64,000 bases of DNA, taken from Macrostomum hystrix (taxonomy: Eukaryota > Animalia > Platyhelminthes). The DNA lies in the NCBI GenBank assembly GCA_950097015.1, contig CATNEN010000007.1, positions 2,976,001 to 3,040,000 of the forward strand, in the 5' to 3' direction. This document shows, one piece after another, positions 1 to 64,000 of the stretch. Each line of letters opens with the position of its first letter. The first letter of the stretch is position 1. The notes beneath the pieces were generated by a model. The model had not been told where the DNA came from. It did not search any database and worked only from the letters and a program-made list of their open reading frames with translations. The translations under genes and the position numbers were made by a program.

Positions 1-935
1 AATCTTCTCACACTCTCTCGTCAATCTTCTCACGCTCTCTCGTCACTCTTCTCACACTCTCTAGTCAATCTTCTCACACTCTCTCGTCAATCTTCTCACA
101 CTCTCTCGTCACTCTTCTCACACTCTCTCGTCACTCTTCTCACACTCTCTCGTCAATCTTCTCACACTCTGTAGTCAATCTTCTCACGCTCTCTCGTCAA
201 TCTTCTCACACTCTGTAGTCAATCTTCTCACGCTCTCTCGTCAATCTTCTCACGCTCTCTCGTCAATCTTCTCACACTCTCTCGTCACTCTTCTCACACT
301 CTCTCGTCACTCTTCTCACACTCTCTCGTCACTCTTCTCACACTCTCTCGTCACTCTTCTCACACTCTCTCGTCACTCTTCTCACACTCTGTAGTCAATC
401 TTCTCACACTCTGTAGTCAATCTTCTCACGCTCTCTCGTCACTCTTCTCACACTCTCTAGTCAATCTTCTCACACTCTCTCGTCAATCTTCTCACACTCT
501 CTCGTCACTCTTCTCACACTCTCTCGTCACTCTTCTCACACTCTCTCGTCAATCTTCTCACACTCTGTAGTCAATCTTCTCACACTCTCTCGTCAATCTT
601 CTCACACTCTGTAGTCAATCTTCTCACACTCTCTCGTCAATCTTCTCACACTCTGTAGTCAATCTTCTCACACTCTCTCGTCAATCTTTTCACACTCTCT
701 CGTCACTCTTCTCACACTCTCTAGTCAATCTTCTCACACTCTCTCGTCAATCTTCTCACACTCTGTAGTCAATCTTCTCACACTCTCTCGTCAATCTTCT
801 CACACTCTGTAGTCAATCTTCTCACACTCTCTCGTCAATCTCCTCACACTCTGTAGTCAATCTTCTCACACTCTCTCGACAATCTTCTCACACTCTGTAG
901 TCAATCTTCTCACGCTCTCTCGTCAATCTTCTCCC
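1..935. repeat. 22-bp minisatellite (CACTCTCTCGTCAATCTTCTCA)n, truncated by window edge
   Basis: Direct reading of tandem units with CTC/TAG and AAT/ACT variants. Confidence 0.97.
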
Positions 936-2129
936 ACTCGCTTGCCTCTCTCATCCCAATACCATATTCTCAGATTTTTCTCTTAACTCCCTAAGTTAGC
1001 ATTGGTATTGTTATTATATATTTAACTATTTTTAATTCTAATTCGGATTATAAGGCAATAACTTTTCCATGCAGCAAGCATTTTCTTCATCATATAATTT
1101 TGTTGATAATGAAAGCGGCGAACAAACCTAGTCACGTGACTTTGACACGTGTCGCTTCGAGATGGCCCATCTCTCCATGGACAAAGGAAGATCGCCAATA
1201 AGCTAGTCTGATCATTAACCTTCCAGTCCGATGTTAACAAGGCCAATAAAAGCCAGGAAAAACAATGTTAAATGCTTTATATTTGAGCCAGACATTCGTG
1301 TTCAACACCTGTGCAACACACTCCCACAAGCTGACCATAGCAAATTATATTATCATTGTTTTCCGAGGAGATGCATGGACAGCATCGATCTGAAGCGAAT
1401 AGGATCAAACTCGGAGTCGTATTATCTTTTTATTCTCCCCCGAGGGCGGCCCGAACAGCTGGGGGCTTGACTGTGAAGGAAGTGTGTCAAAATTTCCCAA
1501 CGATTTAATCCTCATCCAATGCAATGGAAAAAGTAGGGCTGGCGACAATTGTGTAGCCAGGGGGGACAGTGACCAGCCAGTGGGTTAAGCCGCGAAATTT
1601 TATTTAAGCCCCGCGTCACAATATTATTCCGTCTCCCCAGAAGCTAAATCCAAATGGTTGCCATGCCAACCGCGCTGTGAGATTCGACTAGAGCTTGGGT
1701 GCTAAAAACACACGTTCTCACTTCTGTATAGAATGGGATTTCAATCTCTCAACAATGCGAACGGGTGTTCCGGTGACAATTAGACCGGATAACAATCCCG
1801 CTTGAAATCTCACTTTCTTTTCATGCGAGTCAAATATAGAGCTTTAGGAAAATTATAACCGTAGGTGCCACCGCTAATGCCACGGCCCCCCTGTAGGTTT
1901 AACTACCAAAACTGTTGTCGGGCTTGAGTCTAACTGATGCATTAGCGGCTGTTAAATCCCATCGAGATAGTTGCTATAGTAAAACAACGAGTATTTCTTA
2001 TCACATTTCCACGTTCTATTATGCAACTTTGAGCATAGCCTGTGTGAGTCCATGCCAGTTTTTAATCTTTATCAACTCCATCCATCCTTCTCTCATATCC
2101 ATATTATTGTACACGTGAGTGTACACTCA

Positions 2130-2320
2130 GCACCAAAGTTCCTGGGTTCGATTCCGCGGCGAGGCCACATTTATTTGGGGCGCAGCAGCGGAGAGAAGGC
2201 TTGGGGGCTTGTCGTGCAATTTACGCCCTTGAGGGCCAACCTCCAAGGTACAGTGAGAGTGTACACAGCTTGACGATGAGAAAGTCAGTGCAGATGTACA
2301 CACCCGTGTGAGCGTGTGCT
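2130..2320 (+). mobile_element. tRNA-derived SINE, 5'-truncated copy (B box GGTTCGATTCC retained, A box missing)
   Basis: Near-identical to copies at 6539-6790 and 28825-29164(-): GTTCGATTCCGCGGCGAGGCCACATT...TGACGATGAGAAAGTCAG...GATGTACACACC. Confidence 0.85.
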
Positions 2321-2954
2321 TAAAATTCTCATTGTGACAGACTCAGATGTGAAAGAAATTCTCTACATACCAATAATCTGCACAGCCAATTTCAAATCTT
2401 TTCAACCAAGCATTGCCTGATTGCATCATGAGTTTATTAATGCATGCCAAGTCATAATAATCTATTGGCGTCACCTGTGTGCCTGCTTACTGGTTTTGTT
2501 TATCTAAACTTTCATCGTATGGGTCGTGTAGGATCGCACAGCTTGTCCTATATTAGCACACGTATTGCAAACAATGCAAACAATGGAGTATTTTTGGGTG
2601 ACAAAAAAACAAATTAGAAGCCGCCTCAGGCGAGTGTCTACAAACACGAGAACTATATCGTGTGTGATATAATATTACGGTTATGAGTGTAGTTGCACAA
2701 TCATACCGACTTGTATAATCTACTCTCATTTCATAAGATAATTCTGTTTTTTCCCTCATTTTCTTTTGTCTTATTTGTCGTTAATATATGGACCGATATC
2801 TTTATCAGATCATAGTCTAATAAAATTTGTTCAAATGCGCTAAATTGGCTTCGGAATTAAATCAATAAACCAATTGCAACCTCAGAACCACAATCACTGA
2901 ACATTCTATAGATTTTTTCTCATTCATATATCTCACAATCACTCACCTATATCT

Positions 2955-3430
2955 CAGATTCTCTTCTTCATCACCCAGTCTCTCTCCTTCATCTCACAGT
3001 CTCTCTCCTTTCTCTCACAGTCTCTCTCCTTCATCTCACAGTCTTTCTCCTTCATCTCACAGTCTCTCTCCTTTCTCTCACAGTCTCTCTCCTTTCTCTC
3101 ACAGTCTCTCTCCTTCATCTCACAGTCTCTCTCCTTTCTCTCACAGTCTCTCTCCTTTCTCTCACAGTCTCTCTCCTTCATCTCACAGTCTCTCTCCTTC
3201 ATCTCACAGTCTCTCTCCTTTCTCTCACAGTCTCTCTCTCTTTCATCTCACAGTCTCTCTTCTTCATCTCACAGTCTCTCTCCTTCATCTCACAGTCTCT
3301 CTCCTTCATCTCACAGTCTCTCTCCTTCATCTCACAGTCTCTCTCTCCTTCATCTCACAGTCTCTCTCCTTCATCTCACAGTCTCTCTCCTTCATCTCAC
3401 AGTCTCTCTCCTTTCTCTCAGATTCTCTCT
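2955..3430. repeat. 21-bp minisatellite (TCTCACAGTCTCTCTCCTTCA)n
   Basis: Tandem units; explains the spurious MKERDCE ORF on the - strand. Confidence 0.97.
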
Positions 3431-3454
3431 CCTTTATCTCAGTATTTAGTTTAT

Positions 3455-3740
3455 TTCATAATCTCTGACCTCTATCTCATAATCTCTGACCTATATCTCA
3501 CAGTCTCTGACCTCTATCTCATAATCTCTGGCCTCTATCTCATAATCTCTGACCTCTATCTCATAATCTCTGACCTCTATCTCATAATCTCTGACCTCTA
3601 TCTCACAGTCTCTGACCTCTATCTCACAGTCTCTGACCTCTATCTCACAGTCTCTGACCTCTATCTCACAGTCTCTGACCTCTATCTCATAATCTCTGAC
3701 CTCTATCTCACAGTCTCTGACCTCTATCTCACAGTCTATT
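3455..3740. repeat. 21-bp minisatellite (TCTCATAATCTCTGACCTCTA)n
   Basis: Tandem units read directly. Confidence 0.95.
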
Positions 3741-3900
3741 TCTCATGATCATATTCACTTGTTCTCATGATCACATTCACTTGTTCTCATGATCACATTC
3801 ACTTGTCCTCATGATCACATTCACTTGTTCTCATGATCACATTCACTTGTCCTCATGATCACATTCACTTGTCCTCATGATCATATTCACTTGTTCTCAT
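3741..3900. repeat. 22-bp minisatellite (TCATGATCACATTCACTTGTTC)n
   Basis: About 7 tandem units. Confidence 0.95.
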
Positions 3901-4552
3901 ATATTTACTAATTTATTTTCCAAACAGAGAACGCAAAACGCAGAATAATAATTTCAAATCGCGGTGAAAATCTAGCATTATTAATTAGACAATAAATCTG
4001 TGCCACCTTCCACAGGCACGGGCAGAAATGGCATCCATGATAATTATAAATAGCATATTCGTGTTACAAATAAAAAACACAGTCATAAATTTCACATTTT
4101 TTGTCGCAGAATTTTTTAGATACTAAAATATGCAGTTTCTTGGCACAGAGGTCTTGACTCTCAAATGAAGAAATCTAGTTTTGGTTTTAATACCAAACAC
4201 GCACCATTAATTCACAATGTTTTGGTGATAAATATTCATTCCTTTTTAGAAAGTTATTTACACTTTAAATTGATTTATTTTAATTAAGAGGGTTAAGACA
4301 CACTCCCAAAGCTAACACACACACTTTCCTATTGGCTGGCAGAACCGGGGTGGGCTGGGGTTGGACGGGAGAATGGAGATGGGGTGGAGGTTAGTGGTTT
4401 TGGGAGCGAGATTACAAAAAGCAAGGACAATTGGTTTCAACTCAGCTAACAATTATATATTGCTTCCCAGGACAGATTGAAAGGTTTTAGATTTGACAAG
4501 TCAATTCCATTCCCTTATCTATTCGGCAGGTCACAGCTTGGTGATACAGGTG

Positions 4553-4598
4553 ATGAACGAAGTTGTACAGTGCGACTCGGAGTCAAAGATCTGTACTG

Positions 4599-4676
<78 letters not shown>

Positions 4677-7600
4677 TGTCTCTGACCTCGGATAGCAGTA
4701 TGGAACCAGAAGAATCACTCAATGATCAGCAGCCGACGGTGAATCACACTGACGCCCAAATTGAAGAATCCGATGAAGAACAAGCGGTTCAAGAAGTTGA
4801 GATGGAAGACCAGCAACAGCAGCAGCAGCAGCAGCAGCAACTGGTGCTTCAGCAGCTAGCCAACGCCATCACGAATGGAATCACCAGCGAGCAGCTGGGA
4901 GGTGTCCAGGACTCCATGGAGATCATCAGGCAGCACATCGACTACCTGCAGACAATGGAGCGGGTGCTGCGTGGCGAGCGAATCCGCCTGAACTGCGTCA
5001 TCGCCCAGCAGCACGAGATTCTCGGATTGGCCCGAGACGAGGAAGAGAACGCCGACAACTGCGAAGGCCTCGCCGGTGGTAGCGGCCTGTCGGAGCTGGA
5101 CGAGACTGAGGATCAGCAGCAGCAGCAGGCCAACAATTTTCTAAAATTAGCGGCAGCTGCAGCAGCAGCAGCGGCCGCGGCTGCGTCAGCCAGCGACTCT
5201 GGCATCCAGCACTGCAGCTTGGCCGAGGATCCGAGCCGCGATTTGCAGTCTTCGAGAAGCTGCGGCAGCCCCTCGATGGACCAGACAGGCGGAGGTGAGT
5301 TGCGAAAGAAATCTATTTTACCCACACACCGCATACCTGTCACACACCTGTGTGACACACCTGTCACGCACATTTGATACTATTTTTAGCATTCTATAAA
5401 CAATCCGCAGCGCCCAACAAACAGTGGAAACTGACACTGAAATGCTGCACAATGCTGCACACTGAATGTGTGTAGGCCATCTCTTATTAATATATGCAAT
5501 CAAATTATAATACCCCCCCCCGAACTAAAATACAACCAAAAAAATCGAGGCGAGGAATATTAAGGCGGGCCAATGTATGTGGATATCTGATATCTGAGCT
5601 ATTCTGTTTACAAATGTAGAAAAGGAAGTGAAAGACCTGTATAATAAGCAATTCTCATTTGATCCTATTTCGCTTATAAACGCAATGAACTTGGACAGAA
5701 AATGTTGTATAAATATGTAGTATTACACTTATACCATCCTGGCTTGCTAAAAATCAATGAGTGTTGTTACAGACAAGCGCGTGTGGCTGTGAGCATATCA
5801 TTATTGCACTATGCATGCGCACAGGCACAGGGTCTCCATGAAAGTTATAGGTAATTCTACTCCTATTCTACTCCTATTCTAACATATTCCAAGGATGAAT
5901 GTAAACAATTGATACACCAATGTGTTCATGCAGAGTTTTATGACTCGCTGAAACACTTCTAGAGCTAGTTTGTTAATGACTTTAACTGGATTGCAATAAT
6001 TGGTTCATTGCAATTTGCTCAAACCAATTATACGAGCTTATAGGGGTTTTCATTTTCAAACTGAAATAAAATCATGAATTGTTGTGGATGTGTGCGATGC
6101 AGAAAAGGAAATTAAATTATTGTAACAAGCTTTTAAACATTTTTCCTGCCAGCACAGCAGCGCGATCATAAATTGGGTCGCAATTGCCTCATAACTTTTC
6201 TACAAGAAATTCAAACGAATTCATTTTATTGTTATTAGGGTAAAAAGGAAATTTCTTTTGAAGAACATTTTGATACCACCTGCAAGTGGATAAACAGACT
6301 ATTCTTTGTACAAATTATACACAACCTAAAACTATTACAATTGTTTCCAATCAGCAGTGCATGACGAAATATAGACTCAAATAATAGACTCAAGCTAACC
6401 CGGAGGGTTTAAAGTATAAGCTTGTAACAGATGAACTGGAAATTAGAAATTTATTGCGTCACTTCAGAACACCTTTGTCGCAATAAGCTTCATCGCTTTG
6501 TTAGTTTAAAAAATTAACAAAAAGTAAATATCATTGAGAGGGGTTTAGTGGCAGAGTGGTTAACGCGTTTGCCTCTCGAGCCAAGGTCCATAAGTTCGAT
6601 TCCGCGGCGAGGCCACATTCATTTGGGGCGCAGCAGCGGAGTGAAGGCTTGGGGGCTTGTTGTGCAATTCACGCTTTTGAGAACCAACCTCCAAGGCACA
6701 GTGAGAGTGCACACTGCCTGACGATGAGAAAGTCAGGGCAGATGTACACACCTGTGTGAGCGTGCGCCTGCGTACAGTATCTGTGTGATACTCTCCTGCT
6801 ATTGTTATTATCATTATTGTTGCATATTATCCAGTGTAATGCTTACTGATCCCTAATTAGCTATTTCTTCCCAACGTCACCTGAGTGTCATATCTGCCTT
6901 TTTATCCAATGCAGACAAAACTGAAGACTCAGACATCTACGCGTCATCAACGACCGCCTCTGGCCTCCGACTGTGGCATCAGCGAGGCTTCCGCTTTGAG
7001 GACTCCGGCGTCGCCGGATCGCCCGTGGACCTCAGCGGCAGCCGGAAGCGCCCGGCCGGCTCCCAGCTGCACCACCCGAGTCTGCTCCGCCAGCAAGCCA
7101 GATCGCAGGTCCCGGAGGACCCGGACCAGGTCGCCATCCTGTCTGGAAACAGCGATGACCCGCTGGACCAGTTCATGTACATTAACGACCAGCAGAATGT
7201 GAAATGGCGCCGGCTGTACGAGAAGCACAGCCGCATTCACCCGCCGAATCGGTGCGGCGAGTGCCTGAAGGATCTCAGCTGCAAGAGTGCCCTGATTATG
7301 CACTACCGGACTCACACGGGTGAGCTGATTGGGCCCTGGCTCATCTTGTTGAATCCTCATTCTGGAATACTAGATCAAATAGATCTTTGAGATCTGAAGA
7401 TAAAGAAAAACTCCCAACCTATAACTGCATTGTCTCCGGATCTCGAAAATTCTCAAGATCTTAAAAAATCACAACAGTAAAAAATCGCGGAATCCCAAAA
7501 ATCCTAATCTATCGATATTAGTCTGAAAAACAAAAGAGCCGAAAATTTTGGAACCCTAAAAATCCCACTTAACCGCCATAAATTTCATGAACACTTAAAA

Positions 7601-10600
7601 TCTCATAGGACTCATAAAATACCATAGATTCACAAAATACAGGCAACAACTCAAATCCCACGCATCCTCAAGTCTAAAAACTCCAGAAAACTCATCAAAT
7701 CCCGTACTCAAATCCTGCAAGCTCCTCGAATCCCATAAACTACTAAAATCCCACAAACTACTCAAATCCCATAAACTCCTCAAATCCCATAAACTACTCA
7801 AATCCCACAAACTCCTCAAATCCCACAAACTCCTCAAATCCCACAAACTACTCAAATCCCACAAACTCCTCAAATCCCACAAACTCCTCAAATCCCATAA
7901 ACTCCTCAAATCCCACAAACTCCTCAAATCCCATAAACTCCTCAAATCCCACAAACTACTCAAATCCCATAAACTCCTCAAATCCCATAAACTACTCAAA
8001 TCCCACAAACTCCTCAAATCCCACAAACTCCTCAAATCCCACAAACTACTCAAATCCCACAAACTCCTCAAATCCCACAAACTACTCAAATCCCATAAAC
8101 TCCTCAAATCCCATAAACTACTCAAATCCCACAAACTCCTCAAATCCCACAAACTCCTCAAATCCCACAAACTACTCAAATCCCACAAACTCCTCAAATC
8201 CCACAAACTCCTCAAATCTAAAGACAATCGCAACTCCCAACTCTCAAAATTTGAAACTTAAAAATCCCACTACAAGAATCCCTTCGAACTTCTGAAAACC
8301 GGCAGGCAATCCTGATCCCACTATAGGAGCAGAAATTTCTGTCCGCTTCAAGAAGACAGCGAGCTGTCGGTTCTCTTCCATGTCTTCATAATGAAGGAAT
8401 TCAAGAGTGATGCAGTCGGGCAAACTCGATTGCTGTCTCCTTTTTATTCTTTCAAGTTTTCCATGGCCCAGCAGAAGCCAGGAATGCCGCAGGATAGAAA
8501 AGGGAATTATTTGTCTTAAGACCGCGGGTCAACAGGGATTTGGCCCGGCCGAGCCCTCATAAATGAGTCTGTTTGACGACTTGAGCCACTCAACCCCGCT
8601 GGCAACACGCTGGTAGGACTGTGATGGAAAATCGTGTAATCACATTTGATTTCAAGAGGCCGCAGTCTCCGCCCGGCATGATGCAGTTTTAATAAATAAA
8701 AATGAGAGACAGGGCAGGGGGGAGGATTTTCTTATCTCGAGTTGCGGCCTCATTTCCACAGAATGCATGGCGGCCTTGCGAGGCTTCCAGGACTCAAGCG
8801 ACCCCCCGGCTCTGTAATGCAATTTGGCATTGAAGTCGTCAACTTCGGGTGGCTCTTAGCATTAGGATCAGTCTCTGAGAGATTGGAGATGCAGAAATCC
8901 CAAAAATCCCAATGCATGATCGGGTTAGGGGATGATCGTACCTCCGGGCTGAGGGTTCAAATAGTTATCATCCCAAAATGAATCTTCACTCCGCCGAATC
9001 TTCACTCCGCCGAATCTTCACTCCACGAATCTTCACTCCACCGAATCTTCACTCCGCCGAATCTTCACTCCGCCGAATCTTCACTCCGCCGAATCTTCAC
9101 TCCACGAATCTTCACTCCACCGAATCTTCACTCCGCCGAATCTTCACTCCGCCGAATCTTCACTCCGCCGAATCTTCACTCCACCGAATCTTCACTCCGC
9201 CGAATCTTCAATCCACCGAATCTTCACTCCGCCGAATCTTCACTCCACCGAATCTTCACTCCACCGAATCTTCACTCCGCCGAATCTTCAATCCACCGAA
9301 TCTTCACTCCACCGAATCTTCACTCCACCGAATCTTCACTCCGCCGAATCTTCACTCCACGGAATCTTCACTCCACCGAATCTTCACTCCGCCCAATCTT
9401 CACTCCACCGAATCTTCACTCCACGGAATCTTCACTCCACCGAATCTTCACTCCGCCGAATCCTCACTCCACCGAATCTTCACTCCACCGAATCTTCACT
9501 CCGCCGAATCTTCACTCCGCCGAATCTTCACTCCACCGAATCTTCACTCCGCCCAATCTTCACTCCGCCGAATCTTCACTCCGCCCAATCTTCACTCCAC
9601 CGAATCTTCACTCCACCGAATCTTCACTCCGCCGAATCTTCACTCCACCGAATCTTCACTCCACCGAATCTTCACTCCGCCGAATCTTCACTCCACGGAA
9701 TCTTCACTCCGCCGAATCTTCACTCCGCCGAATCTTCACTCCACCGAATCTTCACTCCGCCGAATCTTCACTCCACCGAATCTTCACTCCGCCGAATCTT
9801 CACTCCACGGAATCCTCACTCCGCCGAATCCTCACTCCGCCGAATCTTCACTCCACGGAATCTTCACTCCGCCGAATCTTCACTCCGCCGAATCTTCACT
9901 CCGCCGAATCTTCACTCCACCGAATCTTCACTCCGCCGAATCTTCACTCCACGAATCTTCACTCCACGGAATCTAAGAAAAACACGAAAACTTAGGCCCA
10001 TTTTGAAGCATATCAGACAAGCTATTCAACTGCAGACACTGAAATTGTTGAGCTGTGAAATGCAGCATTCTTAGCGACTTGTCAGGTCGGTTGATCTGAA
10101 ATACCTCTGCCTCACCTTGCAATATTGATGAGCCGGTGTTGGCGTTAATCGTTGAAGTTGGCTTTTTAATTAACAGAGGACGGCGGCCTGTCATCAGGTC
10201 GAATTCCCAGTTGGGAGATATTTTCAGCAGTTCTGAGTCCGGGGGTTGCACGACAGTTGAGTTGGGGGGGGAGATTTGGGTAGGGATAAAAATCCTCACC
10301 GCGGACTGCGCGCGATATGAAACGAATAGGAGCGACGCGACAATTAGCGGCGGGTGCAGTTTTTCCCCCTCGACTCTTTTTTCTTGGTCTCATGCCGGTC
10401 ATCTTGTCAAAAAATCTTTATTCCCGAACCACCGCGCCGCATACCAAAAACTGGCCGCCCGCGGGCTGTGATCTGATTACCCTCCTGACCCATCCCCATC
10501 CTCCATGCTCGACTCCACCCCCAGGCCGTCCCATCCCATGCCATGCCATGCTGCCGCTGCCGCTGCTGCTGCTGACCCGCCACTTCTTGGAATTAATTCG

Positions 10601-13600
10601 CGAGACCAACAAATTTAATATGACCGAGGCCCTGGCCCCACAATCTGCATAAATTTAATATTATTTCATATATGTATATAATATATATAAGTGGAATTCC
10701 CAGAACAACTGCGGCGGCATTGGCGGAATGAAATATCCCCCAGCCACTTCTCTGTCACCCTTTGATCCCAAGATCTCAAAGAATTAAGTTATCATCCATG
10801 ACTCGGTAGCTGCAGGGAGCCAAAAAGTTGAGCAGACATGAGACCCTCCTTCATGCCACACTGCACCCACCCCTCGCTTCAACCAATTTTCAAAGCAGAC
10901 ATATCCATGCTCATCTCCTGCTATAGTCGGCAAGACAGTCTCAAATTTCTTGAACATTTTCTTTCCAGCTTGAGGAGAGCATTCTCAAAAAGTCAGAGCG
11001 AACTAAAAGCAGAAAAAGGCTGCAATTGCGGCCACAGAAACGGCACCTTCGTGACAGGGGTGCTGAGTGAAAAAAATGGATAGATAAATTCCAGAACTTA
11101 TTTGCACCTGGACAAAATTGCAGACAGTTTAGCTGAGTCTGAGAGAATCCGCGTGTTTAAACAGGCACGCAAAGTTTTGAAGGCACCTCAGCAGAGAACC
11201 CTCTGTTTCTGAATTATAGATGTTATGAATTGCCGTGATGGGAATCTAAATCAGTGATTGCTGGCTGGGCCACTTGTCACGTGCAAGAATGGGTATCCAT
11301 AAAACATTTGGGAATCGAGGCGGATTTGGGGACGGATGGGCCCGGTTGATGCTTCATGTAGAATTGTTCACTCTTGTCCAATGCAAACCAGTTTTTGTTG
11401 ATGCCCCTAACTGAGCTCATCTATTTTTTTTAAGATTGTAATTTCAATCATAAAATGTCTCCTCTGCTGCCTCGCTCATGCATTATTACTCAAGACTGTC
11501 CCAGAACCCCATGCCTCATGCGCCCAGGTAATCCCATATAGGGATATTAAATGGCCTTAATTAACTCCCAAACAGGGGCCGTTTTTCAAATCGCTTTCCC
11601 TTTCTGCGCAGAGCATTGTGCCGTGGCCTGCGGCCTAAATCACTGGAGAATTTGGTCGGCTGACTAAGGCAGCTGCTCATTGTTTCTGACTAAGAACTGT
11701 GCTCATCATATTCATGAATGAGCACTAAGTCTCATTTATTGTCTGCAATGGGGACCCTGGCTAGGCTTATTGTTATTATTATTTCTCATAAAAATTCATG
11801 CCTCAAGACTTTGCGTGAGACCGTCTAACATCCCCCAGACTCAGGTCGGCTGACACCATTCTCTCGCTATCCACTGAATCCACAACCTCACTGACCTCAT
11901 CAATTATGACATGGCTGAGACTCATGCGCAGATGATTCCATGCTGATTTTCACTCGCCAACAATAACGCAGAGGAGAGGCCGTACATCTGCCGGATCTGC
12001 CACAAGAGCTTCACCACCAAGGGCAATCTGAAAACTCACCTGGGTGTACACCGAGAACTGCTGCCAATACTGCGTGGCATCGGCGCTTCGCCGCCAAGGA
12101 TGCTGCCGCCTCCGCCGCCGCCGCCTCCCCCTCCGCCACCTCCGCAGCCATCGACAACGTCCGAGACGATGCTGCCGCAGCTGCAGCTGCCAAAAACAAG
12201 TCAGCTGAACAAGCCACAGCTTGGCTGCGGCCTCATGAACGGTTGCAGCGAAAGCCAGGTAAACCCATTGTTAGCCGGTAATGTTCTATGACCAAACCTG
12301 CGAAACGAATGAAATAAGAATAGTTGCAGAAGGGCTGCGGGCACTGGCAGTTCTGCCCATTCCGCTGACTCCCGACAACACTCACACACTCACACACACT
12401 CACACACACTCACACACACTCACACACACTCACACACACTCACACACTCACACACACTCACACACACTCACACACACTCACACACACTCACACACACTCA
12501 CACACTCACACACACTCACACACACTCACACACACTCACACACTCACACACACTCACACACACTCACACACACTCACACACACTCACACACACTCACACA
12601 CACTCACACACTCACACACACTCACACACACTCACACACACTCACACACACTCACACACTCACACACACTCACACACACTCACACACACTCACACACACT
12701 CACACACTCACACACACTCACACACACTCACACACTCACACACTCACACACACTCACACACACTCACACACACTCACACACTCACACACACTCACACACA
12801 CTCACACACACTCACACACACTCACACACACTCACACACACTCACACACACTCACACACTCACACACACTCACACACTCACACACACTCACACACACTCA
12901 CACACACTCACACACACTCACACACACTCACACACTCACACACACTCACACACACTCACACACTCACACACACTCACACACACTCACACACACTCACACA
13001 CACTCACACACTCACACACACTCACACACTCACACACACTCACACACACTCACACACACTCACACACACTCACACACACTCACACACTCACACACACTCA
13101 CACACACTCACACACTCACACACACTCACACACACTCACACACACTCACACACTCACACACACTCACACACACTCACACACTCACACACACTCACACACA
13201 CTCACACACACTCACACACTCACACACACTCACACACACTCACACACACCCGTGTACACGACTCAAACGCTCCCTGACAAGAATGCGGCTCGCGAAATTA
13301 CCAACTGAATTTATTTAACCGCTTTAATGTCTAAGCTCTGAGCACAAATTAGTTTGTCCTGATAAGTTTGTGCGTGGTGCTTGACCAGCTGATTGTTGGC
13401 AAGCCTAGTCTATATCGTGTGCTGTCCAAAGCGCTGCCCTGTCTCGGAACTCAACAATTTCCAAGTCCACCCACAGCCCAGTTATTAATAAATTGAGGCA
13501 TGTCACATTCAGCTGGGTTGCTGATATGGCTGATGATCGCATTTTTTAAATATCATATCGAAAGCCAAAACCACAGCAGCAGCAGCAGCAGCAGGCGGAC

Positions 13601-15696
13601 AGAAATACGGCAATATTTGAACGCTGTAACAGAAAGATATCACAAAATGTTTCACTTCCGGATTGCCCAGGCTAGCGTGAAGCCAAATGAGCAAGTCTGG
13701 GCGACCCAGCACCCCGCGAGATCACTGTTAGCTTGCAAGTGCCACTTCGATGCAAAACATCACCACTTGAACTTAAAAATTATAAATAGAACTAGACCGT
13801 ATATTCTTAATAAAAGTTTATTTTCTCTCGCGCCAATTTGAACTGCAGATCCTGCTGACCTCGCCGAAGCTCCGTCAGCACCAGCTGGGTCTCAACGGAG
13901 CGTCCGCTAGCGATGCTCAGGCAGCCGCCGCCGCAGCCGCAGCCGCAGCCGCAGCCGCCGCCGCTGCGGGCCTGCCATTCCCAGCCGGACTGCCGCTGTT
14001 TCCATTCCGCTGCCTGCCGCAGCCTCCACCGCTGCCTCCGCTGCCGCCGCTGCCGACGCCTCTGGCACCGACAAACTCGACTGGGATCGTCTACCAGCAC
14101 GCGGATCACTCTCTGTCCGCTGCTTCTTCCGCGGCTTCAATGAGCCTCTCCAAGCAGCCGCAACCGCAGATGGAGCCGTTGGAGCTGACCAAGAAGAAGT
14201 CCTTTGCGACGTCTGTCACGGCCGCTATGGAGCGGGTTGTAGACGACTGCCCTGTGACCATGGACGTCGGCCTGCTGCAGCAGTCGTTTCTAGCCGGCAA
14301 CGGAGGCTTTGGTCGAGGCCAGGATCGCGAGGCAAAGACCACCTGCCACCTGTGCAGCAAGGTGTGCAGCTGCAGGAGCGCCCTGGAGATCCACATGCGC
14401 ACCCACACCAAGGAGAAGCCATTCCGCTGCGGCTACTGCGACAAGAGCTTCAGCACCAAGGGCAACATGCGCCAGCACGAGAACACCCACCGGCGGGCCG
14501 GCGGCGGCAACGCTCAGGCCGCCACATCGTCCTCCGCTGCTGGCAGCGCCAGCAACGCTGACGACTTCTCGCAGCCGCCAAACTCCGCCGACGATGAAGA
14601 CGAGGAAGAGGAAGAGTATAGAGACGAGCCAGTGGAGGACTCGGCGGCGGAGGAGGCTGCGGCTGAGGAGAGCCAGGATGTTGTCATCGACGAGTCGGCG
14701 CGGGACGAAAATGAAAACGAGGAGCCAATTGTCGAGGACGAGGACGAGAACGATCAACGACAGGCCTACCGTCCGGAGCCAATTTCAACTCCGCCGGCAG
14801 TCATCGCTGAGTCGGACGCCACCACATCGACTCCGTTGGTGCCTCAGCTGCCGCCGGTGCCGCAGCTGCCGCCACCGCCAGCTCCGCAGCATCAGCCGCC
14901 ATCGCAGACGCCTCAGCCGACTAAGATCAAGCGGATTTGCGAGTACTGCGGCAAGGAGTGCCCGACAAAATCGGCGCTGGACATTCACCTGCGCTCCCAC
15001 ACGGGCGAGAAGCCCTACCAATGCCCGCGCTGCCACAAGAAGTTCAGCACGCAGGGCAACATGCAGGCCCATGTCAAGCGGCACTGCCCCGAGACCAGGA
15101 ATGAGCGCGCCACAATGGTCAGTGCGGCAGCCGCTGCGGCAGCAGCAGCGGCAGCAGCTGCTGCGGATCATCACCGACACAAAGCTGGGCCCCAGCAGCA
15201 ACAGCAGCAGCAGTCGACGCAGCCGTTGCAGCCCTCCCAGGCGTCGCACTTTGCTCCTGTTTCATCCGCCGCTGCCGCAGCCGCAGCCGCCGCAGCAGCG
15301 GCCGCAGCATTCCATCACCATCACCACCCGATGATCGACTTCCCGCCTCTGCCGCTGCACCCGCCGCCGCCGCCTCCCGCTGCCGCCTTCCTTGCTGGGT
15401 TTCTAGCCGGACCGCAGAAACAGCAGCAGCAGCAGCAGCAGTCGCACCCACAGATGACTCCATCGCATCTTCACTCGCATTCTCACCTCCATCATCACCC
15501 GTCCTTCCTGCCGCCATGGAGCCCGCTGGGCCCCTTCCCGGGTCCCCTGTTTCACTCTGGCCTGGACTTCAAACCGCCGGGACCGCTGCCGCTGCCGCCG
15601 CAGCAGCCACTCCAGCAGCAGCAGCAGCAGCACCAGCAGCACCTAACGGCGGCTCCTTCTTCAAGTGTGACCGGATCAGAAATGGGCGATGACTGA
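4553..15696 (+). CDS. SALL: Spalt/SALL-like C2H2 zinc-finger transcription factor, 4 coding exons: 4553-5294, 6915-7319, 11972-12258, 13849-15696 (start uncertain; an upstream exon is possible)
   Basis: Splice phases 1,1,0 all match (g|GTGAGT..GCAG|ac; g|GTGAGC..GCAG|ag; cag|GTAAAC..GCAG|atc). Three finger pairs carry SAL-box-like motifs: [80 protein letters not shown] and [48 protein letters not shown] precedes pair 1, as in Spalt proteins. Poly-Q/A/P tracts. Confidence 0.85.
4601..4675 (+). repeat. Pure (CAG)25 coding polyglutamine tract in SALL exon
   Basis: 75 nt of uninterrupted CAG, in frame. Confidence 0.95.
6539..6790 (+). mobile_element. tRNA-derived SINE in SALL intron 1
   Basis: A box TGGCAGAGTGGTTAACGCG, B box GTTCGATTCC, body shared with the other copies, TTA-rich tail. 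Confidence 0.88.
7725..8220. repeat. 18-bp minisatellite (CTCAAATCCCACAAACTC)n in SALL intron 2
   Basis: Tandem units; degenerate copies extend left to ~7600. Confidence 0.97.
8979..9973. repeat. 16-bp minisatellite (GAATCTTCACTCCACC)n in SALL intron 2
   Basis: About 60 tandem units; source of the 332-aa repetitive ORF. Confidence 0.97.
12320..12377 (-). mobile_element. Internally deleted SINE 3'-end remnant
   Basis: TTGCAGAAGGGCTGCGGGCACTGGCA/GTTCTGCCCATTCCGCTGACTCC matches two segments of the SINE tail at 28838-28930. Confidence 0.6.
12378..13249. repeat. (CACACACT/CACACT)n microsatellite in SALL intron 3
   Basis: ~870 bp of CA-type repeat. Confidence 0.98.
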
Positions 15697-16949
15697 GCGG
15701 CGAATCGCAGGATTATATTGACTCATTGACCGAACCCGCCCCCATCTAATGATCTGCGGACTGGAGAAACTCTCGAGCAATCGGTTGCCATGCCAGTCAT
15801 GCGAGAGAATAAAATTGGGGGATCATTCGCCCCGACTCCCTCTCCTCCCAATCTCGCAAAGTTATTTTGAGTGGCGCGCCGAAGATGGGAATGAAAGAAA
15901 AAGCCTGCAAGAAAGGCAAAAGAGAGAAACAGAAGGGCGATAAGCCTTGGGAGGATGTGGCCAAAAAGCCATGGGAACAGGCATAGTCCAGAAGCCTTCT
16001 TAATTCCTTCATCTGCCCGTCCCCAGCCCCCACTTGGATGAGCAGTGGGGCATTCATCGTCAAAATTCACTCTGCCCGGCCTCTTAAGCATGCCCGCCCG
16101 CTTGAAAATGATGTCTCCTATAAAAAAGTGGCAGAAAAATCCCCGGGATTGGGGTGGCGATTTTTGAGCTAGAACCCCATCCAATTCTCCCATTAACCCG
16201 TTGAATTGCTGAATGTCTTCGATAGGACACGCCGGCGGGGGCCTATCAATAATTGCTCGTGCCAGCCCTCCCTTTAGCCAGATTTGCCATCCGAAATAAT
16301 AGGGAGCACTTGGTCATGTCTCGATTTGGCAAAAACTCGACTCAAAACTGTTTCCGTTGTCGCAGGTAGTTTCCATTAGACTTTGCTTTTTCATTTCTCA
16401 GTGTTCAGTTACTTGGTGATTTCCATGATTTTAAATTCATGCTTGTTTTTCATGTCTCACCTGATTATACTTTATTAAGACTTTTATTTATCAAGCGATT
16501 CGATCGATATTCAGTTAATTCAATTAGAAAACTCACCTTTATCTGTCCGTTTGTCTGTCCTCGCCTGTTGCTTGCGCACTTTTCGATTAGCACACCACGT
16601 GTTCTTGCAATGCACAGTTCTATATACTCGTATGACAGCACCCACTGTACATGCCTGACACCATAATCCCTAAATCACCGCTTACAGCTGCATATCTGAA
16701 GCTCGATGCGAAATCTGATCGGAATTCAATTATAAAATGCGTTTCTAGTTCATAGTGATTTATTTCATAGTCTGTCAAGTTTTTGGCACTAAAAATTATA
16801 TTTAACAAAAATTTAAATATTGTCTTCTTTGTTATTTTAACTAAACACTTCTTCACATACCTTGGCCAACTGAACAATCAGGTGCAGACACCCTGAGCAG
16901 CCTGGATGAAGACCTGAAGACCTTAGATGAGATGCTGACAACCCAAGTA

Positions 16950-18665
16950 ACAGGGATAAATACTTCACGGATAATAACAGGAATGAAGACTTCAGGGAGA
17001 ATAACAGGGATAAAGACTTCACGGAGAATAACAGGGATAAGGACTTCAGAGAGAATGACAGGGATAAAGACTTCAGAGAGAATGACAGGGATAAAGACTT
17101 CACGGAGAATGACAGGGATAAGGACTTCAGAGAGAATGACAGGGATAAAGACTTCAGGGAGAATAACAGGAATGAAGACTTCAGGGAGAATAACAGGAAT
17201 GAAGACTTCAGGGAGAATAACAGGGATAAAGACTTCAGGGAGAAAAACAGGGATAAAGACTTCAGAGAGAATGACAGGGATAAAGACTTCGGGGAGAATA
17301 ACAGGGATGAAGACTTCAGAGAGAATGACAGGGATAAAGACTTCAGAGAGAATGACAGGGATAAAGACTTCACGGAGAATAACAGGGATAAGGACTTCAG
17401 AGAGAATGACAGGGATAAAGACTTCAGAGAGAATGACAGGGATAAAGACTTCACGGAGAATGACAGGGATAAGGACTTCAGAGAGAATGACAGGGATAAA
17501 GACTTCAGGGAGAATAACAGGAATGAAGACTTCAGGGAGAATAACAGGAATGAAGACTTCAGGGAGAATAACAGGGATAAAGACTTCAGGGAGAAAAACA
17601 GGGATAAAGACTTCAGAGAGAATGACAGGGATAAAGACTTCGGGGAGAATAACAGGGATGAAGACTTCAGAGAGAATGACAGGGATAAATACTTCACGGA
17701 TAATAACAGGAATGAAGACTTCAGGGAGAATAACAGGGATGAAGACTTGAGGGAGAATAACAGGGATGAAGACTTCAGGGAGAATAACAGGGATAAAGAC
17801 TTCAGGGAGAATCACAGGGATGAAGACTTCACGGAGAATAACAGGGATAAGGACTTCAGAGAGAATGACAGGGATAAAGACTTCAGAGAGAATGACAGGG
17901 ATAAAGACTTCAGGGAGAATAACAGGGATAAAGACTTCAGGGAGAATAACAGGGATGAAGACTTGAGGGAGAATAACAGGGATGAAAACTTCAGGGAAAA
18001 TAACAGGGATGAAGACTTCAGGGAGAATAACACGAATGAAGACTTCAGGGAGAATGACAGGGATAAAGACTTCGGGGAGAACAACAGGGATAAAGACTTC
18101 AGGGAGAATAACAGGAATAAAGACTTCAGGGAGAATAACAGGGATGAAGACTTCAGGGAGAATAACAGGGATGAAGACTTCAGGGAGAATCACAGGGGTG
18201 AAGACTTCAGGGAGAATAACAGGGATGAAGACTTCAGGGAGAATAACAGGGATAAGGACTTCAGAGAGAATGACAGGGATAAAGACTTCAGAGAGAATGA
18301 CAGGGATAAAGACTTCAGGGAGAATAACAGGGATAAAGACTTCAGGGAGAATAACAGGGATGAAGACTTGAGGGAGAATAACAGGGATGAAAACTTCAGG
18401 GAAAATAACAGGGATGAAGACTTCAGGGAGAATAACACGAATGAAGACTTCAGGGAGAATGACAGGGATAAAGACTTCAGGGAGAATAACAGGGATAAAG
18501 ACTTCAGGGAGAATAACAGGGATGAAGACTTCAGGGAGAATGACAGGGATGAAGACTTCAGGGAGAACAACAGGGATAAAGACTTCAGGGAGAATAACAG
18601 GAATAAAGACTTCAGGGAGAATAACAGGGATGAAAACTTCAGGGAGAATAACAGGGGTGAAGACG
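16950..18665. repeat. 27-bp tandem array (GAGAATAACAGGGATAAAGACTTCAGG)n, no visible indels; possibly coding (ENNRDKDFR)n
   Basis: About 63 units in 27-bp register; a rare variant recurs 729 bp (27x27) apart; + frame open 16931-18721. Confidence 0.95.
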
Positions 18666-19699
18666 TCAGGGTTGAACAATTCGAGTATAACAAGCCACTT
18701 GAGCTTGAAAACTTGTCTTAGCTTTAAAAAGCGGTTACCCTGAAGCGGGCCGTTAGCCCCAGACGCTGAAGGAAATAATGAAAAATGCCTGCTGAGAAAT
18801 GAAAAGCAGGCGCCGACATGTTTGGCGGCATGGAGACTGTGTCACCGTTTGGAAAACTGCTGATGGATTGATTGAAAGAATTTACATTAGAATATTTCTC
18901 GCATAGATTCATCACAGTTAACAAGCCTGCGGAGGCGGCGGCGGCAGCAAAAGAAGAGGGCCCAAGATGTGAGCATCCAGCCGGATTTCCTGAAGGGCAA
19001 CTCAAGTCCAATCAATCCTTCAAGCGAAAGAATCGATAAAAAAGCGAAAGACTGGGGCCGATATTATTATCGTGTTATGATTATGTATATACTCCGATGC
19101 GGTAAAGGTAATTTCCAATCAATTAAAAATATTGGGCCTAGGCCAATAGTGAATTAACAAAAGGCAATTGAGCAACGGCTACGATATCTTGCTCTTCTAG
19201 TTTTCCTTGACACAGCTGAGCAGCGGTGGACCTCGCGAAATTGATATATTTGGAGATTTAGTTTAAATTAATTTTCTTGCTCATAGAATTAAACAAGTGG
19301 ACACTGGGATGCATAGAACAGCTGAACTAGAAAAAACACCACAGAAAAACTGAAGCAAACAAACTGCACTACTTAAATAATTAACAAATGAGTAGCATGC
19401 TGAGGATATTGTGCTTCGAGATTTCAATGTACCTAAGTCGAGAGAGCCTGGAGGCTATTAAAACAAACAGCGAGTTAAAAAGCAGAACTAGCAATGCGAA
19501 ACTGTGAAACTTTCAACATGTGATGCTTTGTGCTGCAGTAAGAGACACAATAAACGCATTGTGGATTAAATAAAACTGTTGATGAAGCCGTTATAAACGA
19601 TCTATTTGAAATTTGTATTTTAATCTAGATTAATTAATCAATCTAGCTTTAAAGTCAAGTCCACGCAGCCAATTAAAAACAACAATTCTAGTCTAAACC

Positions 19700-21205
19700 C
19701 TAAGAGGGTGTTCTAATCCCAATCCAAGGAGGGTGTTTTAATCCCAATCCAAAGAGGGTGTTTTAATCCCAATCCAAAGAGGGTGTTTTAATCCCAATCC
19801 AAAGAGGGTGTTTTAATCCCAATCCAAAGAGGGTGTTTTAATCCCAATCCAAAGAGGGTGTTCTAATCCCAATCCAAAGAGGGTGTTCTAATCCCAATCC
19901 AAAGAGGGTGTTCTAATCCCAATCCAAAGAGGGTGTTCTAATCCCAATCCAAAGAGGGTGTTTTAATCCCAATCCAAAGAGGGTGTTCTAATCCCAATCC
20001 AAAGAGGGTGTTCTAATCCCAATCCAAAGAGGGTGTTCTAATCCCAATCCAAAGAGGGTGTTCTAATCACACTCCAAGGAGGTGTTCTAATCAGAATTTA
20101 AAGTGGGTGTTCTAATCCTAATTTAAAGAGGGTGTTCTAATCCCAATCCAAAGAGGGTGTTCTAAATTTAAAGAGGGTGTTCTAATCAGAATTTAAAGTG
20201 GGTGTTCTAATCCCAATCCAAAGAGGGTGTTCTAATCCCAACCCAAAGAGGTGTTCTAATCCCAATCCAAAGAGGTGTTCTAATCCCAACCCAAAGAGGT
20301 GTTCTAATCCCAATCCAAAGAGGGTGTTTTAATCCCAATCCAAAGAGGGTGTTTTAATCCCAATCCAAAGAGGGTGTTTTAATCCCAATCCAAAGAGGTG
20401 TTCTAATCCCAATCCAAAGAGGGTGTTCTAATCCCAATCCAAAGAGGGTGTTCTAATCCCAATCCAAAGAGGGTGTTCTAATCCCAATCCAAAGAGGGTG
20501 TTTTAATCCCAATCCAAAGAGGGTGTTCTAATCCCAATCCAAAGAGGGTGTTCTAATCCCAATCCAAAGAGGGTGTTCTAATCCCAATCCAAAGAGGGTG
20601 TTCTAATCACACTCCAAGGAGGTGTTCTAATCAGAATTTAAAGTGGGTGTTCTAATCCTAATTTAAAGAGGGTGTTCTAATCCCAATCCAAAGAGGGTGT
20701 TCTAAATTTAAAGAGGGTGTTCTAATCAGAATTTAAAGTGGGTGTTCTAATCCCAATCCAAAGAGGGTGTTCTAATCCCAACCCAAAGAGGTGTTCTAAT
20801 CCCAATCCAAAGAGGTGTTCTAATCCCAACCCAAAGAGGTGTTCTAATCCCAATCCAAAGAGGTGTTCTAATCCCAATCCAAAGAGGGTGTTCTAATCCC
20901 AATCCAAAGAGGGTGTTCTAATCCCAATCCAAAGAGGGTGTTCTAATCCCAATCCAAAGAGGTGTTTTAATCCCAATCCAAAGAGGGTGTTCTAATCCCA
21001 ATCCAAAGAGGGTGTTCTAATCCCAATCCAAAGAGGGTGTTCTAATCCCAATCCAAAGAGGGTGTTCTAATCCCAATCCAAAGAGGTGTTTTAATCCCAA
21101 TCCAAAGAGGGTGTTCTAATCCCAATCCAAAGAGGGTGTTCTAATCCCAATGCAAAGAGGTGTTCTAATCCCAATCCAAAGAGGGTGTTCTAATCCCAAT
21201 CCATT
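19700..21205. repeat. 25-bp minisatellite (CTAATCCCAATCCAAAGAGGGTGTT)n with a 540-bp higher-order duplication
   Basis: Tandem units; variant block CACACTCCAAGG at 20068 and 20608. Confidence 0.97.
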
Positions 21206-21481
21206 GGGCATTCTAATATCTATCCTATCCACAGAGAGTGTCACAGCTATATTCAAAAGTTGTGCAGAGATGAATGCCGTTCAAAGAGTGTTGCAATTGC
21301 AATTGCGAATAAATTAGTAAAAAACGGTAAGCAGAATGTAAAAAAACAGAAAAAACGCAATTAAAGCCACTAAAAGCAATAATAACAGGATTGGAGAACA
21401 GGTATATTGTTAGTGCGATTAGAAAATTGTAGGGCGAAATAAACAATATAAGTGTCATTATCAAGCGGCAATTTGTATTGC

Positions 21482-21482
<1 letters not shown>

Positions 21483-21530
<48 letters not shown>
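21483..21530. repeat. (AAT)n microsatellite
   Basis: About 16 AAT units. Confidence 0.95.
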
Positions 21531-21531
<1 letters not shown>

Positions 21532-21698
21532 TTAACAAAAGCAAGCCAGTGCATAGTGGCGATAGGAATAAGAAACAGAAGCACACTTAGACTTTGCAGA
21601 CTTTTAAATAGCTTGCACATAACATATAAACAGAATGAGTTATTAGACCATTAATGAGTTCCTCAATATTAGACTTTCGATAAAAACACAAGCAGGGC

Positions 21699-24600
21699 TT
21701 ACAACTGATTTAGGGACAGCTCAATCTTCAGGGCGTCCCTAAGCAGGTGATCGCGCAGGTTACACAGAGCGCTGGTCAATTCCGCTTGGCTCTGCTGCTG
21801 CTGCTGCTGCTGCTGCTCCCTGCGCAGGTAACTGGGAGCACCAATGAATGAGTCGTGCAATTGCTGAGTGACACCGGCCGCTCTGCAGTTATTCCGGGCG
21901 GGCGTGGCTTGCTTATCCCAGTCGCTCAGGTAGGGACTGTTTGAGCGCAGTCTCTCGATGTAGCTGCAACAATGGATTTGAGACATCAAGTGAGCACAGG
22001 TGAGCAGTTAATTAGGTGAGCGGATTGATTTACTCACCGCTTATAGATTTCGCTGTGCAGAGCTCTGGTTGTCTTGGGCGGCACGGCAACAAAGATTGGC
22101 ACCTGTGGCGGCGGAGGCGGCGGCACATGCTGCTGCTGCTGCTGCTGCATGGACAGCATTGGCTGCTGCTGATGCTGATGCGGTCCCATGCCATTAACTG
22201 GTGGACGCTGCAGTTGCATTGGATGCTGCTGCTGCTGGGGAGCGGCAACCTGATAAAACGTGACGCCTGGCTGCTGCTGCTGCTGTGGGTATCCCATTTG
22301 CGGATACATGGGGGCCTGGCCAATAAACTGCTGCTGCTGCTGCTGGTACTGATAAGGCTGCATGGGGTACTGGGGAAAATGCTGACCGAATGGCTGCAGC
22401 GGCGGCTGCTGCTGCTGTTGCTGATAGAGCGACTGTGGAGGCGGCGGCGGCGACTGGTGACTCGAAGCCGCCTGCTCCGCTTCCATCTTGGCTCGAGCAT
22501 CGGCGGCCTTGCGCTCGTAGATGTCTTTCTCGGCCTGGGGCAGCTTGCGCCACTGAGAGAGTGAAAGGAGAAAGTGACTTTAGGCTTCAGCACATGAGAT
22601 CTGTAAGATCCCATAGGTTGCATGCTCAAGATCCCATAGTTTTAGTGCTCAAGATCCCATAGGTTTAGTGCTCAAGATCCCATAGGTTAAATGCTCAAGA
22701 TCCCATAGGTTTAGTGCTCAAGATCCCATAGGTTGCATGCTCAAGATCCCATAGGTTTAGTGCTCAAGATCCCACAGGTTTAGTGCTCAAGATCCAACAG
22801 GTTTAGTGCTCAAGATCCCGTAGGTTGCATGCTCAGAATCTCATAGGAGGCATGCTCAAGATCCCATAGGTTTAGTGCTCAAGATCCCATATGTTAAGTG
22901 CTCAAGATCCAACAGGTTTAGTGCTCAAGATCCCATAGGTTTAGTGCTCAAGATCCCATAGGTTTAGTGCTCAAGATCCAACAGGTTTAGTGCTCAAGAT
23001 CCAACAGGTTTAGTGCTCAAGATCCCATAGGTTTAGTGCTCAAGATCCAACAGGTTTAGTGCTCAAGATCCCATAGGTTGCATGCTCAGGATCTCATAGG
23101 AGGCATGCTCAAGATCCCATAGGTTGCATGCTCAGGATCTCATAGGAGGCATGCTCAAGATCCCATAGGTTGCATGCTCAAGATCTCATAGGTTGCATGC
23201 TCCCATAAGTTTTACCCTAAGTAGATTCTCAAGTAGTTTCCATGACAATTTCACAAACGCAAGCAGTCCGCCAATCCCTGGCACCCGCGCTCACCATCTG
23301 GCCGACCTCGCGGCTGATGTCGCCGAAACCTGCGCCCTCGTTCTCCAGCATGATTCGCTTGCGCACCTCGCTGGCGTAGACAACGTAGCCGCTTGGGCAC
23401 TTCTTGCCGCTCTTCTTCTGCAAGGTAAGCAAGGAAGAATATATGGACTAGGAATTACCTGTCTCCCAGACATGCCAGCATTCTCCCCTCTGATATCCCG
23501 AATCCCAAATATGAAATAAAGCCAAAAAATCCAAATCCAAATCATGAGTTTGATCTCAATATCACAGATATTAGGATATTGGGATCTGGATTAGGATTTT
23601 AATCAAATCCTGAATCTCAAATCCGAAACAAAATATCCGAATCCTGAATCCCAAATCCGAAACAAAATATCTGAATCCTAAATCCCAAATCCGAAACAAA
23701 ATTGTCTAAATCCCGAATTCCGAAACCGAAAAAAATGGCAGAATTCGGAATCCCGAATCCGAAACAAAAATGACGAATCCTGAAAACCCAAATCCGAAAC
23801 AAAAAAGACGAATCCTGAATCCCAAATCCGAAACAAAATATCTGAATCCTGAATCCCAAATCCGAAACAAAATATCGGAATCCTGAATCCCAAATCCGAA
23901 ACAAAAAATCTTAATCTGGAATCTCAAATCCGAAACAAAATATCTGAATCATGAATCTTAAATGCACAACCTACAAAACTAGAAAAAAATTAAAAATCTT
24001 AAGTGAAAATTTCGAAAGAAAAACTTTCATCTCAATATCCCTAACCCGAAAGAAGAAACCAGGAAATCAGGATAGGAAAAATCCCAATCGAGAAATCCAA
24101 GGCGGAAACTCACCGAGGTAGCGGGCCGACCCCGGCCGCCCTGCGGTGTGCCCGGCGCCACCGGAGCCTCGTCCATCGTGGTGCTAGTCGACAGACTGTC
24201 CCTAGTGTTGTCGTCGTCGAAGTTGGACGAGCCGCCGCCGCCGGAGCCTCCCATGGCCGAAGCTCCGGTGGCTGACGAAGCAGTGAGCTGGTCCATGTCC
24301 AGCGGAGTCTGCGAGGCCTGGTACAGCAGCGGCGTGACCGACTTCTTGGGCACAATAGGCCGCTTGAAGTAGTACAGCTCGTCCTCGATAGTGCCCGGCT
24401 GGTTGGCGAATTTCTTCAGGCCCTTCTTCAGCTTGCGGATGGCCTTGTCGTCCAGGAAGTACTTGTTGTCGCACACGTACACGTCTGCCTCGGCGTACTC
24501 GGTTGGCCGACAGGCGGCGTAGTCGGCGGGTGAAAGGACGCAGCAGCGGCCCATCACGGAGGACAGCATGTGAGTCGAGTGCTCAACGCTGCACAGGAAG

Positions 24601-27600
24601 TACTCATTGGCGTACAGAGTTCTGGTTGGCAGGTGTTCGACGTCTTTGGGAGGCAGGAACCAGGGACCGCTGAAGTAGACGCTATTTTGCACAGTGTTGC
24701 GCCACAGCTTGTCCACCTGGTGTTGTTTTGAATTGCAGAGAGGACAGATAAGAGACTGGATACCCAGTAGATAAGAGACTGGATACCCAGTAGATAAGAG
24801 ACTGGATATCTGGCAGATAAGAGGCTGGATATCTGGCAGATAAGAGGCTGGATATCGGGAAGATAAGAGGCTGGATATCTGGCAGATAAGAGACTGGATA
24901 CCCAGTAGATAAGTGACTGGATACCCAGTAGATAAGAGACTGGATACCTAGTAGATAAGAGGCTGGATATCTGGCAGATAAGAGACTGGATACCCAGTAG
25001 ATAAGAGACTGGATATCTGGCAGATAAGAGGCTGGATATCTGGCAGATAAGAGGCTGGATATCGGGAAGATAAGAGGCTGGATATCGGGAAGATAAGAGG
25101 CTGGAAATCGGGCAGATAAGAGGCTGGAAATCGGGCAGATAGTCAGACAGTGGCCAACTCAGCTCACCCTGACGATGGTCCGGCCAGTGCCATCAACGCT
25201 GGGCACGTAGACAAAGTCGCCCAGCCTGAGCCAGAGTCCGGATGTGGGATCCGCAGCGTACTGATCGTAGGTGATGAGGCCCTCAGTCTGCGAGCGGTCT
25301 TCTAGCACGACATTGGCACGTGGCGATTCAATGTAGCCGGCCTGCGCGGCTGACGAAGTGCCATCATCGTCGGCAGCCGAGCCGGTGGTTTTGACTGCAG
25401 TGGAAGCATCGAACACGTAGGGCACAATGGCCATGCGGTGGAGACTCAGCGGGTTCGGACGCTTGTCGTTGATGACGCTTTCAGGTCGAGGCACAGTCCA
25501 GCGCTGTGGAATGAGGCATTAGTGTAGGATCCGTGATTGGGTCATGCAGGATCAGTGATTGGGTCATGCAGGATCAGTGATTGGGTCATGCAGGATCAGT
25601 GATTGGGTCATGCAGGATCAGTGATTGGGTCATGTAGGATCAGTGATTGGGTCATGTAGGATCAGTGATTGGGTCATGCAGGATCAGTGATTGGGTCATG
25701 CAGGATCAGTGATTGGGTCATGCAGGATCAGTGATTGGGTCATGCAGGATCAGTGATTGGGTCATGCAGGATGAGTGATTGGGTCATGCAGGATCAGTGA
25801 TTGGGTCATGTAGGATCAGTGATTGGGTCATGTAGGATCAGTGATTGGGTCATGCAGGATCAGTGATTGGGTCATGCAGGATCAGTGATTGGGTCATGTA
25901 GGATCAGTGATTGGGTCATGCAGGATCAGTGATTGGGTCATGCAGGATCAGTGATTGGGTCATGCAGGATCAGTGATCGGGTCATGCAGGATCAATGATT
26001 GGGTCATGCAGGATCAGTGATTGGGTCATTCAGGATCAGTGATTGGGTCATGCAGGATCAGTGATTGGGTCATGCAGGATCAGTGATTGGGTCATGTAGG
26101 ATCAGTGATTGGGTCATGTAGGATCAATGATTGGGTCATGTAGGATCAATGATTGGGTCATGCAGGATCAGTGATTGGGTCATACAGGATCAGTAATTGT
26201 CATAGAACTCACCGTGATCTTCTGAAAGTAGGTTCGCTCACCGGCGAAGTACTGGAACTCGCAGACGTACACATCCTTTGAATCGAAGCCGCGAGGCGCA
26301 AAGTTCTGATAATCCTTCACATTCATCACGTGACACTTGGCAAGAATTCGGTCGGAGCTCACGGTGGCATGCTGATCAGTCTTAAACACCTCCTGGAATA
26401 TGGAATGAGTTGAAAAGTAGAGTAGGGACTGGGTGAGTGAGCAGGTGGCGTATGTAATTACTTACATTGGTTAAAAACTTCCTGTGCCGGCTGTGAGCAG
26501 TTTCCTTCGGTTTTAGAAACCAATTGATGCGAACCAGCGCCGATTTGAGGCCACTCTCAGCAGCGGCTACGCTTTCGCCATCATTTGCCTTCGCCTCGCC
26601 GTTCGCCTGCTCAGTTGAAGCCGAGTCGGCGACGGCGTCGTTTGGCGCGAAGCCTAACACCTGGCCGACTCGCACCTGAGCAGACTGTGACGGATCTTCA
26701 ATGGACTCGCTAGCCTGCAGGATTTCAATTTCAAGTGGAGATGGGTGGGTCTAACTAATGAAGAGAATGACGCGGTATAATTGGACTGGTACTGAATGGA
26801 GACGGGGTTGCACTGACAGGTGAGACAATAAGGGTGAGATGGTTTGAGTGACAGGTGAGACATTTGGTGAGATGGTTTGAGTGACAGGTGAGACAGTGGG
26901 TGAGATGGTACGTTGGAATGACAGGTGAGACTGGGGTGAGATGGTTGGAATGACAGGTGAGACTGGGGTGAGATGGTTGGAATGACAGGTGAGACTGGGG
27001 TGAGATGGTTGGAATGACAGGTGAGACTGGGGTGAGATGGTTGGAATGACAGGTGAGACTGGGGTGAGATGGTTGGAATGACAGGTGAGACTGGGGTGAG
27101 ATGGTTGGAATGACAGGTGAGACTGGGGTGAGATGGTTGGAATGACAGGTGAGACTGGGGTGAGATGGTTGGAATGACAGGTGAGACTGGGGTGAGATGG
27201 TTGAATATGAAAGTGCAGGGATATCTCACCGAATCCTCATCTCGCACGTAGACAAAGTCGTTCAGAAGGATCCTTAATCCACCGCCAGCAGTCAATTCCA
27301 CCTCCTTAATCTCCGGGTCGGCCTTGAAGTTGTCGCTGTCCGCCGCCTCGCCGTCAGCGGCTGGAGTGGCGTCACCGCTAGCCGGAGCCGCGCTGGCCTC
27401 GGCCTTGAGCAAATCGTCCAGCATCTTGGAGGTGAAGCCGCTGGCGGGCGATTGCAGCGAGCCGGCAGCTCCGGGGCCACCAGTCAGCTGCAGCAGCTGC
27501 GAGGACGAAGCCGACGCTGACAGCGAGTGCCTGGACGTGCACAGGACACCGTCGCGGGTGCGCACAAAGTACCGCTGCAGCTCGCAGGCGTCTTTATAGA

Positions 27601-30600
27601 TTTGCGACTCGCGCGACGAAGCGGCGGCGCGGATGCGGGAGAGCGCATCGAACAGGTCGGCCTGGAAGCGGTCGAAGCGGCGATACTGGCCCGACTGCAC
27701 GCGATGGAAGATCTCCTCCAGTGGGATCACTCGCTTGACACCTTCGGCCACCTGCTGGTGCTGCTGCTCGTCGTACAATTCATCGAATGAGTCAACAAGG
27801 ACGCGACCGTCTTCGTCCTGCGGTTGTGTTAACAATTTAGACAATTAAAAGTTAAAGCTAGTTTGACGCATTTCAAAATGGCAGAAACAATTATCTGACA
27901 TCAGAGATTTCTAACTGCAGTGACAATACAAGGTGAGATCAACAATATCAACATATGGGATCACAAAGTGTAAGCAAGGAAAAAAGTATACCAAAATATG
28001 GAATCAATAGGAATCAGAATATGGGATCAAAAATAATCCCAATGTGGGATCAAACAGAGTCTCAATTTAGGATAAAATATAATCCCAATGTAGGATCAAA
28101 TAGAATCCCAATTTATGATCACATGGAATCCCAATGTAGGATAAAATAGAATCCCAATTTATGATCACATGAAATCCCAATGAAGGATCAAATAGAATCC
28201 CAATTTATGATCACATAGAATCCCAAAGTAGGATCAAATAGAATCCCAATATAGGATTACATAGAATCCCAATTTATGAGAAATTTAGGATATAATCCGG
28301 CAAATGAACTCACTGCATAATTCATAGTCTGGGTTAGCAGTCCCTTCATAATGTCGCGCACAGCGGCCATTACGTCGGGCACTTCGCCGGCGCTCGAGTC
28401 ATCGTCAAGGCGCAGCAGGCGACGCTTCTCCATGACAACGCGCAGCAGGAGAAGAGCGTCCTGGTAGATCTGGGAGCCAGTCTCGTTAAACAGGCAGGCA
28501 TTGTCAAACATGAGCTCAAGGTCCGCCAGCATGTCGGCAGCTTGAGCATACTTGCCTGAGCTCAGCTTGACTTGAATAGCGCCCAAGTCAATGGGCTTCT
28601 TGATGTACTCATAGTACTGCGGCAACTCCTGCCTGGTTGGCAGCCTGGCAAACACCGCGGACAGAATCCGGCCGCTAGCCGGGTCCCGGTAGTCGCGCAC
28701 AGCCTGGAGCAGGTCCTGGAGCCGGCGCGGCAGCGAGCTGGCCGGAGTGACGCCAGCGGAGCCGCCAGCAGCTAGGCCGGCGCCGGAGGATCTTCACAAA
28801 TGGGGAGATTAGGAATCAAGGATAAAAGTAATAATAATTGCAGGAGGGCTGCGGGCAATGGCACATGATTTGGTGACACTAGACCCGCAGACAGCGAGGA
28901 GGCAATTCTGCCCATTTCGCTGACTCCTGAGCACACACGTACAGATACTGTACGCAGGCACACGCTCACACAGGTGTGTACATCTGCTCTGACTTTCTCA
29001 TCGTCAGGCAGTGTACACTCTCACTGTGCCTTGGAGGTTGGCCCTCAAGGGCGTAAATTACATGACAAGCCCCCAAGCCAAATGAATGTGGCCTCGCCGC
29101 GGAATCGAACTCAGGTACCTTGGTGCTAGAGGCAAACGCGTTAACCACTCTGCCACTGACCCCCAGGAATCAAGGATAGAAAACCATCTAGGAAGCCAGT
29201 TTTTTGAGAATGAAGTTTTAGGTTAAAACTCATATTCTTTACTTTAAGTAGCTTATATATTTTAAATTTATTCGACCGAGTGAGGTCAGTTAACTTGTCA
29301 TTGCTTTTAATATAACCTAAGAGAAAAATATTTAACCAGTTGGTCATTTCTTAGAGGGTCGTCTCAAGGTGAGAGGTCGGGAGTTCGATTCTCAGTCTAT
29401 ATAAAAAAGTACTCTGTGTCCTCGAAGTAATTTGGGTTGCTGTGTAATAGATGCAGTGTTAGTGAAGTCATTTGTGAGTCAAATCAAGCTAGCAATACTA
29501 CAATTAAAAAATTGTTTAAACAGTAGAAAGGGGTTTTTTTCAAATACCCAACGCCTACTTCACGATAGCTCTCAAACCGAATGACCGATTTTCGTGAAAG
29601 TAAATATTGAAGTAGTGAAGGCTTAAAACAGCAACAAGACGGTGAGTAAAACAAAGTGTTTTGTGATTTTGTAAAACAGCAGGTTAGAATGTGAGAAGGT
29701 TAATGAATAGACAACAATTCTTTATCGGGTCAGTAGTGGCAACTTACGCGATCGAAATTTCTGTTCCGCTGCAAAGAATGGGAAGGTTTTAAAGTTCCAT
29801 TTCCTAGAAAATAAAATCGATTCAAATAAACGAAGCCTACCAAGAACAACATGCGCAGTGTAAAACAAAACATGAAAATAAGTTTTACAGTATATGGAGT
29901 CTAGACACGAGTCACGACACCAAAGCAAAGCATGACATCTCAAACAAGAATCACCATGGCAACCAGCAGACAATTACCTCTTCTTCATCCTTGGCGTACC
30001 GCCAGAGCCGTTGACGCCAGGTGTGGCGCCAGCAGCAGCAGGGCCGAGATTTTTAGTCTTCTTCTTTAACAGGCGCTCCAGGTAGATGGCATCCTGATGC
30101 ACCTGAGATTTCTCTTCGTTGAAATGCTTGGCGTTGGCAAACATTAGTTTGAGATCGCTGACTAGCTGGTGATGCGACTCGTATTTGCGACTGTCAATCT
30201 TGGCCCGAATCATGGTTAGATCGATCGGCTCGGGAATCACTTGATAATACAATGGCAGCTCACTCTTTGCCGGCAGTTTCACGAAGATTTCGCGCAGCAG
30301 GCGACCGGAACCCTCCTCGGTGGCGTTGTACACATGGCCGTACAAGTTGTTCAACCGTCTCTGGATGGCATCCTGCGGATCTGCTGCTGATCGCTTGTGA
30401 TGAGAGCGCTTCTCAGTGCTACCCGACGGCTGCTGCTGCTGCTGCTGCTGAGAAGGCGTGTGAGTCATTGAGAACTGCTGCTGCTGCTGCTGCTGGTACA
30501 GCATTGAAGAAGAGGCCGAACCCAAGCTGTCCTCGTTCTGCGTTAGCGGTGAGTTCAGCGATTGGTTTAGATATTTGGAATGCACGTGGAATGGGCCAGT

Positions 30601-33600
30601 ATGAAAAATGGGAGTGGGAGAGAGATAGAGAGACACAATAGGAGTGTGAGAGTGCTAGAGAAAGATAATGGGAGTGGGAGAGTGATAGAGAAAGATAATG
30701 GGAGTGGGAGAGAGATAGAGAAAAATAATGGGAGTGGGAGAGTGATAGAGAAAGATAATGGGAGTGGGAGAGTGATAGAGAAAGATAATGGGAGTGGAAG
30801 AGAGATAGAGCGAGATAATGGGAGTGGGAGAGAGACAGAGGGAGATAATGGGAGTTGGAGAGAGACAGAGGGAGATAATGGGAGTGGGAGAGAGACAGCG
30901 AGATAATGGGAGTTGGAGAGAGACAGAGGGAGATAATGGGAGTGTGAGAGTGATAGAGGGAGATAATGGGAGTGGGAGAGAGATAGAGCGAGATAATGGG
31001 AGTGGGAGAGAGATAGAGAAAAATAATGGGAGTGGGAGAGTGATAGAGAAAGATAATGGGAGTGGGAGAGTGATAGAGAAAGATAATGGGAGTGGAAGAG
31101 AGATAGAGCGAGATAATGGGAGTTGGAGAGAGACAGAGGGAGATAATGGGAGTGGGAGAGAGACAGAGGGAGATAATGGGAGTTGGAGAGAGACAGAGGG
31201 AGATAATGGGAGTGGGAGAGAGACAGCGAGATAATGGGAGTTGGAGAGAGACAGAGGGAGATAATGGGAGTGTGAGAGTGATAGAGGGAGATAATGGGAG
31301 TGGGAGAGAGATAGAGCGAGATAATGGGAGTGGGAGAGAGACAGAGGGAGATAATGGGAGTGGGAGAGAGATAGAGGGAGATAATGGGAGTGGGAGAGAG
31401 ATAGAGCGTGATAATGGGAGTGGGAGAGAGACAGTGCGAGATAATGAGAGTGGAAGAGAGACAGAGGGAGATAATGGGAGTGGGAGAGAGATAGAGGGAG
31501 ATAATGGGAGTGGGAGAGAGATAGAGGGAGATAATGGGAGTGGGAGAGAGATAGAGGGAGATAATGGGAGTGGGAGAGAGACAGTGCGAGATAATAGGAG
31601 TGGGAGAGAGATAGAGGGAGATAATGGGAGTGGGAGAGTGATAGAGGGAGACAAATTATGTATTTTACATATAATGTTATTGGTTGAAACAGCAGCCGCA
31701 GTACATGCTATATCGAATAGAACAGCATGCCATTGTTCCTAAGGTACAAACACAATGCCATACCAACAGTCTAAAGTAAAATAAGCATTTAGAAAGGACA
31801 AAATACTGCTATTTTTAGTATCAGGAGAAATCCAATTCAATGTTAAATAAGTGCAAAAACTAGCAGTCAAACAAAACAAGATGCATAATACAAGCAATAG
31901 CAACCGCAACAGTGCTCTTTAATAAAATTAAACTGAGGATCTGGGTGATTGACAGCCAACCATTGACCTGAGGATCTGGGTGATTGATAGCCAACCATTG
32001 ACCTGAGGATCTGGGTGATTGACAGCCAACCATTGACCTGAGGATCTGGGTGATTGACAGCCAACCATTGACCTGAGGATCTGGGTGATTGACAGCCAAC
32101 CATTGACCTGAGGATCTGGGTGATTGACAGCCAACCATTGACCTGAGGATCTGGGTGATTGACAGCCAACCATTGACCTGAGGATCTGGGTGATTGACAG
32201 CCAACCATTGACCTGAGGATCTGGGTGATTGATAGCCAACCATTGACCTGAGGATCTGGGTGATTGACAGCCAACCATTGACCTGAGGATCTGGGTGATT
32301 GACAGCCAACCATTGACCTGAGGATCTGGGTGATTGACAGCCAACCATTGACCTGAGGATCTGGGTGATTGACAGCCAACCATTGACCTGAGGATCTGGG
32401 TGATTGATAGCCAACCATTGACCTGAGGATCTGGGTGATTGATAGCCAACCATTGACCTGAGGATCTGGGTGATTGACAGCCAACCATTTACCTGAGGAT
32501 CTGGGTGATTGATAGCCAACCATTGACCTGAGGATCTGGGTGATTGACAGCCAACCATTGACCTGAGGATCTGGGTGATTGATAGCCAACCATTGACCTG
32601 AGGATCTGGGTGATTGACAGCCAACCATTGACCTGAGGATCTGGGTGATAGATAGCCAACCATTGACCTGATGATGTGGGTGATTGACAGCCAACCATTG
32701 ACCTGAGGATCTGGGTGATTGATAGCCAACTATTGACCTGAGGATCTGGGTGATTGATAGCCAACCATTGACCTGAAGATCTGGGTGATTGACAGCCAAC
32801 CATTGACCTGAAGATCTGGGTGATTGACAGCCAACCATTGACCTGAGGATCTGGGTGATTGATAGCCAACCATTGACCTGAAGATCTGGGTGATTGACAG
32901 CCAACCATTGACCTGATGATGTGGGTGATAGATAGCCAACCATTGACCTGAGGATCTGGGTGATTGATAGCCAACTATTGACCTGAGGATCTGGGTGATT
33001 GACAGCCAACCATTGACCTGATGATGTGGGTGATTGACAGCCAACCATTGACCTGAGGATCTGGGTGATTGATAGCCAACCATTGACCTGAGGATCTGGG
33101 TGATTGACAGCCAACCATTGACCTGAGGATCTGGGTGATTGACAGCCAACCATTGACCTGATGATGTGGGTGATTGACAGCCAACCATTGACCTGAGGAT
33201 CTGGGTGATTGACAGCCAACCATTGACCTGAGGATCTGGGTGATTGACAGCCAACCATTGACCTGAGGATCTGGGTGATTGATAGCCAACCATTGACCTG
33301 AGGATCTGGGTGATTGACAGCCAACCATTGACCTGAGGATCTGGGTGATTGACAGCCAACCATTGACCTGATGATCTGGGTGATTGATAGCCAACCATTG
33401 ACCTGAGGATCTGGGTGATTGACAGCCAACCATTGACCTGAGGATCTGGGTGATTGATAGCCAACCATTGACCTGAGGATCTGGGTGATTGACAGCCAAC
33501 CATTGACCTGAGGATCTGGGTGATTGATAGCCAACCATTGACCTGAAGATCTGGGTGATTGACAGCCAACCATTGACCTGAAGATCTGGGTGATTGACAG

Positions 33601-36600
33601 CCAACCATTGACCTGAGGATCTGGGTGATTGATAGCCAACCATTGACCTGAGGATCTGGGTGATTGACAGCCAACCATTGACCTGATGATGTGGGTGATT
33701 GACAGCCAACCATTGACCTGAGGATCTGGGTGATTGACAGCCAACCATTGACCTGAGGATCTGGGTGATTGACAGCCAACCATTGACCTGAGGATCTGGG
33801 TGATTGATAGCCAACCATTGACCTGATGATGTGGGTGATTGACAGCCAACCATTGACCTGATGATGTGGGTGATAGATAGCCAACCATTAACCTGATGAT
33901 GTGGGTGATTGATAGCCAACCATTGACCTGAGGATCTGGGTGATTGACAGCCAACCATTGACCTGAGGATCTGGGTGATTGATAGCCAACCATTGACCTG
34001 ATGATGTGGGTGATTGATAGCCAACCATTGACCTGAGGATCTGGGTGATTGATAGCCAACCATTGACCTGATAATGTGGGTGATTGACAGCCAACCATTG
34101 ACCTGATGATGTGGGTGATTGACAGCCAACCATTGACCTGAGGATCTGGGTGATTGACAGCCAACCATTGACCTGAGGATCTGGGTGATTGACAGCCAAC
34201 CATTGACCTGAGGATCTGGGTGATTGATAGCCAACCATTGACCTGATGATGTGGGTGATTGACAGCCAACCATTGACCTGATGATGTGGGTGATAGATAG
34301 CCAACCATTAACCTGATGATGTGGGTGATTGATAGCCAACCATTGACCTGAGGATCTGGGTGATTGACAGCCAACCATTGACCTGAGGATCTGGGTGATT
34401 GATAGCCAACCATTGACCTGATGATGTGGGTGATTGATAGCCAACCATTGACCTGAGGATCTGGGTGATTGATAGCCAACCATTGACCTGATAATGTGGG
34501 TGATTGACAGCCAACCATTGACCTGATGATGTGGGTGATTGATAGCCAACTATTGACCTGAGGATCTGGGTGATTGACAGCCAACCATTGACCTGATGAT
34601 GTGGGTGATTGACAGCCAACCATTGACCTGAGGATCTGGGTGATTAATAGCCAACCATTGACCTGAGGATCTGGGTGATTGACAGCCAACCATTGACCTG
34701 AGGATCTGGGTGATTGATAGCCAACCATTGACCTGAGGATCTGGGTGATTGACAGCCAACCATTGACCTGAGGATCTGGGTGATTGATAGCCAACCATTG
34801 ACCTGAGGATCTGGGTGATTGATAGCCAACCATTGACCTGAGGATCTGGGTGATTGACAGCCAACCATTGACCTGAGGATCTGGGTGATTGACAGCCAAC
34901 CATTGACCTGAGGATCTGGGTGATTGACAGCCGACCATTAACCTGATGATGTGGGTGATTGACAGCCGACCATTAACCTGATGATGTGGGTGATTGACAG
35001 CCAACCATTAACCTGATGATGTGGGTGACTGACAGCCAACCATTAACTTATCAATCTTAGTAGTTTTATTATGCGGCATCCAATAAATTTGCTCTACATT
35101 CTATCAGATGCAATTCACACAGAAAAGCATGCTTAGTTTTGCTAATAAATAATAACTTGTCAATACTTTAGGCTTTGCCAATTCGTCGCCATGGCTAGTA
35201 GTCACTAACGGACTGATATTGAATCCTTTTGGACTCAGCGCCATCATTAGGAGGCTGGGCTGGGGCTGGTGCTGCGGCTTAGTTGCCGCAGGGCAAGACA
35301 ATTGAACAGCATTTGAACTGGCAGACTGAGTGAGTTGAAAAACAGATGGATTGGAATGTTAATATGCACATTTCGACTGTTGGGGGTGTCCTTAAAGAGA
35401 GAAAATTATACACGTGTTGGGGGTGTCCTTAAAGAGAGAAAATTATACACTACAAGCCCCCAAGCCTTGTCTCTCCGCAGCTGCGCCCCAGATGAATGCG
35501 GCCTCGCCACGGATTCGAGCTCGGGCGCGTTCCTACATCCTGGAGCAACTCACATGAAACAGACTCTGCTGTTGGAACAGCGGATTAACCAGCTTCTGCG
35601 GCAGCAGAGGCTTCAGATCGTCGCTGCCCGGTCCGCCGCTGCTATTGTTATCGACGCCAGTCGCCGAGACAGTCAGGCCGCAGAGTTCGTCTCGCTTGGC
35701 CTTCACCAGTTTCTGTAGCCTGGCAGCGTCCTTGTGAATCTTGCTCTCGTCGATGTTGTACTGGCGGGCATTGTTGAACACCAGGTTCAGGGCGTCGAAC
35801 ATGGCGTCCAGGTCCGGGTACGCTCGGCGGCGGATTCGTGTGCGGACTTGCAGAAGCGACAGCGGGTTCTTGATATCTTCGTAGTAGTCCGGGTAGAGAC
35901 TGTTCAATGGAGGTTCCAGAGTTTGATGGATTGGGGATCAATGCTTAATCTGAGGATGTGGGATAATGACTGCTCAACCTGAGGATCTGGGAGGATGTCT
36001 GCTCAATTTGAGGACTGTGATAATGAAAGCTCAATCTGAGGATCTGGGAGAATGATTGCTCAATCGCAGGATCTGGGATAATGACAGCTCATTCTGAGGA
36101 TCTGGGAGAATCATTGCTCAACCTGAGGATCTGGGAGAATCATTGCTCAGTCTGAGGATCTGGGAGAATGATTGCTCAATCTAAGGATCTGGGAGAATCA
36201 TTGCTCAACCTGAGGATCTGGGAGAATCATTGCTCAGTCTGAGGATCTGGGAGAATGATTGCTCAATCTGAGGATCTGGGATAATGACAGCTCAGTCTGA
36301 GGATCTGGGAGAATGATTGCTCAATCTGAGGATCTGGGATAATGACAGCTCAGTCTGAGGATCTGGGAGAATCATTGCTCAATCTGAGGATCTGGGATAA
36401 TGACAGCTCAGTCTGAGGATCTGGGAGAATGATTGCTCAATCTAAGGATCTGGGAGAATCATTGCTCAACCTGAGGATCTGGGAGAATCATTGCTCAGTC
36501 TGAGGATCTGGGAGAATGATTGCTCAATCTGAGGATCTGGGATAATGACAGCTCAGTCTGAGGATCTGGGAGAATCATTGCTCAATCTGAGGATCTGGGA

Positions 36601-39600
36601 TAATGACAGCTCAGTCTGAGGATCTGGGAGAATCATTGCTCAATCAAAGGATCTGGGAGAATCATTGCTCAACCTGAGGATCTGGGAGAATCATTGCTCA
36701 GTCTGAGGATCTGGGAGAATGATTGCTCAATCTGAGGATCTGGGATAATGACAGCTCAGTCTGAGGATCTGGGAGAATCATTGCTCAATCTGAGGATCTG
36801 GGATAATGACAGCTCAGTCTGAGGATCTGGGAGAATGATTGCTCAATCTGAGGATCTGGGAGAATCATTGCTCAACCTGAGGATCTGGGAGAATCATTGC
36901 TCAGTCTGAGGATCTGGGAGAATGATTGCTCAATCTGAGGATCTGGGATAATGACAGCTCAGTCTGAGGATCTGGGAGAATCATTGCTCAATCTGAGGAT
37001 CTGGGATAATGACAGCTCAGTCTGAGGATCTGGGAGAATCATTGCTCAATCTAAGGATCTGGGAGAATGATTGCTCAATCTGAGGATCTGGGAGAATCAT
37101 TGCTCAACCTGAGGATCTGGGAGAATCATTGCTCAACTTGAGGATTTGGGAGGATGGCTGCTCAACTAGAGGATCGCGAAGAAAATATAGGTTGGCTGCC
37201 TAAACGAAAACAATGCTACTCACCGTTTTAACGGCAGCCGAAGGAAAGGCTCAGCAAGGTTCTGGCCCTGGCTGTTGCGGTAGCTGATCACAAAGCTGAA
37301 TAAGCGCATCTGGGCTGCCCGAGGATCGTCCGGCGAGTAGGACTCCTCCTCTTCTGCGGCGGGTGAGAGCAGGTTAAAAATGAAATATTTTTATAGTTAA
37401 CGAAATATTACAAACATACAGCACTTCCGAAATGATTTAATTTTAAGCTATAAAATCTACATCATCACCTTTTTAGGAGTTGGTCTAATCTCCCTTTCAG
37501 AATCGTTCTAATCCCAGTTTCGGAACCGATCTAATCTCACCTTTAGAATTGGTCTAATCTGACCTTTAGAATTGGTCTAATCTCACCTTTAGAATTGGTC
37601 TAATCTCACATTTAGAACTGGTCTAATTTCACCTTTAGAACTGGTCTAATCTCACCTTTAGAATTGGTCTAATCTCCCTTTCAGAATCGTTCTAATCCCA
37701 GTTTCGGAACCGATCTAATCTCACCTTTAGAATTGGTCTAATCTGACCTTTAGAATTGGTCTAATCTCACCTTTAGAATTGGTCTAATCTCACATTTAGA
37801 ACTGGTCTAATTTCACCTTTAGAACTGGTCTAATCTCACCTTTAGAATTGGTCTAATCTCACCTTTAGAATCGGACTAATCTCACCTTTAGAATCGGACT
37901 AATCTTAACTTTAGAATTGGTCTAATCTCACCTTTAGAATCGGTCTAATCTCAACTTTAGAATTGGTCTAATCTCACCTTTAGAATTGGTCTAATCTCAC
38001 CTATAGAATCGGCCTTTATCTCACCTTTAGAATTGGTCTAATCTCACCTTTAGAATTGGTCTAATCTCACCTTTAGAATTGGTCTAATCTCACCTTTAGA
38101 ATCGGACTAATCTTAACTTTAGAATTGGTCTATTCTCACCTTTAGAATTGGTCTAATCTCACCTTTAGAATCGGACTAATCTTAACTTTAGAATTGGTCT
38201 AATCTCACCTTTAGAATCGGACTAATCTTAACTTTAGAATTGGTCTAATCTCACCTTTAGAATCGGTCTAATCTCAACTTTAGAATTGGTCTAATCTCAC
38301 CTTTAGAATTGGTCTAATCTCACCTATAGAATCGGCCTTTATCTCACCTTTAGAATTGGTCTAATCTCACCTTTAGAATTGGTCTAATCTCACCTTTAGA
38401 ATCGGACTAATCTTAACTTTAGAATTGGTCTATTCTCACCTTTAGAATTGGTCTAATCTCACCTTTAGAATCGGACTAATCTTAACTTTAGAATTGGTCT
38501 ATTCTCACCTTTAGAATCGGTTTAACCTCATCTTTAGAATCGGACTCATCTCACTTTCATTATAAAATACCACAGACCAGACTCAGTTTCAGCCATTCAA
38601 ATGAGACGCGTAAAAACGTAAAAACGCATAAACAGTTATTCCGAAACCAAAATGTTTTAACGCGCATTTGTTTAGGACAAAAGACAAACTTTAACAGAAT
38701 GCAATAAATTCCAATCACGAATTTTGTTGAAAAAAAAAATTTGACAAGTGAAATGAAAGAAGCATGACAGTGCCTTGACTCGGTCTGGTAAGTCGCATCA
38801 GAACGCTATTCTTGCAAATTGTCGCCGATTGCCTCTCTGGTTGACGTCGCTGCGGTTCTTGGCGCACTTTTACTAGTAGATTAGCTTAAAGTGCAGAGGA
38901 CGAAATTCATCCGATATGTGTTGAAAAATTCAAAGTAAGGTTTAATTCAGGTTTGTAAAAATAACAGATGCATAATTTTGTAATCTATGCGTTAAAAGTG
39001 TATATAAACATATTCCTACTGCCAGGACACTGACCCATTGCGAATAAGCACGACTGATGAAGACAAAGAAAATAACCCGATATGCGTAGAAAAATATGTA
39101 ATCACGAAGATTAAATTAAAGAAACTACAGAGGAAACAATTTACCGATACAATTGATACATTTATCCCCACTTTAGAGGTACTAAGTAAGCTAAAAAAAT
39201 ATACAAAAGTAAGCAGAAAATTGTAGAATGGGAGAAGAGACAGGACCTAGTGTTGTCTCTGTGTTTAGTCTGTGGACTGGTATCAAGGCCCATTTAACAG
39301 CAAGGGGAACTAAAGCACTGGAGGATTTGTGTCTTATAAAGGGGCACAAACTGTTACCCTTTGATTGAGTTTCGAACCTCCGACCTCCCGATCGATCGAA
39401 TACACAATTAGGAGTTTAGCCCGTCAGCGGATTCGAACCCCAGACCCACCTGGAAGGCGATCTAATGATATCTAAGGCAGATCTAAGGCAGAAGATTCGA
39501 AAAGGACTCTCACCCGAATCGCCTTCGCCGCCTTCAACGCCGGCTTCCTCGTCCAGCAGTTCGGCCAGCTCCGGATCCGGCAGGTGGGCCAGGCGTTCAA

Positions 39601-41396
39601 CCGTCTTCCTGGCATCCGACAGAGCCGCGCTGGACCGGCTGCGGGTGAGCGCCTCGGTGCGGCAGGCCTTCAACTGCTTGTTAATGGCCAGAGCGTCCAC
39701 GTAGACCTCGGATTTCGGCTCGTTGAAGGTGCGAGCGTTGCGCACCATCAAGACCAGGTCGCGCTCCAGGTCGTCCAAGGCTTTGTAGTGACCGCCGCGC
39801 AGGATTCTGCCGGCTATCATTCTCAGATCAATGGGATCTCGAATCACCTGGGAATTAGTGGGCGGGGATTTTAGAGATCCTGACTGACTGTCTGTCCTAA
39901 TTGACAGTGTCTGTCCTAATTGACTGTGTCTGTCCTAATTGACTGTGTCTGTCCTAATTACCAGTGTCTGTCCTAATTAACAGTGTCTGTCCTAATTAAC
40001 AGTGTCTGTCCTAACTAACAGTGTCTGTCCTAATTAACAGTGTCTGTCCTAATCGACAGTGTCTGTCCTGACAGTGCCTGTTCTGACAGAGACAAGGAAG
40101 CAGGCAACAACAAACCTCATAATATTGCGGATAATCCCTTGGCGAAGGCAGCACTTCGAAGTGCTCGGAGACGGAGCGACCGGATTCGTTGCTGAGTCGA
40201 GCCACAGCGGCCAGCAGCAGTTCTTGCATGATCTGCGGCGAGTTGTCTCCCGCGGAGTCGCCGACCATGCCAGCCGAAGCGTTGGTGTTTGCGTCTTCGG
40301 ACGGCGCCAAGGAGTGCCTGTCGCATTCTGACGTACCCTCCTCGGCGTAGTCAGATCCGGCCACCGAGGAGCCGCAACCGTCGGCGGCCATCCGGCGACC
40401 GCTGGCGGCGCGACGCGGCGGTCGCTGCATGGCCATCGACGATCCGGCTGGCGTCGTTGAACTGCCAGCGGCGGCTGCGGCGTCTGCCGGCTGCAGACGA
40501 GCGACAAAGTCGGCCAGCTGGTTGGCCAGCTGCAGCTCTGCCGCGCCAGGCTTGTACACGGAGCGGGCATTGCTGATCAGCAGGTCCAGATCGGCTGTGA
40601 ACGCTTCAAAGCTTGGGTATTCGTCCGACTTGATTTTCGCCTATTTGTGCGGAATTAGAGGAGACGGGGCGTATGACTACAGATAGTAGGAACAGACAGT
40701 CAGGACAGACAAAGGCAGAACACACACAGTCAGGACAGACAAAGGCAGAACACAGACAGTCAGGACAGACATGGTCAGGACAGACACAGTCAGGACAGAC
40801 ACAGTCAGGACAGACACAGTCGGGACAGACACAGTCAGGACAGTCAGTCAGGACAGACACAATCAGGACAGACACAGTCAGGACAGTCATAGTCAGGACA
40901 GACACAATCAGGACAGACACAGTCAGGACAGTCATAGTCAGGACAGACACAATCAGGACAGACACAGTCAGGAAACACAGTCAGGACAGCCAGTCAGGAC
41001 AGTTAGTCAGTCTGTCAGTTGCACCTGAATCCTAGTCAGGTCGATGGGTGTTGTCACGGCCTCGAACAGCTCAGGCTGGCTGCGCCTGCTCGGCAGCCGG
41101 ATGAAGGGCTCACAAACGGCGGCTCCGTCGGCATTCTTGGCCAGTCGCAGCGAGTCCAGGGCCTGCTGGCACTGATCCGACACCGTCCGTATGCCGATGC
41201 TGACGCCCTGACGCCGGCGCTTGCGCATCACTAGCCCGGCAGCGCTGGCGGAGGGAGTCAGCGACTGATCGCCAGCAGCAGCAGCAGCAGCAACAGAGCC
41301 GGCGCCAATGCTGCTGTGCATAGAAGAAGACTGGTCATTGTTGCTGAAGCAGCTCTCCTCGCTAGTTAGCGAATCGCGGCGACTTCGCTTTGGCAT
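21699..41396 (-). CDS. PBRM1: Polybromo-1 (BAF180), ~1854 aa, 15 coding exons: 41396-41025, 40640-40116, 39847-39514, 37353-37224, 35899-35554, 30537-29978, 28791-28314, 27817-27230, 26675-26466, 26392-26213, 25503-25168, 24716-24114, 23417-23295, 22552-22038, 21963-21699
   Basis: All 14 introns are GT-AG with matching phases (total 5565 nt). Six bromodomains (e.g. FIRLPSRRSQPELFEAVTTPIDL, LPAKSELPLYYQVIPEPIDL, LPTRQELPQYYEYIKKPIDL), two BAH domains (NWFLKPKETAH..KDVYVCE; GPWFLPP..ADVYVCD), an HMG box (SGYVVYASEVRK..GQM|WRKL) and a C-terminus ALHSEIYKRYIE..LRDHLLRDAL typical of PBRM1. Confidence 0.95.
22598..23205. repeat. 23-bp minisatellite (GCTCAAGATCCCATAGGTTTAGT)n, PBRM1 intron 13
   Basis: Tandem units. 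Confidence 0.96.
23610..23960. repeat. ~34-bp minisatellite (GAATCCCAAATCCGAAACAAAATATCTGAATCCT)n, PBRM1 intron 12
   Basis: About 10 degenerate units. Confidence 0.92.
24748..25140. repeat. 23-bp minisatellite (GATAAGAGACTGGATACCCAGTA)n, PBRM1 intron 11
   Basis: Tandem units fill the intron. Confidence 0.96.
25528..26195. repeat. 22-bp minisatellite (GGATCAGTGATTGGGTCATGCA)n, PBRM1 intron 10
   Basis: About 30 tandem units fill the intron. Confidence 0.97.
26810..27200. repeat. 32-bp minisatellite (GAGATGGTTGGAATGACAGGTGAGACTGGGGT)n, PBRM1 intron 8
   Basis: Tandem units. Confidence 0.96.
27950..28280. repeat. Degenerate AATCCCAAT/GATCA minisatellite, PBRM1 intron 7
   Basis: Repeated GGATCAAATAGAATCCCAAT-like units. 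Confidence 0.85.
28825..29164 (-). mobile_element. Full-length tRNA-derived SINE (~340 bp) with (ATT)n tail and 14-bp TSD, PBRM1 intron 6
   Basis: Head GGGGTCAGTGGCAGAGTGGTTAACGCG..GAGTTCGATTCC; TSD AGGAATCAAGGATA at 28811-28824 and 29165-29178. Confidence 0.92.
30605..31650. repeat. 30-bp purine-rich minisatellite (GGAGATAATGGGAGTGGGAGAGAGACAGAG)n, PBRM1 intron 5
   Basis: Tandem units. Confidence 0.96.
31932..35045. repeat. 35-bp minisatellite (ACCTGAGGATCTGGGTGATTGACAGCCAACCATTG)n, PBRM1 intron 5
   Basis: About 89 units; source of the 1045-aa and other repetitive - strand ORFs. Confidence 0.98.
35455..35530 (-). mobile_element. Partial, diverged SINE copy
   Basis: ACAAGCCCCCAAGCC..CTGCGCCCCAGATGAATGCGGCCTCGCCACGGATTCGAG is the reverse complement of the SINE head/body. 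Confidence 0.75.
35940..37165. repeat. 29-bp minisatellite (GCTCAATCTGAGGATCTGGGAGAATGATT)n, PBRM1 intron 4
   Basis: Tandem units. Confidence 0.97.
37480..38550. repeat. 23-bp minisatellite (TCTCACCTTTAGAATTGGTCTAA)n, PBRM1 intron 3
   Basis: Tandem units with a 184-bp higher-order duplication at the left end. Confidence 0.97.
39880..40090. repeat. 19-bp minisatellite (GTGTCTGTCCTAATTAACA)n, PBRM1 intron 2
   Basis: Tandem units. Confidence 0.95.
40690..41015. repeat. 15-bp minisatellite (AGTCAGGACAGACAC)n, PBRM1 intron 1
   Basis: Tandem units; core is the reverse complement of the intron 2 array. Confidence 0.95.
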
Positions 41397-41554
41397 GGCC
41401 TTTGAGTTGGTGCTTTGCCTGCTGGGTAGCGATTAAAATGCTCTTCACTGGCAGTACTACTGTAAAGCTGAAATTCAGTAAGGGCAGTTACAATACATGA
41501 CCATCTCCACGATGCATTTAAAGCTGTTTGGCTATCAGTGGTTTTCCAGAAATT

Positions 41555-42255
41555 GCACCTAGTGATGATGCAATCTACCAGATAAAGTACCTAGTTATGA
41601 TGCAATCTACCAGAGAAAGTACCTAGTTATGATGCAATCTACCAGATAAAGTACCTAGTTATGATGCAATCTACCAGATAAAGTACCTAGTTATGATGCA
41701 ATCTACCAGAGAAAGTACCTAGTGATGATGCAATCTACCAGATAAAGTACCTAGTTATGATGCAATCTACCAGATAAAGTACCTAGTTATGATGTAATTT
41801 ACCAGAGAAAGTACCTAGTAATGATGCAATCTAACAGAGAAAGTACCTAGTTATGATGCAATCTAACAGAGAAAGTACCTAGTTATGATGCAATTTACTA
41901 GAGAAAGCACCTAGTTATGATGCAATCTACCAGAGAAAGTACCTAGTAATGATGCAATCTAACAGAGAAAGTACCTAGTTATGATGCAATTTACTAGAGA
42001 AAGCACCTAGTTATGATGCAATCTACCAGAGAAAGTACCTAGTTATGATGCAATTTACCAGAGAAAGCACCTAGTTATGATGCAATCTACCAGATAAAGT
42101 ACCTAGTTATGATGCAATCTAACAGAGAAAGTACCTAGCTATGATGCAATCTAACAGAGAAAGTACCTAGCTATGATGCAATCTAACAAAGTACCTAGTT
42201 ATGATGAAATATACCACAGAAAGTACCTAGTTATGATGCAATCTAACAGAGAAGA
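41555..42255. repeat. 32-bp minisatellite (AAGTACCTAGTTATGATGCAATCTACCAGAGA)n upstream of PBRM1
   Basis: About 22 tandem units. Confidence 0.97.
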
Positions 42256-42804
42256 ACTCACAAGCAACACAAACGATTGAGTCTGAAATTGAACCTGTCC
42301 AAATCTGGCAGGTATTTTCCAATCATGTAGTTAATTAAAAGATTACCAAATTTAGCTTCACATCACTCGTTTCATAACTTTTTGGAGGCACAATTCAAGG
42401 GTTGTTTTGATTTCTCGTGTTTGCAAAGCCTCGTGTCATTACAAGATCTCAGAGCACATTACAATGTGTGCTTTACTTTGCTTGCAAGTACAAAAATGAT
42501 AGTTCTGTTTCTACAATTTCTACAATAAAACAAAAGGCAATACACTATTTACACTAGATTAGCACTACCTACAAGTGTTAAAACATATAATGCCACTAGA
42601 TTGTACAGAGTAAATGACAATTATTGATTTTATGCAATAAATGCATTAACAACAATTACACAATAAGAAAAGTAAAAGTACACCAGGACTGCTAAAATTA
42701 TCTTTATTAAGCGTTAGGAGAGGATTTCTGAAAATTACAAAAAGGAACAACTGCTACTACTACTACTACTACACCTCGGGTCCAAATGGAAAACCTCCAG
42801 CTAA

Positions 42805-43260
42805 TTTCTCATAGATCACGTGGAAACACTGCAGTTCATTTCTCATAGATCACGTGGAAACACTGCAGTTCATTTCTCATAGATCTCATGGAAACACTGC
42901 AGTTCATTTCTCATAGATCTCGTGGAAACACTGCAGTTAATTCCTCATAGATCTCGTGGAAACACTGCAGTTTCTTTTCTCATAGATCTCGTGGAAACAC
43001 TGCAGTCCATTCCTCATAGATCTCGTGGAAACACTGCAGTTCATTCCTCATAGATCTCGTGGAAACACTGAAGTCCATTTCTCATAGATCTCATGGAAAC
43101 ACCGCAGTTCATTCCTCATAGATCTCGTGGAAACACTGCAGTCCATTTCTCATAGATCTCGTGGAAACACTGCAGTCCATTTCTCATAGATCTCATGGAA
43201 ACACTGCAGTCCATTTCTCATAGATCTCATGGAAACACTGCAGTCCATTTCTCATACATC
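42805..43260. repeat. 34-bp minisatellite (CATAGATCTCGTGGAAACACTGCAGTTCATTTCT)n downstream of ZCCHC8
   Basis: About 13 tandem units. Confidence 0.97.
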
Positions 43261-43405
43261 TCATTTAAACACAATTCATTTCTTTCGATACAAATCTGAT
43301 ATCCCAGTGCGAAGATATTCTCGAAAAAATTCGCGGGCCTTCAATTATATTCAGAGAGAATTTCGGAAAGATTTAAAAAACATACACTGGCACGCCAAGC
43401 TAAAT

Positions 43406-44692
43406 CTAAGCAATCTTCGGCAAACTTTTTCTAATCTTCTTCACAACCTCATTGACTTTGATGTAGCCGCCCACAGAGTTGGGCAGGTTCTCAAACGGCC
43501 TAAACTGCTCAATATCCCGATTGAAACTGGCCGGATCCGGCAGCCTAGCGGCACCCTTGTAGCTGACAAACACTGGCGAGCCGAACTGCGTGCTCATCAC
43601 GGACGTCGAGGATTCCTCCTCCTTTAAGTCGTCAGCAGCAGGAGCGGCAACTGCTCTGGAAGACTCCATCGATTCTTCTTCCTCATCCTCTTCCCCATCT
43701 TCCTCTCTGGCGCAACTGTCCAACTCTTCCAGGTCTCCATTCTCTTCTAATTGTCGCAGTAATTCCATTCTCTGCGCTTCAAGATCGTCTAAATCGGCCT
43801 CGCCTTCTTCGTAATCATCCTGCTGTTGTTGCTGACGCTGTTGCCGTTCGGCAGCCGCGGCCGCCCTCACACGCCTAGTGTGATAGGCGTCAACAGCGTG
43901 GATTTGGTTCCTACTGGCCAGCCAGTGCACAAAGGTGGACAGATGATCATCCAGCCGCATGGGCGGATAGCCAAGGCGGCTGTGCTGATCCCGCGTGCCC
44001 TGCGGCAGGGGACAATTGAAGCCGGGAAATTTCACCAGCTTTTCAACGTCGTATTTGACCGAGGCGGCTTCGGCCTGAGCATCGGAGTCGTCAATTTGAT
44101 CGTCGATGATGGTGACACCGCTGGATTGAAACCTGGCCTCTAGCAGCCAGCCGGGGGGGTAGCCCAGTTCGCGCATTCGATAGATGTGCGCCGGCAGTTC
44201 GTCCGGTTCCAGGCCCAGCGCCTGACGCAATCGGTCGCTGATTTTGCCCGGCCTGAACGAGTCGACATCAGCCGGACCTCGGCCTCCACCGCCGCCGACA
44301 TCGTCGCCAGATGAGAAGCTGTCAAAGAAGCGTGAGTTTAAAGCGGCCCTAGAAAATTTCGGCCGGCGCATTTTAGGCGCAGCGTCGGCCGGACTGTCGG
44401 CAGCGATGTTGTCCTTGCCGCCAGCCGCACCCTGGGCCGCGGTGCCCAGCTCGCCAGTGGAGACGGACCTGACAGTCAGGGATTAGGAAGAATTCAGGAT
44501 TCGAACTAGCGACCTTAGAAACTGAGCTATTTCTTTCATTTCCTTTACTCACCTGTAGAAGATTTTAGATTCGCCAGCAGCAGCAGAACTGGCAGTCGGC
44601 TGCCAGATGTCGGTGACGCGAGGCCGTTTCCGCTTACCGCCGCTTCCATGGCCAGGGACTGGCCTACCGATGGGTAGTAGCTCGTCAACACC

Positions 44693-44734
<42 letters not shown>

Positions 44735-44815
44735 AGAGGTGTCCAAATAGAAAGAAGAGCTCGCTGCCGGCTTTTCATCCTCGGCAGCGGGTTCAGTGTC
44801 CAAGTAAAAACTCAT
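43406..44815 (-). CDS. ZCCHC8: ZCCHC8-like NEXT-complex scaffold, 2 exons (44815-44553, 44468-43406), 441 aa, no CCHC knuckle
   Basis: Phase-2 intron AG|GTGAGT..TCAG|G. PSP domain PGKISDRLRQALG..LPAHIYRMRELGYPPGWL, followed by LVKFPGFN; C-terminal LPDPASFNRDIEQFRPFENLPNSVGGY resembles the ZCCHC8 MTR4-binding tail. Confidence 0.8.
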
Positions 44816-45456
44816 TATTATTGCTTTTGGGATTGGCTGAAATGAAAGTTTTCAATTTATATCGGGGCCACTGTTTTCGTATCTACGAGCATTATACTAC
44901 TACTACTGAATGCCTCGTGGCAATTAGAAGATAAAAACTAGACTAATTATTACTTAATGTGCGGTATGAGGGGGTTAATAGCATGTGACCAGCCTGTTTT
45001 AAACTCAATGGACGGAAAACAACAATATTGAGCTTGATCAGACTATGCGTCTAGAAAACTTAACTCTCGATTCTATATTTATATGATCAATTAGTAAAAT
45101 ATCGATATGCAAATAATGGGTATATGGTCATTCTGAATCAGAATCAAAGTTTCTTGATAGCACAGTCTACGAATATTGCCAACAAAACAATTACAACTAT
45201 AACATGGCACATAGTTGTCTAGCAATCTAGGCACTAATAAGCACCCATCGGAAGTCATCAGTAGTCATAAAGACATTTTGTGCGGCTTTTTATTCGAAAA
45301 AACATTCATATTGCATACAATAAGACAATAAGTTCAAATTTTTTATTTAATTAAGAATGTCTATAATTGAGGTAAAACTAAGATTAATTCAAATTAGATG
45401 GAATGAAATATAAAATAATTATAACTCTACTTATTTTACGCGCTCGTTTTATCTTG

Positions 45457-45825
45457 AACCAATCACAGCTTAGCCTTGCTGGACTCATCTCAGTACCAAC
45501 CAATCACAGCTTAGCCTTGCTGGACTCATCTTAGTACCAACCAATCACAGCTTAGCCTTGCTGGACTCATCTCAGTACCAACCAATCACAGCTTAGCCTC
45601 GCTGGACTCATCTCAGTACCAACCAATCACAGCTTAGCCTTGCTGGACTCATCCCAGTACCAACCAATCACAGCTTAGCCTTGCTGGACTGCTCCCAGTA
45701 CCAACCAATCACAGCTTAGCCTTGCTGGACTGCTCCCAGTACCAACCAATCACAGCTTAGCCTTGCTGGACTCATCCCAGTACCAACCAATCACAGCTTA
45801 GCCTTGCTGGACTCCTCCCAGTACC
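45457..45825. repeat. 41-bp tandem array (9 copies) derived from the PECR stop-codon region
   Basis: Unit AACCAATCACAGCTTAGCCTTGCTGGACTCATCTCAGTACC; copy 9 (45785-45825) is the real coding end WYWEESSKAKL*. Confidence 0.95.
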
Positions 45826-47295
45826 AGCCTTCGGCCGGTTCAAAATCGGGCACGTCAAAGAACTGCGTCCGATACAGGCTGACAGCGCCATCCACGTACA
45901 GTGTCTGGCCAGTGACGTAACCAGCTGCCGGCGAGCAGAGAAATGCTACAGCGGCTGACACCTCTTCAACGTGGCCAAATCTCCTAGCTGGCACGCGTGA
46001 CTTGGATCTAAGAAAGACTTGCCGGCCCTGCTCGCCGTAGTTGGCCACGGCAGTCTCCGAGTAGATGATGCCGGGAGCAATGCAATTTATCCTAATCCGA
46101 TCGCTGGCCCATTCAACCGCCAGGGTCTTGGTGAGGTTCTCCACAGCGGAGCGGGCGGCAGCCGAGTGGGCGAACATCGGCCAGCCCTTGTAGGCGTCCA
46201 TCACAATGTTGACGATGCTGCCGCCGTTCTGACGCATCCACTGGCGGTGGGCCTCGCGAATGCACAGAAATGTGCCAGTTAGGTTAGTCTCGATGACTGC
46301 GTTCCAGCCCTGAGATGGGATTCAATATGCGATTCTAAGCTAGTGAGTACAGATGAAGAAGAGGTGAGAGGAGATGGATAAGAAACGAGAAGATATAGAT
46401 AGGAGGTGAGAGGGAATGGATAAGAGGTGAGAGGTAGATGGATAAGAGTTGAGGGGGGATAGTTAAGAGGTCAGAGGGAGACGGATAAGAGGTGACAGGA
46501 GATGGATAAGAGGTGATAGTAGACGAATAAGAGGTGACAGGAGATGGATAAGAGGTGACTGGAGATGGATAAGAGGTGACTGGAGATGGATAAGAGGTGA
46601 TAGTAGACGAATAAGAGGTGACAGGAGATGGATAAGAGGTGACAGGAGATGGATAAGAGGTGACAGGAGATGGATAAGAGGTGACTGGAGATGGATAAGA
46701 GGTGATAGTAGACGAATAAGAGGTGACAGGAGATGGATAAGAGGTGACAGGAGATGGATAAGAGGTGACTGGAGATGGATAAGAGGTGAGAGGAGATAGA
46801 TAAGAGTTGAGGGGGGATAGTTAAGAGGTCAGAGGGAGACGGATAAGAGGTGACAGGAGATGGATAAGAGGTAAGAGGTGATGGATAAGATTTGAGAGGA
46901 TAAAGATGAGATGTGAGAGATAAGCTCTAAAACCCAACCTTGAGCTTCATCTCGGAGGCTGGGCACACAAACTGCCCGCCGCCATTATTAACTAGGAAGT
47001 CGAGTCTGCCGAATTTCTCCAGGGTTTCAGTAATCAGACGCTGCACGTCGGCCTCCTGGCGAATGTTGCAGACGGTGTGGTGTACTTTAGCCCCGTCGCG
47101 GCAGTCAACAGAGATGCGCTCGGCTGCTGAGGCCAGTCGGTCGGCTTTGCGCGAAGCGATGACCACACTGCAGCCCAGGTGGGCGAGTTCACGGCTGATC
47201 GCCTGCCCGATGCCAGTGCCGCCGCCGGTAACTATGGCGACGCGTGATTTAAACAAACCCGGAGCGAATACAGACTTTACGGCTGATGTGGCCAT
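45791..47295 (-). CDS. PECR: Peroxisomal trans-2-enoyl-CoA reductase (SDR), 2 exons (47295-46939, 46309-45791), 291 aa
   Basis: TGGGTGIG, VNNGGGQF, GWNAVIETNLTGTF, AHSAAAR, IRINCIAPGIIYS; PTS1 AKL*; phase-0 intron AAG|GTTGGG..TCAG|GGC. Confidence 0.92.
46355..46915. repeat. 21-bp minisatellite (GATGGATAAGAGGTGACAGGA)n, PECR intron
   Basis: Tandem units. Confidence 0.95.
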
Positions 47296-49377
47296 TTTCT
47301 AAGTGGCACAACTGAAATATGGGCATAGATAATAATGAATAATGATTGATTACATCTGCCCCATTCGGACCAGATGTGTAGCCAACAGCACAGATGCTGC
47401 ATGTTAGGCTGTGCATCTGAAGGCCGCATATGGCTGTTCAGCCCATAGACTGAGCTATCATTTACACAAGTGTTTAATAGGTACCAGGAAAAGCCAAACA
47501 TTTTTTTCTTGCAGAAAATACTTGTAGACATATATAGATTGGCTTGATTCAGAAAGTGAAGTCTAAAAATATATTTATGGTGTTTAAACATATAAATTAA
47601 AAAATCAATAAGTTTGTCAATAATTGTATTTTAATATTGTTGTTCACTTTTTTATCCTAAAAGTATATTTACAGCAATAAAAATTCATGGACATAAATGA
47701 CATTTAGTGTAAGTGAAAGATTGTTAGGTAGTAAATATTTTGGCTCATCTATTTTTATTTGGAGATGTTTTAGGATACATACTACTGTCCTAAATGTCAT
47801 CAGATAGCTTATTGCATGTTTATCATCAAGGGTTAGAAACTAATTTAATTTTTGTTGATTGTCTGATTGGCAAAATTATTTACTTCTTTATGCCATTTTA
47901 TTATTATGCAATCAAATATAAACTCAATTTGATACTAATTCAGCAAATCAAATTTCACATTTACTAGAAATTTTTCATAGCCCAGTCTTACAACAAACAC
48001 ATACATAATGTGCACATATTGCTACACATTGTATATACATAAATATTTAAATATTTTAGACCAAAAAGACATATTTTTTTCAATTTGTGCAATAGCCTTA
48101 TGACTATGTTTTAAATATTGTTTCTTATATCACTTGAACCTTGGACAAGTGGCTTACTTACACTTAAGCCTGACAATTTTCCAATTTAGCTTAATCTATT
48201 AGACCATATATTTACCAAAGTCTAGATACTGCTATTTCTAAACTGTGTTTTTAAAAACAGTAAAAAGAACAAAAAAATTCAAAATGAAAGTATTCAAATA
48301 AATTAAATAAGTAATGTAAAAGAAAATTGCTTATTTTTTTTTTATACATTTAGACATACTACATTTTGCATTCTTGTATTTTACTTTGTACTACTATAGT
48401 TTGTACCCTAAATTTTGAAACACAACACATCATGATTGTAAATTATGTGAAGGCCATAGTTACCTTTACGCCATAAATACATTAAGTCAGCTTATATAGG
48501 GCCAATTTTAAACATATTCCAAAATTTATATTCAAAATTTCTAATTTAAACAATGCATTCTTAAATAAATATACAAAAAAATAACAATAACTTTTGGCAA
48601 TATTCTAGTTTTCCATGTTAATTCAAATTGATTTTAGAATGATTGTTTTAAGAACTTCTTTAGTCATTTAGATAGTAAAATATATAAACAATGGCAAATA
48701 ACCAACAAGCCATATAATATATCTATATATATAAAAGTGAAAACTCTGTCTGTCTGTCTGTGTGTGTGTGTGTGTGTGTGTGCAACCTTTTGTCTTTATA
48801 GACGCCGAAACCGCTCAACCAAATCGCACCAAACTTTGCACATACCTAAAACCACCTACGCTGAGTGCAATAGGCTACTCAAATTCCCGAAAAATCATTT
48901 CCTTCCTGCTCAAAAGTGCAAAAAACTGCTCAAAAATCGTCAAAAAATCACTCAATTCGACATATCGTCGCCCCACTTTGTCAGATTTTCTCCAAATTTG
49001 ATCCACTTACACTTTACATGTTTTCCAACAATGCTGTCAATTTTGAACATCTCTACTCAATCCAGAGCAAAGCTGCATCATCTCAAAGTGAGTCACTTTT
49101 TGTTTTCCGAGGACAGCCACCCCAACTCCCCTCCGCCACTCTGCGGGCCAAATTTTATTACAGCCACCCCCTCCCTTCCCCGGGCGCCGAAGCCCCAGAC
49201 TGTACATTGTATTTCAAGCCGTGAATGTACACAGCCCAAACCCCTAGACTGTCTACTGGCCCCCAAGCAGCACTGAGACTGAGTGCGGTGAGTGCGGTGG
49301 CGTCCCAGTGCGCAGGGCTCTCCGGTCGATATTTCTCTCCAGCCAGCCTGGGATAGAAGAAAGAGAGAGGCTGGCGA

Positions 49378-50341
49378 TCAACTGATGGGTGGTGTCACTC
49401 TGCTGCTGTCTGGAGACTTTAGACAGACGCTGCCTGTGATTCCGCGTGGCACTCCTGCTGATGAGATTAATGCTTGCCTAAAATCATCTCACCTGTGGCC
49501 ATCGGTTGTGAAGTTGCACCTACGAACAAACATGAGAGCTACAATTCAAGGAGACGAAACAGCTCATGAGTTCTCTGCCAATCTATTGCGAATCGGCAAT
49601 GGTCTGCTGGAGATTAGCACCGAGGATGGGCAGTCATCGATCGCTACAATCGGAACCATTGTGCAGTCAGTGCAGGAGCTCAAGGCAAAAGTTTACCCGA
49701 ACCTGATGGTTCGATATGCTGACGTTGACTGGCTGTCAGAGAGGGCAATTCTGTGTCCTAGAAATGATGCCGCCAACGAAATTAACTACCAACTGCTTCA
49801 GGAGTTGCCAGGTGCAGTTTTCACCTACAAGTCAATTGATACAACGTTGACTGATGACACCGCTGTGGAGTATCCTGTTGAGTTTCTGAACTCTCTAGAT
49901 CCTCCTGGAACTCCATCGCACAACTTGCAGCTGAAAGTTGGGGCACCAATTATGCTCCTCCGCAACCTGAATGTGCCAAGGCTGTGTAACGGCACCAGAC
50001 TGATAGTCAGGCGGCTCTTCCCACACGTGATTGAGGCCACGATAATGACTGGATCTGGCAGAGGAGAGTCTGTGTTCGTTCCCCGGATTCCAATTATCCC
50101 CACGGACCTGCCATTTCAGTTCAAGCGACTGCAGTTCCCTGTGAGAGTGTGCTTTGCAATGACTATTAACAAGGCTCAGGGACAGTCGCTGAAGGTGGCT
50201 GGCATCAACCTGGAGACTCCTTGCTTCTCGCATGGGCAGCTTTATGTCGCCTGCTCCCGTGTTGGAACTCCAGCTGGCCTATTCATTTTCGCACCAAGGG
50301 GAAGAACGAAGAATGTGGTGTATCCCCAGGCCTTGAGGTGA
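49378..50341 (+). pseudogene. C-terminal ~320 aa of Helitron RepHel PIF1 helicase (Rep domain, Walker A/B missing)
   Basis: LLSGDFRQTLPV, LRTNMRA, GAPIMLLRNL..LCNGTRL, FAMTINKAQGQSL, HGQLYVACSRV; no upstream helicase motifs. Confidence 0.9.
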
Positions 50342-50493
50342 CTCGCAAGCAATTAATAGAAAAGTAGTCACGAATTGACCTTGACCTGTCTAACTCTGAA
50401 CTCTGAAACAGTTTAATTTTGTTTCTTTGACATTGTTATTGTTATGCCATGGCTATTTTCCTTATGCATACGCGTGTACATGCATACTGTATA

Positions 50494-50766
50494 CAGAGGC
50501 AGATTTAGGGGGGGGCGGAGGGGCAGTCGCCCCCCTAAATTTTAATCATGGGAATAAGATGCCCCCACCAGGGGCGCCAGTCGCAGCACTGGCGCCCCTT
50601 TTCGGCCGCTGGCGCCCCTTTTTCAGCCACTGGCTCCCGTTTTTCAGCCGCTGGCGCCCTTTCTTGGCTCCTGGCGCCCTTTTTCGGCCGCTGGCACCCC
50701 CTCTGTGATTCTCATGGCGCTCCCCTGACAGACCGCCCCAAAACAAAATTCCTGGATCTGCCACTG
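50494..50766. mobile_element. hAT-type MITE nested in the Helitron 3' region
   Basis: Imperfect TIRs CAGAGGCAGATTTAGG / CCTGGATCTGCCACTG; 8-bp TSD ACTGTATA at 50486-50493 and 50767-50774. Confidence 0.85.
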
Positions 50767-51276
50767 ACTGTATAGAGGAGTGGCTAAGAGACATGTTTCT
50801 AAAGAAGTAATCAAGAGGGGGTTGTTTGGACAAACTTTTCACTTATTTTTTACTTAAAACGCCCTTAAACAAACTCTTCACTTTTCATTAATGCAGTAAA
50901 TAAATAAATGGTGACCTTCACTATAAAGTTAATACAGAGACGTGAATTGCTTACTGCTTTGCTTTAAATTTCTGCCCCAAAAACAACGGGCAAAAAAAGC
51001 TAGTATATAAATAAACAATAACATATTAGTATGACAACCTGAAAATAATGTTGCCAAAAGTAACAAGGCAAGGCAAGCTATTGGAGTATTTGAGTAATCA
51101 AATAAGTTTTCAGCTACAATAGACACTAAACCATGGCTATCCTGAAGTGGCCTAGACAGTACACACTATGGCAATTTTCAAATCCTGGGATTGCAGCAAA
51201 GCAAGGTGACTACAGTTTTGATAACAGTTTGATGAATTTCTATTTTGCTATTCATCTCTTCTAGTTACATGCTTTA

Positions 51277-51698
51277 GGATCCTAGACACTGTCATCTTAC
51301 AACTTTGTCATCCACTTGGAAGGTTGGACACTTTGTCATCCAGCCAATTGGCATGCTTTAGAGTTTGGTCAGTTTGTCATCTACTAAAAACAAGCAATCA
51401 AGTTTGTCATCAATAAAGTGAGGGTGGGGTGGTGGGGCAGAGGTGTGAACACACTTCACACTCTAAATTGTCAAAAAGAGGTGTCAAAACTGATTTCATT
51501 TTAAGAGTTGAAAGATAGGTACTAACACGATGTGAGGAGGGGTGGGAAGGGGTGGTTCTGTTCTAACTTTGAAAACTTTTGTTTTATAGATGACGAAGTG
51601 TCCACAAGTCTAAGTCTCTTCGTCATCCACCCTCTGAGATATTGGACAGATCGTCATCTGGATGATGAAGTTGTAAGATGACGAAGTGTCCAGGTACC
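51277..51698. mobile_element. Mutator-type MITE
   Basis: TIRs GGATCCTAGACACTGTCATCTTACAACTT / AAGTTGTAAGATGACGAAGTGTCCAGGTACC; subterminal TTTGTCATC/GATGACGAA motifs; 9-bp TSD ACATGCTTT at 51267-51275 and 51699-51707. Confidence 0.75.
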
Positions 51699-54600
51699 AC
51701 ATGCTTTGTATCCATGCTTGGGATTACACTGGCTGCTATATGTTGCATGTTACTGTGATGACCTAGCAAATAGCATGCTATACATCTTGACAACAAGCAA
51801 AATTATGCTGGACAGCATCTACAAAAATACCACTTATTCTAATTGGGGATTATAGAGCCTTTTCTCTATGAATGGTTTTGGCCATTAGAATTAGCCACAC
51901 AATACTGCCTCATTATTTAAAAACTCCCACAAGTTAAAGCATTTACTCCTGATAGTGATAACTAAGAAATTCAGTATCTTTTGCAAAATATAAATTAAAT
52001 GTGAGAAACAAGAATATTGCTTAGTTTCTCTCCAATGAAGGGTTGGTAGTCAGTTTTGTAAAATGGCATTTGCATTTGCATTAGGGTCATTTAATTCCTT
52101 TAGCATTTACTAAAAGCTGCTAATGGAATTTAGGAAGTGTAAGTTTTATTATGTCGAACCTCTTGCAGTGTAGGATACTGGATACGCCTAGGCCTAGCTA
52201 TTTATTAGTATTAGCCATAGTCTAGAAGACTTAAGGATTTTTGGTTAACAGCAGGGCCTAAAAGTTAGCATACCATTAGTTAGATAATAGAAAACTTAAT
52301 TTCTAGCTAGTTGATAAAAATTTCTCTTTGTCAGGTATGTCTAGCCTAGCCTACGTAACCATTTTAAAACACTCCTAAATTGAAAATCGCTTCTTAAATG
52401 TTGTAGTCAAGTCAGTCAGAGAGTTAGACAAAGACTGTCAATATATCTGACTAGGAATGAACACCTTCAACTTTTCCAAAGCATACGCATTCACACCGTG
52501 TAATTTCTTTATTAAACGTAACCACGTCCATGATCTACTACAAAATGTGTTTATTTTTGAGCCCTATATTCTCCACCACTGTATCTGTGACCAGCTCTGC
52601 GCAATTTTATTTTTAAATTTGAATAAAACGGTTAGTTTAATTTTTTAGAAATTAAAGGACATAAACAAAGTATTATTTTTAGTAGCTAAGCTGTGGAAAT
52701 TCACTATATTTCAGAGACGAAAAAAGTTTAAAATTATTATTATTATAAAACTAGTTAAGTTATTCAATTTTATATAATGCAACTGTTGCAACTGTTGCAA
52801 ATGAAAGTTTGGCTGTTTAATCTGACAAACCAGCTGCAGATTGACATTATTCTGATTTATGCGTGATGTCCTCATGCATTTTTCATGGTTTATACATGCT
52901 GAGGCAGCAACCCGAACTAGAACCAAGCCTTAGAACTCGCGCTAATGGGTGGGCGAAAGCTCATTTAAAGTGGTACTTAAATTATTTTTCATTGAAAATA
53001 TAATGTAACAATAACAGACTATAATAATTAGTGTGCAAACAAAATTTATAGGCTGAAGAATGCGCAATGTCACCATAGTTTCGTGTAAAAGGAAGTCATT
53101 GCAGTTGCAACGACTTAAATTATCGTTTATAAAAATATTGATACAATTAATAACGACCGTATAACATGTATCTGCACGCACCTACTGTTTAGATGGCGTA
53201 CGACAAACGTAATGCGAATAAGTTGCGAAGAGAAGCTAGGGCATCAAATACAAAAATTTTCTGATCATATAAATGGAAATTCTGGACAGAATATCGTGTG
53301 TTGGTTTGTCACACCCGCACTGCCTGACGAACAAGCTGCCTGACATAAGTTTCTTGCGCGAATGTTTGAATTTAAATCGGTGGACGTCTACCGGCGGCAC
53401 GAGTAGCCTGTGCTTTAGGAGTGGAATCCCCCGTGGATTGGCGGGGAGGTGGGCGGGCAGGCCTGGAATTGAATTCCTAGAATTTCGCATGCTTGACCGA
53501 AGGCGCCAGCGAAGTCCCATGTAAATCTAGTATGTGCAGCAGTGGTGACGCGAACATATAGCTCGGCCGGTACTGCAGCAGAGCCGGGTTTATAGGCTCG
53601 ATCCATCAAAGAAAAACTTAAAGCGCTGGAAAATTTTCGCGCCTTACGGCAGCTGCCTTCTAGCCATCAAACCAAGAAGCAAACAGGCACAGCTCGACCC
53701 CCTGAGTTCCCTGACCAAGCGGGTTCGGACACTCGAGTGGCACGTGCAGTTGGCACTATTTGCACTGCGAGGGCTTATTCTAGCGGATAATTTTGTCAGA
53801 AGGCTTGAAAAATCCGATAGTCAGAGCTATGATTCTGAAACGCAACGCGCTATAACTGTGCCTGCTGAGAGCGCAAACATTCATATCCTGATCTCTTCTG
53901 ACGGATGACGACTCATGGAAGTTTGACTGTTTCATATGTCGCTTCGTGACAAAAAGTTTAAGAAGAAATATATCTTCTCCCACTTTAATTTAAGTTATAA
54001 TTACGCAAACTGTTTCACGCACCCAAGCTAAAAATCATCAGAAGCATTATAGATAACGTCACAGGTTATAATTATATTATTGTTGGCGCTATTTGATTTG
54101 TAGACATTTTATATACCCAGGACCTGTACACTAGTGCATGCGAATTATCTGTTAAAAATCGTCGCTTTAAGGTTAAGCAATCGAAAAAAATGAGATGGAC
54201 GAGAAAATGGGGGCAAGAAGACTGCAAGAAAGCGGGGGCTATTGCTGGTTGATTGCTGGGATAGATACACACTCAACAGCCCAATATAGCCTACCTAGCT
54301 GTTCCTGTCAATTAGTAAATACCCCGATATAGACACAGCTGCAGCACTGGGCAATGAGGCAGGCCTTATAACAGAAACAGAGAACAGGCACAATGCGCTT
54401 TCGGATTCACTTCGGTTCGAGGCACATCTATAAGTTGCTGCAGATCTTTGCAGGGCTACCGAGTGACTGACTGGTTTCAAACCGCCGATCGGTCCAGCAG
54501 CTTATGCTCTGCGCTTTTCCCACAGCGTCCAAAAATCCCCAATTCAAGTCGCTTGATTGGTCCGGCATTTAGCACTGGTCTAGCCTGTCTCCTCCCTTTC

Positions 54601-55161
54601 CCCGCTCTCTTTCGCCCTCCCTCTTTCTGGTTCGCTCTTTCTTAGCCCAAGCCAGGCACGTGAAAGCCCAGAAACATAAAGTAGCATTAAAAATTTGTGA
54701 GTGCCGAAGTTCAGCTTGTGCGTGTGAGTTTCTTGAGTGCGCGCTCTAGCTGGGTTGAACTCTCTCTCTTTCTGTTCCTCTCCCACTCCTCCTACCAAAA
54801 GGCCACAAAAAGGCTAAGCACCAGAAGCAGCTGAACGAACGATAGCCCAAAAGTCTGCAGGCCAATACCCTGAGTATCCATCAGAGCTGTAGTTATAGAG
54901 CCAGCTACACAGACAGGACAGTGTTGAGTGCAAAGAAGTCCGAGAGGCTTAGACAAATCTCTCGGGCTTCATAACAATTTCCCCTTCTCTAATTTTTTGG
55001 CTTCCTCCGAGGCCTCACTGAGATAATAAATCCACGGGCACGATATCCCTCAGATAAATAATATCTATTTTATGCTGATTCCGTCAAACCGAATCGCTAG
55101 AGCACTGTTTCACCTCCCGGCTTCGGAGAAGAGAGAAAGGAATTCATAGGAAAACGATCTA

Positions 55162-55291
55162 ATGGGCTGCGAGATGGCAAAGTTGAGACGGCTGGATATC
55201 GCCCTGGACAATGCGCTGGGTATCTACAATCCAGGCGACCTCATCTGCGGCCTCGTGTGCGTTGAAGTCAGCGAAAGCACGGAGGTTCACG
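55162..55291 (+). CDS. First coding exon of an alpha-arrestin (ARRDC/TXNIP-like); no further exons found in the window
   Basis: MGCEMAKLRRLDIALDNALGIYNPGDLICGLVCVEVSESTEVHG resembles the arrestin_N start; ends at phase-1 donor G|GTGAGC. Confidence 0.7.
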
Positions 55292-55817
55292 GTGAGCATC
55301 TTTACTGTACTGGGTAATAAACAAACGGGTTGCGTTGCCACGGAAACAGGCTTAAAAGAGTTTCTTCTGGTGCATTTTGATTGTCTTTCTGTCTCAAAGA
55401 ATTTTTTCGGTTCGCAGTGGTGAATATGAATTCTCCAGTTCACGGATACCAGGGAACATCAGAAGAACAATAGCCTCAGGTTTAAAGTGCAACAGGTTTT
55501 GAGAATTGTCCACGCCTGGATCGAACTTGATATTTCTAGCGTCGCACTTCGCAATATTAAAAGCCTCTAAAATCAGTAGAATCGGGTCTGATAAAGGCGA
55601 TACAAAGCCCGGAGCCAGCAGAACCGTTTGCTTTCCTTGTTACTGGCTAGCAGGCGCGGCCCGAGTAAAAGTAAAGGAGACTAGGAGTTAGCGACAGAAA
55701 AGTACCCGTAGATAAACATAGGAAGGGAAGAGGCATGGGAAGAGCGTAGAGAGGAGAGAAAATAGCTACAACTGCATCATAGACATTTCCCCGATCGGAC
55801 CACAACGAGGGGCGAAG

Positions 55818-55992
55818 CAGTGGCGTATCCAAGGGGGGATGTGGGGATACGTAGGCATTAGTCAATTTTTTTTCATTCGTTTTTTAGGTTGAATGAACTG
55901 CAGCATCAAAGTCAGGGTGCATGGCCAAAACAAAACTGAAACAAAAAATTTTACACCTTCCCCCCCGAAACAAAATCCTGGTTACGTGTCTG
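55818..55992. mobile_element. hAT-type MITE, similar TIRs to 50494-50766
   Basis: TIRs CAGTGGCGTATCCAAGG / CCTGGTTACGTGTCTG; 8-bp TSD GGGCGAAG at 55810-55817 and 55993-56000. Confidence 0.82.
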
Positions 55993-57963
55993 GGGCGAAG
56001 CATGAATTGTAAAGTGAAGTGCTATATGAGGGCGAGGGGAGTTGGTCTAACGCTGTGCCAGTTCTGGGAACGAGAGGTTGGCTATTTTGGAGCTTATCTA
56101 TCCCTTAGCATCGCTAGTAGGCTGCCACAGAGGTGGCCCTGGGCTGGCATGGTAGCCTTGCCTTCACAGAGAGCCTTGCATGCCTTTGGAACGATGAATG
56201 CGCAAGCTACAGCTATTTGTGTGTGCCTGCGTGTGATGCACTGCGCACAGCTGCTTTGCCCATTGCTGCGTATGGGACTTCACAGGGCCGGGTGTCGCCT
56301 GCAGTTTCTGCTCCCCATCGTGCGCTGCTCCCTGTCCAACGCGTTTGCTCGCTACTCGATTGCAAAGCGCAACACTCGCACGCACTGGCCAGCCCGTTGG
56401 ACGCCCCGTCTCTCCCTAATGGAAGATAAGCCATGGTAAGCCACAGTCCAGTGGGTGAATTTATGCCCCATCCCCGCCCAGAGCAGTCACTGGAGGGCTG
56501 CTGGTCGGTGGGTTTGGAGTAGGGGGACTCACTTCCGAAGTCACCCCTGGCCTGAAGGGAATGAGTAGAGTTTGAGATGAATTTATGTGCTGCATGGGTT
56601 CGCCTTGGCAAAGGACATAAAATACTCGAGCCGCGGCATCAGCTGAATGAGTACAGGAAAATTATACTCGCATTTTACGATGCTCGGTTATTTCATGACC
56701 TCGGCCAGACAGACACATGAAAGTGTTGACAAGATGCGAAATTTCACTATCTAATTAATGGCACTATGATCCTATAGCTAAAACCACACCAGATAGTCAA
56801 TGAGCATTTTCGCTGCATTGCTACAAATAACTCACTAAAAAAATTCTTTTGCCAATATTAGTAAACAGTATTATTTTTTTTTAATTAAAAAAAGTAATAA
56901 AATGCCTTAAATTATGAGCACAGAATGGCTAGGTAAATCCCGCGATATAAAAACAAGAATGAATGCTCGTGTAGAGACTCGATTGATTTGGCATCTAGTC
57001 TGAAAAGATGCTCCTTCAGTTTATCGAGGCATCGACTAGAATTGGTCTCTAGTTGTGGTAGAGGCTCTCGAGCTAAAATACACCGCTGTTGCAGCCCAGC
57101 TGATCATCTGAGGGGGTGGCCTCGGAAAATTTGATTAACTTTAGAATCCTATTACACCAAAATTGCACCATTATGTACGAGCATATCGTTGCCTCAATAA
57201 CCTAAAGGTAAAGCATTTGATTAAAAATACACGCAACAAGGCCATGAGGAACAAAAAGGCATTAGTAGAAAATTGTTGATATACAAAATAATATAAGCGA
57301 GTAGTGACCAAAGTGTAGCATAATTTTGAATCAATCGGTGCAGTTGAGAACTGGAGTGCTTGAAGCTTTGGCATTGGAAAAAAAACAGAAATGAGTTTTT
57401 ACATAATTTACAGCGATCTCGCTAATTAAAATACAGACGACTAAAGATGACACTCATAATCTGTTTTACTGTTCTTACAATTGCGCATGAAAGAAAATTG
57501 CAACTTTTGGTCAAGGCCAAATAAAGTACTAAAGTACCTTAGTCGTCCTTGAGGCTAATGCATACAGTATTGATTAGGCGCATGAAAGAGTTGGGAACGA
57601 CGTGAGGATTATTATTAGTCATATTGAGAGCCCCTTAAAAGTTAAGTTTTTTAATTAACAGTGGTAAAACAAATTTGGCAGAGATAAAATATTCCCCAGA
57701 AGCGCAACATAGAAAGACAATTCGTTGTGGCATGAAGCAGCGCACACATAGATGAATCGAATGATTTCAGCTTGCTCCGACCATTGCTTTCCAATCGGAA
57801 AGAGCCGAAGAAGCTTAAGAAGGCAGTAAGTACAACGGGGCTTCGAGCTCTTGTCGCGAAAGGCGCGAAAGGATATGGTCATGCGAAGCTGGTGAGATCT
57901 CTAGGCCTTTACAGTCTTGTACTCGACGTAGACACTTAAGACAGCGCGCATTCAGACCTTATG

Positions 57964-59955
57964 TTAATCGTTACTGCGTTCTACTTGCTTTACTAATGGA
58001 AGGAATTGGAACATCTTCAGTAGGCAAGCTGCCGAAACGTCATCGTGTTGAAGTCGTGGGGCACCAAGTTGTGGTGCTTCAGCATTGCAGCGCATGAGGA
58101 TGCTTCGGATCACTTCGTCTATCTTTGTGTGACGCTTGTCGTAGCGCTTCAGCATTTCTTTCAGCATCTCCCTAGCTTGCGAGATATCCTCAGTAGCTAA
58201 AGCGACAGCGTGAAGCTCTTCGAAGTCAGCGCTGCGTAGATCTTGGAGCACATCCTTCACTAAGTCGTCTGCAGTAGCTCGAACTTCATCAGCATCCGCG
58301 CAGAAATTCAGCCGCAGGAGATGCAAAAGGAGGGAGAAATTCAGATAGACTCGGCGCTCATGGAACGGTAGTGAGCAAGGAAAGCAGTCTCGACAGACAA
58401 TGCTTTCAGATGACGAGTCGCCTTCGCGAGCGAACCGAATGCTACCAACTGCGTCGTGGCTCATGCGACAGCTTATTCTCCAGAGAGTATCTTGGCTCTT
58501 CAGCTGGCTTCTGATGGCCTCTTTTATTTTAGTTTTTGTTAATCCTGCTGGAACCTTCAGACCACGATAAACTGAAACTGTCCGACTGTCAGACAATAAT
58601 TTCATGGCTTCTTCATCTTTATTCTCTCTCAGGTACGCCAGTACCCTCAGGCATATTTTAGCCGTGTTGGCAAAGCTTGGAATCTTGTCTATGTCATCGT
58701 AATCGCTCTCTGTTAGGGGTCTGTGAAGATTCATGATGTGCCTCAAATTCCGCTTGATAGCAATGTATGCATTGTGATATTCGTCAGCCGACTCCTTATC
58801 ACTAATCAGTGAGAATCCGAAGGGAAATAGTGCGAAAGGATGCAAAGTAAGATAGTCACTTCGCTCTAGTGGCTTCAGCTGGTCTCGAAATTCGCACAAA
58901 TGTCGATTAATATTTTTTATTACGCAAACAATGTGCTCTACTATCATTGATTTAGGAGACTGTTCCTTTTTAAAATACAGGACTGTATCACTGAGGAAGA
59001 AGTGCGGCATGCAGGAAGTATCATCGCCTGAGCTGTCAATAAAGCTAATCAGCATGTCGAGCGCTCTGATCAGCAGCCGAGGAAAATTATCTTGCAACCA
59101 GTCTTGGCTTGGAGTTTCCCTCAGCATGAAGAGAAGCAGTGACTTGGCGTGGTACGATTTGAGACCCAAGCTTTGATGCTCCTGGTTGCTGACCCCCAGC
59201 ACTTTCTTGACGATGAATTTGAGAATTATGTAGAACTGACCCTGCTCGATGGACAGTAAGCGTAGACAGATTCTCTCCAGAATGGAAGTGCTCACCCTGA
59301 GTTCCGTTCCCTCTCTGCTTGGTGTTCCTGCTCTAATTAGATGGCAGGTGCTCCACTTCTTGCCTGGCGATCGGGCTGCGATTCGAAGCTTTTCGGCGAT
59401 TCTCTTCGGAAAATATCTACAAGCTTCGTCGCTTTCGTCAACGATACTCAGTTTAGGATAGGCACAAGTGGCAAAGGCATACACAATGTCCATGCTGGGG
59501 GTCACTGGCGAGGCTTCGGTCGTCATTGCAGGCTGAGAAACTGAAAGGTTATTAAATATTTATTAATATAAGCCAGTGCGCCTCGAGAATGTTTACTTGT
59601 AGACTTACCAACGGACAAGTCTGTTACTTTTATGTGTCCCTTCTCGTAGTCAACCTTGTCTCTTTCAAGCACATCCGAGCATCTACAAAAATTATTTATG
59701 TGATATTTTCGTCCGGGCATAATTTCGGTGAAGTCGATGTCTGACTCCTGGCTGACGGATCCATCGGCTGAGCGCAGATTACAGCCCCAGCCGTCACCGA
59801 AGCTGCCCAAGATAAAGACAGTCTCTCTGTTAAAAAAGTTCCTATAAATCTCTTGGACAATGTCAGCAGCTGCTGTTTGCACTCGCGACCTTTCTCTCGT
59901 GAATCCAGCGGCAGTCATTCTTGTGCAGATCTCTTTCATGTCTGGCTTAGTTGAG
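57964..59955 (-). CDS. cGAS-like receptor / Mab-21 nucleotidyltransferase module (exons 59955-59609 or ATG 59939-59609, and 59540-57964)
   Basis: FILGSFGDG..SDIDF, MDIVYA, LRVSTSILE, ILKFIVKK, LKSYHAKSLLL, MPHFFL; 68-bp phase-1 intron G|GTAAGT..TTTCAG|TT joins the two track ORFs; ~300-aa extra C-terminal region. Confidence 0.88.
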
Positions 59956-62900
59956 CTGAAGTGACAAATGGAAGGAATTGGAACATCTTCAGGTTTTTAG
60001 AAAAGTATAGTCTGTTTTGCCAACTAATAACGTGATCCTATTCACCTATTCACCTATCCTATTCACCCCAAAGTTCGTTATGCAATCAGAGTCAGAGTCA
60101 AATTAATCATCAAAGCTGCAGACGTTCAGGCGGCTGCCTCCGACGCTGAGGGTAGCGCCTGGTCGGGCTGGCCGACATGTCAGCGGCTTCGGCGACCGAG
60201 GCATCCGGCGGCGCGTCGTTGCTGCCGTTGCCTACGCTTGGCTCGGTGGGCGGCAGCGGCGGCTTATCAGCGATTCTGGCCGGTGGCTCCAGGGTAGCAT
60301 CCGGCAGCGAGCTCGTCAGCAGCTGGTCAGTGTGCCGCCGATAGAGAGCGCCGCCGACCTCGACGTCGCAGTTGCGGGACCCGGGAGTCGCGCAGTAGAA
60401 TTCGGTCGCCGGCTTGGAACTCGCGCGCCTGCGGCTGTTGCTCCACCTGGTGTTCGTGGCGCTGCTGCATGTTGCTCACCAGCGATGGCATCAGCAGGTC
60501 GAGCCGACTGCGCAGTTTGCGGCCGATGAGCAGCTGGCTGGGAGCGTCGCCGGTGATTGAGTGCGGCGTGTTGCGGTAGGACATCAGCATCTGCTGCAGT
60601 GCTGCCGTCGAGTGCCCGCTCTTGAGGAGGTGTCGCTTGAGCACCTGCACGAATCTCTCCGCCTGGCCGTTCGTAGCAGGGTGGAACGGCGCGGAGAAGA
60701 TATGGCGGATTACGTTGCGCCTGGTGAACTCCGTGAACTCCGCGGAGGCGAACTGCGCACCGTTGTCAGAGACCAGCACTCGGGGGATGCCCAGTCTGGC
60801 GAAGACCTCGCGGAGACGGTCGATCCTGGCCGCAGACATCGTGCTGTGCACTTGGAAAACTTCCGGCCACTTGCTGAAGGCGTCTACGATCACCAGGTAG
60901 GTGCGGCCGTTAACCGGACCGGCGAAGTCCAGATGTAGCCGCGCCCACGGCTCTGACGGAAACGGCCACGGTTGCACCGGCGCCTTGGGTGGGTCAGCCT
61001 GGTTGAGGGCGCAGATCCGGCAGGACTTGACGGCCGCCTCCAGCTGCTTGTCCAATCCTGGCCACCAGACATAGCTGCGGGCCAGAGCTCGCATCCGGTT
61101 GATGCCTGGGTGCGCCTGGTGCAGCTCATCCACCACGCCTTGTCGCAGGGCCGTCGGCACGACGACGCGGGATCCCCACAGCACGCAGCCTTGCTCCACA
61201 CTCAGCTCGTCTGCCTCTCCAGCCACCGCGTTGACCTGCCCGAAGATCTTCGGCCATTCGAGTCTCAGCTGCGTCAGCCATTCCCGGCCCAGCAGCGCGA
61301 CGTCACTTTGATCGACCACCAGCAGCGTTAGCCACCGATCCTGGCCATTGTACTGAACGGCGACATCCGCCTGTCCGACGGGCCTGAAGCTCTCGCCGGT
61401 GTAGGTCCGTAGCACTGTAGAAGTCGGCGATAGTCTTAAACCTGGCAGGACCTCTCGCTGAATGCCCTTCGGGATGACGGTCAGGGCGGACCCAGTGTCC
61501 ACTTCGAAGCGACATGGCTTACCCTGCACCAGCAGCTCGACGACTAATCCCTTGCTAGATCCGCACTGCCGAACGCTGAAGAGGGGCTCCTGCAGCTCGG
61601 CCGGTTCCGGATCCACCTTGTGCAGCTTGGATGATTTGCACACCTTCCGAATGTGGCCAATTTTGCCGCAGTTGTGGCACCTTGCCTCGCGCAGCTTGCA
61701 CTGCTGTCGACTGTGAGCACCGCCGCAGCTCGCGCACGCGCCCGTGGCCGCAGCAGGCCGCGTTGCGCCGGCTGGAGCTCCAGCTGACTGGCAGGGGGCC
61801 TGCTTGTTGGTCTCCTTGAATGCTGGAGGTTTCTTGTGGAAACGCAGGTGGGCCACCGCTTCCGCTCGGTGCGCCATCTCCGATGAGGATCTCTCCGCCG
61901 CCTCTAGTGCGTCGAGTCTGGCGAGCAGCGTCTTGAAGTCTGGCTTTTCAATCTGCAGCAGCTTAGCGCGGTGCGTATCGCTGCGGAGACCGAATACCAA
62001 CTGGTCGCGCAGTCTTTCGTCCAGAGTGGTCCCGAATTCGCAGCGCTCTGATGCCGCTTTCAGGCCAGCGATGAAGTCAGCGAGGCTCTCACCGGGCTTC
62101 TGCACGCGCTGTTGAAATCGAAATCTGGCGGAGAGCATTGACGTCTTGGGCGCATAATACGCCTTTAGGGTATCAGCTAGCTCAGTGTAGGACTTGGAGA
62201 TCGCTGGTTTCGGCAGGCATAGATTCCGTAGAACCTTGTAGGCATCCTCTCCGATAGCGGTTACCAGCGTGGCGACCTTTGCCTCGTCTTGGACTTCTTT
62301 GCAGATGAAATACTGTTCGAGCCTCTCTAAGTAGATATCAATGTCAGAGTTAGCAGAGAGTTCTGGAATTCTTCCAGTTGTATCCCATCCTCGTCGCCAA
62401 TGTGAAATTATGAGTTCTGAGACGAGTAAGTTAGGAGTAGAAAACAAGCACGCGTTCATTAGCGTCCGCGCAGTCATGTTTATTGTACTCGTACGACTCA
62501 ATGGCTGACTCAGCATTGTTAGGAGATTAGGGGTGGGTGCTACAGCGCCTTGCATCAGTGAGAGAAAGTAAGCATTGGAAATCTAAAGACAGCACAGTGG
62601 GGTGACATGGGTGCACGTGAACTATAGCCATGCAGATAGTTAATAGCGAGTATTGAAATGACAATAAACTAGCTGTTATAGAGTGGCGCGCAAATAGTAC
62701 TTTTGCTAAGCTATCCGACAGTATTAAAATACAATGAAACGTTTAATCTCTTTCTATTTCGATCGGCCAAAATTATTTTCAACTTCGTCGACGCTTTCGC
62801 GGATAAAATTAGATACCGAATAAAGACTTACCCGAGCAGTCCATCAAGGGAGAGGGCTCTCCCCTTCGAAGCGGGAGAAATTTCTGGATCAAGCTCCTGA

Positions 62901-63778
62901 GCTAGCTCAGTGTAGCCAAGTTGCCGACAAATATCAGCAGCTTTAAGCCTCTGAATGTCGGTCACTTTATTTCGAAGGAGGAGAGCCGTTGAGCGGCGAT
63001 CATAGGCGCAGCATTGAGCCAGTGGGCAGACCGCCTGAGCGTCGAACTGGGCGTCAATCTCAAGGTCCACAACCGCAACCGCGCCCGCTTTTAGCAGCAA
63101 TGAAACCACCTGATCGTGGCCATTGGCAGCTGTGAGAGATAGAGCCGTCTGGCCATCCCTGCAGCGCGTGTTGATTTTCGCATCGCGCTGGATCAGCCTT
63201 TCAACGATTTTAAAAAATCCACCTTCGGAAGCCGCCATAAGAGGAGTGTGTCCATCCTCGCGAGCCAGCTCTAGGTCAGCGTTGCTCTCCGGTAAGAGAA
63301 GAATGTCCACAACTTCTAGAAAGTTCAACTTACACGCCACCCAGAGGCAGGATTCACCATTGTTCCTGGTCTTTTTGCAATCGCAATTCACGCCGTCACT
63401 GAGCAACAGTTTCACAATCTGATGAAATCCGTAGGAAGCTGCGGTCCACAATGGCGTCACGCCTCGCGAGTCGGCGATGTTCGGATCAGCACCGCCCTTT
63501 AGAAGTGTCTGAATCACCTCAATGTGGCCGTTAGCTGCCGCGATCCAGAGCCCAGTAACTCCGCCGTTATTCAGTCGAGCGTCAAGATTAGCCTTGAATT
63601 CAATCAGAACAAGTAGACTATCCAGGCTAACGTTTCTAGAGGCGAACCAAACTGCCGTTTCACCGTTCTTGTTTGAATAGTTTTTGTCTGCACCATTCTT
63701 CAGCAGTTTTCGTAGCTCCGTGGCGTCGTTATTCAAAGCGCATTTTAGCAGCCTCTCGCCTTCGTCTGATGATGCCAT
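57964..63778 (-). CDS. Predicted spliced ankyrin-repeat + cGAS-like NTase fusion, ~956 aa (exons 63778-62832, 59955-59609, 59540-57964)
   Basis: The ankyrin ORF ends at GG|GTAAGT (its stop lies inside the donor consensus). Acceptor TTCCAATTCCTTCCATTTGTCACTTCAG|C at 59956 is phase 2, giving LLG-STKPD-MKEIC in frame; total 2871 nt. Confidence 0.7.
57995..59992. repeat. Perfect 26-bp direct repeat AATGGAAGGAATTGGAACATCTTCAG at 57995-58020 and 59967-59992
   Basis: Both copies read directly, 1972 bp apart, flanking the NTase module. Confidence 0.95.
60327..62555 (-). CDS. Gag-protease-integrase ORF with in-frame RT/RNase H deletion (742 aa as called)
   Basis: Protease end LEWPKIFGQVNAVAGEA is joined directly to DELSVEQGCVLWGSRVVVP (pre-integrase region). 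Confidence 0.8.
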   Translation of the reverse strand: MQGAVAPTPNLLTMLSQPLSRTSTINMTARTLMNACLFSTPNLLVSELIISHWRRGWDTTGRIPELSANSDIDIYLERLEQYFICKEVQDEAKVATLVTAIGEDAYKVLRNLCLPKPAISKSYTELADTLKAYYAPKTSMLSARFRFQQRVQKPGESLADFIAGLKAASERCEFGTTLDERLRDQLVFGLRSDTHRAKLLQIEKPDFKTLLARLDALEAAERSSSEMAHRAEAVAHLRFHKKPPAFKETNKQAPCQSAGAPAGATRPAAATGACASCGGAHSRQQCKLREARCHNCGKIGHIRKVCKSSKLHKVDPEPAELQEPLFSVRQCGSSKGLVVELLVQGKPCRFEVDTGSALTVIPKGIQREVLPGLRLSPTSTVLRTYTGESFRPVGQADVAVQYNGQDRWLTLLVVDQSDVALLGREWLTQLRLEWPKIFGQVNAVAGEADELSVEQGCVLWGSRVVVPTALRQGVVDELHQAHPGINRMRALARSYVWWPGLDKQLEAAVKSCRICALNQADPPKAPVQPWPFPSEPWARLHLDFAGPVNGRTYLVIVDAFSKWPEVFQVHSTMSAARIDRLREVFARLGIPRVLVSDNGAQFASAEFTEFTRRNVIRHIFSAPFHPATNGQAERFVQVLKRHLLKSGHSTAALQQMLMSYRNTPHSITGDAPSQLLIGRKLRSRLDLLMPSLVSNMQQRHEHQVEQQPQAREFQAGDRILLRDSRVPQLRRRGRRRSLSAAH
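62382..62399 (-). other. 18-nt primer binding site TGGCGACGAGGATGGGAT, likely tRNA-Ser(GCT)
   Basis: Starts 1 nt after the LTR-terminal CA; its reverse complement ATCCCATCCTCGTCGCCA matches my recollection of the eukaryotic tRNA-Ser(GCT) 3' end. Confidence 0.8.
62828..63778 (-). CDS. Ankyrin-repeat ORF (7-8 repeats, 316 aa unspliced); probably exon 1 of the ANK-cGLR gene
   Basis: GETAVWFAS, GVTGLWIAAANGH, GVTPLWTAASYG, GHTPLMAASEGG, GQTALSLTAANGH; Kozak GACATGG at 63778. Confidence 0.9.
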   Translation of the reverse strand: MASSDEGERLLKCALNNDATELRKLLKNGADKNYSNKNGETAVWFASRNVSLDSLLVLIEFKANLDARLNNGGVTGLWIAAANGHIEVIQTLLKGGADPNIADSRGVTPLWTAASYGFHQIVKLLLSDGVNCDCKKTRNNGESCLWVACKLNFLEVVDILLLPESNADLELAREDGHTPLMAASEGGFFKIVERLIQRDAKINTRCRDGQTALSLTAANGHDQVVSLLLKAGAVAVVDLEIDAQFDAQAVCPLAQCCAYDRRSTALLLRNKVTDIQRLKAADICRQLGYTELAQELDPEISPASKGRALSLDGLLG

Positions 63779-64000
63779 GTCAGGCAGACATGTTGAACTT
63801 AAACTGGACAGCTTATTCGTCACTACCTATGTAGTGCGGCTTGATAAAGCAATACTGGCTTAAACTGGGCTTAATAGACACTTATCATGATATCAGCACT
63901 ACTTTTAGTGTGTCTTAAAATTATTAGAAAATGGAATTATGTATACAGCTGGCTTGTACATTCAGGAACAATAGAGAATGGAGAGTGTACAGACAGCTCC

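Follow-up and report, generated by a model that had tools for sequence, protein, structure and literature searches.

Three minus-strand ORFs at positions 57964–63778 of a 64,000-nt stretch of Macrostomum hystrix DNA (the window) are one expressed three-exon gene, which encodes a protein of 956 aa. The best overall explanation, to which we assign a probability of roughly 85 %, is an expressed, spliced gene that combines an ankyrin-repeat (ANK) array, a cGLR nucleotidyltransferase (NTase) and a helical tail. The parts of the gene are given below, where P0001 is the Macrostomum lignano homologue PAA61004.1 and X2, X3 and X4 are runs with assembled contigs matching the window.

62832..63778, minus strand: exon 1, coding part (sequence, Pfam, contigs, P0001 match)
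59956..62831, minus strand: intron 1, 2876 nt, GT..AG (joint 59955|62832 in X2, X3 and X4 contigs)
59609..59955, minus strand: exon 2, NTase core, ending in phase 1 (sequence, motif positions, P0001 match)
59541..59608, minus strand: intron 2, 68 nt, GT..AG, phase 1 (joint 59540|59609 in X2–X4 contigs)
57964..59540, minus strand: exon 3, Mab-21 helical half, tail and stop at 57966–57964 (Pfam, P0001 match)
57967..58845, minus strand: C-terminal helical tail, ~290 aa (model pLDDT 81)

The ATG of exon 1 lies at 63778, with an in-frame TAG upstream of it in the sequence (63829–63827), and contig cover extends the 5' UTR past 63850. Exon 1 ends at 62832 in phase 2 (..CTC GG), and the TAA stop of the ANK ORF (62830–62828) falls within the splice donor CTC GG|GTAAGT. 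The acceptor of intron 1 reads TTCAG|C at 59956/59955; GG and C joined across the intron encode Gly, and S-T-K-P-D-M follows in frame, leading into the NTase ORF. Intron 2 joins GTT G|.. to ..|TT TCT CAG, and across this joint the M. lignano protein reads ..SVVSQPAMTT... The coding exons (947, 347 and 1574 nt) add up to 2868 nt, or 956 codons before the stop at 57964–57966. An earlier note on this DNA had proposed the donor, the acceptor, the matching phases, the second intron, the stop at 57964 and a length of about 956 aa, and all of these were found at the coordinates it gave. Its further claims, that the three ORFs form one spliced gene of ANK, Mab-21/cGLR NTase and tail (here ~290 aa) and that a retroelement lies within the first intron, were likewise borne out, the former by splice joints and Pfam and the latter by gag, protease and integrase Pfam matches in the intron ORF.

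The assembled contigs of all three runs skip exactly 2876 nt (59955|62832), the junction predicted in the earlier note, and also exactly 68 nt (59540|59609); the skipped segments have CT..AC ends on the plus strand, which is GT..AG in the sense of the gene. A single contig of 1506 nt runs from the ANK exon through exon 2 into exon 3, of which it covers 94 nt, at 0–2 mismatches, and the unique intron stretches 59956–60065 and 59541–59608 had zero contig depth in X2–X4. The three runs derive from the same organism and one study and count as one source, and the RNA origin of their contigs is deduced from the exact joints, the uncovered introns and the single-copy exon 2. A genomic retrocopy as the source of the joined form is excluded, as the genome carries exon 2 only once. 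The contigs of run X1, a wastewater metatranscriptome, matched the transposon part only and are uninformative on the gene.

The listed ORFs are distinct, have their own start codons and are separated by 2.9 kb that include a transposon, as would be seen if ANK and NTase were separate genes and the joined contigs were assembly chimeras or rare read-through. This reading is extremely improbable and was rejected, because joints with exact GT..AG ends were seen in three runs and share a contig with that of the 68-nt intron, the reading frame is kept across the joints, the same architecture is found in 23/23 sampled paralogs, one of them an uninterrupted ORF, and a single M. lignano protein matches all exons collinearly.

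The 2.9-kb size of intron 1 is due to the insertion of a retrotransposon. About 221 nt of the intron are unique sequence (62721–62831 and 59956–60065), and the remainder is the insertion, in which the following features were distinguished.

62401..62720, minus strand: 5' LTR, TG...CA, ~320 nt (sequence and contigs)
60327..62555, minus strand: element open frame with gag, zinc knuckle, aspartic protease and integrase (Pfam)
60066..60326, minus strand: 3' internal remainder of the element, ending at 60066; PPT and 3' LTR missing

Contigs at a depth above 100 match exactly 62400–62720 and then diverge, and a TGG-initiated motif, probably a primer-binding site (PBS), follows the 5' LTR at about 62384–62399. 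Pfam matches in the element frame comprised Integrase_H2C2 (56 bits) and rve (50 bits), with weaker PNMA/gag, RVP and zf-CCHC matches and none to RT; RT/RNase H is absent, with a breakpoint near 61207–61212, and contigs from other copies of the element diverge at 61207/61212. At the 3' end, a contig of another copy continues from 60066 through 24 further letters and then into 62720, the LTR start, and it is these 24 terminal letters, which hold the polypurine tract, that the copy in the window lacks. A repeat search of 57900–63900 found no second LTR copy. Of the parts of a full LTR element, the insert keeps the 5' LTR, the PBS-like motif, gag, PR and IN only; it is a dead, degraded, sense-oriented LTR retrotransposon fragment. 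It resembles Ty3/gypsy elements in its TG..CA LTR, PBS-like motif, gag, zinc knuckle, protease, H2C2 integrase and rve core, and differs from them in the absence of RT/RNase H and 3' LTR, so its placement in this superfamily, made without RT, is tentative. The retroelement is a passenger and has no part in the protein.

Exon 1 matched Pfam Ank_2 at 173 bits and Ank at 120 bits, in five separate stretches; counted by eye from the translation, the array comprises seven repeats and a C-terminal cap, or 7–8 repeats overall. Exon 3 matched Mab-21_C at 30.8 bits (cut-off 24.1), with the Mab-21 C-terminal helical half at approximately 58957–59187. For the exons taken singly, exon 2 gave only a sub-threshold palm-domain match in Pfam, and the sole PDB match of exon 3 was 8gjy, cGLR1, at E 0.008. 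The GS activation-loop motif (59807–59802) and the first two catalytic acids, D-I-D (59741–59733), are located in exon 2, and the third catalytic Asp (59490–59488) lies in the motif SMDIVYAF of exon 3. Counted on the exon pieces, the active-site motif is intact as LGS, x20, D-I-D, x58, D, and corresponds to the motif by which cGLRs were defined (G[S/G], [DE]h[DE], X50-90, [DE]; Li et al. 2023); the residue preceding GS is L, against Q/T in the stricter form of the motif.

The structure was predicted on residues 315–936 of P0001, a natural homologue of ~60 % identity, in place of the joined window protein. The AF2 model had a pLDDT of 88 and a pTM of 0.89, and its top 50 Foldseek matches were all cGAS or Cv-cGLR1 at a probability of 1.0. 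VIA-align gave Z scores of 13.6 for Cv-cGLR1, 12.4 for Sp-cGLR1, 11.8 for MB21D2, 11.8 for cGAS and 8–10 for bacterial CD-NTases. A profile of the family matched cGLR1 in the PDB at E 1.5e-36 (profile 64–342) and cGAS at E 2e-25 (48–331), with cGAS matches at about 1e-22 to 1e-25. The earlier note had likened the NTase to cGAS, and cGAS/cGLR structures are indeed the closest to the homologue model. With Cv-cGLR1 (8GJW), Sp-cGLR1 (8GJY), human and mouse cGAS and human MB21D2 (7LT1), the protein shares the catalytic motif and, by the homologue model, the bilobed NTase and helix-bundle fold, whereas those proteins are 12–17 % identical, lack the ANK array and the ~290-aa helical tail, and, for Cv-cGLR1, Sp-cGLR1 and cGAS, have dsDNA or dsRNA as ligands. 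MAB21L1 (5EOG, Z 11.5) and MiD49 (4WOY, Z 9.7) belong to the same fold superfamily and have no functional active site (Li et al. 2023, PMC9980059), which the window gene, by contrast, retains. Sequence motif, homology in both parts and predicted structure all agree with the published sequence and fold criteria and, by these, place the protein among the cGLRs.

The predicted C-terminal domain of ~290 aa is helical and loosely TPR-like. VIA-align placed it at Z 7.5–9 to the TPRs of KLC1, APC/C and Tom70, values within the noise for helical repeats, and its neighbours in an atlas shape search were of the TPR type at TM <0.5. It had no Pfam TPR match, the tail alone gave no Foldseek match below E 0.1 (best E 0.15), and the atlas feature search returned scores of 0.76–0.77, an uninformative level. 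No NACHT or NB-ARC Pfam domain was found in the exon pieces or in nine homologues, and the description of the protein as NLR-like in the earlier note holds as an analogy only; the protein sensing, cyclic dinucleotide output and role as an innate immune receptor that the note also proposed are putative.

The exons match P0001 (936 aa) collinearly, with 63 % identity of exon 1 to residues 1–298, 60 % of exon 2 to 303–422 and 60 % of exon 3 to 428–931. The M. lignano Mlig022265 proteins PAA61004.1 and PAA45980.1 (P0123) are 936 aa long and show the same order of ANK, NTase core, Mab-21_C and tail, and the GS/DID/D motif is common to the M. lignano homologue and the window gene. The window gene differs in coming from another species with a much smaller genome (220 Mb), in the retrotransposon in intron 1, in the last ~17 residues of the protein, which diverge at a locus-specific 26-nt duplication, and in the presence of a tandem twin of 51 % identity, located 1.6 kb upstream. 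The gene model is correct, and the architecture is already known from this sister species. ANK-cGLR fusions were described by Li et al. (2023; PMC9980059), who recorded Ank_2 domains on M. lignano PAA45980.1 (Table S2), a protein sharing a 90 % cluster with the closest homologue of the window gene; the novelty that the earlier note had left to be tested therefore does not extend to the fusion itself. The same work reported ANK-fused cGLRs in the coral Stylophora pistillata and other animals (Fig. 1C, 4C, S2A), proposed ANK in cGLRs as protein- or ligand-interaction modules, and found 87 % of cGLRs overall to have no extra domain (PMC9980059). The window gene is like the S. pistillata ANK-cGLRs in fusing a cGLR NTase to ankyrin repeats; in corals, however, a few ANK-fused genes occur among many unfused ones, whereas in M. 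hystrix all 23 sampled of at least 82 genes are fused, with the helical tail.

The family in the M. hystrix genome comprises at least 82 paralogs, of which a sample of 23 from among the best-scoring, at 20 loci, was surveyed. ANK followed by exon-2-like and exon-3-like sequence on one strand was found in 23/23 of these, with no stray opposite-strand ANK matches among them, so that the ANK and Mab-21 paralogs for which the earlier note proposed a search were recovered and ANK fusion is the family rule in the 23 sampled of at least 82. In one paralog (L016:3471-6317) the same order of domains is encoded by an uninterrupted ORF of 948 aa, and internal stops occurred in only 3/82 paralog matches. 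The GS/DID/D motif is intact in 22/23 sampled paralogs at ~30 % overall identity, and GS and the acidic residues are nearly invariant in an alignment of 46 sequences. ANK arrays are of very different lengths in the paralogs and the M. lignano homologues, as expected if the array is a recognition module. The tandem paralog (L014), 51 % identical and 1.6 kb upstream of the window gene, shares the intron phases of that gene and lacks the transposon; its counterpart of intron 1 is ~85 nt long in the same phase, and its intron 2 has the same position and phase. With protein identity at 50–60 %, saturation of synonymous sites between the twins is probable.

For the function of the protein, the reading that we favour, at somewhat under even odds, is that of an enzyme inactive at rest and licensed through its ANK array. 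The array, perhaps together with the helical tail, would bind a non-nucleic-acid ligand or host partner; binding would license the NTase to produce a cyclic di- or oligonucleotide, and the receptor of this signal may be a divergent STING-like protein or a different one. With a pI of 8.6 (NTase part of exon 3 in the window) or 8.8 (P0001 315–660), the NTase half is basic, and this counts against protein sensing, since Li et al. (2023, PMC9980059) associated high pI with dsDNA/dsRNA-sensing cGLRs. The basic pI, and the fact that the known cGLR ligands are all nucleic acids, speak for an NTase that itself senses nucleic acid, with ANK and tail serving only to localise, oligomerise or dock downstream partners, a reading that we consider unlikely. 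Five M. lignano family members, including the closest homologue, were screened without ANK with poly I:C and ISD45 dsDNA, PAA45980.1 as sample 90 with its ANK part removed (Table S3), and none was among the 15 flagged actives of the screen (PMC9980059); moreover, ANK is kept in all sampled members with a variable number of repeats, which fits a recognition module better than an invariant adaptor.

The lack of flagged activity among the M. lignano members could reflect pseudoenzymes or an unknown trigger. A family of catalytically silent scaffolds, or of non-immune proteins like MAB21L1 or MiD49/51, with the fold kept for binding, would agree with the structural neighbourhood of MAB21L1 and MiD49, with the marginal detectability of STING and with there being no member with a demonstrated product. 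It is nevertheless improbable, as GS and the three acids are kept in the target and 22/23 paralogs despite the ~30 % identity and the near invariance of the catalytic residues in the 46-sequence alignment would be needless for a scaffold, while Mab21L1/2/3 are without a predicted functional active site (Li et al. 2023). As a candidate downstream receptor, a STING-like ORF (L037:1000-2010, minus strand) matched Pfam STING_LBD at 25 bits, under the 27-bit cut-off; its 30 weak PDB matches were all STING, and it carries the motif AFAWNFAFTFLRLILP. A word-based homologue search with this ORF found nothing, and the atlas feature search gave no support (score 0.76–0.77).

A broader proposal, which at present is rather doubtful, is that the whole macrostomid cGLR repertoire (at least 82 genes here) was rebuilt as ANK-NTase-tail receptors whose variable arrays sense non-nucleic-acid ligands directly. 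If so, pathogen proteins or modified host proteins would be candidate ligands, the family would amount to an NLR-like system of recognition, diversified in the germline, whose output is a nucleotide second messenger, and the silence of the ANK-less enzymes with dsRNA and dsDNA would be explained. Since the constructs of the published screen had no ANK part, full-length proteins deserve testing, and Macrostomum offers a compact, laboratory-tractable setting for asking what the ANK arrays of orphan ANK-cGLRs sense. With the architecture and the sister-species proteins catalogued in 2023, the advance made here is incremental; for this locus, ORF-based or naive calls would report an ANK protein, an NTase and a polyprotein of the transposon in place of one gene, and the evidence corrects that model.

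A perfect direct repeat of 26 nt was observed in two copies within the gene.

59967..59992, minus strand: 26-nt repeat, copy A, 11 nt before the acceptor of intron 1
57995..58020, minus strand: 26-nt repeat, copy B, within the final ~17 codons of exon 3

In the 220-Mb genome a 25-mer of the repeat has only two occurrences, both at this locus, and with just these two genome copies a dispersed element was rejected. The site of copy B is where the protein stops resembling both the M. lignano homologue and the tandem paralog. An X2 contig shows 14 nt of deletions at copy B.

The earlier note had proposed a single spliced gene that joins ankyrin repeats (ANK) to a cGAS-like nucleotidyltransferase (NTase), and each of its coordinates was found to be correct when checked against the sequence. 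The features of the locus, in window positions, are as follows.

63789–63800: three-codon upstream ORF (ATG TCT GCC TGA), its end 2 nt upstream of the main ATG (63778)
63778, minus strand: start ATG of the ANK ORF
62830–62828, minus strand: TAA stop of the ANK ORF, inside the consensus donor CTC GG/GTAAGT
62720–62401, minus strand: LTR of 320 nt (TG..CA), very abundant in transcript contigs
Adjoining the LTR: TGG-initiated, PBS-like motif
60066: cut 3′ end of the element; in another copy a further 24 nt with a purine run lead into the LTR start
59967–59992: copy of a 26-nt repeat, 11 nt before the intron-1 acceptor
59956/59955, minus strand: intron-1 acceptor TTCAG/C, ending a pyrimidine-rich stretch
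59608–59541, minus strand: intron 2 (68 nt, GT..AG, phase 1), connecting a 138-aa ORF with a 520-aa ORF
57995–58020: second copy of the 26-nt repeat, within the last ~17 codons
57964, minus strand: end of the 520-aa ORF

On the minus strand the start ATG is preceded by an in-frame TAG at a distance of 16 codons. At the intron-1 joint GG and C form a Gly codon, after which the frame continues as S-T-K-P-D-M into the 138-aa ORF, and the exons sum to 2868 nt or 956 codons. Pfam searches identified ankyrin repeats in exon 1 (Ank_2, 173 bits) and Mab-21_C in exon 3 (30.8 bits; cut-off 24.1), the sole signal in exon 2 being a sub-threshold nucleotidyltransferase palm match.

Four sequencing runs from a single organism and a single study contain 56–60 % of the locus's words. 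The predicted joint 59955/62832 (2876 nt skipped) was present in contigs of each of three runs (X2, X3 and X4; library type unlisted), as was the joint 59540/59609 (68 nt skipped), both with CT..AC ends on the plus strand, that is, GT..AG on the gene strand. A 1506-nt contig reaches from past 63850 across the ANK exon and exon 2 to cover 94 nt of exon 3, with 0–2 mismatches. Binned depths matched the expectation for exon bases and transposon bases of other copies being the only ones covered, and the unique intron stretches 59956–60065 and 59541–59608 had zero cover in X2, X3 and X4. A genomic retrocopy as the source of the joined contigs was ruled out, since exon 2 is single-copy in the 220-Mb assembly. 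From the depths, the uncovered introns and the single-copy exon 2 we infer that these contigs derive from cDNA; all three runs belong to one study and so amount to a single independent source.

Searched exhaustively with HMMER, 1.84 billion cluster representatives yielded 120 matching clusters; among the ten whose sources were looked up, most were from Macrostomum lignano and the two most distant were from bivalves and brachiopods. The top match, P0001 (PAA61004.1, 936 aa), is collinear with the three exons, its residues 1–298, 303–422 and 428–931 matching exons 1, 2 and 3 at 63, 60 and 60 % identity respectively, and it reads ..SVVSQPAMTT.. across the intron-2 position. ANK repeats plus at least a weak Mab-21_C match were present in 7/9 homologues scanned. 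These relationships place the window in a macrostomid flatworm other than M. lignano.

The exon-3 protein had at least 82 matches in the genome that the window comes from (out of 163 first-look candidates), only three with internal stops and many clustered on contigs C1, C3 and C18. Paralogs were sampled from 20 of the best loci, the neighbouring locus and a further locus that has a long open frame. Using tblastn with the three exon pieces, all 23 genes in this sample had ANK, exon-2-like (NTase core) and exon-3-like (Mab-21 half) parts in that order on one strand, and opposite-strand ANK matches came solely from one head-to-head pair. The family is large, clustered and mostly intact, with ANK arrays differing greatly in length. 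The one-gene model is correct, as the joints, the collinear homologue and the paralogs indicate, and a single mRNA encodes ANK, cGLR and tail.

The nearest paralog, L014:1403–4447 (minus strand; G000:C7:3041403–3044447), lies in tandem directly past the window end, 1.6 kb upstream of the gene, with 51 % identity in exon 3 and 59 % in ANK. It has the same three exons, unchanged intron phases and short introns. Its intron 1 is ~85 nt and transposon-free; the transposon in the window therefore inserted secondarily into an intron that was already old. The inserted element lies in the orientation of the host gene, yet is cleanly spliced out. Its 742-aa ORF encodes gag, a zinc knuckle, an aspartic protease and integrase (Pfam). 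RT/RNase H is absent from this frame, contigs of other copies diverging at 61207–61212, and a repeat search identified no second LTR in the locus.

Membership of the cGLRs has been defined by an active-site motif, G[S/G] .. [DE]h[DE] .. X50–90 .. [DE], homology across both lobes and predicted structural homology to cGAS, cGLR or CD-NTase (Li et al. 2023, PMC9980059). The window gene carries LGS, 20 residues, D-I-D, 58 residues and D; these residues are kept in 22/23 sampled paralogs at ~30 % overall identity and vary hardly at all across an alignment of 46 sequences. At the level of sequence, the catalytic centre is intact and conserved family-wide. The profile built from that alignment, which includes mollusc and brachiopod sequences, matched cGLR1 (8gjy) in the PDB at E 1.5e-36, cGAS at ~1e-22 to 1e-25, MB21D2 at 5e-21 and MAB21L1 at 2e-14. 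Structure was modelled on the natural homologue P0001:315–936 with the family alignment (pLDDT 88, pTM 0.89), and the cGAS-like fold expected in the earlier note was recovered, the Foldseek top 50 being cGAS or Cv-cGLR1 without exception. VIA-align Z scores for this model were 13.6 for Cv-cGLR1, 12.4 for Sp-cGLR1, 11.8 for MB21D2 and cGAS, 11.5 for MAB21L1, 8–10 for bacterial CD-NTases and 8.1 for OAS1. Sequence and homologue model thus agree with all three bioinformatic criteria for a cGLR, and the gene product is a putative enzyme.

The final ~290 residues are kept across the family (alignment A2) and pack on the NTase in the P0001 model. Modelled alone from the window's own sequence, this tail consists mainly of helices plus two small hairpins (pLDDT 81). 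Its neighbours are weakly of TPR type (VIA-align Z 7.5–9, Foldseek best E 0.15, atlas TM <0.5), and we call it a loosely TPR-like helical domain.

The architecture is not a new kind of gene. An extra domain is lacking in 87 % of the cGLRs surveyed by Li et al. 2023 (PMC9980059); fusions to TPR or ANK modules occur in some, and most platyhelminths encode Mab21-like proteins and no other cGLR. Five M. lignano proteins (Table S3, samples 89–93) were cloned there for a biochemical screen; sample 90, PAA45980.1, has three Ank_2 domains (Table S2) and was cloned from ..RERSRVQTAAAD.., leaving off the ANK array. The mark given to that screen's 15 active enzymes stands on none of the five. PAA45980.1 shares a 90 %-identity cluster with P0001. 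Novelty is low: the window gene adds a member, in a new species, to an ANK-cGLR family that is already catalogued.

By analogy with characterised cGLRs, the enzyme would be inactive until ligand binding and would then make a cyclic nucleotide signal, with the ANK array hypothetically as the sensing part. Sensing by the array is favoured by its universal retention and variable length and by ANK-less constructs having been silent with poly I:C and dsDNA, and is weakened by the basic NTase half (pI 8.6–8.8). The functional reading of the earlier note, a protein-sensing receptor with a cGAS-type output, is plausible as a hypothesis; 'NLR-like' serves only as an analogy. The one STING-LBD-like ORF in the genome (L037:1000–2010, minus strand; G000:C2:9104029–9105038) is divergent, scoring 25 bits against a Pfam cut-off of 27, and may be the flatworm's STING. 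It carries AFAWNFAFTFLRLILP, the characteristic start of the STING ligand-binding domain, and 30/30 weak PDB matches were STING proteins; word-based homologue and atlas searches with this ORF were blank. A plausible splice acceptor lies in front of it and one hydrophobic segment ~1.2 kb upstream. A cGLR–STING axis would be a plausible candidate pathway in this organism.

Several further observations concern individual loci. The exon-2-like part of L031 (G000:C2:6144714–6152926) has D-I-G for D-x-D, the sole broken catalytic dyad among sampled paralogs, and this paralog may be an inactive family member. At L018 (G000:C1:23580352–23588363) two members lie head-to-head with facing ANK exons ~130 nt apart; they resemble a divergent pair and may share a promoter region. 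L016:3471–6317 (plus strand; G000:C7:10397470–10400316) is an intronless gene with a single 948-aa ORF comprising a hydrophobic N-terminus, possibly a membrane anchor, ANK repeats, NTase core, Mab-21 half and tail; directly upstream is a separate LTR-element ORF with RT, RNase H and integrase (L016:11–2518). In the window gene, exons 2 and 3 are flanked by the perfect 26-nt direct repeat (29 nt if one mismatch is allowed), a 25-mer of which occurs nowhere else in the genome. The copy at 57995–58020 marks the exact point where resemblance to the paralog and the M. lignano homologue ends, and deletions totalling 14 nt fall within this 3′ copy in a contig of one run; local duplication or template switch is a possible origin. 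Contigs of a wastewater metatranscriptome (X1) matched nothing but parts of the retrotransposon (60247–62332), at 90–99 % identity, and that sample seems to contain related elements or a related flatworm.
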